From Clostridia bacterium (GTDB taxonomy: Bacteria; Bacillota; Clostridia; UMGS1883), in NCBI GenBank assembly GCA_051866635.1, contig JBJDXJ010000058.1, forward strand, positions 25,873 through 89,872: 64,000 nucleotides of DNA. Direction: 5' to 3'. The notes below the pieces were generated by a model. The model was not told where the DNA came from, ran no database searches, and worked only from the letters and a program-made list of their open reading frames with translations. Shown here piece by piece: positions 1 through 64,000 of the stretch. The position numbers were made by a program, and so were the translations under genes. Within the stretch, counting starts at the first letter, position 1. Every line of letters begins with the position of its first letter.

Positions 1-20
1 AAGTTTGGTTGCTTGGGCGG

Positions 21-110
21 TTATTTCTTTTTGCTAAAAATTGTATAGCAAAGACCAACGATTCCAACAATTAGGGTTGTGAATACAAACAAACCTTCAT
101 ATGTAACCAT
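21..110 (-). CDS. Small hydrophobic peptide, putative holin-like type I toxin (29 aa, not in ORF track)
   Basis: Manual translation gives MVTYEGLFVFTTLIVGIVGLCYTIFSKKK*. Strong RBS GGAAGGGGGG, one TM helix and a basic tail; matches the clostridial 'MVTY..LF.F' holin-like toxin peptides. Confidence 0.75.
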   Translation of the reverse strand: MVTYEGLFVFTTLIVGIVGLCYTIFSKKK

Positions 111-376
111 GGCATTCCCCCCTTCCGAGGGAAAAAGAAACGAAAAACCCTCTATAATGATAAAGAGTCAACCGCCTATTCGTCTATAAAGATGGTTAAA
201 ATTCAACGCGACTTCCTATCCATGGTGTATTATATCACAACTGTTGAATATTGTCAATTCAAAGACACCTCAAGTATCTTTATTTTTAGCTGTGGACATC
301 TGCTTTGTACATTTTTCTTACACTCATCATGTTTTTATACAATTTCCTCAAAAGGTGGTATTGATTTTTCCACAAT

Positions 377-522
377 GAGGCTGTAAAAAAAGTTTCTAAA
401 GAAATAAGTTAGACCATTTGGGATAGTCCCCCTTGTGGCAAATTGGAAGACAATTTGCCATAAAGGGGACTGTCCCGAAATGGTCTTTTTGTTATCTCAG
501 TGTTGACTTTTTTTACAGCCTC
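377..522. mobile_element. MITE/REP-like element, copy 1 (complete, 146 bp)
   Basis: Perfect 17-bp terminal inverted repeat GAGGCTGTAAAAAAAGT/ACTTTTTTTACAGCCTC. Long internal palindrome AGACCATTTGGGAnAGTCCCC..TGGCAAATTG..CAATTTGCCA..GGGGACTGTCCCGAAATGGTCT. Four further copies in the window. Confidence 0.85.
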
Positions 523-529
523 TTATATC

Positions 530-1801
530 TTAGAATATGATGATAATAAACTGAGATACAAGCACTACAGCTATCAAAGCGATGGGATATGTAGCCGCAT
601 ATGCTGCCGCAACATCTTCAGTGCCTGCAACAGAGATAAGTGTACCAAGGGCAGGAGTAGAAGTCATACCGCCGGTCAATGAACCGAGGCTGTTTAAAAG
701 AGGCATCTTCAATACAAACTTTGCAAAGATGAAACCAAGAATCATGGGAACAAGTGTCATAATAATACCGTATACAAAGTACATGGGGTCAAAGTTTGCA
801 ACGAATTCTGTACCGCCGGGAATACCTGCACCAACAAGGAAAAGGATAAGACCAAGCTCACGGAAAAGCTTAAGTGTGCTCTGCTGAGGCATAATGCTTA
901 CCTTACCAATTCTGCCGAAGTGACCAAGGATAAGTGCAACCAAAAGGCATCCGCCTGTTGTTGTAAGAGAGAAGCATGTACCTGAAATACCTGCACTGCT
1001 CATGGGGATTTTAACCTTACCCACAACCATACCGAGGATAGATGCCAGAGAGAATGCCGCAATACCCATATGGTCAAGGTGTAAAAGCTTAACAGGGTTC
1101 TTCTTTTCAGATTGTTCACTGCTGCCTGAAATAAGTGCTCTTTCCTTCTCCATGTCTGCCTTCATAAACTTAGGTACAAGCTGAACGAAAAGTACAACGC
1201 CCAATACACCGAATATGTAAGCAATACCGTGACCTACGGAAACAAGAGATGTATATTCACTTGCAACAGTTGCCTTTGCCGCACTGAAAGCGGGAGTAGA
1301 TGTAAGCGAACCTGAAAGGAGACCTACAATCATAGCTACAAAACCGTCAAGTGTTTCGATGGAAGAACCGTAACCGAATACATGTTTACCAAGCATGATA
1401 CATCCAACGGCACCAAGACCGCCGGCGATGATAATAACAAGACCCAAAACCACATAGCTTTTGAAGTTTTTCTTTAAGTTACCGAAGAACTTAGGACCTG
1501 CAATAAAGCCTACGCTTGTTACGAAAAGAACAAGACCAAATGTTTCAATTATTGACAAAGCATTGTCTGCATAGCTGATGCCGTCAATCTTAAGTTGCTG
1601 GCTTATTACATCGGGGAAAAGTGCACCAAATAAAAGTGCAACGATAAACACACCTGCATCACCCAAAGAAACGCCCTTTATGGTGATACGGCCCAGTGCG
1701 TAACCTACAAATAAAATTGCGAAAAGACAGAACATAAAGAATGTTATGCCTGTTACGGGAATAACTCCGCCGAACAAATTCATAATTTTCTCACCTTTCA
1801 T
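530..1801 (-). CDS. AspT/YidE/YbjL-family antiporter-like permease
   Basis: Multi-TM protein with duplicated 'GSLTSTPAF'/'GGMTSTPALG' and 'GLVLF..VG' motifs. Confidence 0.85.
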   Translation of the reverse strand: MKGEKIMNLFGGVIPVTGITFFMFCLFAILFVGYALGRITIKGVSLGDAGVFIVALLFGALFPDVISQQLKIDGISYADNALSIIETFGLVLFVTSVGFIAGPKFFGNLKKNFKSYVVLGLVIIIAGGLGAVGCIMLGKHVFGYGSSIETLDGFVAMIVGLLSGSLTSTPAFSAAKATVASEYTSLVSVGHGIAYIFGVLGVVLFVQLVPKFMKADMEKERALISGSSEQSEKKNPVKLLHLDHMGIAAFSLASILGMVVGKVKIPMSSAGISGTCFSLTTTGGCLLVALILGHFGRIGKVSIMPQQSTLKLFRELGLILFLVGAGIPGGTEFVANFDPMYFVYGIIMTLVPMILGFIFAKFVLKMPLLNSLGSLTGGMTSTPALGTLISVAGTEDVAAAYAATYPIALIAVVLVSQFIIIIF

Positions 1802-1921
1802 TTAATTTTACACTATTTTTTCCGAAGGTTATTATATTCTAATTGACAGCGTTTGTCAATCAGAATCAAACTAAAAATCAACTAAATTTGACTTAAATTG
1901 CAGTAAAGCTCACAATTTTTC

Positions 1922-3061
1922 CTATCCTATCAAAAGCATTGCACCTGTCAGTATTATTACAAAGGCGAAATTAAAGGCGGAAAACTGTAAAATATAGTTG
2001 ACAGTTTCCCTTTTTCCTTTGTTACGTTTTGTATATTCTCTAAGTGTTATAAGACTTGCCAAGGATGCAATCAGTGTGCCTGCACCGCCTATATTTACAC
2101 CCCAAAGAAGGTGGCGATAATTGTCGGTAAACTGGCTTAAAAGTATCGCCGAAGGCACATTGCTTATTACTTGACATGAAAGAACGCTGAAAATCAAGGT
2201 GTTCTTTTCCAAAAGATAGGAGAACACTTCTTTTACCGCTTCAATCCGTCCCATGTTCCCTGCGAAAATAAAGAAAAACACAAAGGTCATTAAAAGCGGA
2301 TAGTCAACCTTTTGCAGTGCGTATTTGTCAAGATAAAAAATGCTGACCGCAACTATAACAAAACCTAACTGATAAGGCATAAATCTAAAAACCATCATAA
2401 TTGCTAAAATGAAAAGCATAATGTATACAGTTGTCTTTCCCGGTGGCAGAATAATTTTCTCATCTTCTATTAAAAGCTCTTCCCTTTTCACAAAAAGACA
2501 GCACAATGTAATAAGAATTACTGCAATGATAAACGGCTTTAACATAATCATCACAAATTCCCCTGTGGGAATATTGAACTTAGTGTACAAATACAAATTC
2601 TGCGGGTTTCCGAAAGGGGTTAACATCCCGCCTAAATTTGCGGCAATATTCTGCATAATAAATGTAAATGCCATATATTTTTCCTTGCCCGTGCTTCTCA
2701 GCACATAATACCCCAAGGGCAGAAAAGTCAAAAGTGCCATATCGTTTGCAATAAGCATTGACCCGATAAATGTTATGTACACCAAAGCTAAAATGCAGTT
2801 TCGTGTATTTTTAAAAACCTTTACAATACTACTTGCAATTTTATAAAAAAATCTAAGATTTCTTAACGCACGAACTACTGCCAGAACAGAAAAAAGGCAC
2901 GCCAGGGTCTTAAAATCAATGTAGCTCAAATACTTTTTATCAGGTGGCACAATAAAGCACGTAACAAGTGCCGCAAAAAATGCTATCACCGTAACAGTGT
3001 TCTTTTTTGTGAAATTTTTTGCTTTTCTTAAAGCTTTTTTGCCCATAGTTTTAATACTCAC
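1922..3061 (-). CDS. Citrate transporter / ArsB-NhaD (SLC13-like) permease
   Basis: Motifs 'AANLGGMLTPFGNPQN', 'SNVP' and 'GVNIGGAGTLIASLA'. Confidence 0.85.
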   Translation of the reverse strand: MSIKTMGKKALRKAKNFTKKNTVTVIAFFAALVTCFIVPPDKKYLSYIDFKTLACLFSVLAVVRALRNLRFFYKIASSIVKVFKNTRNCILALVYITFIGSMLIANDMALLTFLPLGYYVLRSTGKEKYMAFTFIMQNIAANLGGMLTPFGNPQNLYLYTKFNIPTGEFVMIMLKPFIIAVILITLCCLFVKREELLIEDEKIILPPGKTTVYIMLFILAIMMVFRFMPYQLGFVIVAVSIFYLDKYALQKVDYPLLMTFVFFFIFAGNMGRIEAVKEVFSYLLEKNTLIFSVLSCQVISNVPSAILLSQFTDNYRHLLWGVNIGGAGTLIASLASLITLREYTKRNKGKRETVNYILQFSAFNFAFVIILTGAMLLIG

Positions 3062-3173
3062 TTATAATCACCCCAAACATTTGGTATTTTACCACAACTA
3101 TCTTTGCATGTCAAAAAAACTCTTGAAAACAGTATATTAAAATGCTATAATATTCTCCACAGGAGGGAATTTT

Positions 3174-3920
3174 ATGCAACTTGTTTTACTGACCGCTTTA
3201 GGCATTGGCGGTGCCACTGTTATGGGTGCTGTCATAGGTCTTTTATTTAAAAACAACAGCCATAAATTTTCTGATATTGTTTTGGCTTTTGCCGCCGGCA
3301 TAATGCTTTCAGCCGCAATTATCGGGCTTGTTCTGCCCTCTGTGGAATATGGAAATGTATTTACAACGGTACTTGGCATATTTGCAGGTGCATTTTTACT
3401 TTATGTTATAGATAAGGTAGTTCCCCATCTTCACAGCTTTTCCCAAAAGGATGAGGAAAGTCACTGTGCCGCGAACGACAGAATTAATAAGGTAATGCTT
3501 TTTGTTTTTGCAATTGCCATACATAATTTCCCCGAAGGCATTGCCGCAGGCGTTGGTTTTGGGACAGGTAACACAGGGGATGCTTTTCTCATTGCAGGTG
3601 GTATCGCCTTGCAGAACATTCCCGAAGGTATGGTTATTATCGCACCGATGCTCAGTGCCGGTGTCAGCTTAAAGCGTACATTTATATATGCCGCCTTAAC
3701 AGGTGTTGTTGAGGTTGTGGGAACTCTTACAGGGTACTTTGCCGTGTCTTTATCAACGGCAATTCTGCCCTTTGCCCTTGCCTTTGCAGGGGGAACAATG
3801 CTTTATGTAATAAGTGACGAAATGATTCCCGAAACACATCACGGGGACGAACGCCCGGTTACATTTGCACTTTTGCTGGGCTTTTGCGTTATGCTTATTT
3901 GCGATTTTTATTTAGGTTAA
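3174..3920 (+). CDS. ZIP family (GufA/ZupT-like) metal transporter
   Basis: Motifs 'HNFPEG' and 'QNIPEG'; about 8 TM segments. Confidence 0.9.
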   Translation: MQLVLLTALGIGGATVMGAVIGLLFKNNSHKFSDIVLAFAAGIMLSAAIIGLVLPSVEYGNVFTTVLGIFAGAFLLYVIDKVVPHLHSFSQKDEESHCAANDRINKVMLFVFAIAIHNFPEGIAAGVGFGTGNTGDAFLIAGGIALQNIPEGMVIIAPMLSAGVSLKRTFIYAALTGVVEVVGTLTGYFAVSLSTAILPFALAFAGGTMLYVISDEMIPETHHGDERPVTFALLLGFCVMLICDFYLG

Positions 3921-3943
3921 TTTTTATTTAGGGAGGTCATATT

Positions 3944-4480
3944 ATGACAAAGTATCAGGGTACACAAACAGAAAAGAATTTGGAAGCCGCTTTTGCAGGG
4001 GAATCTCAGGCAAGAAATAAGTACACTTATTTCGCTTCCGTTGCAAAGAAGGAAGGCTACGAGCAGATTTCGGCTCTTTTCCTTAAAACTGCCGAAAATG
4101 AAAAGGAACACGCTAAAATGTGGCTTAAGGAATTAAAGGGAATCGGCAACACAGCCGAAAACCTTCTCCATGCCGCAGAAGGTGAAAACTTTGAATGGAC
4201 AGATATGTACGAAGGCTTCGCAAAGACAGCCGAGGAAGAAGGGTTCCCCGAGCTTGCAGAAAAGTTCAGACTTGTTGCCGCAATCGAAAAGCATCATGAA
4301 GAAAGATACCGTGCTCTTTTAACAAATGTTGAAACTGCAAAGGTATTTGAAAAGAGCGAAGTTAAGGTTTGGGAATGTCGTAACTGCGGCCACATTGTAG
4401 TTGGCACAAAGGCTCCCGATGTTTGCCCCACATGCAACCATCCTCAGTCCTACTTTGAAGTTCACGCTGAAAATTATTAA
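3944..4480 (+). CDS. rbr: Rubrerythrin
   Basis: '[11 protein letters not shown]', EKEH/EKHH diiron ligands, C-terminal CRNC..CPTC rubredoxin site. Confidence 0.95.
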
Positions 4481-4496
4481 TTTAAAAAACTTAACT

Positions 4497-4551
4497 AAAA
4501 GGAGCTTGGAACAAAGCGATTTTTTAATCGAATTGTTCCAAGCTCTTTTTC
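4497..4551 (+). terminator. Intrinsic terminator after rbr
   Basis: GAGCTTGGAACAA...TTGTTCCAAGCTC followed by TTTTT. Confidence 0.7.
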
Positions 4552-4603
4552 AGTTGCAAACAAATATTTTTAATTCTTTCAATTTCTTTCCAAAATTAAG
4601 TTC

Positions 4604-4684
4604 GTTGGGGATGGCGTCCTCCACATCCCGTTTCCATGTTTTAAACTTATAGTTTTCGGGACGTCGAGGACGCCGTCCCCTACA
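4604..4684. repeat. REP doublet (inverted pair of GTAG-type REP sequences)
   Basis: GTTGGGGATGGCGTCCTCCACATCCCG at 4604 and the inverted CGGGACGTCGAGGACGCCGTCCCCTAC at about 4657, between convergent genes. Confidence 0.75.
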
Positions 4685-4727
4685 TTTTATCACAGCTTTT
4701 TAATATCTCTGAAATTTCTAATTCATA

Positions 4728-5462
4728 TTAATAATCGGAGGAAACAATCACGGGGTTCTTAATATAGAAATCTGTTCCCCCACCATAAGAATTGCCATGA
4801 GTAATTTCAACAACTATTTCAATTTCAAGTTCATTTTCAATATTCACTTCAAATTTTACAGGAGTTGTAGTTCCCCTCATTATAGGCGATTTATATAATA
4901 CTTTCCCATTAGTTCCATATATTTTTAATACACCTTCAGGGCTATGATCGTTACTGATATAAAACTCACCCTTGATTGTTTTTGCTAAAGTATTCAAAGG
5001 ATACGTTATTGAAGTTGAGTACATAAATCTTTTGTCTCCAACTTCAATTCCTCTATTTGTTTCACCACAGATGTAAGTATCACCTTTTTCTTCACGAAAA
5101 CGTACATTGTTTGGAGCTGAGCACTCTGTGTACGGCCTGTTCCAAAGGGGAAGTTCCTTTGCCGGCTTTTCCACTTCACCGCCTAAAAATACTGTATAGT
5201 TACCCTGATCCCATGTAACGTCTTTTTCAAAAGCCTCTGCCACGGCTCTTACAGGAAGGTATGTTGTGCCGTTATAAATAAATGGTTCAACAACATTTCC
5301 GTTAGCATCCTTAGGTTCAATCAAAACACCGTCAACAACCAGCTTAACATTGTGGTAAACTGCTGTAATTGTTTCCGCTGTTTCCTTTGCCAATGTGGGC
5401 ATTCCGCTAAGCATTGCTACCGCCAATGCACCTGCCGCAAAACCTTGCAATCTTTTGTTCAT
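4728..5462 (-). CDS. Secreted copper amine oxidase N-terminal (stalk) domain protein
   Basis: Signal peptide; 'PFIYNGTTYLPVRAVAEAFEKDVTWD' motif; NPCBM-like C-terminal region. Confidence 0.8.
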   Translation of the reverse strand: MNKRLQGFAAGALAVAMLSGMPTLAKETAETITAVYHNVKLVVDGVLIEPKDANGNVVEPFIYNGTTYLPVRAVAEAFEKDVTWDQGNYTVFLGGEVEKPAKELPLWNRPYTECSAPNNVRFREEKGDTYICGETNRGIEVGDKRFMYSTSITYPLNTLAKTIKGEFYISNDHSPEGVLKIYGTNGKVLYKSPIMRGTTTPVKFEVNIENELEIEIVVEITHGNSYGGGTDFYIKNPVIVSSDY

Positions 5463-5628
5463 AAAAATCTTCCTTTCTCAATTGCATATTAAATATGTAA
5501 TTTTTTAACTTATAGTTACAATATAGCATATTTAATACGATGTTGTCAAGATATTTTCCATTATTTCATCATAAATAATATGTATATGACACATTAAATA
5601 ATTAATATAATATATTTATTGGTGAGGT

Positions 5629-5973
5629 GTGTTTATGGACGAAATTGATTTAAAAATAGAAAACGGGAAAAAATTTATCCGAGACAGAATAACACAGCTT
5701 AGGCTAAAGGCAGATATTTCAGAATATCAACTAAGTTATGAACTTGGACAAAACAGAGGGTATATACAGGCAATCTCTTCGGGAAAGTCTATGCCGTCAA
5801 TGGCAGGTTTTTTGAACATCTGTGATTTTTTTAATATTACACCACTTGAATTTTTTGACACTTCCATTGAGGAACCACAGCTTATAAATGACATTATCAT
5901 GCTTATAAAGCAAATGAAAGAAGAAGATCTCCTTTTGTTAAAAGAAGTCCTTGCAAGAATATCTGACAAATAA
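5629..5973 (+). CDS. XRE-family HTH transcriptional regulator
   Basis: HTH 'ISEYQLSYELGQNRGYIQAISSGKSMPS'. Confidence 0.85.
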   Translation: MFMDEIDLKIENGKKFIRDRITQLRLKADISEYQLSYELGQNRGYIQAISSGKSMPSMAGFLNICDFFNITPLEFFDTSIEEPQLINDIIMLIKQMKEEDLLLLKEVLARISDK

Positions 5974-5975
5974 AA

Positions 5976-6108
5976 GAGGCTGTAAAAAAAGTCTCTAAAG
6001 AAATAAGTTAAGACCATTTGGGACAGTCCCCCTTATGGCAAATTGGGAGACAATTTGCCAAAGAAACCTTGCGAGGTTTTGTTGGGACAGTCCCGAAATG
6101 GTCTTTTT
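5976..6108. mobile_element. MITE/REP-like element, copy 2 (right end missing)
   Basis: Near-identical to copy 4, including the extra hairpin AAACCTTGCGAGGTTT. Confidence 0.8.
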
Positions 6109-6246
6109 AATATAATCCAACATAGTAGTGAGATGTGTGTTATTTATTAAGAAATCGTTCAGATTGCTGTTTTGTGTGGTTGGAGCTGTGCTATCTGCAC
6201 CGCCCAGCCGCACAAAATAGTGAGATGGGCGATTTATTAAGAATAA

Positions 6247-7731
6247 CTATCTTCTGTAAAGTCTCTTATATTCATATTTTGGTTCACAGCTTACGTTAAT
6301 GCCAAGTCGCCTTAAAAGCATTTCGTCCTCGTCTGACAGTATTACGGAGAAGTGTGCATCACTGCCGCGAAGGTTATTAAGCTGCTCCGTCGCCTTTTTT
6401 GCCAATGGGTCTGTCTGTGCCGAAACGGTTAACGCCATAAGCACCTCGTCTGTGTGAAGGCGGGGGTTTTTATGCTTAAGATACTGTGTTTTTAAATCGC
6501 ATATAGGCTTTAATATCCCCTCTGCAATAAGTTCAACATTGTCATCAATACCGCCCAAGGCTTTAAGTGAATTTAACAAAAGTGCCGAAGCCGCACCTAA
6601 GGTAGAGCTTGTCTTTCCTGTAATAACCCTGCCGTCCGGAAGGACCATCGCCCCTGCCGGGCCGCTTGTTTCCCTCTCCTTCTGCATTGCCGCACTTATA
6701 GCAGGGCAAATACTTTCGGTAATTCCGCTTTGGTTCATAAGGACTTCAATTTTTCTTACCTGTGTTTCATCACCCATGCCTTTCAGTTTGTTTACCGAGG
6801 CAGTGTAATAACGCCTTAAGATTTCCATTTTGGATGCCTCACGGCACACATCATCGTCTATAATGCAGTTACCTGCCATGTTTACGCCCATATCCGTAGG
6901 CGACTTATAGGGGCAATTCCCCTGAATTTTTTCAAAAATAGTGCTTAATACAGGGAAAATTTCTACATCACGGTTATAGTTAACGGCGGTTTTGCCGTAT
7001 GCCTCCAAATGGAAGGGATCTATCATGTTTATATCGTTTAAATCTGCCGTTGCCGCTTCGTAAGCTAAGTTAACAGGGTGATTAAGGGGTATATTCCAAA
7101 TTGGGAAAGTTTCAAATTTGGCATAGCCTGCCGTAACTCCACGCTTATGTTCATGATAAAGCTGGCTGAGGCACGTTGCCATTTTTCCGCTTCCGGGACC
7201 CGGTGCCGTAACAACAACCAAGGAACGCTCTGTTTCGATATATTCGTTCTTGCCCAATCCCTCCTCCGACACAATGTGTGGAATGTCATAGGGATAACCT
7301 TCGATGGGATAATGCTTATAACACTTGATACCCAAATCATTAAGGTGCTTCAAAAACAAGTTTGCGGAATTCTGGTTTGTATAACGTGTAAGCACAACAC
7401 TGCCCACAAAAAGACCAAGTTCACGGAAGGTATCAATAAGGCGTAAAACATCGTCGTCGTATGTAATGCCCAAATCACCGCGTATCTTGTTTGACTCAAT
7501 ATCAGCGGCATTTATGGAAATTACGATTTCAACATCATCTTTAAGCTGTTGAAGCATACGCATTTTGCTGTCAGGTTCAAAGCCGGGGAGTACACGTGAT
7601 GCATGGAAGTCATCGAATAACTTACCGCCGAATTCAAGATACAGCTTACCGCCAAACTGAGCAATTCTTTTACGGATTTGCTCGGACTGTGTGGCAAGAT
7701 ATTTGTCATTATCAAAACCCTGTTTTTTCAC
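6247..7731 (-). CDS. DUF1846 / UPF0371 family protein
   Basis: 'KLYLEFGGKLFDDFHASRVLPGF', 'APGPGSGKMATCLSQLYHE' and 'GYAKFETFP'. Confidence 0.92.
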   Translation of the reverse strand: MKKQGFDNDKYLATQSEQIRKRIAQFGGKLYLEFGGKLFDDFHASRVLPGFEPDSKMRMLQQLKDDVEIVISINAADIESNKIRGDLGITYDDDVLRLIDTFRELGLFVGSVVLTRYTNQNSANLFLKHLNDLGIKCYKHYPIEGYPYDIPHIVSEEGLGKNEYIETERSLVVVTAPGPGSGKMATCLSQLYHEHKRGVTAGYAKFETFPIWNIPLNHPVNLAYEAATADLNDINMIDPFHLEAYGKTAVNYNRDVEIFPVLSTIFEKIQGNCPYKSPTDMGVNMAGNCIIDDDVCREASKMEILRRYYTASVNKLKGMGDETQVRKIEVLMNQSGITESICPAISAAMQKERETSGPAGAMVLPDGRVITGKTSSTLGAASALLLNSLKALGGIDDNVELIAEGILKPICDLKTQYLKHKNPRLHTDEVLMALTVSAQTDPLAKKATEQLNNLRGSDAHFSVILSDEDEMLLRRLGINVSCEPKYEYKRLYRR

Positions 7732-7913
7732 ATTTTACACTCCCCTAAAAAAACTTAACGGATACAGTATATCAAATTTTCGGTAAATATAAAAGTGTAT
7801 TTTAAAAATTTTTCAAAAATTTTTTCATATAATTGTAAAAAGGCTTATTTCCTTGACTTTACATATTAAAAATGATACTATAACTTTGGATTTATTAATA
7901 AAGGAGAGAGAAA

Positions 7914-9290
7914 ATGGAAAGAGAACATTTGAAAAGCCGTTTAGGCTTTATACTTATCAGTGCGGGATGTGCCATCGGTGTGGGAAATGTATGGAAATTT
8001 CCTTGGATGGTAGGACAGTACGGCGGAGGGATGTTTGTCCTTTTGTACCTGTGTTTTCTTCTGGCTATGGGTGTGCCTGCCCTTTGTATGGAGTTGGCAG
8101 TTGGCAGAGCGTCCCAAAAAAGCCCGGCTAAAATGTATGATGCTTTAGGCAAAGGCAATTCGCCTTGGAAAATTCACTCATGGACGGCGATACTGGGAAA
8201 CGTAATGCTTATGATGTTTTATGTTCCCGTGGCATCATGGATGCTTCAGTATTTCATCGGAATGGCAAAGGGCGATTTTTCTTCACTTTCAGGTGATGCT
8301 ATCGGTGCAAAATTCGGCTCCATGTTAGCCGATCCCGTAAATATGATTATTTCGGCTTCATTTGTTACAATCTTGTGCTTTCTGGTATGTTCGGCAGGCG
8401 TTCAGAAGGGGCTTGAAAAAGTAACAAAGGTTATGATGATAGCCCTTCTTGTTATTATGGTGGCGTTGGCTGTAAACTCTGCTTTTCTTCCGGGTGCCTC
8501 TGAAGGCTTGTCCTTCTACCTTATCCCCGATGTTGACACATTTTTTAAAGCAGGTCCCATAAATGTAATAGTTGCCGCTATGAATCAGGCTTTCTTCACT
8601 TTAAGCTTAGGCATAGGTGCAATGGCGATTTTCGGAAGCTATATCGGCAAGGACCGTTCCCTTTTAGGTGAAAGTGTTAACATTGCCCTTCTTGACACAT
8701 TTGTGGCGTTTACTTCGGGACTTATTATTTTCCCTGCTTGCTTTGCCTACGGTATTGACCACACGGCAGAAGGTCCAAGACTTATTTTTATGACCCTTCC
8801 ACAGGTGTTTGACAACATTCCCTACATAGGCAGACTTTGCGGAACTCTTTTCTTTTTGTTTATGACCTTTGCCGCCTTAAGTACAGTGCTTGCGGTATTT
8901 GAAAACATTATCGCATGTACTATGGACATTTTTGGATGGGGCAGAAAGAAGGCATCTGTAATCGACTGTATTGCAATCTTAATTCTTATTCTCCCCTGTA
9001 TATTCGGTTACAATATCTGGTCCTCTTTTATGCCCTTTGGTGCAAATTCCGCTGTTTTAGACCTTGAAGATTTTATCGTTTCAAACATTCTTCTGCCTAC
9101 AGGTGCAATTGTATTTATACTGTTCTGCACCTTAAAGTGCGGCTGGGGATGGAAGAACTTCACCAAAGAAGCAAACGAAGGAAAAGGCTTAAAAGTAAAG
9201 CCATGGATGCGTTTGTATATGACCTTTGTCCTTCCTTGTATGATTATCATTATTTTTGTATTGGGTCTTATAAGTAAATTTGGTGCATAA
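7914..9290 (+). CDS. Sodium-dependent transporter (NSS/SNF family)
   Basis: 'SRLGFILISAGCAIGVGNVWKFP' and 'QAFFTLSLG'. Confidence 0.92.
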   Translation: MEREHLKSRLGFILISAGCAIGVGNVWKFPWMVGQYGGGMFVLLYLCFLLAMGVPALCMELAVGRASQKSPAKMYDALGKGNSPWKIHSWTAILGNVMLMMFYVPVASWMLQYFIGMAKGDFSSLSGDAIGAKFGSMLADPVNMIISASFVTILCFLVCSAGVQKGLEKVTKVMMIALLVIMVALAVNSAFLPGASEGLSFYLIPDVDTFFKAGPINVIVAAMNQAFFTLSLGIGAMAIFGSYIGKDRSLLGESVNIALLDTFVAFTSGLIIFPACFAYGIDHTAEGPRLIFMTLPQVFDNIPYIGRLCGTLFFLFMTFAALSTVLAVFENIIACTMDIFGWGRKKASVIDCIAILILILPCIFGYNIWSSFMPFGANSAVLDLEDFIVSNILLPTGAIVFILFCTLKCGWGWKNFTKEANEGKGLKVKPWMRLYMTFVLPCMIIIIFVLGLISKFGA

Positions 9291-9302
9291 TTTTTAAAAA
9301 AT

Positions 9303-9444
9303 GGGCTGTAAAAAGTCAACACTGAGATAACAAAAAGACCATTTCGGGACAGTCCCCCTTATGGCAAATTGTCTCCCAATTTGCCATAAGGGGGACTGTC
9401 CCAAATGGTCTTAACTTATTCCTTCAGAGACTTTTTATAGCTTC
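9303..9444. mobile_element. MITE/REP-like element, copy 3 (reverse orientation)
   Basis: Reverse complement of copy 1; lies between convergent genes. Confidence 0.85.
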
Positions 9445-9465
9445 TTTTTTTTGTGTGAAATATTC

Positions 9466-12400
9466 TTATCTCTTTTGGGCAGGCACCGTAAGCTTAAAAG
9501 TTACTCCACCATCTTCGTTATAAACTACATCTTCAATATTTGCTTTGACTGTGCTATTGTTATTATTAACTCTTACAAATTCATCCCAATAGCTCATTAT
9601 GCGGACAGAATTGTTAAATTCTTCTGTGATGGGTGTAATTGTTACCACATAGCTTCCGTCATTGTTGTCAACACTTGACACGTTAAAGAATACATCACCT
9701 GTATATGCACCGTTTCCTTCTGTACGTGGGCTAAATGTGCCGTCGGACTTTAAGGTAAGTCGTATTCCTACCATGTTTACATATGCGTTCAACACATTAT
9801 AAAGTGCATCGTTACCTTTTAAGGAGTAATCCTTTACCTTTTCCATGTCGCTACCCGTCTTCATAAGACCTACCGCAACATGGTAAATACTTCTTGTTAC
9901 ACTTTGTGTACTGTAGATTGTTTTTTCTGTACCGTCTTCATACCTTACAGTAACGTAAGGCACAGCGGTATAATTACGGTTATAGTTATTCACTGCAATA
10001 TCTGTTATTGCTACAGAGAAGGTTTCATCATCCTGCCATGTGTCTGCTTTCGCTATTGCTTCCTTCAAGCTACCTTCGGCAGTGATTTTCATGCCGTAAC
10101 CTATAACTTCACCGTTGCCTACACTACTGCGGTCAACAGTTGCAACAAACCTTAATCCGTTTCCGGAGTTTATCTTTCCCTTTTCATCAACACCGCCACC
10201 GTAGCGTACCTGTGCACCGCCTACCATTGTCACATTAATATTGGCAGTTTCTATCACTTCTCCGCCTGTAACTGTTTGTAAGCCTGCATCAACGAATTTT
10301 GTTGTACCTTTCTCATCTGTTATATAATAACCAAGCACATTTTCAGGAAGGTAATATTCGCCCTTACCTGTATCTATACCTAAAACTATTTCGCCTTCAA
10401 CCTCAATCTCTTTGCCGTCAACAATAACTGTTACAGTCTTTGTATCTTTCGTTTCATATTCATTCACAATAACATCGGAAAATTCCGTTACACTGAAATG
10501 TGCCCAGTTTCCATTTTCAGAACATTCAAGATAAAAGGCTTGTGCTTCTCCACATTCAACCTTTTCGTGTCCGTCTTGGTAAAAATATTCCCTTGTTCCA
10601 TCTTGCTTTATGTGGATAATTTCCTCCGGGTACAGGCTGCCCACATAAAGTGAAACGCTCATAAGTTTTTCTTTGTTAAAGGCTGAATCTGAGATATCTA
10701 CAGTTTCTGCATTTACACCGTCACTTACCGTCATTTTAGGTGTAAGTGAAAATGTTATTGAAGTTCCTTCGCTTTCTTTGCCGCCTTCGGTATAATCCGT
10801 TACAGAAATGTTTACATCAACATCCATTTTCACAATGTTCTGAGTGCTCCAATCCTCCACATAGCCTGTGAGTACTTCGTCTATGGATTCCACTGTAAGT
10901 GCCTCGGACATACCTGAAACATTTGAAACACTTGCGGCATTTTCGCTGTAGATTTCAGCGTTAAAATTAGTAAAATCAACAGTTGAAGCCTTATCATTTA
11001 TTGTATAGCTGACTTCGCCCTCCTCTGTTACTGTTTTACCTGTCTGGGTCATGCGGTAAAGACAAACTTTACTTTCTCCGATATCGCATCCGGCATATGC
11101 TCCGCCATCCCCGCTGTAGTAAGCTTCTTCCAATATGGAGAAACCGCTTGTTCCGTCTATATTGTACATACGTAAATATCCGTTATCTGTATCAACCCAG
11201 CTTTCAGAGTAAACAGAAACAATACTTGCACTCTTATCCTCGTTTAATCCCAAACGGTAGCCGTACTTTGCATAGGCATCACCCATGAAGAATACGCCTT
11301 CTTGGTCTGCCAAAGAGGATACTTTGCCATCAAGGGTGCCCTGAAGTGAATAACGGAAATCACCATTGTCAAGATCACTGCACTCTGCGGCAAATTCTGC
11401 TGTGAACATAAATGCACCGTTATCGTCTGCATTTTTGTACTTAACGGTTCCGTCCTCCTGTATTGCAATCTCTACCGCAGGAAGAAGTGTAGTATCTCTC
11501 TTTCCGCCCTTTTCATCTTCACTTGGCACAGGGGATGCGGCAAAATATCTGCCGCCACGTTCTGACACAATAATATACTTATTGCCAGTAACTATCTCAT
11601 CTTCACTTTCTACTTTAGTAAATATGGGCATAGCCTTGTTACAGTAATCACAGATGTCGTCTCCGTTATCATCCTTTGCACCCAATGCAAGGATTATAAG
11701 GTCGTCTTTGTTGTACACTTCACTAAGACCTGTTTCGTCCAAATAGCATAAATCACACACATTACAGTACCAGTATTCCTTCATGCCATTTTTGATACAT
11801 GTAGGTGCAACATAGTCATAATGGACAAGTCCTGTTTTGTGGTTGCATTTTTCCTCGTATCTATATGCTTTTATGTGATTATCGTCCATAGTACAGCTTG
11901 TGGCAAAGTAGGGTTCACCATCGCCTGTTACAAGGCAGATATACGCCCCGCCCAATGTGTCATCATACATATAACCATACTCATATCGCCAATAAGTTGC
12001 ACTGTCCTTTATACTTGTAACACTAAGCGTGCCTTCTGTATTTTTCAGATAATTCTCACCGATTTTTATATATTGCGGTGTGTAATTCCAGCCGTCACTG
12101 CCTTTTATGGGCGTACCGTATTCAATTGCCAAAAATGTGGCTTGATCATCTGATGCATAATAAACATTTTCCATGGGGCTTGCAACTTCCACAGCACTCA
12201 TACCATTTCCGTTAGGTTCGCCCATGGCGTAAAACTTTCCGTCATATTCCGAAACGAAAATATGTCTGTAGCCGTCCCCTGTATTGCTGTATCCAAAGTA
12301 TGCATCTTCAATGGCTTTGTTGCAATAGATACATTTTCCGTCTGTGTAGCTGTGGCTTACGGTAGGAAGGAAAACATCCGATGGCTGAATTTCTGTCACA

Positions 12401-13383
12401 GTGTCACTTTCAAAATATCCACTGCACACATTGCAAAGGTAATATTCCCTGTTTCCCGTTTCGGTACAGGTAGGTGCCTTTTGTGCAACATAAGTAAGAT
12501 TATGTTCCGCAAGGGGAAGCGTTGTGTCCTCAAGTTTAATTTTTGTGGTTTTATCGCTCTTTAAGTAGCTTCCGCAGTTTGAACAAAAATAATATTCAAT
12601 ATTTCCTTTTTCTGTACAACTGCTGTTTTTCGGGGCAGTATATGTGAGGTACTCATCACCATGTTCACATACTTCCCTATATAAATAAGTTTTCACGGGC
12701 AAATTGTCTTCTGTCAAATCGGAATATGTCAGACTTTCATCTTCGGGCAAATCGATAAAGGAATCATTTATCATACCCCCTGAAAATACAGGTAAGCCAC
12801 CGTTATTTGCCTGATGGTGTATTCTTATATAGCCTGATGTTTCTTTCACAGTTCCCACATTTCTGCTTGTTTTAAAAAGAACTGTTCCGTCTTCTCTGAA
12901 AATAATCTGCCATCTTGAAATGTGGTTTGCCAAAATATTTACAAGGGGAAGGCTCTTTGAACTGAACGCATCATATCCGTATGTTGTTCCTCCGGAGCAA
13001 TATACCCCGTTTACATACATACTGTCGTCCGTCACAAATTTATACCCCCCATCACTCACTAACTTGAAGGTGAGAGGCGTATTTTCACTGTTTGAAACGC
13101 TTAGTGTTCCGTCTTCATTTTCAGTAAGTGCCATGGCACAGCGGTAACCTGACAAAAGCTCTACCGAAGTGTATTCATAATCCGCCATTGTATAGTAAAC
13201 TGCTTCGTCCTTTTCATAACCGCCGGGGCAACCTACAATGATGTAATTTGAATATCCCGAAAGCTCATCTGTGCTTGTTACGCGTTCAAACCGCACTTTA
13301 GTGCTATAGGCAAATACCGGCATGCACGGCATAAGCGAAAGGATCATCACAAAAGCTATACATACGCAAAGAAGTTTTTTCAT
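9466..13383 (-). CDS. Large secreted modular protein (1305 aa) with Cys/His 'APTC..G..EYY.C..C' repeats and a conserved C-terminal domain
   Basis: Signal peptide; three Cys-rich repeats; C-terminal ~250 aa homologous to the C-terminus of 41371..47865. Confidence 0.85.
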   Translation of the reverse strand: MKKLLCVCIAFVMILSLMPCMPVFAYSTKVRFERVTSTDELSGYSNYIIVGCPGGYEKDEAVYYTMADYEYTSVELLSGYRCAMALTENEDGTLSVSNSENTPLTFKLVSDGGYKFVTDDSMYVNGVYCSGGTTYGYDAFSSKSLPLVNILANHISRWQIIFREDGTVLFKTSRNVGTVKETSGYIRIHHQANNGGLPVFSGGMINDSFIDLPEDESLTYSDLTEDNLPVKTYLYREVCEHGDEYLTYTAPKNSSCTEKGNIEYYFCSNCGSYLKSDKTTKIKLEDTTLPLAEHNLTYVAQKAPTCTETGNREYYLCNVCSGYFESDTVTEIQPSDVFLPTVSHSYTDGKCIYCNKAIEDAYFGYSNTGDGYRHIFVSEYDGKFYAMGEPNGNGMSAVEVASPMENVYYASDDQATFLAIEYGTPIKGSDGWNYTPQYIKIGENYLKNTEGTLSVTSIKDSATYWRYEYGYMYDDTLGGAYICLVTGDGEPYFATSCTMDDNHIKAYRYEEKCNHKTGLVHYDYVAPTCIKNGMKEYWYCNVCDLCYLDETGLSEVYNKDDLIILALGAKDDNGDDICDYCNKAMPIFTKVESEDEIVTGNKYIIVSERGGRYFAASPVPSEDEKGGKRDTTLLPAVEIAIQEDGTVKYKNADDNGAFMFTAEFAAECSDLDNGDFRYSLQGTLDGKVSSLADQEGVFFMGDAYAKYGYRLGLNEDKSASIVSVYSESWVDTDNGYLRMYNIDGTSGFSILEEAYYSGDGGAYAGCDIGESKVCLYRMTQTGKTVTEEGEVSYTINDKASTVDFTNFNAEIYSENAASVSNVSGMSEALTVESIDEVLTGYVEDWSTQNIVKMDVDVNISVTDYTEGGKESEGTSITFSLTPKMTVSDGVNAETVDISDSAFNKEKLMSVSLYVGSLYPEEIIHIKQDGTREYFYQDGHEKVECGEAQAFYLECSENGNWAHFSVTEFSDVIVNEYETKDTKTVTVIVDGKEIEVEGEIVLGIDTGKGEYYLPENVLGYYITDEKGTTKFVDAGLQTVTGGEVIETANINVTMVGGAQVRYGGGVDEKGKINSGNGLRFVATVDRSSVGNGEVIGYGMKITAEGSLKEAIAKADTWQDDETFSVAITDIAVNNYNRNYTAVPYVTVRYEDGTEKTIYSTQSVTRSIYHVAVGLMKTGSDMEKVKDYSLKGNDALYNVLNAYVNMVGIRLTLKSDGTFSPRTEGNGAYTGDVFFNVSSVDNNDGSYVVTITPITEEFNNSVRIMSYWDEFVRVNNNNSTVKANIEDVVYNEDGGVTFKLTVPAQKR

Positions 13384-13520
13384 TTTTCTTTTCCCCCTTA
13401 ATTTTTAATTGTCGTTGACTGAGATAATCTTACATGATACAATTATCTACGAGATAACTTCTTCTCTACTTTATAATAAGCTAAATTTATCCTTTTGTCC
13501 CCCTCCCAAATGAAAAAACA

Positions 13521-13573
13521 AGGATGGGAAAGCATGTTTTTTATAAAAAAAGGATGGGAAAAAGTATGGGAAG
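13521..13573. promoter_or_regulatory. Direct repeats (AGG)ATGGGAA, candidate LuxR-family operator
   Basis: AGGATGGGAA at 13521 and 13551 and TATGGGAAG at about 13565, between the divergent exoprotein and LuxR genes. Confidence 0.5.
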
Positions 13574-13588
13574 TTTAAATAGTGATTT

Positions 13589-14680
13589 ATGCAGAATGGA
13601 GATTATTATATGAAAAACCTGCGTATGGGATATATACCTATTATTGTTTTACTTTTTTCTTTAACCGCTTGCGGTCCTGTGGGGGACAAAGCTACAAGTC
13701 TTTCCATGATTTATTTGTCAACGGCAATCATTTCTGTATTACTGCTGTCATGTTACATATGCCTTGTGAAAAAAAAGGAAGCTATGTTCATCCTTCTTTT
13801 TTCGTTGGTTTCAGTTATAAATATAGGGTATTTTGCCCTTTCAGTATCTAAAACCTTAAACGGAGCATTAATTGCCAACAGGATTGCATATTTCGGTTCT
13901 GTTTTTCTGCCCGTTTCCATGATTATAATTATATCAAATGTTTGCAAGATGAACTTTAAAAAACATGTTTATGCCATAATGTTTGCATTTAGCACGGTGA
14001 TTTTCTTAATCGCCGCAAGTCCGGGCTTTCTTGACATTTATTATAAAGAGGTAAGCATTGAATTTGTAAATGGGGTTACCATGTTGACTAAAGTTTACGG
14101 ACCGCTTCATTTCGTGTATCTTATTTATCTCTTTGTATGCTTCTGCTTTATGATTGGTATAATAACTTATGCTTCAGTAAAAAAACTCATTACCTCAAAC
14201 AAGCACGCCGCCGTTCTTCTGGTAGCCGTACTTGTAAATATAGGTGTTTGGCTTTTTGAACAGCTTGTTGATTTGGATTTTGAATTTCTTTCTATTTCGT
14301 ACATTACTACAGAGCTGTTCCTTATAAGTTTGTATCTTATAATTCAGGACTACGGGATGCTTTCACAATCTCCCATAGCCTCTCCTGATTTCCAAGGTGA
14401 AAAAATTCAAAAGGAAGCTGAAAGCTTGGTTGAAAACAATCTATTCTATGAAAAGTGTTCCTACATTCTTGACAATCTTTCATCATTAACGCCTACTGAG
14501 CGAAAAATTTATGATTATTACTGTATGGGAAAAACAACAAAGGAAGTTATGGAAATCTTAAGCATTAAGGAAACCACCTTAAAATATCACAACAGAAATA
14601 TTTACGGCAAATTGGGCGTATCCTCACGAAAGCAATTAATGCAATACGTAAATATAATGAGAAAACAGAATAAGGGTTAA
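13589..14680 (+). CDS. Membrane-anchored LuxR-family regulator (7TM sensor + C-terminal LuxR HTH)
   Basis: About 7 TM segments of HisKA_7TM type; C-terminal 'LTPTERKIY..GKTTKEVMEILSIKETTLKYHNRNIYGKLGVSSR'. True start may be a few codons downstream. Confidence 0.85.
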   Translation: MQNGDYYMKNLRMGYIPIIVLLFSLTACGPVGDKATSLSMIYLSTAIISVLLLSCYICLVKKKEAMFILLFSLVSVINIGYFALSVSKTLNGALIANRIAYFGSVFLPVSMIIIISNVCKMNFKKHVYAIMFAFSTVIFLIAASPGFLDIYYKEVSIEFVNGVTMLTKVYGPLHFVYLIYLFVCFCFMIGIITYASVKKLITSNKHAAVLLVAVLVNIGVWLFEQLVDLDFEFLSISYITTELFLISLYLIIQDYGMLSQSPIASPDFQGEKIQKEAESLVENNLFYEKCSYILDNLSSLTPTERKIYDYYCMGKTTKEVMEILSIKETTLKYHNRNIYGKLGVSSRKQLMQYVNIMRKQNKG

Positions 14681-14682
14681 AA

Positions 14683-14728
14683 CAAAAACGTGCAACGATA
14701 AATCTTTTATTTATCGTTGCACGTTTTT
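14683..14728. terminator. Bidirectional terminator
   Basis: AAAAACGTGCAACGATAAA...TTTATCGTTGCACGTTTTT between convergent genes. Confidence 0.8.
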
Positions 14729-14743
14729 CTGTTTTAAGTTTTG

Positions 14744-16966
14744 TTATTTATTCGGGGTACGCCTCGCCTTAAAGAAGTTAAGCCTTAAAGCATTCATTAC
14801 AACGCAAAAACTTGACAAACTCATTGCCGCCGCACCGAACATGGGGCTTAATGTCAAACCAAAGAGAGGGATATATACACCTGCCGCCAAGGGTATACCT
14901 ATAACATTATAGAAAAACGCCCAGAACAGGTTTTCGTGAATATTTTTAAGTGTCCTTCTGCTCAATTTTATTGCTGTTACCACATCAAGAAGGCTTGATT
15001 TCATCAACACCACATCTGCCGCATCAATGGCAATGTCCACCCCTGCACCTATGGCAACAGATGTGTCAGCACAGGTTAATGCAGGGGCATCGTTAATACC
15101 GTCCCCAACCATCATAACCTTGCCCTTTTTCTTCATTTCCGAAACAATCTTCGCCTTATCCTCAGGAAGGGTGTCTGCATAAACCATGTCAACATCTGCC
15201 TTTTGAGCAATGGCCTTAGCCGTCAGCTCATTATCACCTGTAAGCATAACGGTGGTAATGCCCATTTCTTTAAGCTCTTCTACAGCTTCTGCACTGTCAG
15301 CTTTTATTTTGTCACTTACTGCAATAATGCCCAAAAATTTACTTTCCGTCGCAAAAAGAAGCGGTGTTTTGCCTTCATCGGCAAATTTTTTCACTTCATG
15401 CTCCATCTTTTCATCAAGTGACACAACACTCTCTATAAAGGCTTTATTACCGCCATATATAGATTTTCCGAAAATCTTGCCTTTTAAACCGTTACCGGGA
15501 AGTGCATTAAATTCCTCCGTTTCAAAAGCCTCCATATTTTCCTTTTCCGCAATTTCAACAACAGCCTTTGCCAAAGGATGCTCGCTCTTTTTTTCCAAGG
15601 AATAGGCTAACTTTAGCAGCTCCTTTTCTTCACAGCAAAAGGGGACAACATCCGTTACCGAAGGCTTACCTTCTGTAATGGTGCCTGTTTTATCCAAAAT
15701 GACAATTTTGCTCTCCCCTGCCTTTTCCAAGGCTTCTGCCGTTTTAAAAAGAACACCGTTTTTTGCTCCCACACCGCTTCCCACCATAATTGCAACAGGT
15801 GTGGCAAGCCCTAATGCACAGGGACAGCTTATAACAAGGACGGAAATTGCCCTTGCCAAAGCATAGCCCACACTTTGACCTACCAAAAGCCATACTATAA
15901 ACGTAACTAACGAAATTCCCATAACAGTGGGAACAAAGACCCCTGAAACCTTATCTGCCACTTTCGCAATAGGTGCCTTTGTAGCGGCAGAATCTGTCAC
16001 CATTTTAATAATTTGGGAAAGAGTTGTATCTTCCCCCACTCTTGTGGCTTCGCACTTTAAAAAGCCCGACTGATTTATTGTAGCACCGCTTACACTGCTT
16101 CCCGCAGCTTTGTCAACAGGTACGCTTTCACCTGTTAACATTGACTCGTCAACTGCACTTTCCCCTTCTATAACAACTCCGTCAACGGGGATGCTTTCAC
16201 CGGGACGAACCACAAAAATATCCCCGATTTTCACATCGGAAATATCAACAACCTCTTCTGCACCGTTTCTTATAACCGTGGCACTTTTTGCCTTAAGCTC
16301 CATAAGGCTCTTTATGGCGTTTGTGGTTTTACCCTTTGAATATGCCTCAAGCATTTTACCCATTGTTATAAGGGTTAAAATCATCCCGGCGGACTCAAAA
16401 TAAAACTCTCCCATTAAACCTTCGGGATTGTCGCTTACAGTCATCATAAAAAGGGCAACAGTGCTGTAAACAAAACTTGCCGCCGCACCTAAGGAAACGA
16501 GTGTGTCCATGTTTGGGCTTTTATGAATAATCCCTTTAAATCCGCTTATAAAAAACCTTTGGTTTATCACCATTATAATTGCCGAAAGCAAAAGCTGTAT
16601 AAGCCCCATAGCCACATAATTTCCGTGGAAAAAGGTTGGGTACGGCACACCCCACATATGACCCATTGAAAAATACATAAGCCCAAGAAGAAATACAAGC
16701 GATACTAAAAGCCTGTTTCTGAGCTTTTTTACAGCGTCATCCTCCCCTTGCTCCTTTTTCGCTCCGGTATTTTCCCCTTCTATTCCGTAGCCTGCCTTTT
16801 TCACAGCTTTAATTATTTTTTCACTTGGTGCATTTCCTTCCACTATCATTGAATTTGTAAGCAGATTAACACTGCAACTTGTAACGCCCTTTACAGCACT
16901 TACTGCCTTTTCCACTCTCGCACTGCAGGCGGCACAGCTCATGCCTGTTATATTATATTTTTCCAC
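14744..16966 (-). CDS. copA: Copper-translocating P1B-type ATPase
   Basis: GMSCAAC HMA domain, TGES, CPCAL, DKTGT, GDGIND, YN and MSLSS. Confidence 0.93.
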
Positions 16967-16970
16967 ACTA

Positions 16971-17258
16971 TCACCTCATTAATTTCTGCAACAAACACAC
17001 AAGTTCATCTATCGTTTCGTCTTTTCCCTCTCTTATATCATTTGCAACACAAGTTTTTATATGCTCGCCTAAAAGCTCTTTGTTAAAAGAGTTAAGTGCC
17101 GCCTGTGCCGCAGACACCTGTGTTAATATATCCACACAGTAGGCATCATTTTGAACCATGCCTCGAATACCTCTTATCTGCCCTTCAATACGGTTTAAGC
17201 GGTTAATCAGTGCCTTGTATTCTTTTTCACCACGTTTTTTTGTTTTACAGCATTCCAT
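16971..17258 (-). CDS. csoR: CsoR-family copper-sensing repressor
   Basis: '[28 protein letters not shown]'. Start moved to the ATG at 17258, which follows RBS GGAGG. Confidence 0.9.
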
Positions 17259-17270
17259 TTCATCGCCTCC

Positions 17271-17291
17271 ATATACCCCATGGGGGTATAT
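17271..17291. promoter_or_regulatory. CsoR operator
   Basis: Palindrome ATATACCCCATGGGGGTATAT (TACC..GGTA with G/C tracts) immediately upstream of csoR. Confidence 0.85.
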
Positions 17292-17461
17292 TAAAGATAT
17301 CACAAAACTCTCGTATTGTCAACAGTAAATACTTCCTGCGTTTTATAATTTAAAAGTAGAAAAATATGTAAAAACATGTTGTATTTTGCTCTATGCTATG
17401 ATATACTCACAATGGGATTACAATTTTCTAAGGATTACACATAAAAAGGAAGGAAAACAAA

Positions 17462-18355
17462 ATGAAAAAATTTCTTTTAATCTTTATGACATTGTTATTG
17501 GCATTTTCTATGTCTGCTTGCGGTCATACTCACACATGGAACGAAGCAACTTGTACAGTGCCGAAGACTTGTCCTGAATGTGGTGAAACGGAGGGTGAAG
17601 CCACGGGGCATTTATGGGTTGAGGCAACTTGTACAGACCCTAAAACCTGTTCAATATGTGGTGAAACAGAAGGTGTAGCCACAGGGCATTCATGGGTCGA
17701 AGCAACTTGCACAGTTCCAAAGACTTGTTCAATATGCGGCGAAACAAAGGGTATGCGAAAAGAACATTCGGTTTCTAATTGGGAAACAGTTAAAGTTGCA
17801 ACCTGTTCGGAAAAAGGTGAGGAATCAGGAGTGTGCACAGTGTGCGGAGAAGTGCTTACACAGTCCATTGACAAATTGGAGCATACACCAGGCGAATGGG
17901 AAGTTACTAAAAATGCGACCGAGTCTTCTCCCGGCAAAAAGACACAAAGTTGCAAGGTGTGCGGAAAGGTAGTATCAACGGAGATCTTCAATCTGACTCC
18001 GGAGGAAATTGAGCAGCAGTATAAAGAATCTTGTGTCAAGTATGATTACAAGACTATCGCAAGAGATCCTGACAAGTATATGTTTACTTATGGGAAATAT
18101 ACCGGCAAGGTTGTTCAGGTATTAGAGGATGGAAATGATATTCAGTTAAGAGTTAACATAACAAGGGGAAGTTACGGCTATTATTCAGATACAATATATG
18201 TAATGTATACTAAAAAATCTGGTGAATCAAGAATTTTAGAGGATGATATTATAACACTCTACGGTATGAATATGGGAACAATATCATATGAATCTGTCTT
18301 AGGTTCCACTATTACAATCCCCTGTGTATATGCAAAGTATATCGATCTCAAATAA
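17462..18355 (+). CDS. Lipoprotein with tandem 22-aa Cys/His (EATC) repeats and a C-terminal OB-fold-like region
   Basis: Lipobox 'MSAC'; repeats 'H.W.EATCT.PKTC..CGET.G...G'; 'YKTIARDPDKY..GKVVQV' domain. Confidence 0.8.
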   Translation: MKKFLLIFMTLLLAFSMSACGHTHTWNEATCTVPKTCPECGETEGEATGHLWVEATCTDPKTCSICGETEGVATGHSWVEATCTVPKTCSICGETKGMRKEHSVSNWETVKVATCSEKGEESGVCTVCGEVLTQSIDKLEHTPGEWEVTKNATESSPGKKTQSCKVCGKVVSTEIFNLTPEEIEQQYKESCVKYDYKTIARDPDKYMFTYGKYTGKVVQVLEDGNDIQLRVNITRGSYGYYSDTIYVMYTKKSGESRILEDDIITLYGMNMGTISYESVLGSTITIPCVYAKYIDLK

Positions 18356-18601
18356 CTTTGTTTAAAATAATTCTATCGCAGAGCCTGAATATTTAATAAT
18401 GACCGTTTACCGTTTTTTCGGCAGACGGTCTATTTTTATAGTCTAGGGAGAAATTCCGTCGTAACTTTAAAAAACGCAACGGGAATTAGTGCAAATGGTA
18501 TTTGCTAAGGGGTTTTTATGTTTATACAAAAAGAAGCTCCCAATTTAGGGAAGTTCTCTTATCTTTTTTTAGCGGTTATTTTGCTACAAAACTTAAATTT
18601 A

Positions 18602-19390
18602 TCATTTTTTCACTTTTAATTCAGCAATGGCACCGTAATGTAAAACATCAAATTCCCGGGGAGCAATTTCGGCAAGCAATTTTATATGCTCCTGTTCCCA
18701 TAAAGAAATTTCCCTTTCCGTAAGCGATGCCCCCACGCCTCGGCAGGCTTTCATTCTTCCGTTCCAGCTTTCAGGGGTAAAATGCACCTTCAAAGGATAC
18801 TCCTGGTGATAAACAGTTTCAAACTTTTCTTTATAGCAGTCGGGTATAAATATCGGATGCACGGTTTCTCCCCTGCCGCTCCACTCAGGGCTGTATTTTA
18901 ACACGAGCTTTTCGCTTTCCCCTGCAATCTCATCTTCAAAGGGAAGCCAAGCCATATACAAAATAAGAATACGTCCGCAAGGCTTCAGCATACGAAAAAA
19001 ATCGGTTTTAACCTTCTCGTGGTTAAAATACCAAAAGCACTGGCACGCAGTGATTACATCAAATGAATTTTCTGAAAAATCAAGATTTTCCGTTGCCATT
19101 GTATAATAATCAATATCCATACCCTTTGATAAAGCTTTCGCCTGCTCAATCTGATTTATGGATATATCCGTACCTGTCCACTTGGCACCGTAACGGTACA
19201 TATTCCTTGGAAGAACTCCCGTTCCTGTTCCCACATCAAGGACGCTTTGCCCCTTTATACATAATTGACGCTTTATAATTTTATCATAAAATTCCTGAGG
19301 ATAAATGTCACGGAATTTTGCATAATCATTTGAGGTTTTGCCCCAGTCAAAGGCTTTTCCTCCGTCTATGTTTTTGTCTTTTATATTCAT
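18602..19390 (-). CDS. Class I SAM-dependent methyltransferase
   Basis: 'VLDVGTGTG' motif I and 'FDVITACQCFWYF'. Confidence 0.9.
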   Translation of the reverse strand: MNIKDKNIDGGKAFDWGKTSNDYAKFRDIYPQEFYDKIIKRQLCIKGQSVLDVGTGTGVLPRNMYRYGAKWTGTDISINQIEQAKALSKGMDIDYYTMATENLDFSENSFDVITACQCFWYFNHEKVKTDFFRMLKPCGRILILYMAWLPFEDEIAGESEKLVLKYSPEWSGRGETVHPIFIPDCYKEKFETVYHQEYPLKVHFTPESWNGRMKACRGVGASLTEREISLWEQEHIKLLAEIAPREFDVLHYGAIAELKVKK

Positions 19391-19467
19391 GTTTTACTCT
19401 CCGAAATTTATAAAACCGTAATGGAAATATCAGCCTATAAGCCGCATCAATCCAATGGGATATTATG

Positions 19468-20223
19468 TCAGGATTTTACAAACAAAATGTTATTTACCTT
19501 TTCGGTAACATATATTTCCCTATCGGTTACCGATAAATCATAGCTGTCTGTAATCTCTTTATCATGCCTTTTCAGCACCTCTTCAAAGCCATATGCCGTA
19601 TCTTTTTTCTTAGGGAAACGTATTTTGCTCATAAAGCAATCAGCTACTGTCATTCCTGCTTTGCCGCATATGTCCTGCCACTCATTTTTTGTGTAAAACT
19701 TAATGTGCCCGTCCTTTTTAAGTTGCATATATTCATCAATAAATCTGCTGTTATCACATTCATTGGGGCAGGGATCGGATATAAAGAAATATCCGCCTTT
19801 CTTTAATACTCTCCCCACTTCACCTATGCTGTGCTCTATATCAGGGAAATGGTGAAGTGCATATCTTGTGATAACCATATCGAAGCTGTCCCTTTCAAAA
19901 GGAAAATCAATTCCGTCATAACATACAAAGCTTAAATTGTTTAAATTTTCCCTACAAGCCCTTGCACGATTTGCTTGAAGCACTTTTTTTACAATGTCCA
20001 AGCCCACAACCTCACAGCTGTTATTTTCCTTTGCTATGGGAAAGGACATATATCCGCTTCCAACTCCCAAATCAAGAATTTTCATATTCTGCTTTATTGG
20101 CAAAAGTTTAATTATATTTTCCAAATGCTCATTATCCTGCGTTTGCCTATTATAAAATTCAATAGAAGAAAAACTTTCCTCAAAGCCTTCCATGGAAGAT
20201 TTAATGCTTTCTCGTATATCCAT
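19468..20223 (-). CDS. Class I SAM-dependent methyltransferase (UbiE-like)
   Basis: 'ILDLGVGSG', 'FDMVITRYALHHFPD' and 'RVLKKGG'. Confidence 0.9.
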   Translation of the reverse strand: MDIRESIKSSMEGFEESFSSIEFYNRQTQDNEHLENIIKLLPIKQNMKILDLGVGSGYMSFPIAKENNSCEVVGLDIVKKVLQANRARACRENLNNLSFVCYDGIDFPFERDSFDMVITRYALHHFPDIEHSIGEVGRVLKKGGYFFISDPCPNECDNSRFIDEYMQLKKDGHIKFYTKNEWQDICGKAGMTVADCFMSKIRFPKKKDTAYGFEEVLKRHDKEITDSYDLSVTDREIYVTEKVNNILFVKS

Positions 20224-20371
20224 ATTTATTATCTCCGATATTTCTGTTTCATGGCTTTATTACCCTGTGTTTTAAAATTTTCCCATGTGTTCAGTATAAC
20301 ATCTTAAGCCCTGTTCGTCAATATTTGCCAAAGGGAGCAGTTTTTAAGGATGAAAATACAAAGTTGAAGTA

Positions 20372-20420
20372 TTGACATTGTAAGCAATATAAGCTATAAT
20401 GCAAGTAACCACTTGCATTA
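20372..20420 (+). promoter_or_regulatory. Sigma-A promoter overlapped by a TetR operator
   Basis: TTGACA-17-TATAAT (20372-20400); palindrome TAATGCAAGTaaccACTTGCATTA (20397-20420). Confidence 0.8.
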
Positions 20421-20432
20421 TAGGAGAAAATT

Positions 20433-21005
20433 ATGATTGACGAAACACGAGAAAAAATACTACATTCAACTATGACTTTAATTATGGAAAAGGGCTACAG
20501 TGCTACCACAACAAAAGATATTGCAAAAAAAGCAGGGGTGAATGAATGTACCATTTTCCGAAAATTTACGGGCAAAAAAGAAATTGTAAGTGCCGCAATG
20601 AAACTGCCTCAATGGAACCCTTGCCTTAGGGAAAGCGATTTTGAATATACAGGCGACCTTATTAAAGATTTGTGCTCATTTGCAGAGGTTTATTCAAAAA
20701 AAGTAACACCCCGGATGGTAAAAATATCTTTAGGGTTACGCTCGCCTGATTTATATGATATAACTAAAGATGGCATACGTGAAATACCCGATACATTCAA
20801 AAAGGTTCTTGTTAAATATTTTACCCAAATGAAAGAGGAAGGTAAAATTAATACAGACAATATAGAAAGCTTGGCTATAGCTTTTTTGGCAATAAATTTT
20901 GGTTATGTGTTCTTTAAGGCTTCCTTTGGTGACGCCTTAACAGAGCTTCAGTCAAAGGAATATATAGAAAACAGTGTTTATCATTTTGTAAAGGGAATAT
21001 GTTAA
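20433..21005 (+). CDS. TetR/AcrR family regulator
   Basis: N-terminal 'GYSATTTKDIAKKAGVNECTIFRKF'. Confidence 0.92.
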   Translation: MIDETREKILHSTMTLIMEKGYSATTTKDIAKKAGVNECTIFRKFTGKKEIVSAAMKLPQWNPCLRESDFEYTGDLIKDLCSFAEVYSKKVTPRMVKISLGLRSPDLYDITKDGIREIPDTFKKVLVKYFTQMKEEGKINTDNIESLAIAFLAINFGYVFFKASFGDALTELQSKEYIENSVYHFVKGIC

Positions 21006-21041
21006 ATATGGTACTGAAACAGTACCATTTATTTTTAAAAT

Positions 21042-21063
21042 TAATGCAAGTGTTCACTTGCAA
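21042..21063. promoter_or_regulatory. Second copy of the TetR operator
   Basis: TAATGCAAGTgttcACTTGCAA upstream of the DUF1330-MBL genes. Confidence 0.75.
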
Positions 21064-21077
21064 GAGAGGGTGCAGTA

Positions 21078-21365
21078 ATGGTTTATTTTGTTGTAACATC
21101 ATATTATGACGAGGAAAAGGACAAGGAAGGTTACCTTGAATATATTGAAAAGGTTAAGCGTATTGTGAACAAATATCACGGCAGATACATTGTACGTTCC
21201 GAAAAAATTACCCCGCTTAATTCCAATTGGAAGCCTGACAGGGTTATTATTATTGAATTTGACACTCGTGAGCATCTTGAAATGTGTTTTTCCTCCCCGG
21301 AGTACAAAAGGATTTCTTCATTAAGGGAAAATTCTGTTGACAGTAATGCTATTATTATTGAATAA
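21078..21365 (+). CDS. DUF1330 domain protein
   Basis: 'KYHGRYIVR...W.PDRVIIIEF......CFSSPEY'. Confidence 0.85.
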   Translation: MVYFVVTSYYDEEKDKEGYLEYIEKVKRIVNKYHGRYIVRSEKITPLNSNWKPDRVIIIEFDTREHLEMCFSSPEYKRISSLRENSVDSNAIIIE

Positions 21366-21381
21366 AAAAGGAGCCTGAAGC

Positions 21382-22209
21382 ATGAAAATAAGTAATAACG
21401 TCCATTTAATACGAAAAGAGTTCTTTGTTACGCCTTTTGTTAAAAGATATGTGAATATTTATCTTATAACAGGTAAGTTTTGTTATCTGATAGACAGCGG
21501 TGTTTGCGGCACAGAAACATTAATCGAGGAATACATGAAAACCGTAGGCAGAAAAATGACAGATATAAAGGCGATATTTCTCACCCATTCCCATCCTGAC
21601 CACATAGGTGCGGCTTTTGAAATAAAAAGGCTCACCCATTGTGAAATATATGCACCTTCCCACGAACTGAATTGGATAGAGGATATCGACGCACAATTTT
21701 CTCAGCGTCCCATTCCAAATTTTTATAACCTGGTGCCAAAATCGGTAAAGGTAAATCACCCATTGACAAACGGTGATACCCTTCTTTTAGAGGAAGGCAT
21801 AAAAATCAAAGCATTATCCACTAAAGGTCATTCCCATGGCTCAATGTCCTATATACTTAACGATGAAGTTATTTTCACAGGAGATGCTATACCTGTGTCA
21901 GGTGATTTGCCCATTTTTGTTGATTATGAGGAAACATTAAAAAGCATTCACCTTATACAAAATATTCCAAATATTAAATACTATTGCCCGGCATGGGATG
22001 ATGTATGCTCTAAAGATATGCTTGACGGGGAAATAGTCAATACGAAAGCAATGCTTTTAAGATTAAAAAATGCGGTAATTCAGACAGAAAAAGAATTTCC
22101 CGCACTTTCAAAAGAGGAAAAAATACGGGAAATTTGCAAAAGGGCAGATATGATAGACTTTTCACGAAATCCGCTATTTATTAAAAGTATTGAAGCGTGC
22201 AGTAAATAA
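21382..22209 (+). CDS. MBL-fold metallo-hydrolase
   Basis: 'THSHPDHIG', 'GHSHGS' and 'FTGDA'. Confidence 0.9.
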   Translation: MKISNNVHLIRKEFFVTPFVKRYVNIYLITGKFCYLIDSGVCGTETLIEEYMKTVGRKMTDIKAIFLTHSHPDHIGAAFEIKRLTHCEIYAPSHELNWIEDIDAQFSQRPIPNFYNLVPKSVKVNHPLTNGDTLLLEEGIKIKALSTKGHSHGSMSYILNDEVIFTGDAIPVSGDLPIFVDYEETLKSIHLIQNIPNIKYYCPAWDDVCSKDMLDGEIVNTKAMLLRLKNAVIQTEKEFPALSKEEKIREICKRADMIDFSRNPLFIKSIEACSK

Positions 22210-22310
22210 ATTTCACTAAATTGAACATATTTTTCTTTTGAGATAATATACTCTTTTCTATCCATTTTCTGAATACGTGCCTTTTGCAAAAACCATACTA
22301 TAAATTGATG

Positions 22311-22901
22311 TTAATAGTCACTTTGCGGCAACTTGTTATACTGAACTATGTAGTCACCTGTAATTTTATTTATTTTCTTTTTATAAAGCAATGTATATTT
22401 TGCTTGTCCGATTGTATAATCCTTATCCCGCTTAGGAAAGAAAGAACGGCAAAAATGAAAATCAGAATTTTCAAGTTTGTCAAGAAATATGTATATATCT
22501 CTGCTGTTATAGGCTGATTGCAAAAGGTAATCAGCCTGTATTAGCGAAAATTTGTTTTTCCTTGAATTGTATTTAAAAATAATATCATTGCGGTCAAGCA
22601 TATCTTCCAAAAATTCAAAATACTCTATTCGCTCTTTCACAAAATCAAATTTTTCACTTTTTGACAATGTATCATAAGATATTTTCCCTCTCAGCACATA
22701 ATCAAATACCTTTTCCCTCGATGCTGTACGGAAAAAGTCATTGTCTATAAGCTTATGGAGTCCTGCCAAGTGCACAAACTCAGTTTTTGAAAAATTAATT
22801 GCTATTTTTGAAAGCCGCCCTTTTTTACCGAGAACAATTTCATACTGCGTATCAATCAGATTTTGGAAAGCTAACGCACATCTTTGCAATTTGTCTGTCA
22901 T
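22311..22901 (-). CDS. PBECR4-like (Barnase-EndoU-Colicin-RelE fold) putative endoribonuclease
   Basis: 'FSKTEFVHLAGLHKL', 'IQADYLL' and 'RSFF' motifs recalled as typical of PBECR4-domain proteins; RBS GAAAGGA. Confidence 0.75.
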   Translation of the reverse strand: MTDKLQRCALAFQNLIDTQYEIVLGKKGRLSKIAINFSKTEFVHLAGLHKLIDNDFFRTASREKVFDYVLRGKISYDTLSKSEKFDFVKERIEYFEFLEDMLDRNDIIFKYNSRKNKFSLIQADYLLQSAYNSRDIYIFLDKLENSDFHFCRSFFPKRDKDYTIGQAKYTLLYKKKINKITGDYIVQYNKLPQSDY

Positions 22902-22920
22902 TGTAAAATCCTTTCACATA

Positions 22921-22956
22921 ATTAAAAGCCGCCCTACCTAAAGCAGGACGGCTTTC
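22921..22956 (-). terminator. Intrinsic terminator between the leader RNA and the nuclease ORF
   Basis: Minus strand AAAGCCGTCCTGC-TTTAG-GTAGGGCGGCTTTT-AAT. Confidence 0.75.
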
Positions 22957-23097
22957 AGTGCATTTTCTTTCAGCACTATGCCTACTCCGATTTGAGGTTT
23001 TACTGCACAAACCCCTCCCGAAAGCTCCGTATGCCAACGCGTATCGGTACGCCCACATACATCTACACTTTAACAGACACACCTGTTGCCTGTTATC
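22921..23097 (-). ncRNA. Candidate structured ncRNA (putative RNA antitoxin) upstream of the PBECR4-like gene
   Basis: GC-richer ~175-nt segment between a consensus promoter and a terminator, with several pairable stems. Confidence 0.55.
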
Positions 23098-23103
23098 AGT
23101 ATT

Positions 23104-23132
23104 ATTATACTTGAAACTTGAAAATATGTCAA
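23104..23132 (-). promoter_or_regulatory. Consensus sigma-A promoter
   Basis: TTGACA (23132-23127), 17-bp spacer, TATAAT (23109-23104). Confidence 0.85.
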
Positions 23133-23199
23133 TACATTTAAAAATATTTTGCTCCTATCATTAGTTTTTTAAGCGAAAAATGCAAGTAATTTCATTATA

Positions 23200-24426
23200 C
23201 TATCTGTCAAGGGGCAAAAGTACGCCTCTGCCATACTTTTGTTCAAAGACCATATGTGCCGCATTTTCAACATCTTTTTTTGTAACGGAATCAATGGTTT
23301 TAACTGTTTCTTCAACATCTTTTACTTCGTTATATAAAAGCATATCCTTGCCCAAAGCACTCATACGGCTTGAGGGGTTTTCCATATCCATTAATATAGC
23401 CGCCTTAAGTTGCTCTTTACCCTTTGTAAGCTCGTAATCGGTAATTCCATCCTTTAAAAGAAGGGCAATTTCCTTATGTATCAATTCTTCCGCATCTTGT
23501 AAACAGGAATAGTTTAACCCTGTATAAACGCTGAAAAGGCCTGACACCTCCGTTTGTGAGGAATAGGAATAAATGCTGTAGCAAAGCCCACGTTCTTCAC
23601 GTACAGAACGGAATATTCTGCTTGACATACTGCCGCCGAAAATATTGCTAAGCACAGACAGGCTGTGTCCCATCTTATCATCGCCAAAAGGAAGAGTGGG
23701 GAAAGAAAGGCAGAAGTGTGCCTGTTCAATATCCTTTTCCCACGAAATATCCACAGGGGTAAAGGTGGGAACTATAATCCTGTCCCCCTTAAATTGGGTA
23801 AACCGTTTTTCAAAATATTTTTCTGCCAAGCGGGAAACTTTGTCCACATCAAACTTACCGCAAACGGTGATAACAGTGTTGTCGGGGGTGTAGTAGCGTG
23901 CCATATAGTCTGTCATATGGCACCTTTCAATTTTGTCAACAGAGTCAAAACTGCCTGCAATTTCACGGCCTATAGCACTTTCGGGGTAAACAGAGGCAAG
24001 GAGTCTGTCCTGAACCAAATCTTCGGGGCAGTCCTCGTACATACTGATTTCCTCTTTAATAACCCCACGTTCAATGTCAATATCCTTTTTGTCAAGCTTT
24101 GGGTTGTGGTAAATATCGGACAAAATATCAAAGCTTAATTCAATATGTTCGGGAAGGGTACGTGAATAGTAGCATGTGCAGTCACGGCTTGTAAAAGCAT
24201 TTGCCTGACCGCCCACATAGTCGGTCTGTTCATTTATCTCTTGTGCAGTGCGGTTTTCCGTGCCTTTGAAAACCATATGCTCGATAAAGTGGCTTATGCC
24301 CCATTCGGTTATTTTTTCGTTGGCACTTCCTGCCTTAACCCACACACCCACAAAAGTGGAATGTGCACCAATCATTTGTTCTGTTATCACACGTAAACCA
24401 TTTTTTAAAGTTATAATTTTCGCCAT
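23200..24426 (-). CDS. M16 (pitrilysin/insulinase-like) zinc peptidase
   Basis: HFIEH inverted zinc motif and 'NAFTS'; usual position downstream of pnp. Confidence 0.92.
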   Translation of the reverse strand: MAKIITLKNGLRVITEQMIGAHSTFVGVWVKAGSANEKITEWGISHFIEHMVFKGTENRTAQEINEQTDYVGGQANAFTSRDCTCYYSRTLPEHIELSFDILSDIYHNPKLDKKDIDIERGVIKEEISMYEDCPEDLVQDRLLASVYPESAIGREIAGSFDSVDKIERCHMTDYMARYYTPDNTVITVCGKFDVDKVSRLAEKYFEKRFTQFKGDRIIVPTFTPVDISWEKDIEQAHFCLSFPTLPFGDDKMGHSLSVLSNIFGGSMSSRIFRSVREERGLCYSIYSYSSQTEVSGLFSVYTGLNYSCLQDAEELIHKEIALLLKDGITDYELTKGKEQLKAAILMDMENPSSRMSALGKDMLLYNEVKDVEETVKTIDSVTKKDVENAAHMVFEQKYGRGVLLPLDR

Positions 24427-24446
24427 GTAATCACCTAAAAATCAAG

Positions 24447-24609
24447 GAGTTGTAAAAAAAGTCTCTAAAGAAATAAGTTAAGACCATTTGGGACAGTCCC
24501 CCTTATGGCAAATTGGGAGACAATTTGCCAAAGAAACCTTGCGAGGTTTTGTTGGGACAGTCCCGAAATGGTCTTTTTGTTATCTCATGTTGACTTTTTT
24601 TACAGCCAC
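24447..24609. mobile_element. MITE/REP-like element, copy 4 (complete, long subtype)
   Basis: Both TIRs present with slight degeneration; carries the extra hairpin AAACCTTGCGAGGTTT. Confidence 0.85.
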
Positions 24610-24760
24610 CTTAACTGCCGATAAACTAAATTTTAAAATCCACAAGGATTGCTGCATCGCACAATGAATAATTAATAATTATTGTGAATTTTCGCTTTCA
24701 AGGCGAAAATTTTCCGAAATTATTCATCATTCATTCTTAATTATTAATTACCCTTTGAGG

Positions 24761-26863
24761 TCATTCAGCAGAGGGCTGGGGTGCAGGAAGAGCATCTTTT
24801 CTGGAAAGGTTAATTCTGCCCATACGGTCAAATTCAATAACCTTAACCATGATTTCATCGCCCACAGAAACAACATCGGAAACCTTTTCAACCCTCTTAT
24901 GGTCAAGTTTTGAAATGTGAACCAAGCCTTCCTTACCGGGGAGGAATTCAACAAATGCACCAAAGTCCATAAGCTTTGTTACAGTACCGAGGAAAACTTC
25001 ACCTATTTCAATATTACCGCAAACACCGTTAATGAGCTTCATTGCCTTTTCTGCCCCTTCGGTATCTGTTGTAGAAATAAGAACTGTTCCGTCGTCCTCA
25101 ATGTCAATCTTAACGCCTGTCATAGCTGTGATCTTCTGGATTGTCTTACCCTGCTTACCTATGATGTCGCCAATCTTTTCGGGGTCAACCTGCATTGTGA
25201 AAATCTTGGGAGCGTACTTGCTGAGCTCTGCTCTGGGTTCTGCAATACAGGGAAGCATACATTCGTCAAGGATTTTATATCTTGCAATTTTTGTCTTTTC
25301 AAGTGCTTCACGGATGATTTCGGGCTTCAAACCGTCAATCTTAATATCAACCTGGATAGCTGTGATACCCTTCTTTGTACCTGCTACCTTAAAGTCCATA
25401 TCTCCGAAGAAGTCCTCAAGGCCCTGAATGTCAACCATTGTGATAAACCTGTCACCTTCTGTAACCAAGCCACAGGAAATACCGGCAACGGGAGCTTTAA
25501 TGGGAACGCCTGCATCCATAAGTGCAAGAGTTGAACCGCAGATACTGCCCTGAGAAGTTGAACCATTGGAGGAAAGAACTTCACTTACAAGACGAAGTGA
25601 ATAGGGGAATTCCTCACGGGAAGGGATAACGGGAACAAGTGCCTTTTCAGCTAAAGCACCGTGACCTATTTCACGTCTTCCGGGACCACGGCTTGCTCTT
25701 GTTTCACCAACAGAGTAGCTGGGGAAGTTGTAGTGATGCATATATCTCTTTTCAACTTCTTCATCAATACCGTCAAGGATCTGTGCTTCGGAGAGCATAC
25801 CCAAAGTTACGGTTGTCAACACCTGTGTCTGACCACGTGTAAAAAGACCTGTACCGTGAACACGGGGAAGAACACCAACTTCAGCGGAAAGAGGACGGAT
25901 TTCGTCAAGTTTACGGCCGTCAACACGTCTGCCTTCGTCTAAAATCCAACGGCGAACGATGTACTTCTGGAGCTTGTAAATAGCTTCGTCAATAAGTGTA
26001 GTTTCAACTTCGGGATACTTTTCAGCCATCTGTGCATAAACTTCTTCATATACGGGCTTAAGACGCTCTTCACGGATGTTCTTATCATCTGTGTCAAGAG
26101 CAAACTTCACCTTGTCAATGGCAAAAGCCTTAATATCTTCGTACAAATCTTCAGGAACTTCGATAGGTGTATATTCAATCTTTTCCTTACCGATTTCTTT
26201 CTGGATATTTTCAATGAAAAGACACATCTTAACAATTTCTTCATGTGCCTTCATGATTGATTCAAACATTAAATCTTCGGGGATTTCTCTGCCGCCTGCT
26301 TCAATCATGTTAACCTTTTCCTTAGTGCCTGCGATTGTAAGGAACATGTCACTTACTTCTCTCTGACTGAGGGTGGGGTTAATAACAATTTCACCGTCAA
26401 CAAGACCTACAGTAACACCGGCGATGGGACCGTTAAAGGGTGCAGGAGAAATACAAGCTGAAATGCTTGCACCAAGCATAGCCGCAACTTCGGGAGAACA
26501 GTCGGGGTCAACGCTCATTACCGTTGTTACGATGGACACGTCATTACGTAAATCCTTGGGGAACAAGGGACGCATGGGACGGTCAATACAACGTGATGCC
26601 AGGATTGCCTTTTCGGAAGGACGACCCTCTCTCTTTAAATAACTGCCGGGGATTTTACCTGCGGCATAAAGCTTTTCTTCATAATCTACTGCCAAAGGGA
26701 AGAAATCAACGCCTTCACGAGGCTTAGGTGAAATAGTACATGCAGCATGAACTGCTGTTTCGCCGTAGCGAACAAGACAGCTACCTGATGCCAATTGTGC
26801 CATCTTGCCTGTTTCAACAACAAGAGGACGACCGGCAAATGTTGTTTCAAATGTTCTGAACAT
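24761..26863 (-). CDS. pnp: Polyribonucleotide nucleotidyltransferase
   Basis: Two RNase PH domains ('RREIGHGALA', 'DMDFKVAG') plus KH and S1. Start moved to 'MFRTFE', which follows AGAAAGGA. Confidence 0.97.
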   Translation of the reverse strand: MFRTFETTFAGRPLVVETGKMAQLASGSCLVRYGETAVHAACTISPKPREGVDFFPLAVDYEEKLYAAGKIPGSYLKREGRPSEKAILASRCIDRPMRPLFPKDLRNDVSIVTTVMSVDPDCSPEVAAMLGASISACISPAPFNGPIAGVTVGLVDGEIVINPTLSQREVSDMFLTIAGTKEKVNMIEAGGREIPEDLMFESIMKAHEEIVKMCLFIENIQKEIGKEKIEYTPIEVPEDLYEDIKAFAIDKVKFALDTDDKNIREERLKPVYEEVYAQMAEKYPEVETTLIDEAIYKLQKYIVRRWILDEGRRVDGRKLDEIRPLSAEVGVLPRVHGTGLFTRGQTQVLTTVTLGMLSEAQILDGIDEEVEKRYMHHYNFPSYSVGETRASRGPGRREIGHGALAEKALVPVIPSREEFPYSLRLVSEVLSSNGSTSQGSICGSTLALMDAGVPIKAPVAGISCGLVTEGDRFITMVDIQGLEDFFGDMDFKVAGTKKGITAIQVDIKIDGLKPEIIREALEKTKIARYKILDECMLPCIAEPRAELSKYAPKIFTMQVDPEKIGDIIGKQGKTIQKITAMTGVKIDIEDDGTVLISTTDTEGAEKAMKLINGVCGNIEIGEVFLGTVTKLMDFGAFVEFLPGKEGLVHISKLDHKRVEKVSDVVSVGDEIMVKVIEFDRMGRINLSRKDALPAPQPSAE

Positions 26864-26915
26864 AATATACATCCTTTCTAAAATTCTATGCGGTCTCACC
26901 GCTGTAAGTTTTTTA

Positions 26916-27001
26916 GAGGACTTATGAGATATTATCACTTATATATATTTCCGATTTTCGGGGACATATATAAGTGATAAGCGAATAGTCATAAGCCCTC
27001 T
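26916..27001 (-). promoter_or_regulatory. Long stem-loop in the pnp leader (candidate RNase III site)
   Basis: GAGGACTTATGA/TCATAAGCCCTC and TTATCACTTATATAT/ATATATAAGTGATAA form one long interrupted hairpin. Confidence 0.55.
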
Positions 27002-27042
27002 CGCACCTGAAAATGGCAAATTTTGCCTTATTGTAAATATGA

Positions 27043-27077
27043 AAACAAGGCGGAACAGGGTTTGCTCCGCCTTGTTA
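27043..27077 (-). terminator. rpsO terminator
   Basis: AACAAGGCGGA...TCCGCCTTGTT stem with a U tract on the minus strand. Confidence 0.75.
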
Positions 27078-27081
27078 CAAA

Positions 27082-27345
27082 TTACTTTCTCAAGCCGAGT
27101 TTTGCAACGATTGCACGATAACGGTTGATATCCTTCTTTGTGAGGTAGTCAAGAAGACCACGTCTCTTACCAACCATCATAAGAAGACCACGTCTTGAAT
27201 GATGATCCTTCTTAAATTCCTTAAGGTGTTCGTTAAGGTGATTAATTCTCTCTGTAAGGAGAGCAATCTGTACTTCGGGAGAACCTGTGTCTGTAGGAGA
27301 CAACTGGAATTCCTTAATAATCTCTGCTTTTCTTTCGGGTGTCAT
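27082..27345 (-). CDS. rpsO: 30S ribosomal protein S15
   Basis: '[13 protein letters not shown]' and '[21 protein letters not shown]'. Confidence 0.98.
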
Positions 27346-27377
27346 AGTAGTACCTCCATAAATATAATAAAATTATT

Positions 27378-27436
27378 ATTCCCCACCAGCCAAAGAAAAA
27401 GGTCGGAGAACCCAGAACCCTTGACCGGGGACAAGG
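27378..27436 (-). ncRNA. Probable S15 autoregulatory leader
   Basis: Pairable TCCCC-GGTCAAGG...CTTTGGCT-GGGGA stem in the rpsO 5' UTR; S15 leaders are established in Firmicutes. Confidence 0.45.
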
Positions 27437-27534
27437 CTTATAAAGCCGTTTATTATATTAACACAAGAGGTATTTGTTGTCAAGTTTTTTTTGAGAAAAA
27501 AGACGCTGCTAATGCAACGCCTTTATGTATTAAT

Positions 27535-28575
27535 TTATCTTTGTACTCTGCCGCTTCCGTCGCCGCCCATAAGAGCTTCAACTTCCCCACGTGTAACCAT
27601 GTTCATATCGCCGGGGATTGTGTGCTTAAGTGCAGAAGCCGCAACACCGTATTCAAGTGCCGTTTTAAAATCTCTGCCGTCAAGCATACCGCAGATAACG
27701 CCTGCCGCAAAGCTGTCGCCGCCGCCTACACGGTCAACGATAGGACAAATTCTGTATTCACGGGAATGATAGAATTCCTTTGTGTCTCTGGAATAAATAC
27801 AAGCTGACCAACCGTTATCGGATGCAGAATGGGAAACACGAAGTGAGGAAATTACATATTCAAAGTTGAACTTTTCAACCATCTGTTCAAAAATGCTCTT
27901 ATATCCTGCCAATTCCAATTCACCGCTTGTAACATCAGTGTCACCGGGCTTGAAGCCAAGAACCTTTTCAGCATCTTCTTCGTTACCGATACATACATCA
28001 ACGTACTGCATAAGGTTTGTCATAACCTTCTGTGCCTTTTCACTGCTCCAGAGCTTTTTACGGAAGTTAAGGTCACAGGAAACCTTTACGCCATGTTCCT
28101 TAGCCTTTTTAAGAGCTACTTCTGTCAATTCAGCTGCCGCATCACTTACAGCAGGTGTAATACCTGTAAAGTGGAACCAGTCACAACCTTCAAAGATTTT
28201 GTCAAAGTCAAAATCTTCTGCTACAGCTGTTGAAATGGAAGAATGAGCACGGTCATAAACAACATTGCTGGCACGCATTGAAGCACCTGTTTCAAGGAAA
28301 TAAATACCAAGTCTTTCGCCGCCGCGAGCAATGTTTTGTGTGCCTACGTTCATCTTGCGTAAAGATGCAACTGCACATTCACCGATGGGGTTTGAGGGAA
28401 CCTTTGTTACAAATTCAGCCTCGTGACCGTAATTTGCCAAAGATACTGCCACATTGGCTTCACCGCCGCCATAGCAAACGTCAAATTCGTCTGCCTGAAG
28501 AAATCTTTCATTACCGGGTGTTGAAAGTCTGAGCATGATTTCACCCATTGTTACTACTTTTGCCATTGGAAACAA
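27535..28575 (-). CDS. kdgK: 2-keto-3-deoxygluconate kinase (PfkB family)
   Basis: 'GEIMLRLS', 'GGGEANVA', 'DLNFRKKLW' and 'DRVGGGDSF'; next to kduI/kduD. Confidence 0.88.
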   Translation of the reverse strand: MFPMAKVVTMGEIMLRLSTPGNERFLQADEFDVCYGGGEANVAVSLANYGHEAEFVTKVPSNPIGECAVASLRKMNVGTQNIARGGERLGIYFLETGASMRASNVVYDRAHSSISTAVAEDFDFDKIFEGCDWFHFTGITPAVSDAAAELTEVALKKAKEHGVKVSCDLNFRKKLWSSEKAQKVMTNLMQYVDVCIGNEEDAEKVLGFKPGDTDVTSGELELAGYKSIFEQMVEKFNFEYVISSLRVSHSASDNGWSACIYSRDTKEFYHSREYRICPIVDRVGGGDSFAAGVICGMLDGRDFKTALEYGVAASALKHTIPGDMNMVTRGEVEALMGGDGSGRVQR

Positions 28576-28749
28576 CTCCTTATATAATATAAAATAAGAT
28601 AATTAATTATTTAAACTAAAATCCGGTTATGTCAGCAAACACAAAATCTGAAATAGATTCTGTCAGATTGTGCTTTTGCATGAACGCCGTGTACTATGTG
28701 TACACAAGTGAAATGCAAAAGTGCGAGATGGACAATTTTATCCGCAATT

Positions 28750-29388
28750 TTAAAAGCCTACGTCTTCGGCGATGACTATAACATTGAAGCGTCCGGGATG
28801 CTTACGTCCGTTATGTATGATGCTTGTGGCATTACATACACTTTGCTGAATTTCGCAGTGTTCGCATTTGCCTGTTACGGCACAGGGGGTCTGGTGACCG
28901 ATACGCTTTGCGTTTGCGGGAGCAATTTGCTTAATGCGGTCAAATGCCGCAGGAAGGTCGTCAACAACCTTGTTTGCACCTACAACGATTAAAACCTTGT
29001 CGGGACCGAATATGATACCGCCTGCACGGTTACCGGAAGAGTCGGTGTTGACGATTTCACCGTCACGTGTGATTGCATTACTGCCTGTAACAAGCCAGTC
29101 AGCCATCATACTTTCACGGTAAACCTTGTAACATTCCTCGTAACTTCCTGTTGCGTAACGGTCGTAAAAACGGTATTTATCGCTTCTGAAAACTTCAACC
29201 ATGCCCATGTCGCCTAATGTTACACTGCCGCCCATTGCAATAGATGAGCCTTCGGGGATAGTGTCAATAATCATCTGCTTTGCTTCGTCGCAGTTTTCTG
29301 CGTAACGGGCATTGTAGCCCTTATCGTTTAAAATGTCAACAATTTCTTTTGCAATTTGCTGACATTGCCATTTTCTTGCCCAATGCAT
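28750..29388 (-). CDS. LUD-domain (lactate utilization-like) protein
   Basis: 'GGSVTL', 'NAIT.DGEIVN.D..GNR', 'GANKVV' and CAVTGKC. Start moved to 'MHWARK', which follows AAAGGAGG. Confidence 0.85.
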   Translation of the reverse strand: MHWARKWQCQQIAKEIVDILNDKGYNARYAENCDEAKQMIIDTIPEGSSIAMGGSVTLGDMGMVEVFRSDKYRFYDRYATGSYEECYKVYRESMMADWLVTGSNAITRDGEIVNTDSSGNRAGGIIFGPDKVLIVVGANKVVDDLPAAFDRIKQIAPANAKRIGHQTPCAVTGKCEHCEIQQSVCNATSIIHNGRKHPGRFNVIVIAEDVGF

Positions 29389-29521
29389 AATATATTGTCC
29401 TCCTTTAAAGGTACGGGTACAGGGCTGCTTTTTGAAATCGGGAGACGATTTCAAAAAAACATCTGCGGATGTTTGTCACCCACTGTTCCCGTCAGATTTC
29501 TTTTGCCGCAAAAGAAATAAT

Positions 29522-30352
29522 TTATTTCAGTTCATTTGTTTTGCAGTGGTCCATATCGTCAAAGTCCTGGTTTTCGCCAACCATGCCCCAGATGAATGTA
29601 TAGCAATGTGTACCTACACCTGAATGAATAGACCAGGAAGGAGAAATAACAGCCTGTTCGTTACGCATAACAATATGGCGTGTTTCCCGGGGCTGACCCA
29701 TAAGGTGAAATACTGCCGCATCGCTTGGAAGGTCAAAATAGAGATAAACCTCCATCCTTCTTTCGTGGGTATGACAGGGCATTGTATTCCACATACTGCC
29801 TTCCTCAAGCTTTGTAAGACCCATGGAAAGCTGGCATGTATCAAGAACATCAGGGTGGATGTACTGATAAATAGTTCTCTTGTTGCTGTCCTCCATAGTA
29901 CCGATAGGACGCTTATTTGCCTTTTCCATATCGATAAATACTGTGGGGTATGTTTTATGAGCAGGAGCAGAATTGAAGTAAAACTTTGCAGGGCTTTCTG
30001 CATCATCGCTTTCAAACTTAACATCCTTGGTACCCATACCAACGTACAAGCCGTCTTTATTTCCTAAGTTATAAACAACACCGTCAAGAGTTACCTTACC
30101 CTTACCACCGATGTTTATAATACCCAGTTCCCTTCTCTGAAGGAAGTATTCTGCACGAAGCTCTTCCCCTGCTTCTAAAGTAAGGGCATCTTTACCGGGT
30201 GTTGCACCGCCTACGATAATGCGGTCAACGTGGGAATAAACCGTGTTAATCTTGCCTGTTTCAAAAAGGTTTTCGATGAGGTAGTGTTCTCTTAATTCTT
30301 CTGTCGTGTAGTACATTGCATCATTAGGATGCGTATCGTATCTTACGTCCAT
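29522..30352 (-). CDS. kduI: 5-dehydro-4-deoxy-D-glucuronate isomerase
   Basis: 'YSHVDRII', 'WNTMPCHTHERRMEVY' and 'SPSWSIHSG'. Confidence 0.96.
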   Translation of the reverse strand: MDVRYDTHPNDAMYYTTEELREHYLIENLFETGKINTVYSHVDRIIVGGATPGKDALTLEAGEELRAEYFLQRRELGIINIGGKGKVTLDGVVYNLGNKDGLYVGMGTKDVKFESDDAESPAKFYFNSAPAHKTYPTVFIDMEKANKRPIGTMEDSNKRTIYQYIHPDVLDTCQLSMGLTKLEEGSMWNTMPCHTHERRMEVYLYFDLPSDAAVFHLMGQPRETRHIVMRNEQAVISPSWSIHSGVGTHCYTFIWGMVGENQDFDDMDHCKTNELK

Positions 30353-30437
30353 TGGCTTTCTCCTTTAATTTTAATAAATGAAATGGGCAGACAGGCAATC
30401 GCCTGCCTGCCGCAGATAGCTTTAAATATAAAAACTT

Positions 30438-31238
30438 TTAGGGCTGTTTGCCGATATAAGCCAAGATACCGCCGTCAACATAAAGAACGTGACCATTTAC
30501 GAAGTCGGAAGCGTCACTTGCCAAAAATACTGCAGGACCAACCAAGTCTTCTGTCTTACCCCAACGAGCCGCAGGAGTCTTCGAAATAATAAACTGGTCG
30601 AAGGGATGACGGCTGCCGTCAGGCTGTTTTTCACGGAGAGGAGCAGTCTGAGGTGTTTCGATATAGCCGGGGCCGATACCGTTACACTGGATGTTATGTT
30701 CGCCGTATTCAGAGCAGATGTTTCTTGTACGCATCTTTAAGCCGCCCTTAGCAGCAGCGTAAGCAGACACTGTTTCTCTGCCAAGTTCGCTCATCATGGA
30801 GCAGATGTTAATAATCTTACCGTGACCCTTCTTAATCATGGAAGGAATACAAGCCTTTGCAACGATAAAGGGAGCGTTAAGGTCAACATCGATAACCTGT
30901 CTGAATTCAGCGGCTGTCATGTCGCACATTGGGATACGCTTAATGATACCTGCGTTGTTAACGAGAATATCAATAACGCCAACTTCTTCTTCAATCTTAG
31001 CTACCATAGCGTTAACCTGGTCTTCATTAGTTACGTCACAAACATAGCCCTTAGCTTCGATGCCTGCTTCTTTGTAAGCGGCAAGACCCTTGTCAACAAG
31101 TTCCTGTTTAATATCGTTAAATACGATTTTAGCACCTGCCTCGGCAAGACCGGAAGCAATTGCAAAACCGATACCGTAGGATGCACCTGTTACAAGAGCA
31201 ACCTTGCCCTGAAGGCTGAATTTTTCTAAAATATTCAT
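30438..31238 (-). CDS. kduD: SDR oxidoreductase, gluconate 5-dehydrogenase / KduD-like
   Basis: TGASYGIG, NNAG and YAAAK motifs; adjacent to kduI. Confidence 0.8.
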   Translation of the reverse strand: MNILEKFSLQGKVALVTGASYGIGFAIASGLAEAGAKIVFNDIKQELVDKGLAAYKEAGIEAKGYVCDVTNEDQVNAMVAKIEEEVGVIDILVNNAGIIKRIPMCDMTAAEFRQVIDVDLNAPFIVAKACIPSMIKKGHGKIINICSMMSELGRETVSAYAAAKGGLKMRTRNICSEYGEHNIQCNGIGPGYIETPQTAPLREKQPDGSRHPFDQFIISKTPAARWGKTEDLVGPAVFLASDASDFVNGHVLYVDGGILAYIGKQP

Positions 31239-31258
31239 TTTTCTTTCTCCTATTCTGA

Positions 31259-31906
31259 TTACTTCTTGGGTACGCCTTCCCAGTCCTTAAGGAAGCGTTC
31301 AATACCTGCATCTGTAAGAGGATGCTTTGTCATCTGAACAATTACGTTGTAGGGTACTGTTGCGATATGAGCACCAAGGCGAGCCGCTTCGATAACGTGA
31401 ACAGGATGACGAACAGAAGCTGCAATGATTTCAGTTTCGATACCGTGTGTATCAAAGATATCAACGATTTCTTCGATAAGGTTCATACCGTTCATCCCGA
31501 TATCGTCAAGACGGCCTAAGAAGGGAGATACATATGTTGCACCTGCACGAGCTGCCAAAAGAGCCTGTGTAGAGTTGAAAATAAGTGTAACATTTGTCTT
31601 GATGCCTTCTGCGGAAAGAATTTTAACAGCCTTTAAGCCTTCAAGAGTCATAGGAATTTTAATAACGATGTTCTTATGAATCTTAACAAGTTCCTTAGCT
31701 TCGCTTACCATACCTTCATGGTCAAGTGCGATAACTTCAGCACTGATGGGACCATCAACGATAGAAGTGATTTCTGTTACAACCTCCTTGAAATCTCTGC
31801 CTTCTTTAGCAATAAGAGAAGGGTTTGTTGTAACGCCACAAATTACGCCAAGGTCGTTAGCAGCCTTAATGTCAGCCACATTGGCTGTGTCAATAAAAAT
31901 TTTCAT
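31259..31906 (-). CDS. tal: Small transaldolase (FSA/TalC family)
   Basis: 'GVTTNPSL' and 'IKIP'. Glu in 'ISAEV' and Phe in 'SPFLGR' are the transaldolase-type residues rather than FSA-type. Confidence 0.85.
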
Positions 31907-32230
31907 TGTAAATCCATCCTTTCAAATTATAAATTTCTTGCTAATATTTTATCATATTTATTTTAAATAAACAAGTAGTATTTGTCCATTTTGGAAAATT
32001 ATTTAATAATAGCGTGTCTAAAAGAGACACGCGACCTCAAAGGCGGACTATGTCCTTCAGCACTTTGAGGTCTATATTTTTTTCTAAGGAACAAAGTGGC
32101 AATTTCTCGTGCAAGGGGTCTTTGACCCCCTAAAATCGCCACTTTCGGAGCCGAAAATGCGATTTCCGGCTCCTATTTTATTTTGGAAGTCTACTCTCAC
32201 CAAATCCCTTGCTACTGAATAAAAATAGGT

Positions 32231-32632
32231 TTATCGACAGTTTGAAAGTAATTCTTTCATTTTTTCGTCAGGATAAAAGGGATATGATTTTTTCATGAAA
32301 ACTATTTCATTGTCTTTTATCTCTGTTTCATTTAAGAAAAAGACTATGCTTTCCCATTCAAGACGGCCGTATTTACGTACAAAGGCAATACGGTCCTCGT
32401 AGAGAACATATTTAAGGTCAAACACAAAGCCGTTTAGAAGTTTAAGTGTAATAAAAGCAAAAATAAAAATTACACCAACACTTAAAATTCCCCTGTAGGG
32501 CAAAAGGTTTACAAAAAAGAGAGCAACGCACAACAGCACAACGGTAATAATAAAGAGAACAGTTCTTTGCACCCCATTGCTTTCATTTTTCACCTTTTGA
32601 GAATATATGGGCTTATCATTCATTTTTTTCAC
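32231..32632 (-). CDS. Hypothetical membrane protein
   Basis: Two TM helices; overlaps the coaX stop (translational coupling). Confidence 0.7.
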   Translation of the reverse strand: MKKMNDKPIYSQKVKNESNGVQRTVLFIITVVLLCVALFFVNLLPYRGILSVGVIFIFAFITLKLLNGFVFDLKYVLYEDRIAFVRKYGRLEWESIVFFLNETEIKDNEIVFMKKSYPFYPDEKMKELLSNCR

Positions 32633-33395
32633 CCTTTATCCTGTCGTAAATAATTCTAAGTCCGTCCAAAGTCAGGTTAGGCTCAATAACATCAATGGAG
32701 GAGCTTTCCTCACTTATCATACCGCTTAAACCGCCTGTTGCAATAACCTTGGCGTCTACCCCCATTTCTTCACGGATTAATTTAACAATGTAATCCACCT
32801 GTCCTACATAGCCGTGGATTACACCTGACTGCATACTTGAAACAGTTGTTTTCCCGATAACTGTCTTTGTGGGGGCAAGTTCAATTCGGGGAAGTTTACT
32901 TGTTTTTGAGAAAAGTGCCTCAACGCTTATTTTAATGCCCGGGCATATTGCACCGCCAAGATAGTCCCCGTTTGCACGGATTGCACAAAATGTTGTGGCA
33001 GTGCCGAAGTCCACAACAATAAGGTCAGTCTTATACTTTTCCAATGCGGCAACGGCGTTTACCAACCTGTCGGCACCAACCTCATTTGGATTTTCGTACT
33101 TTATGTTAAGCCCTAAGTCAAGTTTATTTGTCACAACAAGAGGCTTTTTGCCAAGGTACTTTGTAATTGCCCTTTCCAAGGAATACATAATAGGCGGTAC
33201 AACGGAGGATATTATAACGTCCTCAATATCACGGGCTTCTATGCCGTTGAACAAAAGAAGCTGAAGGAACATCATGCCGTATTCGTCACGGCTTTTTTCA
33301 TAGCTTGTTGCCACACGGAAACTTTTCACAAACTTTTCTTTGTCAAAAACACCAAGGACAATATTTGTATTACCAACGTCAATTGCAAGTAACAT
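32616..33395 (-). CDS. coaX: Type III pantothenate kinase
   Basis: 'DVGNTN', 'SSVVP', 'GADR', 'DFGTATT' and 'TGG'. Confidence 0.96.
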   Translation of the reverse strand: MLLAIDVGNTNIVLGVFDKEKFVKSFRVATSYEKSRDEYGMMFLQLLLFNGIEARDIEDVIISSVVPPIMYSLERAITKYLGKKPLVVTNKLDLGLNIKYENPNEVGADRLVNAVAALEKYKTDLIVVDFGTATTFCAIRANGDYLGGAICPGIKISVEALFSKTSKLPRIELAPTKTVIGKTTVSSMQSGVIHGYVGQVDYIVKLIREEMGVDAKVIATGGLSGMISEESSSIDVIEPNLTLDGLRIIYDRIKGEKNE

Positions 33396-33409
33396 TTATC
33401 TGCTCCTTT

Positions 33410-33883
33410 CTATAACCAATCACAGTGGACAAAACTTGCCTCACCGTTTTCAATTTCCATAATACCTACAGAATATCCCCCAACTCTCGGGCGGGAAATA
33501 CTGCCCGGATTAAAAACACGAACACTTCCGTATACTTCGTTAACGGGAATATGACTGTGTCCGAAAAGGGCAATACTACAGCAGAGTTCCTCTGCCCTTT
33601 TAGCTATGCGGAAGCCATTGTCCCACACACCGTAAGTATGACCGTGAGTGATAAAAACCTTAACACCTTCAATATCTAAAACTTTTTCACTCTCACGTCT
33701 TACCCATGGGTCGTTGTTGCCTAAAACCGCTTCAACCCTTATATGGGGATAAACGCTTTCAAGGTATTCTACATCACGCTCAATGTCGCCTAAATGAATA
33801 ATCATATCAGGTTCAAATGCCACTATGGCTTTATCAAACCTTTTTGTATCCCCGTGGGAATCGGAAATAATCAGAACACGCAT
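33410..33883 (-). CDS. YfcE/MJ0936-family metallophosphoesterase
   Basis: 'SDSHG', 'HLGD', 'GNND', 'THGH', 'FGHSH' and 'NPGS'. Confidence 0.93.
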   Translation of the reverse strand: MRVLIISDSHGDTKRFDKAIVAFEPDMIIHLGDIERDVEYLESVYPHIRVEAVLGNNDPWVRRESEKVLDIEGVKVFITHGHTYGVWDNGFRIAKRAEELCCSIALFGHSHIPVNEVYGSVRVFNPGSISRPRVGGYSVGIMEIENGEASFVHCDWL

Positions 33884-33972
33884 AACATCACCAAAGGTAT
33901 TTTACACCCAAATTTCTCCTGTGTCAACAAAGAGGCTTCCCGAATATTATAAACCTGAAAGGAGCTTGGATT

Positions 33973-34209
33973 ATGGATATTTTAAGCATGTTACAAAATA
34001 TGGATAAAGAAACATTGGAAAAAGGTTTGAAGGAGGCGACAGCTTTTTTATCAACCCCCCAAGGACAGAATGCGGCAAAAATGCTATCTGAGGGAAAAAT
34101 GCCTGACGGAGGACAATTGCCTGAGGGCTTAAAAGAAGCGGCAGAAGCCATAAAGGGGGATAAAAACGCACAGAATATGCTGGGGGAGCTGATAAAAAGG
34201 CGGAAGTAG
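33973..34209 (+). CDS. Hypothetical protein
   Basis: RBS AAGGAG; helical 78-aa ORF. Confidence 0.65.
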   Translation: MDILSMLQNMDKETLEKGLKEATAFLSTPQGQNAAKMLSEGKMPDGGQLPEGLKEAAEAIKGDKNAQNMLGELIKRRK

Positions 34210-34388
34210 GCGGTGGATTTAATTTATCAAATCTTATCCCCGATGACAACAGAACAAAACTGCTTTTAGCCTTAAAGCCATTTTTAAGCGAAAATCGGGC
34301 ACCATATATGGACAGTGCCGTAAACATTTTAAAATTAGTTTCCATAGGCAAAATAGGCAAAGATTTAAAGCTTTTTTAGGAGGTAGGT

Positions 34389-34643
34389 ATGAGAGTTATT
34401 CAGATGAGCCCTTTTTCCTCACCCTCCCAAAGCTACACTGCTCCCACATCAAATGTGGTTTTACTGCCTCAAACAAAGGAGCCCGGTCCTATTAAAAACA
34501 AAGGTTTTAAAATTGACTTTAAAAATTTCAAACAGGACGACTGGATTTTGTTAGGGATTATTATAATCCTTGTTTTAGAGGGCAGTGACGATTACGTTCT
34601 CCTTTGTGCATTAGGTTACTTATTTGTTGTAGGACTGTTATAA
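34389..34643 (+). CDS. Hypothetical small membrane protein (sporulation-locus-like)
   Basis: RBS AGGAGG; C-terminal 'DDWILLGIIIILVLEGSDDYVLLCALGYL'. Confidence 0.7.
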   Translation: MRVIQMSPFSSPSQSYTAPTSNVVLLPQTKEPGPIKNKGFKIDFKNFKQDDWILLGIIIILVLEGSDDYVLLCALGYLFVVGLL

Positions 34644-34696
34644 TTATCTTGAAATAACCGCCCGTTTAAGATATAATAAACTTATATATTGAAAGG

Positions 34697-34963
34697 GTGG
34701 TTATTTTGAAGGTAAAAGAGGGTTATATATTAAAAAAAGTAATGGGCAGTTATATGATTATTTCAACTGTGGATGAATCCTCCTCTATGCAAACACTTAA
34801 CGAAACAGGTGCGTTTTTATGGGAGCATCTCACAAATGACACAAATGCGGACATGCTCTGTGAAAAACTCACGGCAGAATATGATGTTGACATGGAAACT
34901 GCAAAAAAAGATGTGGAAGCATTTTTGTCGGCACTTGAAAAATCAAACCTACTTGAAAAATAA
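34697..34963 (+). CDS. PqqD-family (RiPP recognition element-like) protein
   Basis: 'TLNETGAFLWEHL...L..EYDVD.ETAKKDVEAFL'. Confidence 0.85.
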   Translation: MVILKVKEGYILKKVMGSYMIISTVDESSSMQTLNETGAFLWEHLTNDTNADMLCEKLTAEYDVDMETAKKDVEAFLSALEKSNLLEK

Positions 34964-34980
34964 TTGAAAGGGGTAGCGAT

Positions 34981-36615
34981 ATGCAAAAACCCTTAAAATG
35001 GATAATAAAAAACACAAAGTTTATGTTTTTCCCCTTGCTTTTTTTAATCTTTATATGCGTTGCAATCAGCATATGTTCAATCGCCTTTGCACTAAAGTCG
35101 GGAGAGATTATAAATTCCGTCACATCAGGCAGTGGTGACCTTGTATCACAGGGCGTGGCATTTGGTTTAATCATCGCACTTGAAATTCTTCTTAGGGTAA
35201 TAAACAGCCGGATTTCAGTATCCTTTGGCGGCAGGCTTGAAATGCATTTTCGGGAAAAAGTGTTTCGTACTCTTTCCGAAAAAAAGTGGATTGAATTAAA
35301 CAAGTATCACACAGGCGAATTAGTGAACAGAATACGCCAGGACTCCTCGGTTATCACAAACGGAGTGATGCACATTCTGCCAAACGGCACTATGTTTCTT
35401 ACAAGAGTTATACTGGCAATCGTTGCACTTTTCTCAATTGACAGACAGTTTACAGTTATACTTTGCTCCGTCTCACTGGTTTTGTTGGGATTTGGCAGAA
35501 TTTACAGCAAAAAGATGAAGTATTTTCACAAGGAGGTTCAGAAAAGTGAAGGTACAAACTTAAGTTTTATGCTTGAAAGTTTGCAGAACATAGTGGTTCT
35601 GAAAGCCTTCGGCGGCGAAAAAAGTGCTGTAAAGTCTTTAAAAAAACTACATAAAGAAACACTTACGTTAAGGCTTAAGCGTAATTTATGGAACATAGCC
35701 GCAAGCGTAAGCATGATTGTTCTTTTCACAGGTGGCTTTGCTTTTACAATTCTTTGGGGTGCATACCGACTTTCTCAAGGTGCCCTCCTTTTTGGTGATT
35801 TTACAGCCATGGTTCAGCTTATCAATCAGGTTCAGTCGCCCTTTAAGTCAATGGGGTCACTTTTGGTAACTTATCAGAATATGTTAGCCTCAGCCGAAAG
35901 ACTTTTAGAGCTTGAAGAACTGAGTAGCGATATTAAAGATACTAAAGCCATTCCCAAAGATTTTGATTTTTCCTCCTTGGTATTTTCATCTGTTTCCTTT
36001 TCTTACGGCGGCGACTGTGTTTTGGACAATGCTTCCATGGAAATTAAGAAAGGTGAATTTGTTGCCTTATCGGGCATATCAGGCAGTGGCAAAAGCACGA
36101 TTATCCGTTTGCTTTTAAGCCTTGTTGACCCGAATGGCGGAAAAATATATTTACAAGGTAACCATAATTATCCCATAAGTGCCTCCACACGAAGTATTTT
36201 CGGCTATGTTCCACAGGGCAATATGCTTATTTCGGGAACTATCGCTGACAATATTGCTTACTACGGTTCATTTTCGCGAGAAGATATTGAAAAAGCGGCA
36301 AAAACTGCACAGATGGACTTTGCATTTTCCCTTCCCGAGGGGCTTGACACACTTTTAGGTGAAAAGGGTTCGGGTCTTTCCGAAGGGCAAATTCAGCGTA
36401 TAGCCGTCGCCCGTGCATTGGTGAGAAATTCCCCCATTCTTCTGTTGGACGAAGCTACAAGTGCATTGGACGAAGAAACGGAAATTAAGCTTCTTGATGC
36501 ATTGAAAAATGAAAAGGACAAAACAGTTATTATAATAACTCACCGTAAAAAGGTTTTTGACTACTGTGATAAAATCATAAACCTTTCCGACGGAAAACTT
36601 ACTGAAATAATGTAA
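34981..36615 (+). CDS. ABC transporter, fused permease/ATPase
   Basis: TM domain plus Walker A GISGSGKST, LSEGQ signature and LLLDEATS. Confidence 0.92.
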   Translation: MQKPLKWIIKNTKFMFFPLLFLIFICVAISICSIAFALKSGEIINSVTSGSGDLVSQGVAFGLIIALEILLRVINSRISVSFGGRLEMHFREKVFRTLSEKKWIELNKYHTGELVNRIRQDSSVITNGVMHILPNGTMFLTRVILAIVALFSIDRQFTVILCSVSLVLLGFGRIYSKKMKYFHKEVQKSEGTNLSFMLESLQNIVVLKAFGGEKSAVKSLKKLHKETLTLRLKRNLWNIAASVSMIVLFTGGFAFTILWGAYRLSQGALLFGDFTAMVQLINQVQSPFKSMGSLLVTYQNMLASAERLLELEELSSDIKDTKAIPKDFDFSSLVFSSVSFSYGGDCVLDNASMEIKKGEFVALSGISGSGKSTIIRLLLSLVDPNGGKIYLQGNHNYPISASTRSIFGYVPQGNMLISGTIADNIAYYGSFSREDIEKAAKTAQMDFAFSLPEGLDTLLGEKGSGLSEGQIQRIAVARALVRNSPILLLDEATSALDEETEIKLLDALKNEKDKTVIIITHRKKVFDYCDKIINLSDGKLTEIM

Positions 36616-36616
36616 T

Positions 36617-36665
36617 AAAAACTCCTGAAACAGATTGACAAAAATCAGTTTCAGGAGTTTTTTTA
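36617..36665. terminator. Bidirectional terminator
   Basis: AAAAACTCCTGAAAC...GTTTCAGGAGTTTTTTT. Confidence 0.8.
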
Positions 36666-36676
36666 CTTATTATCTG

Positions 36677-39600
36677 TTATTCCACCACATCAAGTATACA
36701 GCTTCCGCCGTTTTGCTCACGCATAACTTCACGAAGCACCTTGAAACGGTTGGGGAACATAACCTTTAATTCTCTTAAAAGCTCTCTGTCCCCTGCACAA
36801 GAGGTTGCAAACTGTACAAATTCCGCAAAATCTTCGCTTGAATTACTGCTTCCGTAGCCTGATACATAATTCATATCTGCGGCAATTGCGTTTTTCCATC
36901 TGCTTGTTCCGCATACCCAGCCCCAGCTTCCGGAAATGGAATGGCCACATTCATGTGCCGCTGTTGTTGCAAAGCTATCTGCACTCTGTTCCCACGATGT
37001 TCTTACATACATATCTTTTGCACCTGCGTTAAACTGGTTCGATGTGCTGTAATAATCCCGGATATTCGTTATGTACTTACGCATCTGATAGGGTATGTAG
37101 CTAAAGCCCTTTGCAATGTTTTTAACAGCATTTGCACTTCTGCCGTAGATTGTAACTGTCTGTTCTACTGCTGTTTTTTCGGTATCTGTATAATAAGTTG
37201 CTACAACCTTATATCCTGTTAAGTTTTCGCCACTCATACCCTTATAGCTTACATTAGACTCCACATCGCCTATGGAATATGTACCGTGTGCACCTGTAGA
37301 TGATGTGGAAATACCGCGGTTAATCTGCTGTGAGGGTATATAATTAAAGAGCTGTCTTAACCTTGTTGCCTGATCCTCTTTTGTTCTTGTGAAGAATTTA
37401 GTGTCAATATATTCTAAAAGCTTGTTCCGGCGGTTACTTGACTGCCACATTGCCTGACTTGTTACACCGTAAATTCTTGCTCTTTCATTGGCAGACAAAC
37501 TCAAAAATCCGGGAGATGTAAACATTTGGGAAATCTTATCATAGTTTACAATATCAAGCTCCCACCAAGCGTCCTCGATTTCGCTATTTGAGGAACCTAT
37601 AAGCTTATTTCCGTTTCGTGCAAGGTATTTACCGCTTGAACGCTGACGGATAGCATATACATTTTTCTTGCCGCCGGCTAATTCGGGATCAATTTGAATA
37701 AATCTCCAGTTGTTTATCTTATCTGTTTTCACACTGCCTGTATCCAAGGCAATATATGTTCCCGAAACATTCTTCAAGGCGTAATAGCCTTCGGCACTTT
37801 CGCCGTGCACATAGGGTGCAGACCACAAAAGGTTTGTATCTCCTTCTTTCCATGAAGCCATAGACACAGAATTTGCAAGGGAAAGATATTCATTTCCTCC
37901 GTATGCTTTAAGTGAGAATTCGTTATTTAAAAGATGGTTGTCGGGGTACTGCCATTCATAATTAAATTCATATTTTCTTTCGATTGTATAGCCTTCCGCC
38001 AAGGGGTAAATGCTTTCTGTATTTTCCCATACAAAGCACTTTAACTTTTCTGTGTCGGTAATTTCTTTGTCAAAGCCTACCACAAAGGAATTGAGGCCGT
38101 CTTTTAATTCAACCTCATCGGTTTTAACTTGATCAAGATTACCCATATAATTTGCCACAACAATTTTTGCTCCGCCCTCATAACCGTGAGAGGAAACATT
38201 TACAACAGCCTTGTTCATACCGGAAACAAAAGATGCCGAGATTATTTCCACATCGGGGGAATCATATGCTTTTTCAGTAAGGCTTTCAATAACACTTGCA
38301 GAAAGATTAGCTCCGTAAAATTCAAAGTTGTCAACCTTGCCTACAAAGTCTGGGTTTGTTGCACTTTGTGTTTTGTACCACTGGCTTCTGCCTATGTAAT
38401 TTGACAAGCTTTGACCATTCTTCGAGGCACCGCCCATTGTATATGTAATTACATTTGACTGACTGTCAAGCTTACCATTTATGTAAATATAAGTTTCGCC
38501 GGAAGCTGACGAGTAGCTAACTGCAATATGTGTCCATTCGCCCTCGTAAATACTGCCCACGCTTGTAGTAGTCTGTGTACTGCCTCCGTTATTTACGCCA
38601 ACTGTTAAAGTACCGTTTGAATTAATTTTTGTAAAGGCATAGTAATTTCCCGAAACTGTTCCGTTTTCCATACCGAAGTCGTAAATACGCTGACCGTCAC
38701 GTGTTAAGTCGTCGCATCTTACCCATGCGGCAACAGTATAATCTGTAACACCGATATTTATATTGTCGGGCAGTTTTACAACATTGTTTTCCGAAATGTT
38801 TGCCCTGTCATAGTTAAACAGACCGCTTCCGTCATTTTCAAATGTATATCTTAAAATAAGACTTTCTTCAATTTCAGCATCGCTTACTTTTTTAACCGTT
38901 ACAGTCATTGTTCTTGTAGTGGCGTAGTATTCACCCCAAGAAACTATTGCATATACACTGCAGGAAAGGTCTTCACTGCCACGGAACACATTACCCTTTG
39001 TGTTTATAATGCTACTGTCCGATGTGAACCATTCAACGCTTAATTTGTCGCCTTGCTCTGTTACAAAGGTTGTATCAAAGGGCAAATTGTCTGTTACGGG
39101 AGTGGAAATAATTCCATCCATATTATCGGCAATTTCTATTGCCGCATTTTTAACAACATCTTCAAAATCAGGATTGTAAATAGAAAGGATAACTCTTTCG
39201 TCCAAAGCTTCGGTGTAGACTGCAAAATCATGGTAGCTTGCCTTAATATCGGGGTTATCATTTTGGGCACTTGTTCCGTACCAGTTCGTTCTGCCTATAA
39301 AGTTATTTGCCGTATTGTCTGTAAAATCGTCAAGTCCGTACTTAATATCACTCGTTTCAATAACCTTGTCGCCGTTAACGTAAACCTTTGTCAGGTTTTT
39401 ATCGCCGTCATATGTTACGGCAATATTGTATTTTACGCCCGCATTTTCAAAGGGCGTGGTATCGCCTGTATTTTTGCCCACAAGTGTTGTTGTGCCACCA
39501 CCGTACTTTAATCCGACACCGAAACCCTTAACACGTAAAAATCCGCTGTTGCCCGAGTCCGAACCAAAGTCATAAAGCCTTGTGTTATTAACTGCATTTC

Positions 39601-41242
39601 CGTTTATAGTTACGTTTGTTACAATTGAATAGCTGTCAAGGTGGTTTCTGAAATCTTCACTGTCAATTTGTGCCGCACCATTTCCTGACAGAACCAGATT
39701 ACCATTTTCAATTTTCGCATCACCAAGCAGCAGGGCGTCATAGCCATTACCTGTAATATCCTCTGCCCTGTTATCTTTTAAATTTGCAAAGTCGTACTTT
39801 GCCAGAAGGGCAGTGTCACTTGTTGTAACAGACAAATACGGAGCGTTACTTTCGGTGTGTGATGCTATATACAACCCTGCTGTAGGCACCTGCAATCTTA
39901 AAACAATTTTTATTTTTTCCGTAGGATTGCCTGCCTCTTTGCACTCATCCAATACATCCACAATTATTTTTCTTATGTCAACAGTTTTCCATCCCTTTGA
40001 AGATGCGGAAATCTGTTCATTTGACCAATAAACTGCATTTTCCGAATAATCGTTATTTAACGCACTGTACTTACTATGGTCCATTTCGCCTAATGAATAT
40101 TCTGAAATTTCGGGATTTCCTGTTGCATACACGCCTAATCTCATCCAGTTAGAATATAAATTGTCGTGTACCTTTTTTACGTAAAAATTCAGCTTAACGT
40201 TGCTTACGGTGCCCGGGTCTATTGAAGAATCGATTTCAAACTCCATGACCCCGACTCTTGGGCTACCTAATGTTGCACTGCCCGAATTGTGGGAAACACC
40301 CGATACGGAAGGTGCTCTTGTAGCACTTGCGTAGCTACTGCCGTCTGTTGCAACAAGTATGCCCGTTTCCGAGGCTGTTCCGCTGTAGCCGGAGTTTGTG
40401 GCGTTATAAATAAGAGAGCCGCCCTTCACCTTTTCATATGTGACAGTAACCCCCGTGGGATTTTCCGAAACATAAAAAATTTCACTATCGGCATTTTTAA
40501 ATGAATATTGAACGCCGTCTGCAAAATATACATTTGACACATAATCATATACGCTATACTCTACTTTACTTTCCCCACGTACATATATTGTGTCTAAAAC
40601 ATTTCCTTCCTCATCACAGACCTTAATAAAATTAGAAAGTGCATCCTCCGTAACGGTAAAAGAAAGGTCAAAATCTTTCATCGCAGAGGCGATACCGTTT
40701 GTACATTCAAAGCCGTCTGAGGCAATATTCGTTAAATATATACCAACGCTTTTTGCATCGGGATATTTCATAAAATAGTTGTTAAGAGAAATATTTGTCA
40801 ATGGGTTATCCGATGGGTCGGCATCAATTGCATAAGTGCCCAAAAATGTGCCTGTCTTTTTAAGGGCAGAAAGGCTTGTGCCATCCAATAAATTATATGC
40901 GTCCTTAACCTTATCACCATTTACAAGTACAACAGCTGCTGTAGGTGCCTGACCTGTGCCGTTATTGAGCGTTGCGGAATTTATTTTAAAATCAGCCTTT
41001 ACATTTGTTTTTGACTTATCAAAGCTAAAGCCCTGTGGCACATCAAAAACAACAAAACTGCTTCTGTAGCTTGCGTTGCTGCCGCCTGACCAGGAGGCAA
41101 CAAATGCCTCACCCTCATTTTCAACCACATTTTTGTCCCATGCCCATGTAAAACAAAGGCTACTGTTTTCCGCCAAACTTATTACGGGTGCAAAGGACAA
41201 AACCATTATGCACGCCAGTAAAACTGATATAACTTTTTTCAT
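36677..41242 (-). CDS. Giant secreted protein (1521 aa): two LamG-like domains, ricin-like region, C-terminal HEXXH zinc peptidase-like domain
   Basis: Signal peptide; 'RLYDFG'/'RIYDFG' and 'WTHIAV' LamG motifs; 'AAHECGH...SEDFAE'. Confidence 0.82.
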   Translation of the reverse strand: MKKVISVLLACIMVLSFAPVISLAENSSLCFTWAWDKNVVENEGEAFVASWSGGSNASYRSSFVVFDVPQGFSFDKSKTNVKADFKINSATLNNGTGQAPTAAVVLVNGDKVKDAYNLLDGTSLSALKKTGTFLGTYAIDADPSDNPLTNISLNNYFMKYPDAKSVGIYLTNIASDGFECTNGIASAMKDFDLSFTVTEDALSNFIKVCDEEGNVLDTIYVRGESKVEYSVYDYVSNVYFADGVQYSFKNADSEIFYVSENPTGVTVTYEKVKGGSLIYNATNSGYSGTASETGILVATDGSSYASATRAPSVSGVSHNSGSATLGSPRVGVMEFEIDSSIDPGTVSNVKLNFYVKKVHDNLYSNWMRLGVYATGNPEISEYSLGEMDHSKYSALNNDYSENAVYWSNEQISASSKGWKTVDIRKIIVDVLDECKEAGNPTEKIKIVLRLQVPTAGLYIASHTESNAPYLSVTTSDTALLAKYDFANLKDNRAEDITGNGYDALLLGDAKIENGNLVLSGNGAAQIDSEDFRNHLDSYSIVTNVTINGNAVNNTRLYDFGSDSGNSGFLRVKGFGVGLKYGGGTTTLVGKNTGDTTPFENAGVKYNIAVTYDGDKNLTKVYVNGDKVIETSDIKYGLDDFTDNTANNFIGRTNWYGTSAQNDNPDIKASYHDFAVYTEALDERVILSIYNPDFEDVVKNAAIEIADNMDGIISTPVTDNLPFDTTFVTEQGDKLSVEWFTSDSSIINTKGNVFRGSEDLSCSVYAIVSWGEYYATTRTMTVTVKKVSDAEIEESLILRYTFENDGSGLFNYDRANISENNVVKLPDNINIGVTDYTVAAWVRCDDLTRDGQRIYDFGMENGTVSGNYYAFTKINSNGTLTVGVNNGGSTQTTTSVGSIYEGEWTHIAVSYSSASGETYIYINGKLDSQSNVITYTMGGASKNGQSLSNYIGRSQWYKTQSATNPDFVGKVDNFEFYGANLSASVIESLTEKAYDSPDVEIISASFVSGMNKAVVNVSSHGYEGGAKIVVANYMGNLDQVKTDEVELKDGLNSFVVGFDKEITDTEKLKCFVWENTESIYPLAEGYTIERKYEFNYEWQYPDNHLLNNEFSLKAYGGNEYLSLANSVSMASWKEGDTNLLWSAPYVHGESAEGYYALKNVSGTYIALDTGSVKTDKINNWRFIQIDPELAGGKKNVYAIRQRSSGKYLARNGNKLIGSSNSEIEDAWWELDIVNYDKISQMFTSPGFLSLSANERARIYGVTSQAMWQSSNRRNKLLEYIDTKFFTRTKEDQATRLRQLFNYIPSQQINRGISTSSTGAHGTYSIGDVESNVSYKGMSGENLTGYKVVATYYTDTEKTAVEQTVTIYGRSANAVKNIAKGFSYIPYQMRKYITNIRDYYSTSNQFNAGAKDMYVRTSWEQSADSFATTAAHECGHSISGSWGWVCGTSRWKNAIAADMNYVSGYGSSNSSEDFAEFVQFATSCAGDRELLRELKVMFPNRFKVLREVMREQNGGSCILDVVE

Positions 41243-41309
41243 TATTCAAAACCCCTTTTTGTGACTTTCTTATTATATTCTATAAAATCCTTCGGGTTTT
41301 TCAATGGCG

Positions 41310-41356
41310 TTTTGTACATTTATATTGAATTTTTGTACGGAAGATATTGCAATAAT
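41310..41356. promoter_or_regulatory. Duplicated 47-bp operator (copy A), candidate AraC site
   Basis: 44/47 identical to 47931-47977; contains TTTTGTAC direct repeats 21 bp apart. Confidence 0.7.
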
Positions 41357-41370
41357 CGAAAGAAGGATTG

Positions 41371-44300
41371 TTATACAACCGGGGTAAACTTAAATGTAAG
41401 GGTTCCGTTTTCATCAATCAAATCTTCTGTAATCCAATTATAAACTGTAGAGTGATTATTATTAATTCTCACATACTCTTTCCACCATGACTTAATTTCA
41501 ACGTTCGTAGAGGGGGCAATCGTAACTGTATAACTGCCGTCGCCGTTATCCTTTTTATCAACTGTAAAGAATATGTTTTCACCACTGTAACAACCGTTAC
41601 CTTCTGTTCTGGCTGTAAAAGTGCCGTCATTTGTCATTGTAAGGCGGATACCTGTCTGGTTTACATATGCGTTAAGAACATCTTTAAGCACTTTGGAAAG
41701 AATATATTCAGTATCTGTTTTATCTTCTTCTGTGCCATTATCCTCTTTTGTATAACCGTTAGCAAGAATACCCGATGCAACAGTATATATACTTCTTGTT
41801 ACGCTTTCGCCTGTAAATGTCTGACCGTCCACAACAATATAGGGTGTAGCTGTAAACCCACGGTTGTAGTTTGTTTCATTAAGATTTGTAATTGCTGTTG
41901 TAAACACATCCGCACTCTGCCACTTTTCTGCAGGAATATCTACCACATTTTCACTACCCTCGGCTGTAATTTTAACACCAAATGTTGCACCTGTAATACT
42001 TGCAAGAGTGTCGTTTAAGTCAAGGCGTGTGATAAACCTAAGTCCGCTTCCGTTATCCACCTTGCCTTCTTCCGTTACGCCGTCGCCTATTCTGACCTGT
42101 GCACCCGTCACCATATTAATACCTATCGTTGCAGGATAGTAACTACCTTCTTCGGGTGTGATAGCCTCTGTTACACCGTCGGTTACTCTATAAACCTTTG
42201 TTCCGTTTGTAAATGCAACTGCATTAGTGTTGGTCGGATACATTTTAACTGTACTGTCGGAATGAACTATAACGCTTGAAGTGCTTATTAAAGAGCCGTT
42301 TTTTGTTACTTTTGTAGTGCCGTAAACAGTTATGGTTGATGCATCTTCAAGCGATAGATATGCCGCACAGCCATCATGTGCTTTTCCTTCAATGCAGGCA
42401 TCTCTGTCGGCAATATATACGCCGCCATGAGGTGCAAGAAGTTTAAAGGTTATGCTTGTTTTATTTTCGCTAAGTGCCTCACTAACCGCTTCAGACACAT
42501 CAATTGACACATACTTATCTATTGCATTAATTACATTACTGCTTGCAGTAACAGATTGTAATGCAAACATGGGTCCTGACAAACTTGTAAATGATTCATT
42601 ATTATATGCCAACGAAAGGTTTTCCGCATCAAGTTGATTTTCGATTGTATATGCCGCAATATAGCATGTGGAATTCCCTGATGCATTTGGCTTATATCCG
42701 TCAACATATACATTCAAAAAGACCCCTTTGTTTTCCATACTGCTGTCAATGGGGAACTCTAAAATACCCACGCGGGCAGAACCGTAATATGCTCCGCCTG
42801 TGGAAATTGTAACGCCGTCAGCATTAGAGGAAGGTGCTCTTCCAACTCCCTCTGTATCATTCGCCGCAACCATAATTCTTACATCTTTTTCAGCACTGTC
42901 ATTAGCTGAATTGTTATTTACAAATCCGTCAGCTTTTACTGCATACTTATTGTCCACTTTATCCACGACTACCGTCATATGTTCGGTTACATTTGTTTCG
43001 GGGATATTGTAGAATGCACCCGTGCCGTCTGTATGGATTGCAAAAATCTCTTTTCCTTCAACGGTAAAACTGCCGCCGCTCACATCACCCGTAACTTCCT
43101 TTATCACTTCACCGTCACTGTTTACAAACTTAGCTTTAACATAGCTCGTAGAATAAACTTTAACGTTTCTTATTTCCAAATCTCCGTCTGACGTGCCGTT
43201 ACCTCGAAGGTTTATGGTGTTAACACAGTCAGGGCTTTGTTCTTTACGGAAAGTTTTGTTTTCCGCCTTGCCCACAGTGCCGTCGCTTCCTGTGGCATAT
43301 ACTGAAAATGTGTCTGTAGAGGCGTCTGCTTTTACAAGAATTCTGTATGTCTCCCCTGCTTTAACAGAGCTTTTAAGCACCGTGCCACCGTCACTTGAAC
43401 CTGTTTTATTGCCGCCCGTTACTTTTATATTACCTCCGTTGGGGCTTATTCCGAAAGCACCACTGCCCCACTTGGAGCCGTTATAACCAAAGTTTGCACC
43501 TGTGTCGCTTACTTTGTTAATTACCATATCAAACTCAATGTAAAATTCATCTGCCAAATCAGTGGGGAAATAAATATTGTTATCTGCATTACCCTTTGAA
43601 GAAGTGTCACTGAGGCTAAAGCTTTCAGGCAGTACAGTAACGGTTGCTGTTGCTTGTAAAACAGTACCATTTACTGTAGCATAAACTGTGTTTTCCCCTG
43701 TCGTTAAGGTTGACAAATCCCAATCTGTTACTTCCACCTCTGCTGTATTGCCGTCTGCAGTTGTGGCACTAAGTGTTTTGGGAAGAATCGGCAGATTATC
43801 ACCGATAACAATTGCCGATACAGTTTCAATAGATTGTATGTCTGACATTGTGTAAGTAATTGTAACCTCGCCGGTAGCATTTGCACTATAGGATGATGGA
43901 TTACTATCATCCTTTGTATAAGTCTTATCTCCAAATGTAATTGCATTTGGAACAATTGTTGTATCTGTTAGGTTTATCACATCTCCGATAAAACCGTTAA
44001 TTTGTTTACTTTGTGCAATTTCTGTTTCGTCTGCCATAAACTTAATTGTTGTAACAACCCTGTCACTTTCAGCATTTGCCACCTCGTAAAGGGCAAAATT
44101 ACCCAACGTGTTGGATGAATTAAGCCATCTGTAGTTTATCTGCAGATAATTCTTTGTAGCAGTAAATATAACAGAGTTTTCGCCCGCATTTGAGGTATGA
44201 ATAACCGTACCGTCATTCGTTGCCGAAATATCATCTTTTAAGGATGTTTTGTGCCATGTGCTTTCAACGTCTGATGTATATGTAAACATATAAGTCTTTC

Positions 44301-47300
44301 CGTTTTCTACCGTCCATGCTCTGTAAAGGGAGCCTTTGCCATCTATACCCGTATGTGCCTTCGCCGTAACTGTTCCGTCACCGTTCACCGTAAAGTATTC
44401 ATTTGTGGCTGCCGAATTTGCCGAATTAAACCAACCTGTAAGATTGTATTCAAAATCTCCGTTAGGAATAAGGTTAGCACTTTCAGTCTTATATGCAATG
44501 CCATCCTTTTCAAAATAAGTACCAACCGAAGTGCCTTTGTTTGAAAGCTTTCCTAATTCAACTTCCTGACTTACCGAGTATTCTCCGCCGGCTGCATAAC
44601 GGATAAAGTTCTCGCCGTTATTACACATATAGACTTCGCTGAACATGGCACCTGTTTCACCATTATCGGGGTTATAGCTTTTTGCAACAGCTTTGACTGG
44701 CTCACCGTCTACAGTATATGTTATAGTAACGGTTGTTTCATTGCTTGAATCCGAATAAACTACAATATCCTTATAGCTTACAGTAACGCCGGACGCACCT
44801 CCTGCTGTTTTAAAGCCGCCAAAGCCCGTAAAGTGACCTTTATACACACTTACAGAAACAGGCACTATAAGTCCGTTATCAACTGTAGCGTAAGTAACTG
44901 TATATACATCCTCGCCCAAAGTCATACTTGCAAGGTTGTCTGTATAGTTTTCACTAAGGTCAAACTGAGTTTTTAAATCATCTGTCCACTGTGTGTTTTC
45001 TGCAACAATACGCACTCTTTCGCCGTTTGAAAAGCTGAGCGCACTACGATCTGCCCTTATGGTGCCTGAGCAAAGTCTTTCTCCTACAAAGTTTGTAAGT
45101 CTCGCCTGTCCTGACGTGTCGGTTATTGAATTTGTACCGCGAACAGATGAATTAGTTTCGCCTCTGCCAATATGAATTGTACCGGCATCGGTAGCATACC
45201 TGTGAGCGAAAAGCACATCTCCGTCAGTATCAAGAATACCGTGATCGGGATATGCACTGCCGCCTTCCGGTGTAAATTCAATCACAAATTCATCAGTTTC
45301 TATATCAGGGGATGTAATAGTGGCATTAACACTACCTTTTATATTAAGTCCTCCGTCAACCATTACTGAGTTTGTGTTGGTTGAGCTCCATCCGTACCAA
45401 ACAGAATTTGTATCGCTTGTTTTTGAGTTGAGCGTGCCTGTTTCATTATTTTCTACCGCGTCAAGCTTTTTAATAAACTCGCCCTCCATGGCACCGATTT
45501 CTTTATCATATACATAGGACTGGTCAAAAATGTGTATATAATCAATACTGCCCGAAAAACCTTTGCCTATATAATGCTTACCGCTTCTTGCTGCATTAAG
45601 CATGCTTGTTTCAATTTCACCTGTAGTTTCAACGCCGTTTACACAAACCGCAGCACTTGTACCGTTTATTGTAACTTCTATTTCATTAAAGCTATTTGTA
45701 CTGCACACAGCAGATGAAGTAATACCGTTAAGAGAAGCAGCTCCGCCTTCTATTTTAAGTTTTATTGCACCGTTACCTATTGAGAACACTTCGCCCTCAC
45801 CTTTTACGGAAAGTGTAATCTTCATATTATCATAGTAAAGAACAGAGGGGTCTAAAACCGCATATTCCTCTCCCGTAAAATTAGCATAATTCTCTGTTAC
45901 GGCAGGTGAATTTACGCCGTACAATTCCGTATTTGCCCATGTGTCCTTTAAATTACCGTTAAATTCATACCTTGCACGAAGGTGGTTTGTATAGGGACGA
46001 TAGTTTTTATTGTCTATTTTAAGTATTGAATATTCACTGTCGGAAGATAATGAATGATAACCCGAAAATTTACCGCCTGCCACACTGTAGCCGCCATCTT
46101 CAAACCAGTCACCGTAAGCTATAGCTTCACCTGTTGCACTGCCGCTTGACAATCCAAGGCTCATACCTTTTACAACAGCACTGCCGCTGACTTTATAGCT
46201 GCCATAAATACAGGCATTTTCAATAACTCTTGCATTATCCGTAACCTGTGCACTGCCAAAAACAACTGCTGTATCTCCCACATAGGCATTACCCGACACC
46301 TTTGCACTGCCTGCAACAATTGCATAACCGTCTATAATTGCATTGTCGGAAACAGTGGCACTGCCCATAACAACCGCATTGGGACCAACATATGCAGTTG
46401 ATGCAACGCTTGCCGAAGTTGCAACCTTACCGCCACCATTTGAGTGCGTTTTGAAAGTACCCGAAGGTGTGGGTCTTTCCATAGGTACAGCACCTGAAAG
46501 CGTTACGGAGTAAGGATACTGAGTTTTATTATCAAAAGGCATATTTGTCTCAGTTGAATGTGTAGCCCATCCACCCACAGTATGACGCACCATACTTTCA
46601 AGCGTAGGTGTAGCCGCAACAGTAAGATAAAGCTCGTCTGTACTTGTAACGGATATGCTCATTGTTTCCCCTGCATTGAATATATCAGAGTAGCTTGTTA
46701 CACCTGATGATGATTCTTTAACAAGTCTTGCTGTCCATCCTGCACCTACGGCATCTGTCAAGCCCTTAAGAGTTACGGATACCTCTCCTGCTTCAAAATC
46801 CAATGGGATAATATTATATCCCATTGCCTGAGGCGCTCTTTCGGGTGCTACAGCATAATCACCTGTTTCACCTAATTCTTCAAGCATTGTATATCTCTGC
46901 TGCCAGAAAAAATTGTTTCCCGAAAATGCCGAGTTAATGGTATTATTGTACAAAGTTTTGTTTTTAAAGTCCATTGTCGCCATATGGGAAGCATACATAC
47001 CAACGGTATCTGCCGTTGTCAGATCACCGTTTGCATCCTCCAGTACTTCCCAAAAAAGTACATTTGTACTGCCAAGATTTGTACCTAAAACCTTCTGTAC
47101 AAATTTTTCGCCGTACACGCCTGTGTTATCGGGGTCTTCTGTCAGATACTGAAGAATAGGCCAAGCTTCATAGTATGCACGACCGTTCATTTTTGTGAGG
47201 GAATTTGAACGAAGATAAAGGTGTGACAGTTGTGTTGTTCCTGACATATATTCATAAATATACTGCTCCGCAAACCAGTTTGCCACCGCTTCAAACCAGG

Positions 47301-47865
47301 GACCAAGATAAATATTATCCTTCCAGGCGTTGTCCCCCTGTGCATAATGCACTGCATGACCGAACTCGTGTGCAACAACCGTGGGCGAATCCATTGCCGC
47401 CAAGCAACACATAAAGTAGGGGTAACCTGCCGTATCAACACTGCCGTAAGCACCCCAGTCATTTGCACCCAAATCATAGTACTCAACGCCTGTACCCATC
47501 AGGATAACATTTGTTTTGTACTGTGTTGTTTTGTCACCTGAGGACAAAACAGATGTGCTTGTGGGTTCCATGCCCATTTTGTCAATATATAAAGCCCAGC
47601 AGTTTTCAAGAACAGTTTCACATTTTGAAAGGTAAGCACTGGTCACCTTGCTGCTGTTTGCTCCGTCTGTATCGTAAAAAATTTGAAAATGCTCTGTTTC
47701 GTAAGTCTGGTAAACATCCATGCTTACTTCAGTCGTTGCTCCGGCGTTTACATTTCGAAGCAAATAAGTTGTTGTATACTCTGCAAAACCTACAACAGGG
47801 ACACATGGTAGTACCATTGTTAATGCTACTATCAATGATATCAAAGCCTTACTTCTTATTTTCAT
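41371..47865 (-). CDS. Giant secreted protein (2164 aa): DUF6055-like HEXXH domain, hexapeptide beta-helix, LamG/CBM/Ig-like modules, conserved C-terminal domain
   Basis: Signal peptide; 'VVAHEFGH..WFEAVANW'; 'HSNGGGKVA..A.V...AYVGPNAVV' repeats. Confidence 0.82.
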   Translation of the reverse strand: MKIRSKALISLIVALTMVLPCVPVVGFAEYTTTYLLRNVNAGATTEVSMDVYQTYETEHFQIFYDTDGANSSKVTSAYLSKCETVLENCWALYIDKMGMEPTSTSVLSSGDKTTQYKTNVILMGTGVEYYDLGANDWGAYGSVDTAGYPYFMCCLAAMDSPTVVAHEFGHAVHYAQGDNAWKDNIYLGPWFEAVANWFAEQYIYEYMSGTTQLSHLYLRSNSLTKMNGRAYYEAWPILQYLTEDPDNTGVYGEKFVQKVLGTNLGSTNVLFWEVLEDANGDLTTADTVGMYASHMATMDFKNKTLYNNTINSAFSGNNFFWQQRYTMLEELGETGDYAVAPERAPQAMGYNIIPLDFEAGEVSVTLKGLTDAVGAGWTARLVKESSSGVTSYSDIFNAGETMSISVTSTDELYLTVAATPTLESMVRHTVGGWATHSTETNMPFDNKTQYPYSVTLSGAVPMERPTPSGTFKTHSNGGGKVATSASVASTAYVGPNAVVMGSATVSDNAIIDGYAIVAGSAKVSGNAYVGDTAVVFGSAQVTDNARVIENACIYGSYKVSGSAVVKGMSLGLSSGSATGEAIAYGDWFEDGGYSVAGGKFSGYHSLSSDSEYSILKIDNKNYRPYTNHLRARYEFNGNLKDTWANTELYGVNSPAVTENYANFTGEEYAVLDPSVLYYDNMKITLSVKGEGEVFSIGNGAIKLKIEGGAASLNGITSSAVCSTNSFNEIEVTINGTSAAVCVNGVETTGEIETSMLNAARSGKHYIGKGFSGSIDYIHIFDQSYVYDKEIGAMEGEFIKKLDAVENNETGTLNSKTSDTNSVWYGWSSTNTNSVMVDGGLNIKGSVNATITSPDIETDEFVIEFTPEGGSAYPDHGILDTDGDVLFAHRYATDAGTIHIGRGETNSSVRGTNSITDTSGQARLTNFVGERLCSGTIRADRSALSFSNGERVRIVAENTQWTDDLKTQFDLSENYTDNLASMTLGEDVYTVTYATVDNGLIVPVSVSVYKGHFTGFGGFKTAGGASGVTVSYKDIVVYSDSSNETTVTITYTVDGEPVKAVAKSYNPDNGETGAMFSEVYMCNNGENFIRYAAGGEYSVSQEVELGKLSNKGTSVGTYFEKDGIAYKTESANLIPNGDFEYNLTGWFNSANSAATNEYFTVNGDGTVTAKAHTGIDGKGSLYRAWTVENGKTYMFTYTSDVESTWHKTSLKDDISATNDGTVIHTSNAGENSVIFTATKNYLQINYRWLNSSNTLGNFALYEVANAESDRVVTTIKFMADETEIAQSKQINGFIGDVINLTDTTIVPNAITFGDKTYTKDDSNPSSYSANATGEVTITYTMSDIQSIETVSAIVIGDNLPILPKTLSATTADGNTAEVEVTDWDLSTLTTGENTVYATVNGTVLQATATVTVLPESFSLSDTSSKGNADNNIYFPTDLADEFYIEFDMVINKVSDTGANFGYNGSKWGSGAFGISPNGGNIKVTGGNKTGSSDGGTVLKSSVKAGETYRILVKADASTDTFSVYATGSDGTVGKAENKTFRKEQSPDCVNTINLRGNGTSDGDLEIRNVKVYSTSYVKAKFVNSDGEVIKEVTGDVSGGSFTVEGKEIFAIHTDGTGAFYNIPETNVTEHMTVVVDKVDNKYAVKADGFVNNNSANDSAEKDVRIMVAANDTEGVGRAPSSNADGVTISTGGAYYGSARVGILEFPIDSSMENKGVFLNVYVDGYKPNASGNSTCYIAAYTIENQLDAENLSLAYNNESFTSLSGPMFALQSVTASSNVINAIDKYVSIDVSEAVSEALSENKTSITFKLLAPHGGVYIADRDACIEGKAHDGCAAYLSLEDASTITVYGTTKVTKNGSLISTSSVIVHSDSTVKMYPTNTNAVAFTNGTKVYRVTDGVTEAITPEEGSYYPATIGINMVTGAQVRIGDGVTEEGKVDNGSGLRFITRLDLNDTLASITGATFGVKITAEGSENVVDIPAEKWQSADVFTTAITNLNETNYNRGFTATPYIVVDGQTFTGESVTRSIYTVASGILANGYTKEDNGTEEDKTDTEYILSKVLKDVLNAYVNQTGIRLTMTNDGTFTARTEGNGCYSGENIFFTVDKKDNGDGSYTVTIAPSTNVEIKSWWKEYVRINNNHSTVYNWITEDLIDENGTLTFKFTPVV

Positions 47866-47930
47866 TAATTCTCGCTCCTTCTTACTTTATATTGTTAATT
47901 ATATTTATTTGTAAATCTTTTTCAATTTAT

Positions 47931-47977
47931 TTTTGTACATTTATATTGCATTTTTGTACGGAATATATTACAATAAT
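47931..47977. promoter_or_regulatory. Duplicated 47-bp operator (copy B), candidate AraC site
   Basis: Matches copy A; lies between the giant gene and the divergent AraC gene. Confidence 0.7.
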
Positions 47978-48777
47978 TGCAAGGAGTGATTGTTATGACC
48001 GATTTTGAAATACACAATATATCATATAATGTTTTTGCACCTTCCGATTATCACGTATGTAAATCGGCAAATGAATACACATTTATTTTGTTTCAAGGAC
48101 CTTGTATAATAAATAGCAAAAAAATAGAAACAGAAAGCTGTATTTTATACGGCAAAAATTCCCTTCAGGACTACATAGTACTTACCGGCTTTGCCTCAAG
48201 CACCGTAACCTTTGCCGTTCCGGATGAAATTATTTCGGAGATTGGCATAAAATTAGATGAGGTTTATTATCCGGACAACTGTGAATATCTTAATTATATG
48301 ATTTCGGTTATGTACCGCGAGGCGTCTGAAATGCGAAAATGTTCAAAAGTCATGAACAAAGCACGCCTTATTGAATTTCTGGTAAGCTTTATACGCGGTA
48401 CTGAGCCTGAAACAAGGCGGCTTCGTGACCTTACTTTAAAAAACAAAATGTCAACTCTGCGTTCGGAATATCTTGCAGACCCTGCCAATGCACCCGACAT
48501 AAATTACATAATCAGGCGTTCGGGTATGTCGAGAACCCGATTTTACGAATTATACAACCGATTTTTTAACACATCGCCTAAAGATGACTTGATTTGGGTA
48601 AAACTTGATAAGGCAAAGGGCATAATTGCCGACAACCCTAATCTTAAAATGTATGAGGTTGCAGAGCAATGCGGTTTCTGCGATGTGTCTCACTTTCTTC
48701 GCACATTTAAACAGCATTTTGGCTTTACGCCGAAGGAATATGCTCAGAAAATTAAAAATTCAGGTTGTTTGAACTAA
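47977..48777 (+). CDS. AraC-family regulator
   Basis: C-terminal 'EVAEQCGFCDVSHFLRTFKQHFGFTPKEY'. Likely start is the ATG at 47995. Confidence 0.9.
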   Translation: MQGVIVMTDFEIHNISYNVFAPSDYHVCKSANEYTFILFQGPCIINSKKIETESCILYGKNSLQDYIVLTGFASSTVTFAVPDEIISEIGIKLDEVYYPDNCEYLNYMISVMYREASEMRKCSKVMNKARLIEFLVSFIRGTEPETRRLRDLTLKNKMSTLRSEYLADPANAPDINYIIRRSGMSRTRFYELYNRFFNTSPKDDLIWVKLDKAKGIIADNPNLKMYEVAEQCGFCDVSHFLRTFKQHFGFTPKEYAQKIKNSGCLN

Positions 48778-48873
48778 AGTGAAAAAGAAGGTTGCTAAAG
48801 AGCGACCTTCTTCACAACATAAAACCCCTTGCTCAAGGCAGGGGGTTTTATATTTATAGGTTATTAAGCTATT

Positions 48874-49905
48874 TTATGCAAGTTCAGCGAAGTACTTAAT
48901 TGTTCTTACCATCTGGCTTGTGTAGCTGTTTTCGTTATCGTACCAGGAAACAACCTGTACCTGATAGAGATCGTCGCCAACCTTAGATACCATTGTCTGT
49001 GTAGCGTCAAAGAGAGAACCGTATCTCATACCGATAACATCGGAAGAAACGATCTGGTCTTCGTTGTAACCGAAGGATTCGGAAGCAGCAGCCTTCATAG
49101 CAGCGTTGATGCCTTCCTTAGTTACGTCTGCACCCTTAACAACAGCTGTAAGGATTGTTGTGGAACCTGTGGGAACAGGAACACGCTGAGCAGAACCGAT
49201 GAGCTTGCCGTTAAGTTCGGGAATAACAAGACCGATAGCCTTAGCAGCACCTGTAGAGTTGGGAACGATGTTAGCAGCACCTGCACGAGCACGGCGAAGG
49301 TCGCCCTTTCTGTGAGGACCGTCAAGAATCATCTGGTCGCCTGTGTAAGCATGAATTGTGCTCATGATACCGGACTGGATTTCTGCATAGTCGTTAAGAG
49401 CCTTAGCCATGGGAGCAAGGCAGTTTGTTGTACAAGAAGCAGCGGAGATAATCTGGTCATCAGCTGTAAGAGTCTTTTCGTTTACGCTGAATACGATTGT
49501 CTTAAGGTCGTTGCCTGCGGGAGCAGAAATAACAACCTTCTTAGCACCTGCATCGATGTGAGCCTGGCTCTTTTCCTTAGAGCAGTAGAAACCTGTACAT
49601 TCAAGAACTACGTCTACGCCGATTTCGCCCCAGGGAAGATCTGCTGCGTTCTTTTCGCTGTAAATCTTAATTTCCTTACCGTCAACGATGATGGAACCTT
49701 CACCTGCTTCTACAGTGTGAGCACCTTCACCGATTTTACCACAGTAACCACCCTGTGCTGTGTCATACTTGAGAAGGTGAGCGAGCATCTTAGGATCTGT
49801 AAGATCGTTGATAGCTACTACTTCGTAACCTTCAGCGCCAAACATCTGTCTGAACGCAAGACGGCCGATACGGCCAAAACCATTAATTGCAACTTTAACT
49901 GCCAT
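48874..49905 (-). CDS. gap: Type I glyceraldehyde-3-phosphate dehydrogenase
   Basis: 'INGFGRIGR', '[10 protein letters not shown]' and 'WYDNE'. Confidence 0.98.
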
Positions 49906-49972
49906 GTTAAAGACCTCCTAAAAAATATTTTATAAAATATTATTAATAACGGCTTATGCCATAATTAAATCC

Positions 49973-50626
49973 TTATTCAACAATTCTGATTGATTCAATA
50001 ACGGGTGCTTCCAAAGGTGTCTGTCCGTCAAAATACACTGCTGTTTCAGCAATTGCATCAACCGTATCCATGCCGTCAATAACTCTGCCGAATGCGGCAT
50101 ACTGACCGTCAAGATGGGGTGCGTCTTCATGCATAATGAAGAACTGACTTCCCGCAGAGTCGTAAGACTGGCTTCTTGCCATACTGATTACGCCTCTTTC
50201 GTGCAAAATGTTGTTATGAACGCCATTTGCTTCAAATTCGCCTTTTATTGTGTGACCGGGACCGCCTGTACCGTTACCGTTGGGGTCGCCGCCCTGAATC
50301 ATAAAGCCTGAAATAATTCTGTGGAATGTAAGTCCGTCGTAAAAACCTTCCTCACAAAGCTCCTTAAAGTTTGCCACTGTAATAGGAGCAACATCGGGAT
50401 ACAATTCCAAAGTGATTGTTCCGCCCGATTCCATAGTAATAACTGCCTGCACTGTTTCTTCAATCCCTTCCGAAGGTAAAGTAACACAGCTACTTTCCTC
50501 AAGTAAAATTTCAACAGACCCTGTAGGTTCCGTATTTTGTGTACTGTCATTTTTACTGCAGCCTGACATTGCACCAAGGCACAGGACACCTGCGAGAAAA
50601 ACAGCCAAAAAACTATTCATTAACAT
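49973..50626 (-). CDS. Cyclophilin-type peptidylprolyl isomerase (lipoprotein)
   Basis: Lipobox 'MSGC'; 'FYDGLTFHRII.GFMIQGGDP' and 'SAGSQFFI'. Confidence 0.93.
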   Translation of the reverse strand: MLMNSFLAVFLAGVLCLGAMSGCSKNDSTQNTEPTGSVEILLEESSCVTLPSEGIEETVQAVITMESGGTITLELYPDVAPITVANFKELCEEGFYDGLTFHRIISGFMIQGGDPNGNGTGGPGHTIKGEFEANGVHNNILHERGVISMARSQSYDSAGSQFFIMHEDAPHLDGQYAAFGRVIDGMDTVDAIAETAVYFDGQTPLEAPVIESIRIVE

Positions 50627-50811
50627 TCACCTAAACTTTCATCATTATTATATCTGTATCCGCTGACTTTTTCAAGCATTTTTTAGTATTTTTTACGCAA
50701 ATTATGAAAATATACTAAAACGGCACCGCTTTAGTGGTGTTTTAGTACATTTCATACATGTAGCTTCCTTTGTTATCTCTGTCATTATAATGAAAGATAT
50801 AAGTTGAAAAA

Positions 50812-50865
50812 GGGCTAAAAAAAGTCAACACAGATATAACAAAAAGACCATTTCGGGACTGTCCC
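50812..50865. mobile_element. MITE/REP-like element, copy 5 (truncated, reverse)
   Basis: GGGCTAAAAAAAGTCAACACAGATATAACAAAAAGACCATTTCGGGAC matches the start of copy 3; lies at the edge of the accessory region. Confidence 0.75.
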
Positions 50866-51229
50866 AAATTACACCCAACTGTCCCTCTTAATAAAAATGG
50901 GTAAATTCGCTTGTTTTTGCTCATATGTATCCCATAGCAACATTGTTTATAATCAGCCTCTTTTTCACAGCATAGTCATAAGCGACTGCTGTAGCACTTT
51001 TAGGCCGGTATTCAAACAAATCTCTTTTACTCTTTCTTCGTTTTAGCGGAGCATAATTTTCATCATAGTATATAATACAAAATTTGCTGTTATTAACATT
51101 TCATAATATAAATCAATTATAGAACAATTTAGTCAAGTTAATACCCTTGTATTAAGGTTTTAACACCATTAATAATCAAGTGTATAAACCTTATAATAAA
51201 GGCAAATTATTGATTTATGAGGTGTCGCA

Positions 51230-51568
51230 ATGAAAAATAAAGATAAAAATAATATTGCTATAGGCGAAAGGATAAAAGAAATACGTTTGAAGAGAAGTTT
51301 AACGCAGGAAGCATTAGCAGAAAAAGTAAATTTAGGCAGTGCACAGCAAATTAGTGACATTGAGCGAGGATTATGTGGACTGTCTGTTGCTAAACTTATT
51401 GAGTTTTGTAAGGTGCTTGAAATAGATGCAGATTATTTGTTGTTTGGAACTGCCACCAGAGATATGAACAGCTCTTTGAACAAATACCTTTCTAAAATGA
51501 CCCCTGAACAATCACGATGCGTAGAAGAACTTGTTTCTGCTTATGCAAAATCTTGTGGCATTAAATAA
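51230..51568 (+). CDS. XRE-family HTH regulator
   Basis: 'LTQEALAEKV..SAQQISDIERG'. Confidence 0.9.
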   Translation: MKNKDKNNIAIGERIKEIRLKRSLTQEALAEKVNLGSAQQISDIERGLCGLSVAKLIEFCKVLEIDADYLLFGTATRDMNSSLNKYLSKMTPEQSRCVEELVSAYAKSCGIK

Positions 51569-51878
51569 ATTATTTATCATTACTCATAACGAAAGCCCAT
51601 TTTCATATGCTTATTAAAAAAGTATACAAAAAACTGCAACCTTATAGAATACTTTTTCAGCATTATATATATCACGATGACCTGCAAAACAACAAATTTT
51701 CTTCGACAAACAGATCACCTCTAAAAAGTATCATAAGTTAGCACCATATGCACATAATATGATTGCATTATAACATGTTTTAATATGAATTGCAACATAA
51801 TCGGGTGTATTTGACACATTATGTGTTGTCGATAAAATTCAGAGATGGGAATATAATGATGAACAGGGGTGAAGATGA

Positions 51879-52106
51879 GTGAAAAGCAAAAATTTTGATG
51901 TTTGGCTTGGTATAGGCTTGAATATCTTACATTATAGAAAAGAACAAGGTATGACACAAATGCAACTTGCTGAAAAAGCAAATATTAGCAGAAATCACAT
52001 ACAAAGGATAGAAACCGCCGCCAGTTCTTGTACTCTGGACACACTGATAGATATAGCGGATGCTTTGAACATTCCGCTTAAAAAGTTATTTGAATTTAAG
52101 GACTAA
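51879..52106 (+). CDS. XRE-family HTH regulator
   Basis: 'MTQMQLAEKANISRNHIQRIE'. Confidence 0.85.
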   Translation: MKSKNFDVWLGIGLNILHYRKEQGMTQMQLAEKANISRNHIQRIETAASSCTLDTLIDIADALNIPLKKLFEFKD

Positions 52107-52120
52107 AAAAGAGTGATATC

Positions 52121-52175
52121 TTAACATTGAAATGAAGATATCACTCTTTTTATTTCCATGCCTTAAGATGCCAAA
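52121..52175. repeat. Direct repeat A, copy 1
   Basis: TTAACATTGAAATGAAGATATCACTCTTTTTATTTCCATGCCTTAAGA(T/C)GCCAAAT recurs at 54057. Confidence 0.9.
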
Positions 52176-52194
52176 TGATAAAACAGGTGGGGTT

Positions 52195-52541
52195 AATCGC
52201 ATAACAAGTTCAGGTACCATTAATATATTCAGGACCTGTTTCAAATTGTATGTTAATACATGTAAAAAGTTTTCGGTTTTTACTGTTTCAGGTCCTCTTG
52301 GCATGGTCTGCCCATAGAGCGGACATATATATTCTTTTCTTTGTCGCATTTGAAATCCGATTTTTTAAAACCCACATTCCCTTGTTCAAAGGCATAAAGA
52401 TTTGATTTACGTTTAAACCTTATATGTAATTGCTCATTTTAACCCCTGCTTTCGATACAATTTCTATGTTTTAATTATATCAAAAAACCTGGTTTTATAA
52501 ATAAATTAATCCGAATTTATGGGAGTTTTTATACAGTCTGA
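52195..52541 (-). pseudogene. Internally deleted IS1182-family transposase remnant with left end
   Basis: End sequence CAGACTGTATAAAAACTC; N-terminal fragment MSNYI*GLNVNQ; fragments 'EYICP.GQ' and 'RGPETVKTE....LTYNLKQVLNI'. Confidence 0.65.
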
Positions 52542-52572
52542 TATCCACATCCGGCTTCATCATGTGATCACT

Positions 52573-52797
52573 TTACTTATTAAGTGCTTTATCTAAGCAT
52601 TCTTCACAATATGAATAGCTTTTTATGGCTTGATTGGGACAACTAGGATTATAGCATTTGTGTTCAGCACAGTATTTCCCTCCTATTAAAGCTTCTTTCG
52701 GGCAGCCTGTTACTGAACAATATTTAATTCCTGTTCCACACCCTGTAATGCTTAACACCAACGTAAAAAGTAAAGCCATTCTAATTATTTTTTTCAT
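52573..52797 (-). CDS. Small Cys-rich lipoprotein
   Basis: Lipobox 'ITGC'; C-x4-C..YC..H repeats; RBS GAAAGGG. Confidence 0.7.
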   Translation of the reverse strand: MKKIIRMALLFTLVLSITGCGTGIKYCSVTGCPKEALIGGKYCAEHKCYNPSCPNQAIKSYSYCEECLDKALNK

Positions 52798-52948
52798 AAT
52801 AACAACCCTTTCATTTTTATTATTTATTATATTATATCATTCATGCACACATTTGTCAATTGCAATATGCACATAATATAATATTGCAAATATGCTGTAT
52901 TAATAAAAACACTTTTTGCATATATAATATGGTTGAAGAGGTGATTAT

Positions 52949-53122
52949 ATGTTTAAAGTGCGACATACCGAAGAAACAATAAACAGAACATTCAGATTTC
53001 CGAAATCTTTGCTTGACAAGATGTCGGTTATCGCTCAAACGGAGAATATATCTTTAAATAGCTTTGTTATTCAATGCTGTGAATATGCAATTGATAATTT
53101 CCAGGAATCTAAGAATGAATAA
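52949..53122 (+). CDS. Small ribbon-helix-helix (Arc/HicB-like) protein, 57 aa, not in ORF track
   Basis: MFKVRHTEETINRTFRFPKSLLDKMSVIAQTENISLNSFVIQCCEYAIDNFQESKNE*; RBS GAGGTG. Confidence 0.75.
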   Translation: MFKVRHTEETINRTFRFPKSLLDKMSVIAQTENISLNSFVIQCCEYAIDNFQESKNE

Positions 53123-53254
53123 ATATTCACCCGTTTTTTGACACACTCTATGCAACAATTATTCTATTTTAAATAAAATAGAACCTATTAGGTTGAATTT
53201 ATTGACTTTTTCAACAAATTTGTATATAATGGTATTACAAAGGAGGTATGTAAT

Positions 53255-53557
53255 ATGGCACAAGCAACATTCAGTATAAGAATGGATGAAAGCTTAAAAA
53301 AACAATTTGATGCTTTATGTGCTGATTTTGGCATGAATGCAACAACAGCGTTCAATGTTTTTGCAAAAGCGGTTGTACGGGAAAGAAGAATTCCTTTTGA
53401 GATTACATCTCCGGCAGAGAGTGTGAGCTTATCAGACGGAAGAAAAGCATTTCTTGAATTAAGACAACAGGCAAAGGACAACGGTGTTCAAGATTTAACG
53501 CTTGATGAAATTAATGCCGAAATTAAGAGTGCACGGTATGGAGAGGAAAATGTATGA
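53255..53557 (+). CDS. RelB/DinJ-family antitoxin
   Basis: 'MAQATFSIRMDESLKKQFDALCADFGMNATTAFNVFAKAVVRERRIPFEI'. Confidence 0.92.
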   Translation: MAQATFSIRMDESLKKQFDALCADFGMNATTAFNVFAKAVVRERRIPFEITSPAESVSLSDGRKAFLELRQQAKDNGVQDLTLDEINAEIKSARYGEENV

Positions 53558-53967
53558 AATGCTATGCGGTAATTGACACAAATGTTTTGGTTTCTGCATT
53601 GCTTTCAAGTCATAATGATGCTGCAACTGTTCAAGTAGTAGATAAAATGTTTTCCCAAGAGATAATTCCATTATACAGTACGGAAATTATAGATGAATAT
53701 GATAATGTTCTTCACCGAAAAAAGTTTAAGTTTTCAGAAGAAACAATACAAATTCTTTTATCGGTTATAGAACAGTTCGGGGTTTTAGTTGAGCCTACTG
53801 CATCGGGTGAAATTTTGCCGGATATGAAAGACCTGCCATTTTATGAGGTTGTTCTCGAAAAGCAAACTGAGGATGCATACCTTATTACCGGCAATATTAA
53901 GCATTTTCCCAAAAAACCATTTGTCGTTACACCAAATCAACTTTTAGAAATTCTTAACAATAACTGA
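53554..53967 (+). CDS. PIN-domain toxin
   Basis: 'VIDTNVLVSALL', 'D.KD.PF' and 'LITGNIKHFP'; ATGA overlap with the antitoxin gene. Confidence 0.92.
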   Translation: MKCYAVIDTNVLVSALLSSHNDAATVQVVDKMFSQEIIPLYSTEIIDEYDNVLHRKKFKFSEETIQILLSVIEQFGVLVEPTASGEILPDMKDLPFYEVVLEKQTEDAYLITGNIKHFPKKPFVVTPNQLLEILNNN

Positions 53968-54008
53968 ATATCATTTCGGGAGGGAAACTTTTGTGTTTTC
54001 TCTCCCGA

Positions 54009-54112
54009 TTTTTATTACATAACAAGTAATGGCACTCAAAAAGGGCAGTGGAGTTTTTAACATTGAAATGAAGATATCACTCTTTTTATTTCCATGCCTT
54101 AAGACGCCAAAT
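54009..54112. repeat. Hybrid junction: repeat B (54009-54055) fused to repeat A (54057-54112)
   Basis: B (TTTTATTACATAACAA..GGCACTCAAAAAGGGCAGTGGAGTT) recurs at about 60206; A recurs at 52121. Confidence 0.88.
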
Positions 54113-54197
54113 AACAAGCCGTTTGGGGACATATCACTTTCTGTGCAAGAACCTTAAAATTAAACATTTTGTGCCATGTCCACAAACTGAATCCCGG

Positions 54198-55229
54198 TCA
54201 CATCTTAATAATTACACTTCCGGAATGTTGAGGGTCTGCTGCTGCACGAATAGTCTCTTCCAACTGTTCCAAAGGAAACTCATGCGTAATAATGCTCTCC
54301 AAGTTCCAATTACCGCTCGCCATTATTTTCTGCACATCATATACATCCTCAGGCATATATCCGCCTGAACCGATAATGCTCTGCTGTGCATAAGTAAGAC
54401 CAAGTAGGTCAATATTACGGGGGACATTATTTACAGCCACTGAAACAAATCTGCTGTCAATTTTCCCGTTGGAGAGGAAGTCATCTAATATTGTTTCTTT
54501 GCCTGCGGCGTCAAGCCAACAATCAATGTCAGCGACTTCGCTCTTTATTGATCTTGCCATTCCGAAATACTCTTTGGCTTTTTCCTGAAAAACCTCCGTA
54601 GAAATATTACAGGTTTCAAAGCCAAGTTCCCGAACCAGTTCTAATCTGAAATCCGACAAATCACAAACCATAACCTTTTTCATTCCAAAATATTTGAAAG
54701 CAACTGCCGCTGCTATACCGATGGTACCTCCGCCGAACACAACCGCATTTTGCCCTGTAATGTACTTATGAACACCGCAAGGTATCATTCCTCGTCTTGC
54801 GGCACGACAGCCTACAGTAAATGGTTCAATTAAGCTTGCAAGTCTGTCGGAAATTTGGTCGTCTACTACATAAAGCGAATGATTACGCTTTGCATTCGGT
54901 ATCAAAATGTATTCGGAAAATCCACCAATTGTGCCGGCTCTCTTTGTATCTCCCTTTGCATACAGAGGATATGGATAAACACGCTCTCCCACCGAAAAAT
55001 CAGTCACATGCTTTCCTGTCTTCACAACACGGGAAACTGTTTCATGGCCGAACTCACCGCCGACATTTACTTTATGCCCCGTATTCGGGCCGTAAGTAAA
55101 AACGGCAACATCTGTTCCGCAAATCCCCGAATAAATATTTTTTATCAAAACATCGTTGTCGCCCACTTCGGGGACCGGTATTTCTTTTATCTCAATTTTT
55201 TCTTTTCCAATGTAAATTCCTGATTTCAT
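54198..55229 (-). CDS. Zinc-binding MDR alcohol dehydrogenase
   Basis: 'GICGTD', 'GHE' and 'GGGTIG'. Start moved to 'MKSG'. Confidence 0.88.
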   Translation of the reverse strand: MKSGIYIGKEKIEIKEIPVPEVGDNDVLIKNIYSGICGTDVAVFTYGPNTGHKVNVGGEFGHETVSRVVKTGKHVTDFSVGERVYPYPLYAKGDTKRAGTIGGFSEYILIPNAKRNHSLYVVDDQISDRLASLIEPFTVGCRAARRGMIPCGVHKYITGQNAVVFGGGTIGIAAAVAFKYFGMKKVMVCDLSDFRLELVRELGFETCNISTEVFQEKAKEYFGMARSIKSEVADIDCWLDAAGKETILDDFLSNGKIDSRFVSVAVNNVPRNIDLLGLTYAQQSIIGSGGYMPEDVYDVQKIMASGNWNLESIITHEFPLEQLEETIRAAADPQHSGSVIIKM

Positions 55230-55825
55230 TTTTTCTCCTTTTTCTGATTCCACATTACGCACTGACTGATAACAGAAATGATATGTTCTATCGAATCGGT
55301 GCAATCATGTTTTATCCATTCAGTTACAACAGCAATGAGTCCGTGGATATAGAACGCCATAATATACTCTCTGTCCCGTTGCGGAACCTGAAACCTCTCT
55401 AATATGGGAGTAAAAACAGCATCAAACATTCTGTTATAGGTTTCATTCAGTCGCAAAGTCCCTGCATTTTCCATAGCAATCTTAAAAAGTCTCTTATTAT
55501 CTTTAAGATAATTAAGATAGGGGTTCAGGTATTGGGGTGTTATCAAATACAACTCATCAATCGGACAGTCTTTCAGTCTCTTTACGATTTCCTGTGAATC
55601 AGGCTTCATATAGTTTAAGAACTGACCGTTCACATAATCAATGCTTTCAGAAAGCAGGTCGTCAACCGTTTCATAATGCAGATAGAAAGTTGAACGGTTT
55701 ACACCTGCTTTATCGCAAATCTCTTTGACGGTTATATAGGCAAAATCCTTTTTCGACAGCAAATCCAAAAAAGCCTCATCCATTTTTGAAGCCGTGTTAA
55801 AATATTTACTTTCTGACTTATTCAC
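55226..55825 (-). CDS. TetR/AcrR family regulator
   Basis: 'ITVKEICDKAGVNRSTFYLHY'. Confidence 0.92.
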   Translation of the reverse strand: MNKSESKYFNTASKMDEAFLDLLSKKDFAYITVKEICDKAGVNRSTFYLHYETVDDLLSESIDYVNGQFLNYMKPDSQEIVKRLKDCPIDELYLITPQYLNPYLNYLKDNKRLFKIAMENAGTLRLNETYNRMFDAVFTPILERFQVPQRDREYIMAFYIHGLIAVVTEWIKHDCTDSIEHIISVISQCVMWNQKKEKK

Positions 55826-56720
55826 CTTTAATCACCATCCTTCTCTTTATTGAAGAGTTAATTATCATACATACTGCAATTACCGCAACTGCCCCGTACA
55901 CGAAACCACCTGTTACAGTGTTCATCAGCTTTCTATATTCGTCTCCGTTCGTGGAAAATGCAGAAATCATTGCTGTCTGCAAACCGAGAACAGACATCAT
56001 CGCAGACACAAGGTTCAGTACCTTTGCAGCCGACAATATCGGGCTGCCGAGCTTTTTGTATTTCACAAGATTACGAATGGACATACCCATTGTATAAAAG
56101 GTATAGAGTGCCGACAAATATATGACATATCCAGGATAGGAAAAGCCTGAGTTTGTTATAATCATCAACCATATCATTCCGCCCATTGGGATATTCAATA
56201 AAAACAAAAGCCATGCAATTTTTCGATAGCATCTGTATTCATATAAACTGTCCTTTTCATCTTTGTGTTTGAAAACAATGATAAGATAAGCTCTCATACC
56301 GCCAAGCAAAAAATGATAAACAGCCATTGAAATAAACCAAGCAGATGAATACATAATACCCGTCACGGTTCGAAACAGAGCATACAGAAAGTTTACTGTC
56401 ATTCCCTGGCAGATACTGAAACCGCCTCTGAAAGACATATCAGTCAAATATCGCTTAAAGGCAGTATATGACGACACTGTTTTAACCGTCTTGCTTTCAA
56501 AAACACAGTTCTTGATTTTCTTATATTGCTGCGGCAATGCGGCAATTAAAATAATAAGAGAGTAAGCTGACATACAATAAACCGGATATGCCAGCTCGCT
56601 CTCTTGTTTTTCTGATGCAAAGATGAAAATGAGCGTGGCAAACACTACCGGAGTGAGCAGACACAATATGCCTTTCGGTGGGTATAACAGTTTTTTCAAA
56701 ATCAACTTTGCCTGTTTCAT
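55818..56720 (-). CDS. Hypothetical multi-TM membrane protein
   Basis: About 8 hydrophobic segments; coupled to neighbouring genes. Confidence 0.8.
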   Translation of the reverse strand: MKQAKLILKKLLYPPKGILCLLTPVVFATLIFIFASEKQESELAYPVYCMSAYSLIILIAALPQQYKKIKNCVFESKTVKTVSSYTAFKRYLTDMSFRGGFSICQGMTVNFLYALFRTVTGIMYSSAWFISMAVYHFLLGGMRAYLIIVFKHKDEKDSLYEYRCYRKIAWLLFLLNIPMGGMIWLMIITNSGFSYPGYVIYLSALYTFYTMGMSIRNLVKYKKLGSPILSAAKVLNLVSAMMSVLGLQTAMISAFSTNGDEYRKLMNTVTGGFVYGAVAVIAVCMIINSSIKRRMVIKGE

Positions 56721-56722
56721 AA

Positions 56723-57076
56723 TTATTTCTCGCTGATTTCTTTTGCAAGCTGCATAATTTCAAAAGCGTACTTTTGTTTACCCTTTGCCAATAACTTTTT
56801 ATAAAGCGGGTAGTTAATGCCCATACAGAACAAGCCGATAATTCCGATAATAATACCGAGAACAAACATAGCGGTTGTTCCGTTTCCGATAACTTTCATT
56901 GAAAGGCACATTCCAATACCGGCTATAAGCGAAGTTACGATACCAAAGGTATATGTAAAAATGGTTGCCGGAAGTTTTGCTCTTGCGTCCAGTTTTCTAA
57001 GAGCAATAACCTTTGAGGTATCTTTTGGTGCGTATTCGTTTGCAAGCTGTTCTGCATAAATTTTGTCTGTGTTCAT
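56723..57076 (-). CDS. Conserved two-TM protein (often auto-annotated 'dihydropteridine reductase')
   Basis: 'MNTDKIYAEQLANEYAPKDTSKVIALRKLD' family; RBS AAGGAGG. Confidence 0.75.
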   Translation of the reverse strand: MNTDKIYAEQLANEYAPKDTSKVIALRKLDARAKLPATIFTYTFGIVTSLIAGIGMCLSMKVIGNGTTAMFVLGIIIGIIGLFCMGINYPLYKKLLAKGKQKYAFEIMQLAKEISEK

Positions 57077-57134
57077 AGCAAATATCCTCCTTCATTTGAT
57101 GTCTTTATTATATTGGAGGAAAAAGCTGAACTGA

Positions 57135-57160
57135 ACAACACGAAAAGCAATTTGTGTTGT
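57135..57160. promoter_or_regulatory. Inverted repeat, candidate TetR operator
   Basis: AACAACAC...GTGTTGTT upstream of the 57076-54198 operon. Confidence 0.5.
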
Positions 57161-57382
57161 TTTATACTTAGAATGTGGAGCCCTTTGGGACGTCAGCTAA
57201 TACAATATTAACATGATTTCCCATAAACCAATATCCATATATTTTGTTGGTTTACTCCCCGAAAAAGAATATGGTATTTCCTATCACATACAACTTAAGT
57301 ATACCAAATTAATTAATCTTTTCCAATAAAAAGATACAAAAAATGTCCATCTCCAGACGGCATATTAATACAGCCCAAATAT

Positions 57383-58549
57383 TTACATACTCTTTTTCAA
57401 AATGTCAGTTATCTCATCTTTTGTAAGCACTTTATAGCCGCCGTCCATAATAAATGTAGCTTCGGCGATACCTTCAATCATATCATCGGTAACACCCAAA
57501 TCCTTAATATTCATAACAAGACCAAGCTCACGCATCCATTTTTCCATGCAACAAAGCCCTTCTTCGGCAATTTGTTTATCGGTTTTGTCTGTTTTATCCA
57601 CGCCCCACACGTTTATTGCAAACCGCACAAATTTTTCAAGTCCGTATGGGCAAATGTGGCGGTAATACGCCATAGAAACAGCAGAAAGAGTCATTCCATG
57701 GGTTGCATCGGTGTAAGCACCAACAGCCTGCCCTATCATATGCACCATCCAGTCTGTTGATTTACCCTTTGCAATCAGCGTATTAAGTGCCCAAGTTGCC
57801 GTCCACATAATATTACTGCGTGCTTCATAATCAGTGGGGTTACAAATTGCTATTCGACTTGCATTAACAAGGGATTTCATCAAGCCTTCCGAAATATAGT
57901 CGGAGGTGTTGTCATCAATACCTGAAAAATACTGCTCGGTAATATGATTAAAAATGTCGTAAATACCTGCCACCATTTGATATTTAGGCAATGTGTATGT
58001 AAAAGTGGGATTCAAAATTGCAAATTTTGGAAAAACATTGTCTCCAAACACGTGACCGATTTTCAGCTTCTGCTCATGGTTTGTAATAACGGCACCGCCG
58101 TTCATCTCCGAGCCTGTTCCCACCATTGTCAGCACACAGCCTACGGGGATTATGTCATTGTCCACGTCCTCCATACGCAAATAGTATTTTTCCCAAGGGT
58201 CTTCATTGCAATATGCAGAAACGGAAACAGCCTTTGCATAGTCGCAGACAGAGCCGCCGCCAACTGCAAGAATGAGCGAAATACCGTTTTCTTTTGCGAT
58301 TTTGCAACCCTCGTAAAGCTTTTCTACCGTTGGATTGGGCATTACTCCCCCATCCTCAAAAACTGTTTTTCCCTTTGCTTTTAAAACATGAACAACTTTA
58401 TCGTAAATTCCGTTCTTCTTAATAGAACCACCGCCGTAGCAAAGCATAATGTTATCGCCGTATTTTTCAAGCTCACCACTAAGATAATCAAGTGCGTTCT
58501 CTCCGAAATAAAGCTTTGTAGGGTTACTGTAACTGAAATTTCCTAACAT
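57383..58549 (-). CDS. Iron-containing alcohol (butanol) dehydrogenase
   Basis: 'GGGSIKKNG', 'AVGGGSVCD', 'GTGSE' and H...HG metal ligands. Confidence 0.92.
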   Translation of the reverse strand: MLGNFSYSNPTKLYFGENALDYLSGELEKYGDNIMLCYGGGSIKKNGIYDKVVHVLKAKGKTVFEDGGVMPNPTVEKLYEGCKIAKENGISLILAVGGGSVCDYAKAVSVSAYCNEDPWEKYYLRMEDVDNDIIPVGCVLTMVGTGSEMNGGAVITNHEQKLKIGHVFGDNVFPKFAILNPTFTYTLPKYQMVAGIYDIFNHITEQYFSGIDDNTSDYISEGLMKSLVNASRIAICNPTDYEARSNIMWTATWALNTLIAKGKSTDWMVHMIGQAVGAYTDATHGMTLSAVSMAYYRHICPYGLEKFVRFAINVWGVDKTDKTDKQIAEEGLCCMEKWMRELGLVMNIKDLGVTDDMIEGIAEATFIMDGGYKVLTKDEITDILKKSM

Positions 58550-58568
58550 AAATACTCCTCCTATAAAT

Positions 58569-59066
58569 CTATCTGATTTTAAATGTGACTTCTACTCTGC
58601 CGCTTCCAAGTGCCTCTGCCAAATTTTCAGGATTATCCACCCGACCGAGAGGCGTATAGCTGTATGACGTGGAAAAGCTTTCATAAAACAATACCACACA
58701 GCTATCACCGTAAAGCATTAAATCCCCGTTGTTGATTTTTCCGATTTTTTGCGGATTTACAGGCAAACTGCTACTTAAGTAATAGTATTTTTCGTTGCCG
58801 TTCATTTCACTCATATTAAGTGTAAGCGGTAATTTCTCAGCAAACGCCTGTGCCGCATCGTTATTGTAAAGAGATGCGGAAAAAATTTTTCCGTTTACTG
58901 TAATCTCAATATTTATCATATTATTTTCTCCCTCGCTTGCCGCTTCGGCATACTGAATATTAGGCGGACTGCTTTGGTTGATATTATCTTCAATTTTTTG
59001 TGGTACATAGCTCAATAACGCTGCCGTCAAAGCCGTAAAACAGACTATGGCACAGAGGGTTTTCAT
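58569..59066 (-). CDS. Cyclophilin-like fold protein
   Basis: 'LPLTLNMSEMNGNEKYYYL..GDLMLYG..CVVLFYESF'. Confidence 0.85.
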   Translation of the reverse strand: MKTLCAIVCFTALTAALLSYVPQKIEDNINQSSPPNIQYAEAASEGENNMINIEITVNGKIFSASLYNNDAAQAFAEKLPLTLNMSEMNGNEKYYYLSSSLPVNPQKIGKINNGDLMLYGDSCVVLFYESFSTSYSYTPLGRVDNPENLAEALGSGRVEVTFKIR

Positions 59067-59070
59067 TATC

Positions 59071-59610
59071 TTATACCCTCTTTCCCATTTCGTAGGCTTT
59101 TTTCAATGCATAATGCTCTTTGATTTCTCCCGGTCCGTTTACTCCGCCTGCAAAGACAGTTCCTGCAAGACGTGCTTTCGGAAAGCATTCAATCCAGCCC
59201 TCCAGTCCCGTTATTGCACGGGCGTCAGTTTCCTTTTCATCTTCTGCCGCGGCGGAAAGCAAATAAACATCACGAAAAGCATAGTCTTTGGGAAAAAGCG
59301 GATTTGCACGATCTAGCATGGTTTTCATTTGTCCTGACATTTCATAATAGTAAATGGGTGTGGCAAAAACCAACACATCGGCTGTCAGCATTTTTTCGGC
59401 AATAACATTGGCATCATCGTCAATTACACATTTTCCTGTTTTCTGACAGCTAAGGCATCCCTTACAAAAAGCTATGGTTTTGTCAGAAAGATTTATTTTT
59501 TCGGCAATATTCCCGTTTTCTTTTGCACCTTGCAAAAAAGCATCAGCCAATCCGTCCGAATTGCTGTTTTTTCTTAAGCTTGTGCTTATCACCAACACAT
59601 TCCTTTTCAT
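59071..59610 (-). CDS. Flavodoxin-family (iron-sulfur flavoprotein-like) protein
   Basis: 'SLRKNSNS', CKGCLSC..C and 'ATPIYYYEMSGQMKT'. Start moved to 'MKRNVL'. Confidence 0.9.
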   Translation of the reverse strand: MKRNVLVISTSLRKNSNSDGLADAFLQGAKENGNIAEKINLSDKTIAFCKGCLSCQKTGKCVIDDDANVIAEKMLTADVLVFATPIYYYEMSGQMKTMLDRANPLFPKDYAFRDVYLLSAAAEDEKETDARAITGLEGWIECFPKARLAGTVFAGGVNGPGEIKEHYALKKAYEMGKRV

Positions 59611-59653
59611 ACTTATACCTCCATTGACTTTTAGATTTTGACTTGATATAATT

Positions 59654-59685
59654 ATAATAGTACATAAACCTAACTTTAGGTCAAG
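59654..59685 (-). promoter_or_regulatory. MerR-type promoter with a 19-bp spacer and dyad operator
   Basis: Minus strand TTGACC-19 bp-TATTAT containing the dyad ACCTAAAGTTAGGT; divergent MerR gene adjacent. Confidence 0.7.
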
Positions 59686-59725
59686 CATTATTTTATAAAA
59701 ATTTTTATTTTTGGAGGATTTTAAT

Positions 59726-60172
59726 ATGTATACGGTGGGACAGGTTTCTGAAATGTTTAATTTGCCGATCTCAACCTTGCGTTATTATGATAAGGAAGGC
59801 TTATTTCCCGACATGAAACGAGTATCAGGCATACGACAATTCAGTGAACAAGAAATAGAAGCACTGAAAGTAATTGAATGTTTGAAAAAATCAGGTATGG
59901 ATATTAAAAGTATTAAGCAATTTATGGAGTGGTGTATACAAGGAAGTTCAACTTATCCCCTCAGAAAAGAATTATTTGAAAGGCAAAAGGTGCAAGTGGA
60001 AAATGAAATAAACCGAATGAATAAGGTTCTTGATATGCTCAAATTCAAATGCTGGTATTACGAAGAGGCAATGAAATACGGAAATGAAGAAAAACTTCGC
60101 TCTTTACCAACTGATGATATGCCTCCCGAAATCAGAACCGCTTACCTTAATGCTCACAGTGGGAAAATATAA
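59726..60172 (+). CDS. MerR-family regulator (AdhR-like)
   Basis: 'YTVGQVS....STLRYYDKEGL' and 'IECLKKSGM'. Confidence 0.92.
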   Translation: MYTVGQVSEMFNLPISTLRYYDKEGLFPDMKRVSGIRQFSEQEIEALKVIECLKKSGMDIKSIKQFMEWCIQGSSTYPLRKELFERQKVQVENEINRMNKVLDMLKFKCWYYEEAMKYGNEEKLRSLPTDDMPPEIRTAYLNAHSGKI

Positions 60173-60205
60173 AATTCTCGTACACCTATAATAGCAAAAT
60201 AAACC

Positions 60206-60270
60206 TTTTATTACATAACAATCAGCGGCACTCAAAAAGGGCAGTGGAGTTAATTCCATTGCCCTTTTAA
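60206..60270. repeat. Repeat B copy 2 within an intact hairpin/terminator
   Basis: AAAAGGGCAGTGGAGT-TA-ATTCCATTGCCCTTTT. Confidence 0.8.
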
Positions 60271-60458
60271 ACATTATGCATTTTTTACACAAAATCTTGT
60301 ACAAAATGGTATTATTTATCAATCGGCTTCATTGTCGGGATTTCAAGCGGATTAGTTATATATATCTCCATAACTCTACGAAACCGCCTTTCTTTCGTAT
60401 TTTTTAACACCTTCATATTCTATAAATCTCCATAAGTCTTTATAGAATATGTATAAAA

Positions 60459-60490
60459 TGGTGTAGTAAATGGTGTAGTTGGTGTAGTAC
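60459..60490. promoter_or_regulatory. Integrase arm-type binding repeats (TGGTGTAGT x3)
   Basis: Three direct repeats immediately downstream of int, where arm sites lie in Tn916-like elements. Confidence 0.7.
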
Positions 60491-60496
60491 TCAAAC

Positions 60497-61741
60497 CTAT
60501 ATCGCAAAGCTACTATTCAGAGATCCGAACTCCTGTTGCTTTAAATCTTTTGTTACATCTGTGTATATGTTCATTGTTGTAGAAAAATCACTATGACCAA
60601 GAACATCTTGAATAACTTTCACATTTACACCCTTTTCGCACAGCCTTGTTGTAAAGGTATGACGAAGTGAATGACAACTAAATGGAGGTAACAAAACAGG
60701 CTCATCACTATGTTCTTTCATCAAAACATTATCATTACAATCTCGAATGATTCTGCGTATTGCCTTATTCAGAGTGCCTTGATGCTGAACATTACCAAAT
60801 CGGTTTATAAAAACAAAATCTGTGTATCCATCAATTTCAACTTGACACGAAAGACCTATTTCTTGTTGATACTCTCTTTCTTGCTCAAAAGCAGCTCTTA
60901 CAGTTTCAAGCATCGGTATTGTTCGCTCTCCGGCTTTAGTCTTTGGCGTGTTTATTGCAAACGAGCAACCGTTATTATCACCTTTGTTGTAATAAACGAG
61001 AGTGTGATTTACACTTATCAGATTTTCTTTGAAATCAATATCACACCAGCGCAATCCAACAATCTCACCGACACGCATACCTGTTCCAAGCATTACTGCA
61101 AAAACAGGATACCAATGATTATACTGTGTACTTGTTTTTAGAAATTCCAAAAACAATTCCTGTTGAGGTACTGTCAAAGCTTTTCGTTTTTCTACTGCAA
61201 AATTATGTGATTGTTTTAATTCCTTTAGCATATTGTCAGTAGGATTAACTCTGATGAAATTGTCATCAACTGCAAGATCAAATACTTGATGCAACACATT
61301 ATGCACATTATCTATTGTAGCGATTTTCAATATTCTTTCATCTGCCATAGTATTGTAGAACTTTTTGACATCTGATTTTTTTACCATAGTCAATTTAAGT
61401 CTGCCAAAACTCGGTCTTACAAACATATTGTACATATACTTGTAATTTTGAAATGTATTGTGCTTGATACCTCGCTTCAATTCACACCACATATCAAAAA
61501 TATCATTAACTGTTATATTCGGTTTATCTGTTCGTATTCCTTCAAATTCATCAACAGTTATTTGTTTTTCTTTCTCTCGAAGTTCATCAAGAGTGCCTGC
61601 ATAGATGTAATGACGCTTTCCATCTCGACTTGACCAACGATAACAATAAATTCCGTCTGCTCGCTGAGATTCACCTTTTCTTAAAACAATTCTGTTTTTA
61701 TCTACCCTTCTACCATTATTTTTTTTATTTGCATTTGGCAT
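60497..61741 (-). CDS. int: Tn916-like tyrosine integrase
   Basis: N-terminal 'LRKGESQRADG.Y.YRW' DNA-binding domain; catalytic R (GMRVGE), K, HSLRH, LGH and Y. Confidence 0.95.
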   Translation of the reverse strand: MPNANKKNNGRRVDKNRIVLRKGESQRADGIYCYRWSSRDGKRHYIYAGTLDELREKEKQITVDEFEGIRTDKPNITVNDIFDMWCELKRGIKHNTFQNYKYMYNMFVRPSFGRLKLTMVKKSDVKKFYNTMADERILKIATIDNVHNVLHQVFDLAVDDNFIRVNPTDNMLKELKQSHNFAVEKRKALTVPQQELFLEFLKTSTQYNHWYPVFAVMLGTGMRVGEIVGLRWCDIDFKENLISVNHTLVYYNKGDNNGCSFAINTPKTKAGERTIPMLETVRAAFEQEREYQQEIGLSCQVEIDGYTDFVFINRFGNVQHQGTLNKAIRRIIRDCNDNVLMKEHSDEPVLLPPFSCHSLRHTFTTRLCEKGVNVKVIQDVLGHSDFSTTMNIYTDVTKDLKQQEFGSLNSSFAI

Positions 61742-61867
61742 ATTATCAGCTTCCTTTCAATTTTTACTGAAAAGAAACCAATGCTTGTTTTCGCAAATAC
61801 ATTATATCATAATAGCAAGACATTTGCAATTCTTTTCAATGATATTTTACAGATGTTTATATTTTTT

Positions 61868-62062
61868 TTAAATAGAATAAGAATTTTCTATATATTCATC
61901 AAGTTTTCGTCTTTTTATAAGTCTTTTTGTCCCAATCCATAACACAAATTCACAGTCCTCTTTATCTGAAAGTAATCTGAGTTTATTTATTCCTATGCCT
62001 GAGTACGCAGCGGCTTCTTCTAAAGTCAAATTACTCTTTTCCCAAATTGGTACTTCTTTCAT
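61868..62062 (-). CDS. xis: Excisionase
   Basis: 'VPIWEKSNLTLEEAAAYSGIGINKLR..KRLIKR'. Confidence 0.92.
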   Translation of the reverse strand: MKEVPIWEKSNLTLEEAAAYSGIGINKLRLLSDKEDCEFVLWIGTKRLIKRRKLDEYIENSYSI

Positions 62063-62137
62063 AAAACTTACCTCCTTTGAAAACAAAAAAGGACTGCAAA
62101 ATACGCAATCCTAAATGTATATCAATATTCATTTTTA

Positions 62138-62258
62138 TTAGAATTTAATTTTATCCATTATTTGTATAATCTTATCGCACACCGTTTCAAAGATTATATC
62201 GGCGGCATAGCTGTAATCCTGCCTGTATTTGTTCCAAAACTTCTGCATCGTTATTCAT
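62138..62258 (-). pseudogene. Deleted AbiE (type IV TA) remnant
   Basis: RBS+ATG start joined out of frame to MQKFWNKYRQDYSYAADIIFETVCDKIIQIMDKIKF*, which resembles AbiEii C-termini. Confidence 0.45.
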
Positions 62259-62419
62259 ATAAACACCTCCGAAATTTTATTACTGCTTAATAGCATAAGC
62301 AAAAGGACCGATATACTGATAACAAAGAAAGGGGGTAAAATCTATTGATCAAACAAGTCATAGGGGTATCATAGTACACCAATCCCTTTGATTATGCTAT
62401 TAAAGTTAAAAAGCGAAAC

Positions 62420-62745
62420 GAACAGCAGCTTGCATTACTGCTTCATAGGAATTTCACCTCTCCGTCATCCGACCGAGCTGCCCCCATTGCCTGCGACGCT
62501 TTTAACGCTCGGACTGTGGCTGGGCAGAAGTATCATTGTCCCGATATGTATTCATCGCCCGCAAAGCTGCCGCTTGCTCCGTGACGCTGATATTTGTCGC
62601 TCTTATAGTTTTTCATCATTGAAAGAAGGATGAAGTAGAAGCAAAACTATCGTCTTGGCGTATCCGTCACTTGGCTCGTCCATACCGGAATGTATCCGTT
62701 TGCCTGTTATGCTGCATCGCCGTTATCTTGCGTGCTTTCTTTGTA
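62420..62745 (-). ncRNA. Conserved GC-rich non-coding segment of Tn916-like elements (candidate structured RNA)
   Basis: Motifs AATGATACT, AGTCCGAGCG..GTCGCAGGCAATG and GGTGAAATTCC, recalled from the region upstream of xis in Tn916; no credible ORF. Confidence 0.5.
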
Positions 62746-62755
62746 GGTGAAAGGA

Positions 62756-63100
62756 TTATGTACCTATATCAGGCATGGAATATTTATTGATGATATTTGA
62801 TATAATGTGCCGTTCTGATTCATCAAGATAATTCATAATCTTTCTTAATAGCTTTTCCTCTGAATCTGAAAGATACAAAAACAGTTCCCGGCGGTAGCCA
62901 TCAATCAAATATACACCTCCATGCATACCGTGTTTGGTGTATATAGGCGCATATCGGCTAAGAAAGACAATATCGTTATAAATGGTTCTCGTTGTCACAG
63001 AAAAAGTATCCGCCAATTCGACAAAGCTACTTTTTCTATGCTTTGTAAGCCAAAACAAAATCTCAATTCTTCGCTCAAACGAAGATAGCTTGTCTTTCAT
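62756..63100 (-). CDS. Winged-HTH (HTH_11/DeoR-like) protein
   Basis: 'ELADTFSVTTRTIYNDI..L.....IYT..G..GG'. Confidence 0.85.
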   Translation of the reverse strand: MKDKLSSFERRIEILFWLTKHRKSSFVELADTFSVTTRTIYNDIVFLSRYAPIYTKHGMHGGVYLIDGYRRELFLYLSDSEEKLLRKIMNYLDESERHIISNIINKYSMPDIGT

Positions 63101-63338
63101 ATCCGATTGCCTCCTTTCAATATCCATTCTAAAGGTAAAACAGGAAAGAAACCTTCATGTTTTCAAAAAAATTTTTATTTTTTTGATTTTGATGTTATTT
63201 CTATGACACAAAACAAAAAGACCGCAGAACTCCTATAAGTTCTACGGTCAAATATCTTATTTATTTTAGATACTGTCGGCGGCGGATATTTATCAATATA
63301 AGTCATAAAATCACCTGCTGGCAAATAGTTTTTAATGT

Positions 63339-63683
63339 CTATAACATCAATTTGTTTTTCCTTTCATCAAATTCCTTGCTTTTTTGTAAGTGCCATAACA
63401 ATCTCGCCTTTTCTTCTTCAGAAAGCATTTCTATGTAGCGGTTAATCTCCAATGTATATAAGTCGTTATTATTTCCAAGAAAATTTCTGAGCAATGTATC
63501 GATTGTCACATTTAATGCGTTTGCAATTTTTATTAATGTTTCAACCTTTATATTGATTTTACCAAGCTCTATTTTGGAAATGTGTTTCGCTGACAACTCA
63601 GAAAGCTCTGCTAATTTTTCCTGCGTCAGCCCTTTTGTTTCTCGGCAAATACGGATATTTTCGCCTAATATTGCATAGTCCAA
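63339..63683 (-). CDS. XRE-family HTH regulator
   Basis: 'LTQEKLAELSELSAKHISKIELG'. Confidence 0.9.
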   Translation of the reverse strand: MDYAILGENIRICRETKGLTQEKLAELSELSAKHISKIELGKINIKVETLIKIANALNVTIDTLLRNFLGNNNDLYTLEINRYIEMLSEEEKARLLWHLQKSKEFDERKNKLML

Positions 63684-64000
63684 TTATATATCACTTCCAC
63701 TTCTATTATAAATCTTTTTACAATCAAAAGGAACTGCACGCAGAATGAATTTTGTAATCATATAGAACTACCATATAAAACAAAAAACCGTTTAAACTAA
63801 GGTAAATGCCTCAATTCAAACGGTTTAATGTAAATATACTTAAACTATATTATTTTTATTTTAATTGCAATCACTCCGCCTATTACAGCAATGCCATTTT
63901 CATAACATATTTATTTAAATACTCCATGAATGTGCGGAGCTTTTGATTGCAGCTTTATAGGCTATTATTGAGAATGGTTACAATTTCTTCGTGTGTCAGT

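Follow-up and report, generated by a model that had tools for sequence, protein, structure and literature searches.

Does the small predicted nuclease gene at this locus, preceded by its own terminated structured RNA, form a toxin-antitoxin-like module with that RNA? The locus lies on the minus strand of the window, by which we mean the whole stretch of DNA analysed, 64,000 nt from a contig of a Clostridia bacterium. A first-pass annotation had proposed a candidate new RNA-antitoxin (type III-like) or anti-phage system here, reading a promoter TTGACA-17-TATAAT, a GC-richer RNA of ~175 nt, an intrinsic terminator and then an RBS with a 196-aa ORF. All of these elements were located on the minus strand in that order, the promoter exactly where it had been placed and identical to consensus at 12/12 positions. 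The features are as follows.

23104..23132, minus strand: sigma-70-type promoter, with -35 TTGACA at 23132..23127, a 17-nt spacer and -10 TATAAT at 23109..23104 (12/12 consensus)
23097..22924, minus strand: structured RNA of ~174 nt (5' hairpin, then drum core, then intrinsic terminator)
23071..23095, minus strand: 5'-terminal hairpin, stem ~23095..23087 with 23079..23071, from the minimum free energy (MFE) fold and covariation; outside the Rfam drum model
22955..23070, minus strand: pseudoknotted drum RNA core (RF02958), from a covariance-model match with covarying helices
22924..22952, minus strand: intrinsic terminator from a terminator scan, with a G+C-rich stem (22946..22929) and a T-run, beginning right where the drum core ends
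22909..22915, minus strand: RBS GAAAGGA, read from the sequence, with the ATG 7 nt further on
22311..22901, minus strand: 196-aa ORF, PBECR4 (Pfam PF18813), a predicted nuclease and candidate toxin

The RNA has a GC content of 0.49 versus 0.27-0.39 in its flanks and an MFE of -66.3 kcal/mol (z = -4.85), with 0/200 shuffles folding equally well. It had been described as non-repetitive, and a search of 22924..23097 gave no direct repeats; a single tandem repeat came up, a 7-nt unit located in the spacer of the promoter. Downstream, only ~22 nt separate the T-run from the ATG, so that there is no room for a second promoter. The ORF also lacks a conserved protein partner, as had been supposed: for the sole adjoining small ORF (69 aa, 22289..22080), tblastn gave no match in the other loci compared. 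Of the region 21382-24426, all nine of nine same-genus genomes match the M16 peptidase part alone and carry unrelated genes downstream of that part, which places the module at a variable junction; no clean insertion site was found in these nine genomes.

Identification of the RNA overturned one element of the original proposal. The core is not a new RNA: it matches drum (RF02958) over model positions 1-112 of 112 with 76.8 bits (gathering score 43, E 4.4e-14), and a whole-genome search found one drum copy in the source genome. The drum motif was published in 2017 as an orphan RNA in a report whose text offers 'no specific hypothesis' on function (Weinberg et al., PMC5737381). Its authors took the conservation and complexity of the motif to hint at a sophisticated function, considered a riboswitch improbable, and described a 3' intrinsic terminator and a recurrent protein gene nearby, located to either side of the RNA and oriented either way (PMC5737381). 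The present locus shares with that description the full-model core, the 3' terminator and the neighbouring recurrent protein gene. It differs in that PBECR4 lies directly downstream on the same strand, and in a covarying 5' hairpin that the Rfam model lacks. The drum-associated protein is named only in the supplement of PMC5737381, and this may reduce the novelty of the PBECR4 link. No proposal for drum function since 2017 was found in the literature searched. Given that Rfam lists RF02958 among sRNAs and that the 2017 authors spoke against a riboswitch, the leader does not count as a known Rfam riboswitch, an outcome that the first-pass annotation had named as decisive against its own proposal.

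Comparison of the regions upstream of PBECR4 homologues, which had been suggested as a check, revealed conserved structure in helices P1-P4, a pseudoknot and the 5' hairpin. The pseudoknot joins the P2 loop to CCGG-like bases downstream. For the Rfam P1-P4 and pseudoknot together, 93.1% of cells were paired in 45 sequences, versus 83.3% when shuffled and 27-43% with partners slid; both sides changed in 23/31 pairs, and 0/500 shuffles did as well on all five measures. RNAalifold alone gave P1, P2 and P4, and P3 and the pseudoknot were taken from the Rfam structure line and alignment inspection and then tested. The proposed 5' hairpin proved to be real, with 98.5% of cells paired across 39 sequences (alignment A5), both-side changes in 5/7 pairs and a covariation score reached by 0/500 shuffles. 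The proposed multibranch fold survived in part. Its GUAUG..CAUAC helix corresponds to Rfam P2 and covaries strongly, while the closing helix AGUGUA/UGCACU and the stem GCUUUCG/CGGAGU were rejected, being 64.1% paired versus 63.9% when shuffled, with 205/500 shuffles as high. A GGGG/CCUC pairing is possible in 94.9%, in columns with hardly any variation. Within the core, a single-stranded GAAAGAAAAUG segment is almost invariant, and the length of P4 is the sole variable feature of an otherwise highly conserved RNA.

The ORF had been called PBECR4-like, and a Pfam match to PF18813 over profile positions 1-187 of 188 bears this out (131.1 bits versus a cut-off of 27). The PBECR4 family comprises about 1,756 cluster representatives. 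It was built on domains found in polyvalent proteins of phages and plasmids; the protein at this locus differs in being a stand-alone polypeptide of ~195 aa with a dedicated RNA gene. Membership in the BECR (Barnase-EndoU-ColicinE5/D-RelE) nucleases is a prediction drawn solely from the Pfam family name. Across 57 homologues, the residues Y20, K27, F37, H44, G47, L48, R62, S82, R91, E99, D103, N105, F109, S119, F139, C151, R152, F155, Q166, L172, K174 and K176 are invariant. An AlphaFold2 model (mean pLDDT 92.3, pTM 0.86) gave no PDB fold match in Foldseek at E <= 0.001, a profile search against PDB sequences yielded chance-level rows alone (E >= 0.27), and an ESM Atlas look-up was uninformative (best score 0.82). 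Among phage proteins in BFVD, the model resembles two unnamed entries (E 3e-9 and 7e-8, TM ~0.6), with a weak structural likeness to a 'PolyVal' protein (E 0.017). A Pfam scan at E <= 0.1 returned only a sub-threshold GatB_Yqey besides PBECR4, with no ToxN, CptN, TenpN or Abi_2; PADLOC defence models and NCBIfam each gave zero matches for the protein, and PHROGs matched one family of unknown function. Searches of 50,697 phage records with the protein (tblastn) and the RNA (blastn) yielded no match. The literature searched for PBECR4 and drum contained no experimental description of the function of either, in agreement with the first-pass annotation; PBECR4 is mentioned there in PMC11134301, which simply lists it as an upregulated plasmid gene.

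Protein-first analysis revealed that drum pairs near-obligately, and with fixed geometry, with one clade of PBECR4, a pairing that recurs among gut bacteria. We took the best 80 of 267 PBECR4 relatives from species-representative genomes, at 43-82% identity to the window protein, and in 78/80 of these closest loci a drum above the gathering score immediately precedes the gene in the same orientation. The two exceptions are a contig that ends 57 nt before the gene (L031) and an upstream region taken by an IS4-like transposase ORF (L067). The gap from drum end to start codon is 37-61 nt in 73/78 loci. A terminator hairpin with a T-run stands at the drum end in 78/79 loci, starting within -3 to +2 nt of it in 77/79 and at +17 in one, and the terminator arms themselves vary widely from locus to locus. 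Where upstream sequence sufficed, the promoter was perfect (12/12) in 63/78 loci and matched at 10/12 or better in 70/78; the distance from the end of the -10 to the drum start is fixed at 32-35 nt across loci with a perfect promoter, and other loci place a purine-rich RBS at the same position. The promoter-RNA-terminator-RBS-ORF layout first read from a single locus is kept far beyond chance.

This layout is family-wide in PBECR4 and extends past drum itself. Five PBECR4 genes (L100, L101, L107, L109 and L111) have no drum, yet possess a promoter, an ncRNA, a terminator and an RBS. The RNAs of L100, L107 and L111 contain two internal repeats each, which in L100 are two 43-nt copies, 86% identical by repeat search (Tandem Repeats Finder gave nothing), and these two-repeat RNAs resemble the classical type III design of ToxI and CptI more closely. 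Follow-up of 2/20 plasmid records revealed Enterococcus PBECR4 proteins at 33% identity to the window protein, accompanied by a drum-like RNA (51-52 bits, own model R1) and a terminator; an AbiH gene adjoins one of them.

RNA-first searches gave the complementary picture. Within the source order, 7 drum matches were found in 6/87 genomes, of which five were followed by PBECR4, one lay at a contig end and one was an orphan. The same order also contains PBECR4 matches with no drum match (G048, G083 and G078). Five multi-copy genomes held 13 drums: eight with a full or near-full PBECR4, three with a truncated or broken PBECR4 and two orphans. A pattern scan of metagenomes and viruses, a redundant sample in which 11 loci represent one truncation and which is biased by the search pattern, had drum in 72/82 loci among the matches listed (37 distinct sequences). 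Downstream of these 72 drums lay 32 full PBECR4 genes, 6 cut by contig ends, 21 that were truncated, frameshifted or internally deleted, 4 too short and 9 with none, so that among the matches listed a broken PBECR4 adjoins an intact drum in 21/68 assessable loci. All nine metagenome or viral orphans listed exceed the gathering score. Three further orphans come from genomes. Of 12 orphan drums examined, 10 keep a promoter of at least 11/12. One lineage of orphans is carried by a temperate phage, within its lysogeny module, with replication genes on one side and a repressor and integrase on the other. Elsewhere, orphan drums neighbour a ToxN gene (L138, 170.8 bits on PF13958), BrnT/BrnA (L184) and an integrase (L103). 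Neighbours of the L103 drum were considered as a GNAT/RHH toxin-antitoxin pair, a candidate that was dropped when neither gave a Pfam match. Ordinary decay of a mobile cassette could also account for the orphan drums and the broken PBECR4 genes.

How does this unit compare with known RNA-antitoxin systems? In type III toxin-antitoxin systems, which are found on plasmids, in prophages and in defence islands, an RNA gene precedes the toxin gene under one promoter, and a terminator keeps the RNA more abundant than the toxin mRNA (PMC12373285). In the AbiF-RCd22 system of Clostridioides difficile, a SigA promoter is followed by an ncRNA of ~100-130 nt, whose Rho-independent terminator precedes the RBS and ORF of the toxin, and there is no intervening promoter; RCd22, which carries the abiF motif (RF03085), neutralises AbiF both in cis, through premature termination, and in trans, by binding it directly (PMC12373285). 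The resemblance to these layouts noted in the first-pass annotation holds, as the same order of elements is present here. With ToxIN, CptIN and TenpIN, the locus shares an RNA gene directly upstream on the same strand, a single promoter and an intervening intrinsic terminator. However, their antitoxins are tandem repeats cut into units by the toxin, whereas drum is single-copy and non-repetitive, and by Pfam PBECR4 belongs to none of the ToxN/AbiQ, CptN and TenpN families. The arrangement of AbiF-RCd22 is identical to that of drum-PBECR4, but the layout alone is shared: the PBECR4 ORF has no Abi_2 domain, RCd22 comprises two copies of a stem-loop motif where drum is one pseudoknotted domain, and no RF03085 match at E <= 10 was found in 21500..24000.

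We consider it somewhat better than an even chance that drum-PBECR4 is a type III-like RNA-antitoxin/toxin, or abortive-infection, module that parallels AbiF-RCd22. The consensus promoter would drive strong constitutive transcription of the ~174-nt RNA, most transcripts would end at the terminator, and the RNA would build up; the read-through minority would carry the RBS and the PBECR4 ORF. Since the ORF has no promoter of its own and would be reached by read-through only, the protein is proposed to be always in deficit relative to the RNA. Drum would then bind PBECR4, the predicted RNase, and hold it inactive, with the near-invariant single-stranded GAAAGAAAAUG as a possible pseudo-substrate. 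A drop in RNA supply or stability, through element loss, transcription shut-off or phage attack, might free PBECR4 to cut cellular or phage RNA. We infer that PBECR4 is toxic and acts as an RNase, that it contacts drum directly, that the RNA acts in the inhibitory direction, and that the pair may have an anti-phage role.

An RNA that immediately precedes its gene in 78/80 loci, in the same orientation and separated from it by a terminator but no second promoter, could also be expected of a leader that works only in cis. On this view drum, in the 5'-UTR, would either sense a small molecule, a protein or some tRNA-like ligand or provide an operator to which PBECR4 itself binds; in both cases it would tune terminator read-through, and with it PBECR4 expression, and have neither a role in trans nor any toxin-antitoxin logic. 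Its compact, pseudoknotted and highly conserved fold is aptamer-like, and the effect of RCd22 on AbiF is itself partly exerted in cis via premature termination (PMC12373285). Such a leader is nevertheless hard to reconcile with drums that have a promoter and terminator but no PBECR4, at least nine of them in metagenome or viral loci and three in genomes, one lineage being in a temperate phage, or with drums that stay intact beside a truncated PBECR4. A conserved antiterminator pairing was not seen either: in a crude duplex test, complementarity between terminator arms and drum core was not higher for cognate than for non-cognate pairs (18/44, Wilcoxon p = 0.30). The perfect promoter in 63/78 loci better fits mass production of an RNA than fine tuning, and a riboswitch was deemed improbable by the 2017 authors (PMC5737381). 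We consider a purely cis-acting leader improbable.

The one-to-one pairing, the fixed geometry, and the complex conserved fold with its invariant single-stranded segments are also what an obligate ribonucleoprotein would display, in which drum, as cofactor, scaffold, guide or sensor, would activate or aim PBECR4 instead of restraining it. Different PBECR4 clades possess distinct RNAs, a pattern also seen for DUF3800, which has been linked to 11 different RNA motifs (PMC5737381). Yet drum has no variable, spacer-like segment that could provide target specificity, the length of P4 being all that varies; promoter-bearing orphans, one of them in a phage, make poor sense for a cofactor without its enzyme; and repeated loss of the protein gene with retention of the RNA (21/68 among the matches listed) is more easily explained if the protein is harmful and the RNA protective than the other way round. 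An activating partnership is thus, in our judgement, an outside chance. Orphan drums, some amid toxin-antitoxin or defence genes such as those of L138, L184 and L103, would also be expected if drum were an sRNA acting independently of PBECR4, perhaps on host or mobile-element genes, and merely shared a small cassette with it. Spacing that varies by no more than a few nucleotides, a shared promoter and 78/80 co-occurrence down to 43% identity (33% on the Enterococcus plasmids) are unexpected for two independent passengers, and we regard that explanation as very unlikely.

Going beyond the RNA-antitoxin/toxin module that we favour, a bolder and rather doubtful scenario can be drawn. The pair would represent a new type III-like abortive-infection family with a toxin fold unlike ToxN or AbiF, silenced by a single pseudoknotted RNA; the PBECR4 family would have recruited at least two unrelated RNA antitoxins; and the orphan drums of temperate phages would be decoy antitoxins, as pseudo-ToxI is against ToxIN.

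Both drum and PBECR4 were known families beforehand, and the contribution here is the tightness of their pairing. Naming PBECR4 as the partner of drum and defining the exact transcription unit make drum function directly testable, and plasmid-borne versions have been identified in culturable Enterococcus. The abiF motif, too, was initially just an orphan Rfam motif (PMC12373285). If the proposed module is correct, drum would be the second case, after abiF, for orphan terminator-flanked RNA motifs as RNA antitoxins, and prophage orphan drums would become candidate anti-defence decoys. Type III-like systems would gain a toxin of new fold together with a non-repeat, pseudoknotted antitoxin, and the whole PBECR4 family would gain a function.

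The minus strand of the window carries a promoter-RNA-terminator-RBS-ORF module, as the first-pass annotation had claimed, with a promoter that matches the consensus at all 12 positions:

23132..23104, minus: sigma-70 promoter, 12/12 consensus
23097..22924, minus: transcript of ~174 nt, structured RNA
23070..22955, minus: drum RNA core, full-length RF02958 member (Rfam)
22915..22909, minus: RBS GAAAGGA
22901..22311, minus: ORF of 196 aa, full-length PBECR4 (PF18813)

The RNA had been proposed as novel, a claim that does not survive comparison with Rfam, as its core is a full-length drum (RF02958; 76.8 bits versus a gathering score of 43, E 4.4e-14). The ORF spans the full-length Pfam PF18813 domain (131.1 bits versus a cut-off of 27). 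Drum is a known RNA motif and PBECR4 a known predicted domain family, each present as a single copy in the window's 2.33-Mb genome. The transcript has a G+C content of 0.49, versus 0.27-0.39 in its surroundings, and folds at -66.3 kcal/mol (z = -4.85), a value equaled by none of 200 shuffles; no direct repeats were found within its ~174 nt. The distance of ~22 nt from the T-run of the terminator to the ATG is too short for a second promoter, so that the PBECR4 ORF is expressible only via read-through. In an excerpt of the paper describing drum, its authors judged a riboswitch or self-cleaving ribozyme improbable (PMC5737381), and an excerpt of another reports PBECR4 as an upregulated Enterococcus plasmid gene (PMC11134301). 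Our literature search found no functional work on drum RNA and no published account of how the drum/PBECR4 pair acts; a search for BECR with type III toxin-antitoxin returned nothing relevant, only an unrelated review.

The RNA structure was evaluated by covariation across 45 drum cores (alignment A4). The pairings tested jointly were Rfam helices P1-P4, a GGGG/CCUC helix and a pseudoknot joining the P2 loop to a downstream CCGG-like segment; 93.1% of their cells were paired, versus 83.3% for shuffled columns and 27-43% for slid partners. Both sides had changed in 23 of the 31 pairs, compensatory changes occurred at all four pseudoknot pairs, and none of 500 shuffles matched any of five measures. 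The closing helix AGUGUA/UGCACU and stem GCUUUCG/CGGAGU of the first-pass annotation behaved as random pairings (64.1% versus 63.9% paired, with 205 of 500 shuffles as high), and its 5′ hairpin was borne out: 98.5% paired across 39 sequences, both sides changed in five of seven pairs, and a covariation score reached by none of 500 shuffles. This hairpin lies outside the Rfam drum model and begins a few nucleotides past the predicted transcription start. The nearly invariant, unpaired segment GAAAGAAAAUG separates P4 from the 3′ strand of P3.

The association of protein and RNA was traced from the protein using one genome per species, with the best 80 of 267 relatives (43-82% identical to the window protein) kept with their flanks. 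At the Rfam gathering threshold, 78 of these best 80 have drum immediately upstream in the same orientation. Locus L031 lacks it because the contig ends 57 nt before the PBECR4 gene, and L067 because an IS4-like transposase ORF (1267-2643, minus) occupies the expected place of drum and promoter; there, no drum was found upstream of the otherwise intact PBECR4 ORF even with search filters off, and joint loss of RNA and promoter would silence the PBECR4 gene too. The drum model ends 37-61 nt before the start codon in 73 of the 78 loci and 70-136 nt before it in the remaining five. Of 79 loci, counting the window, 78 have a hairpin and T-run after drum, and the sole miss (L052) has a bulged hairpin; the terminator hairpin starts -3 to +2 nt from the drum end in 77 of the 79 and at +17 in one, while the sequences of its arms differ widely between loci. 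In 63 of the 78 loci whose sequence reaches far enough, drum is preceded at 32-35 nt by a perfect TTGACA-17-TATAAT promoter, and 70 of the 78 match at 10/12 or better. What the present analysis adds is that PBECR4 accompanies drum in a near-obligate way and with fixed geometry, and that the transcript has a conserved 5′ hairpin and a perfect promoter.

The pairing was also traced starting from the RNA. The 87 genomes of the window's order hold seven drum matches in six genomes: five precede a PBECR4 match (in one case limited to profile positions 1-78), a sixth sits at the edge of its contig, and the seventh is an orphan upstream of a small multidrug export gene. A phylum sample of 151 genomes had drum in only two, the window's genome and G203, where a divergent PBECR4 (62.9 bits) follows. 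Five multi-copy genomes contain 13 drums, eight with full or near-full PBECR4, three with a truncated or stop-interrupted gene, and two orphans. Viral and metagenome contigs scanned with a sequence pattern, a redundant sample biased by that pattern, yielded at least 82 loci; our covariance model R1 found drum in 72 of the 82 listed (37 distinct sequences), with the following features downstream among those 72:

full PBECR4: 32
PBECR4 interrupted by contig end: 6
PBECR4 with a truncation, frameshift or internal deletion: 21
sequence too short to judge: 4
PBECR4 absent: 9

Among the matches listed, one truncation is common to 11 of the 21 damaged genes, and in L171 it forms the junction with a convergent gene. 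Separately, in L106 (G356:C1) PBECR4 starts ~130 nt beyond the drum terminator; the extra stretch ends with a second drum 3′ end and second terminator just before the RBS, and could be a partial duplication or large insertion.

All nine listed loci without PBECR4 exceed the Rfam gathering score (65.5-100.8 bits), and 10 of 12 orphan drums examined keep a promoter of at least 11/12. Such orphan drums, phage-borne ones included, are a further addition of this analysis. Four belong to a distinct variant (Rfam 65.5-71.7 bits):

L112:7970-8075, plus: variant drum
L113:2451-2556: variant drum
L131:3917-4022, minus: variant drum
L176:1771-1876: variant drum

The -10 box of the variant ends 6 nt before the RNA, so that the promoter abuts drum and the 5′ hairpin is missing. 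L112 is a temperate phage contig with primase/helicase, replication initiator, SSB, NinB, Sak and Gam genes on one strand, followed on the other by a lysogeny module of drum, repressor and integrase; speculatively, the variant phage drum could be a decoy antitoxin. In L131, a second weak drum-like match (3778-3896, minus; 30.4 bits, R1) adjoins the main drum, which may be tandemly duplicated. The orphan drum of L138 (484-604) precedes a genuine ToxN gene (1033-1665, plus; PF13958, 170.8 bits) by ~430 nt, placing drum and a classical type III system as neighbors in one island. Further orphans have a BrnT/BrnA pair (L184) or an integrase (L103) nearby.

Neither drum nor PBECR4 was found in any of the nine other genomes of the window's genus, which carry unrelated DNA downstream of the M16 peptidase gene (a LysM-repeat protein gene in G042). 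Window positions 21382-23199, past the pnp and M16 peptidase genes, have no counterpart there; besides drum and PBECR4 they contain a 69-aa ORF and, in convergent orientation, a metallo-beta-lactamase-fold gene. The module thus counts as accessory and sits at a variable junction. Across the loci compared, the 69-aa ORF adjoining PBECR4 is not conserved. More broadly, 1,756 cluster representatives match the PBECR4 profile at E <= 0.001, and 304 do so at E <= 1e-30; stand-alone proteins of ~190-200 aa make up the majority. Twenty plasmid records (19 Enterococcus, one Streptococcus) encode a PBECR4 with 33% identity to the window protein, and both plasmids examined have a drum-like RNA (R1 51-52 bits, E ~5e-12) together with promoter, 5′ hairpin, terminator and RBS. 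On one, the mobilizable E. faecalis plasmid pKUB3006-2, a gene annotated as AbiH family (abortive infection) directly follows the pair (L239:2311-3498). Matches to other Rfam motifs near drum-PBECR4 loci suggest surroundings rich in toxin-antitoxin systems or mobile elements:

L023:4292-4391: pemK RNA (RF02913)
L070:724-804: pemK RNA (RF02913)
L049:389-476, minus: GA-cis (RF02987)

An AlphaFold2 model of PBECR4 (57 sequences; pLDDT 92.3, pTM 0.86) predicts helices with a beta-hairpin, then a five-stranded sheet. Foldseek returned no PDB match at E <= 0.001, so that the nuclease assignment rests on the Pfam family name; BFVD yielded matches to two unnamed phage proteins (E 3e-9 and 7e-8) as well as a weak one to a 'PolyVal' protein. 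The invariant polar residues H44 (of the HLAGL motif), K27, R62, R91, E99, D103, N105, R152, Q166, K174 and K176 are candidates for an active site or RNA-binding surface.

Mechanistically, the consensus promoter would yield a stable structured RNA ending at a strong terminator, with the ORF made by read-through alone. This layout is common to drum-PBECR4, type III toxin-antitoxin systems and AbiF with its RNA, RCd22. According to an excerpt of the AbiF study, that RNA, initially no more than an Rfam motif, lowers toxin expression in cis through termination and neutralizes the toxin in trans through direct binding (PMC12373285). Classical type III systems combine a repeat antitoxin with a ToxN-type toxin, whereas drum lacks repeats and PBECR4 belongs to another Pfam family. 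We lean cautiously towards a predicted type III-like RNA antitoxin with a PBECR4 toxin, and the main proposal of the first-pass annotation stands as a candidate reading. The system is a candidate variant of type III-like toxin-antitoxin, sharing the layout and departing from two defining features of the classical type.

Promoter-bearing stand-alone drums, protein genes that have repeatedly decayed while the adjoining RNA gene stayed intact, and an orphan drum lineage in a temperate phage are all consistent with an RNA giving protection from a harmful protein. They fit less well with a purely cis-acting leader, which we consider unlikely; a crude test for antiterminator pairing between drum and terminator detected none that was conserved. 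The same observations also agree less well with an obligate cofactor, and a ribonucleoprotein in which drum activates or guides PBECR4 is equally doubtful. That drum and PBECR4 are two independent passengers is very improbable. Under the favored antitoxin reading, GAAAGAAAAUG might, speculatively, be a pseudo-substrate of PBECR4.

PBECR4 also occurs without drum. A phylum sample of 401 genomes holds eight PBECR4 places in six genomes, five with drum upstream (G000, L105, L106, L110, G203) and three without (L107, L109, L111); L100 and L101 are two further drum-less genes. Each of the five drum-less genes has a promoter-like site, then 150-250 nt of non-coding sequence, a hairpin with T-run, and an RBS abutting the ORF; no Rfam family matched their RNAs at E <= 1. 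Three of the non-coding stretches each hold a pair of internal repeats (43-nt copies, 50 nt apart and 86% identical, in L100) and have short conserved blocks in common (alignment A6):

L100:770-990, plus: repeat-bearing ncRNA
L107:1150-1462, plus: repeat-bearing ncRNA
L111:2058-2338, minus: repeat-bearing ncRNA

This second, undescribed RNA accompanying drum-less PBECR4 genes is likewise added by the present analysis. Because these genes keep the layout, the design belongs to the PBECR4 family, with the RNA exchanged at least once, and the motif of L100, L107 and L111 may represent a second antitoxin type for the family.
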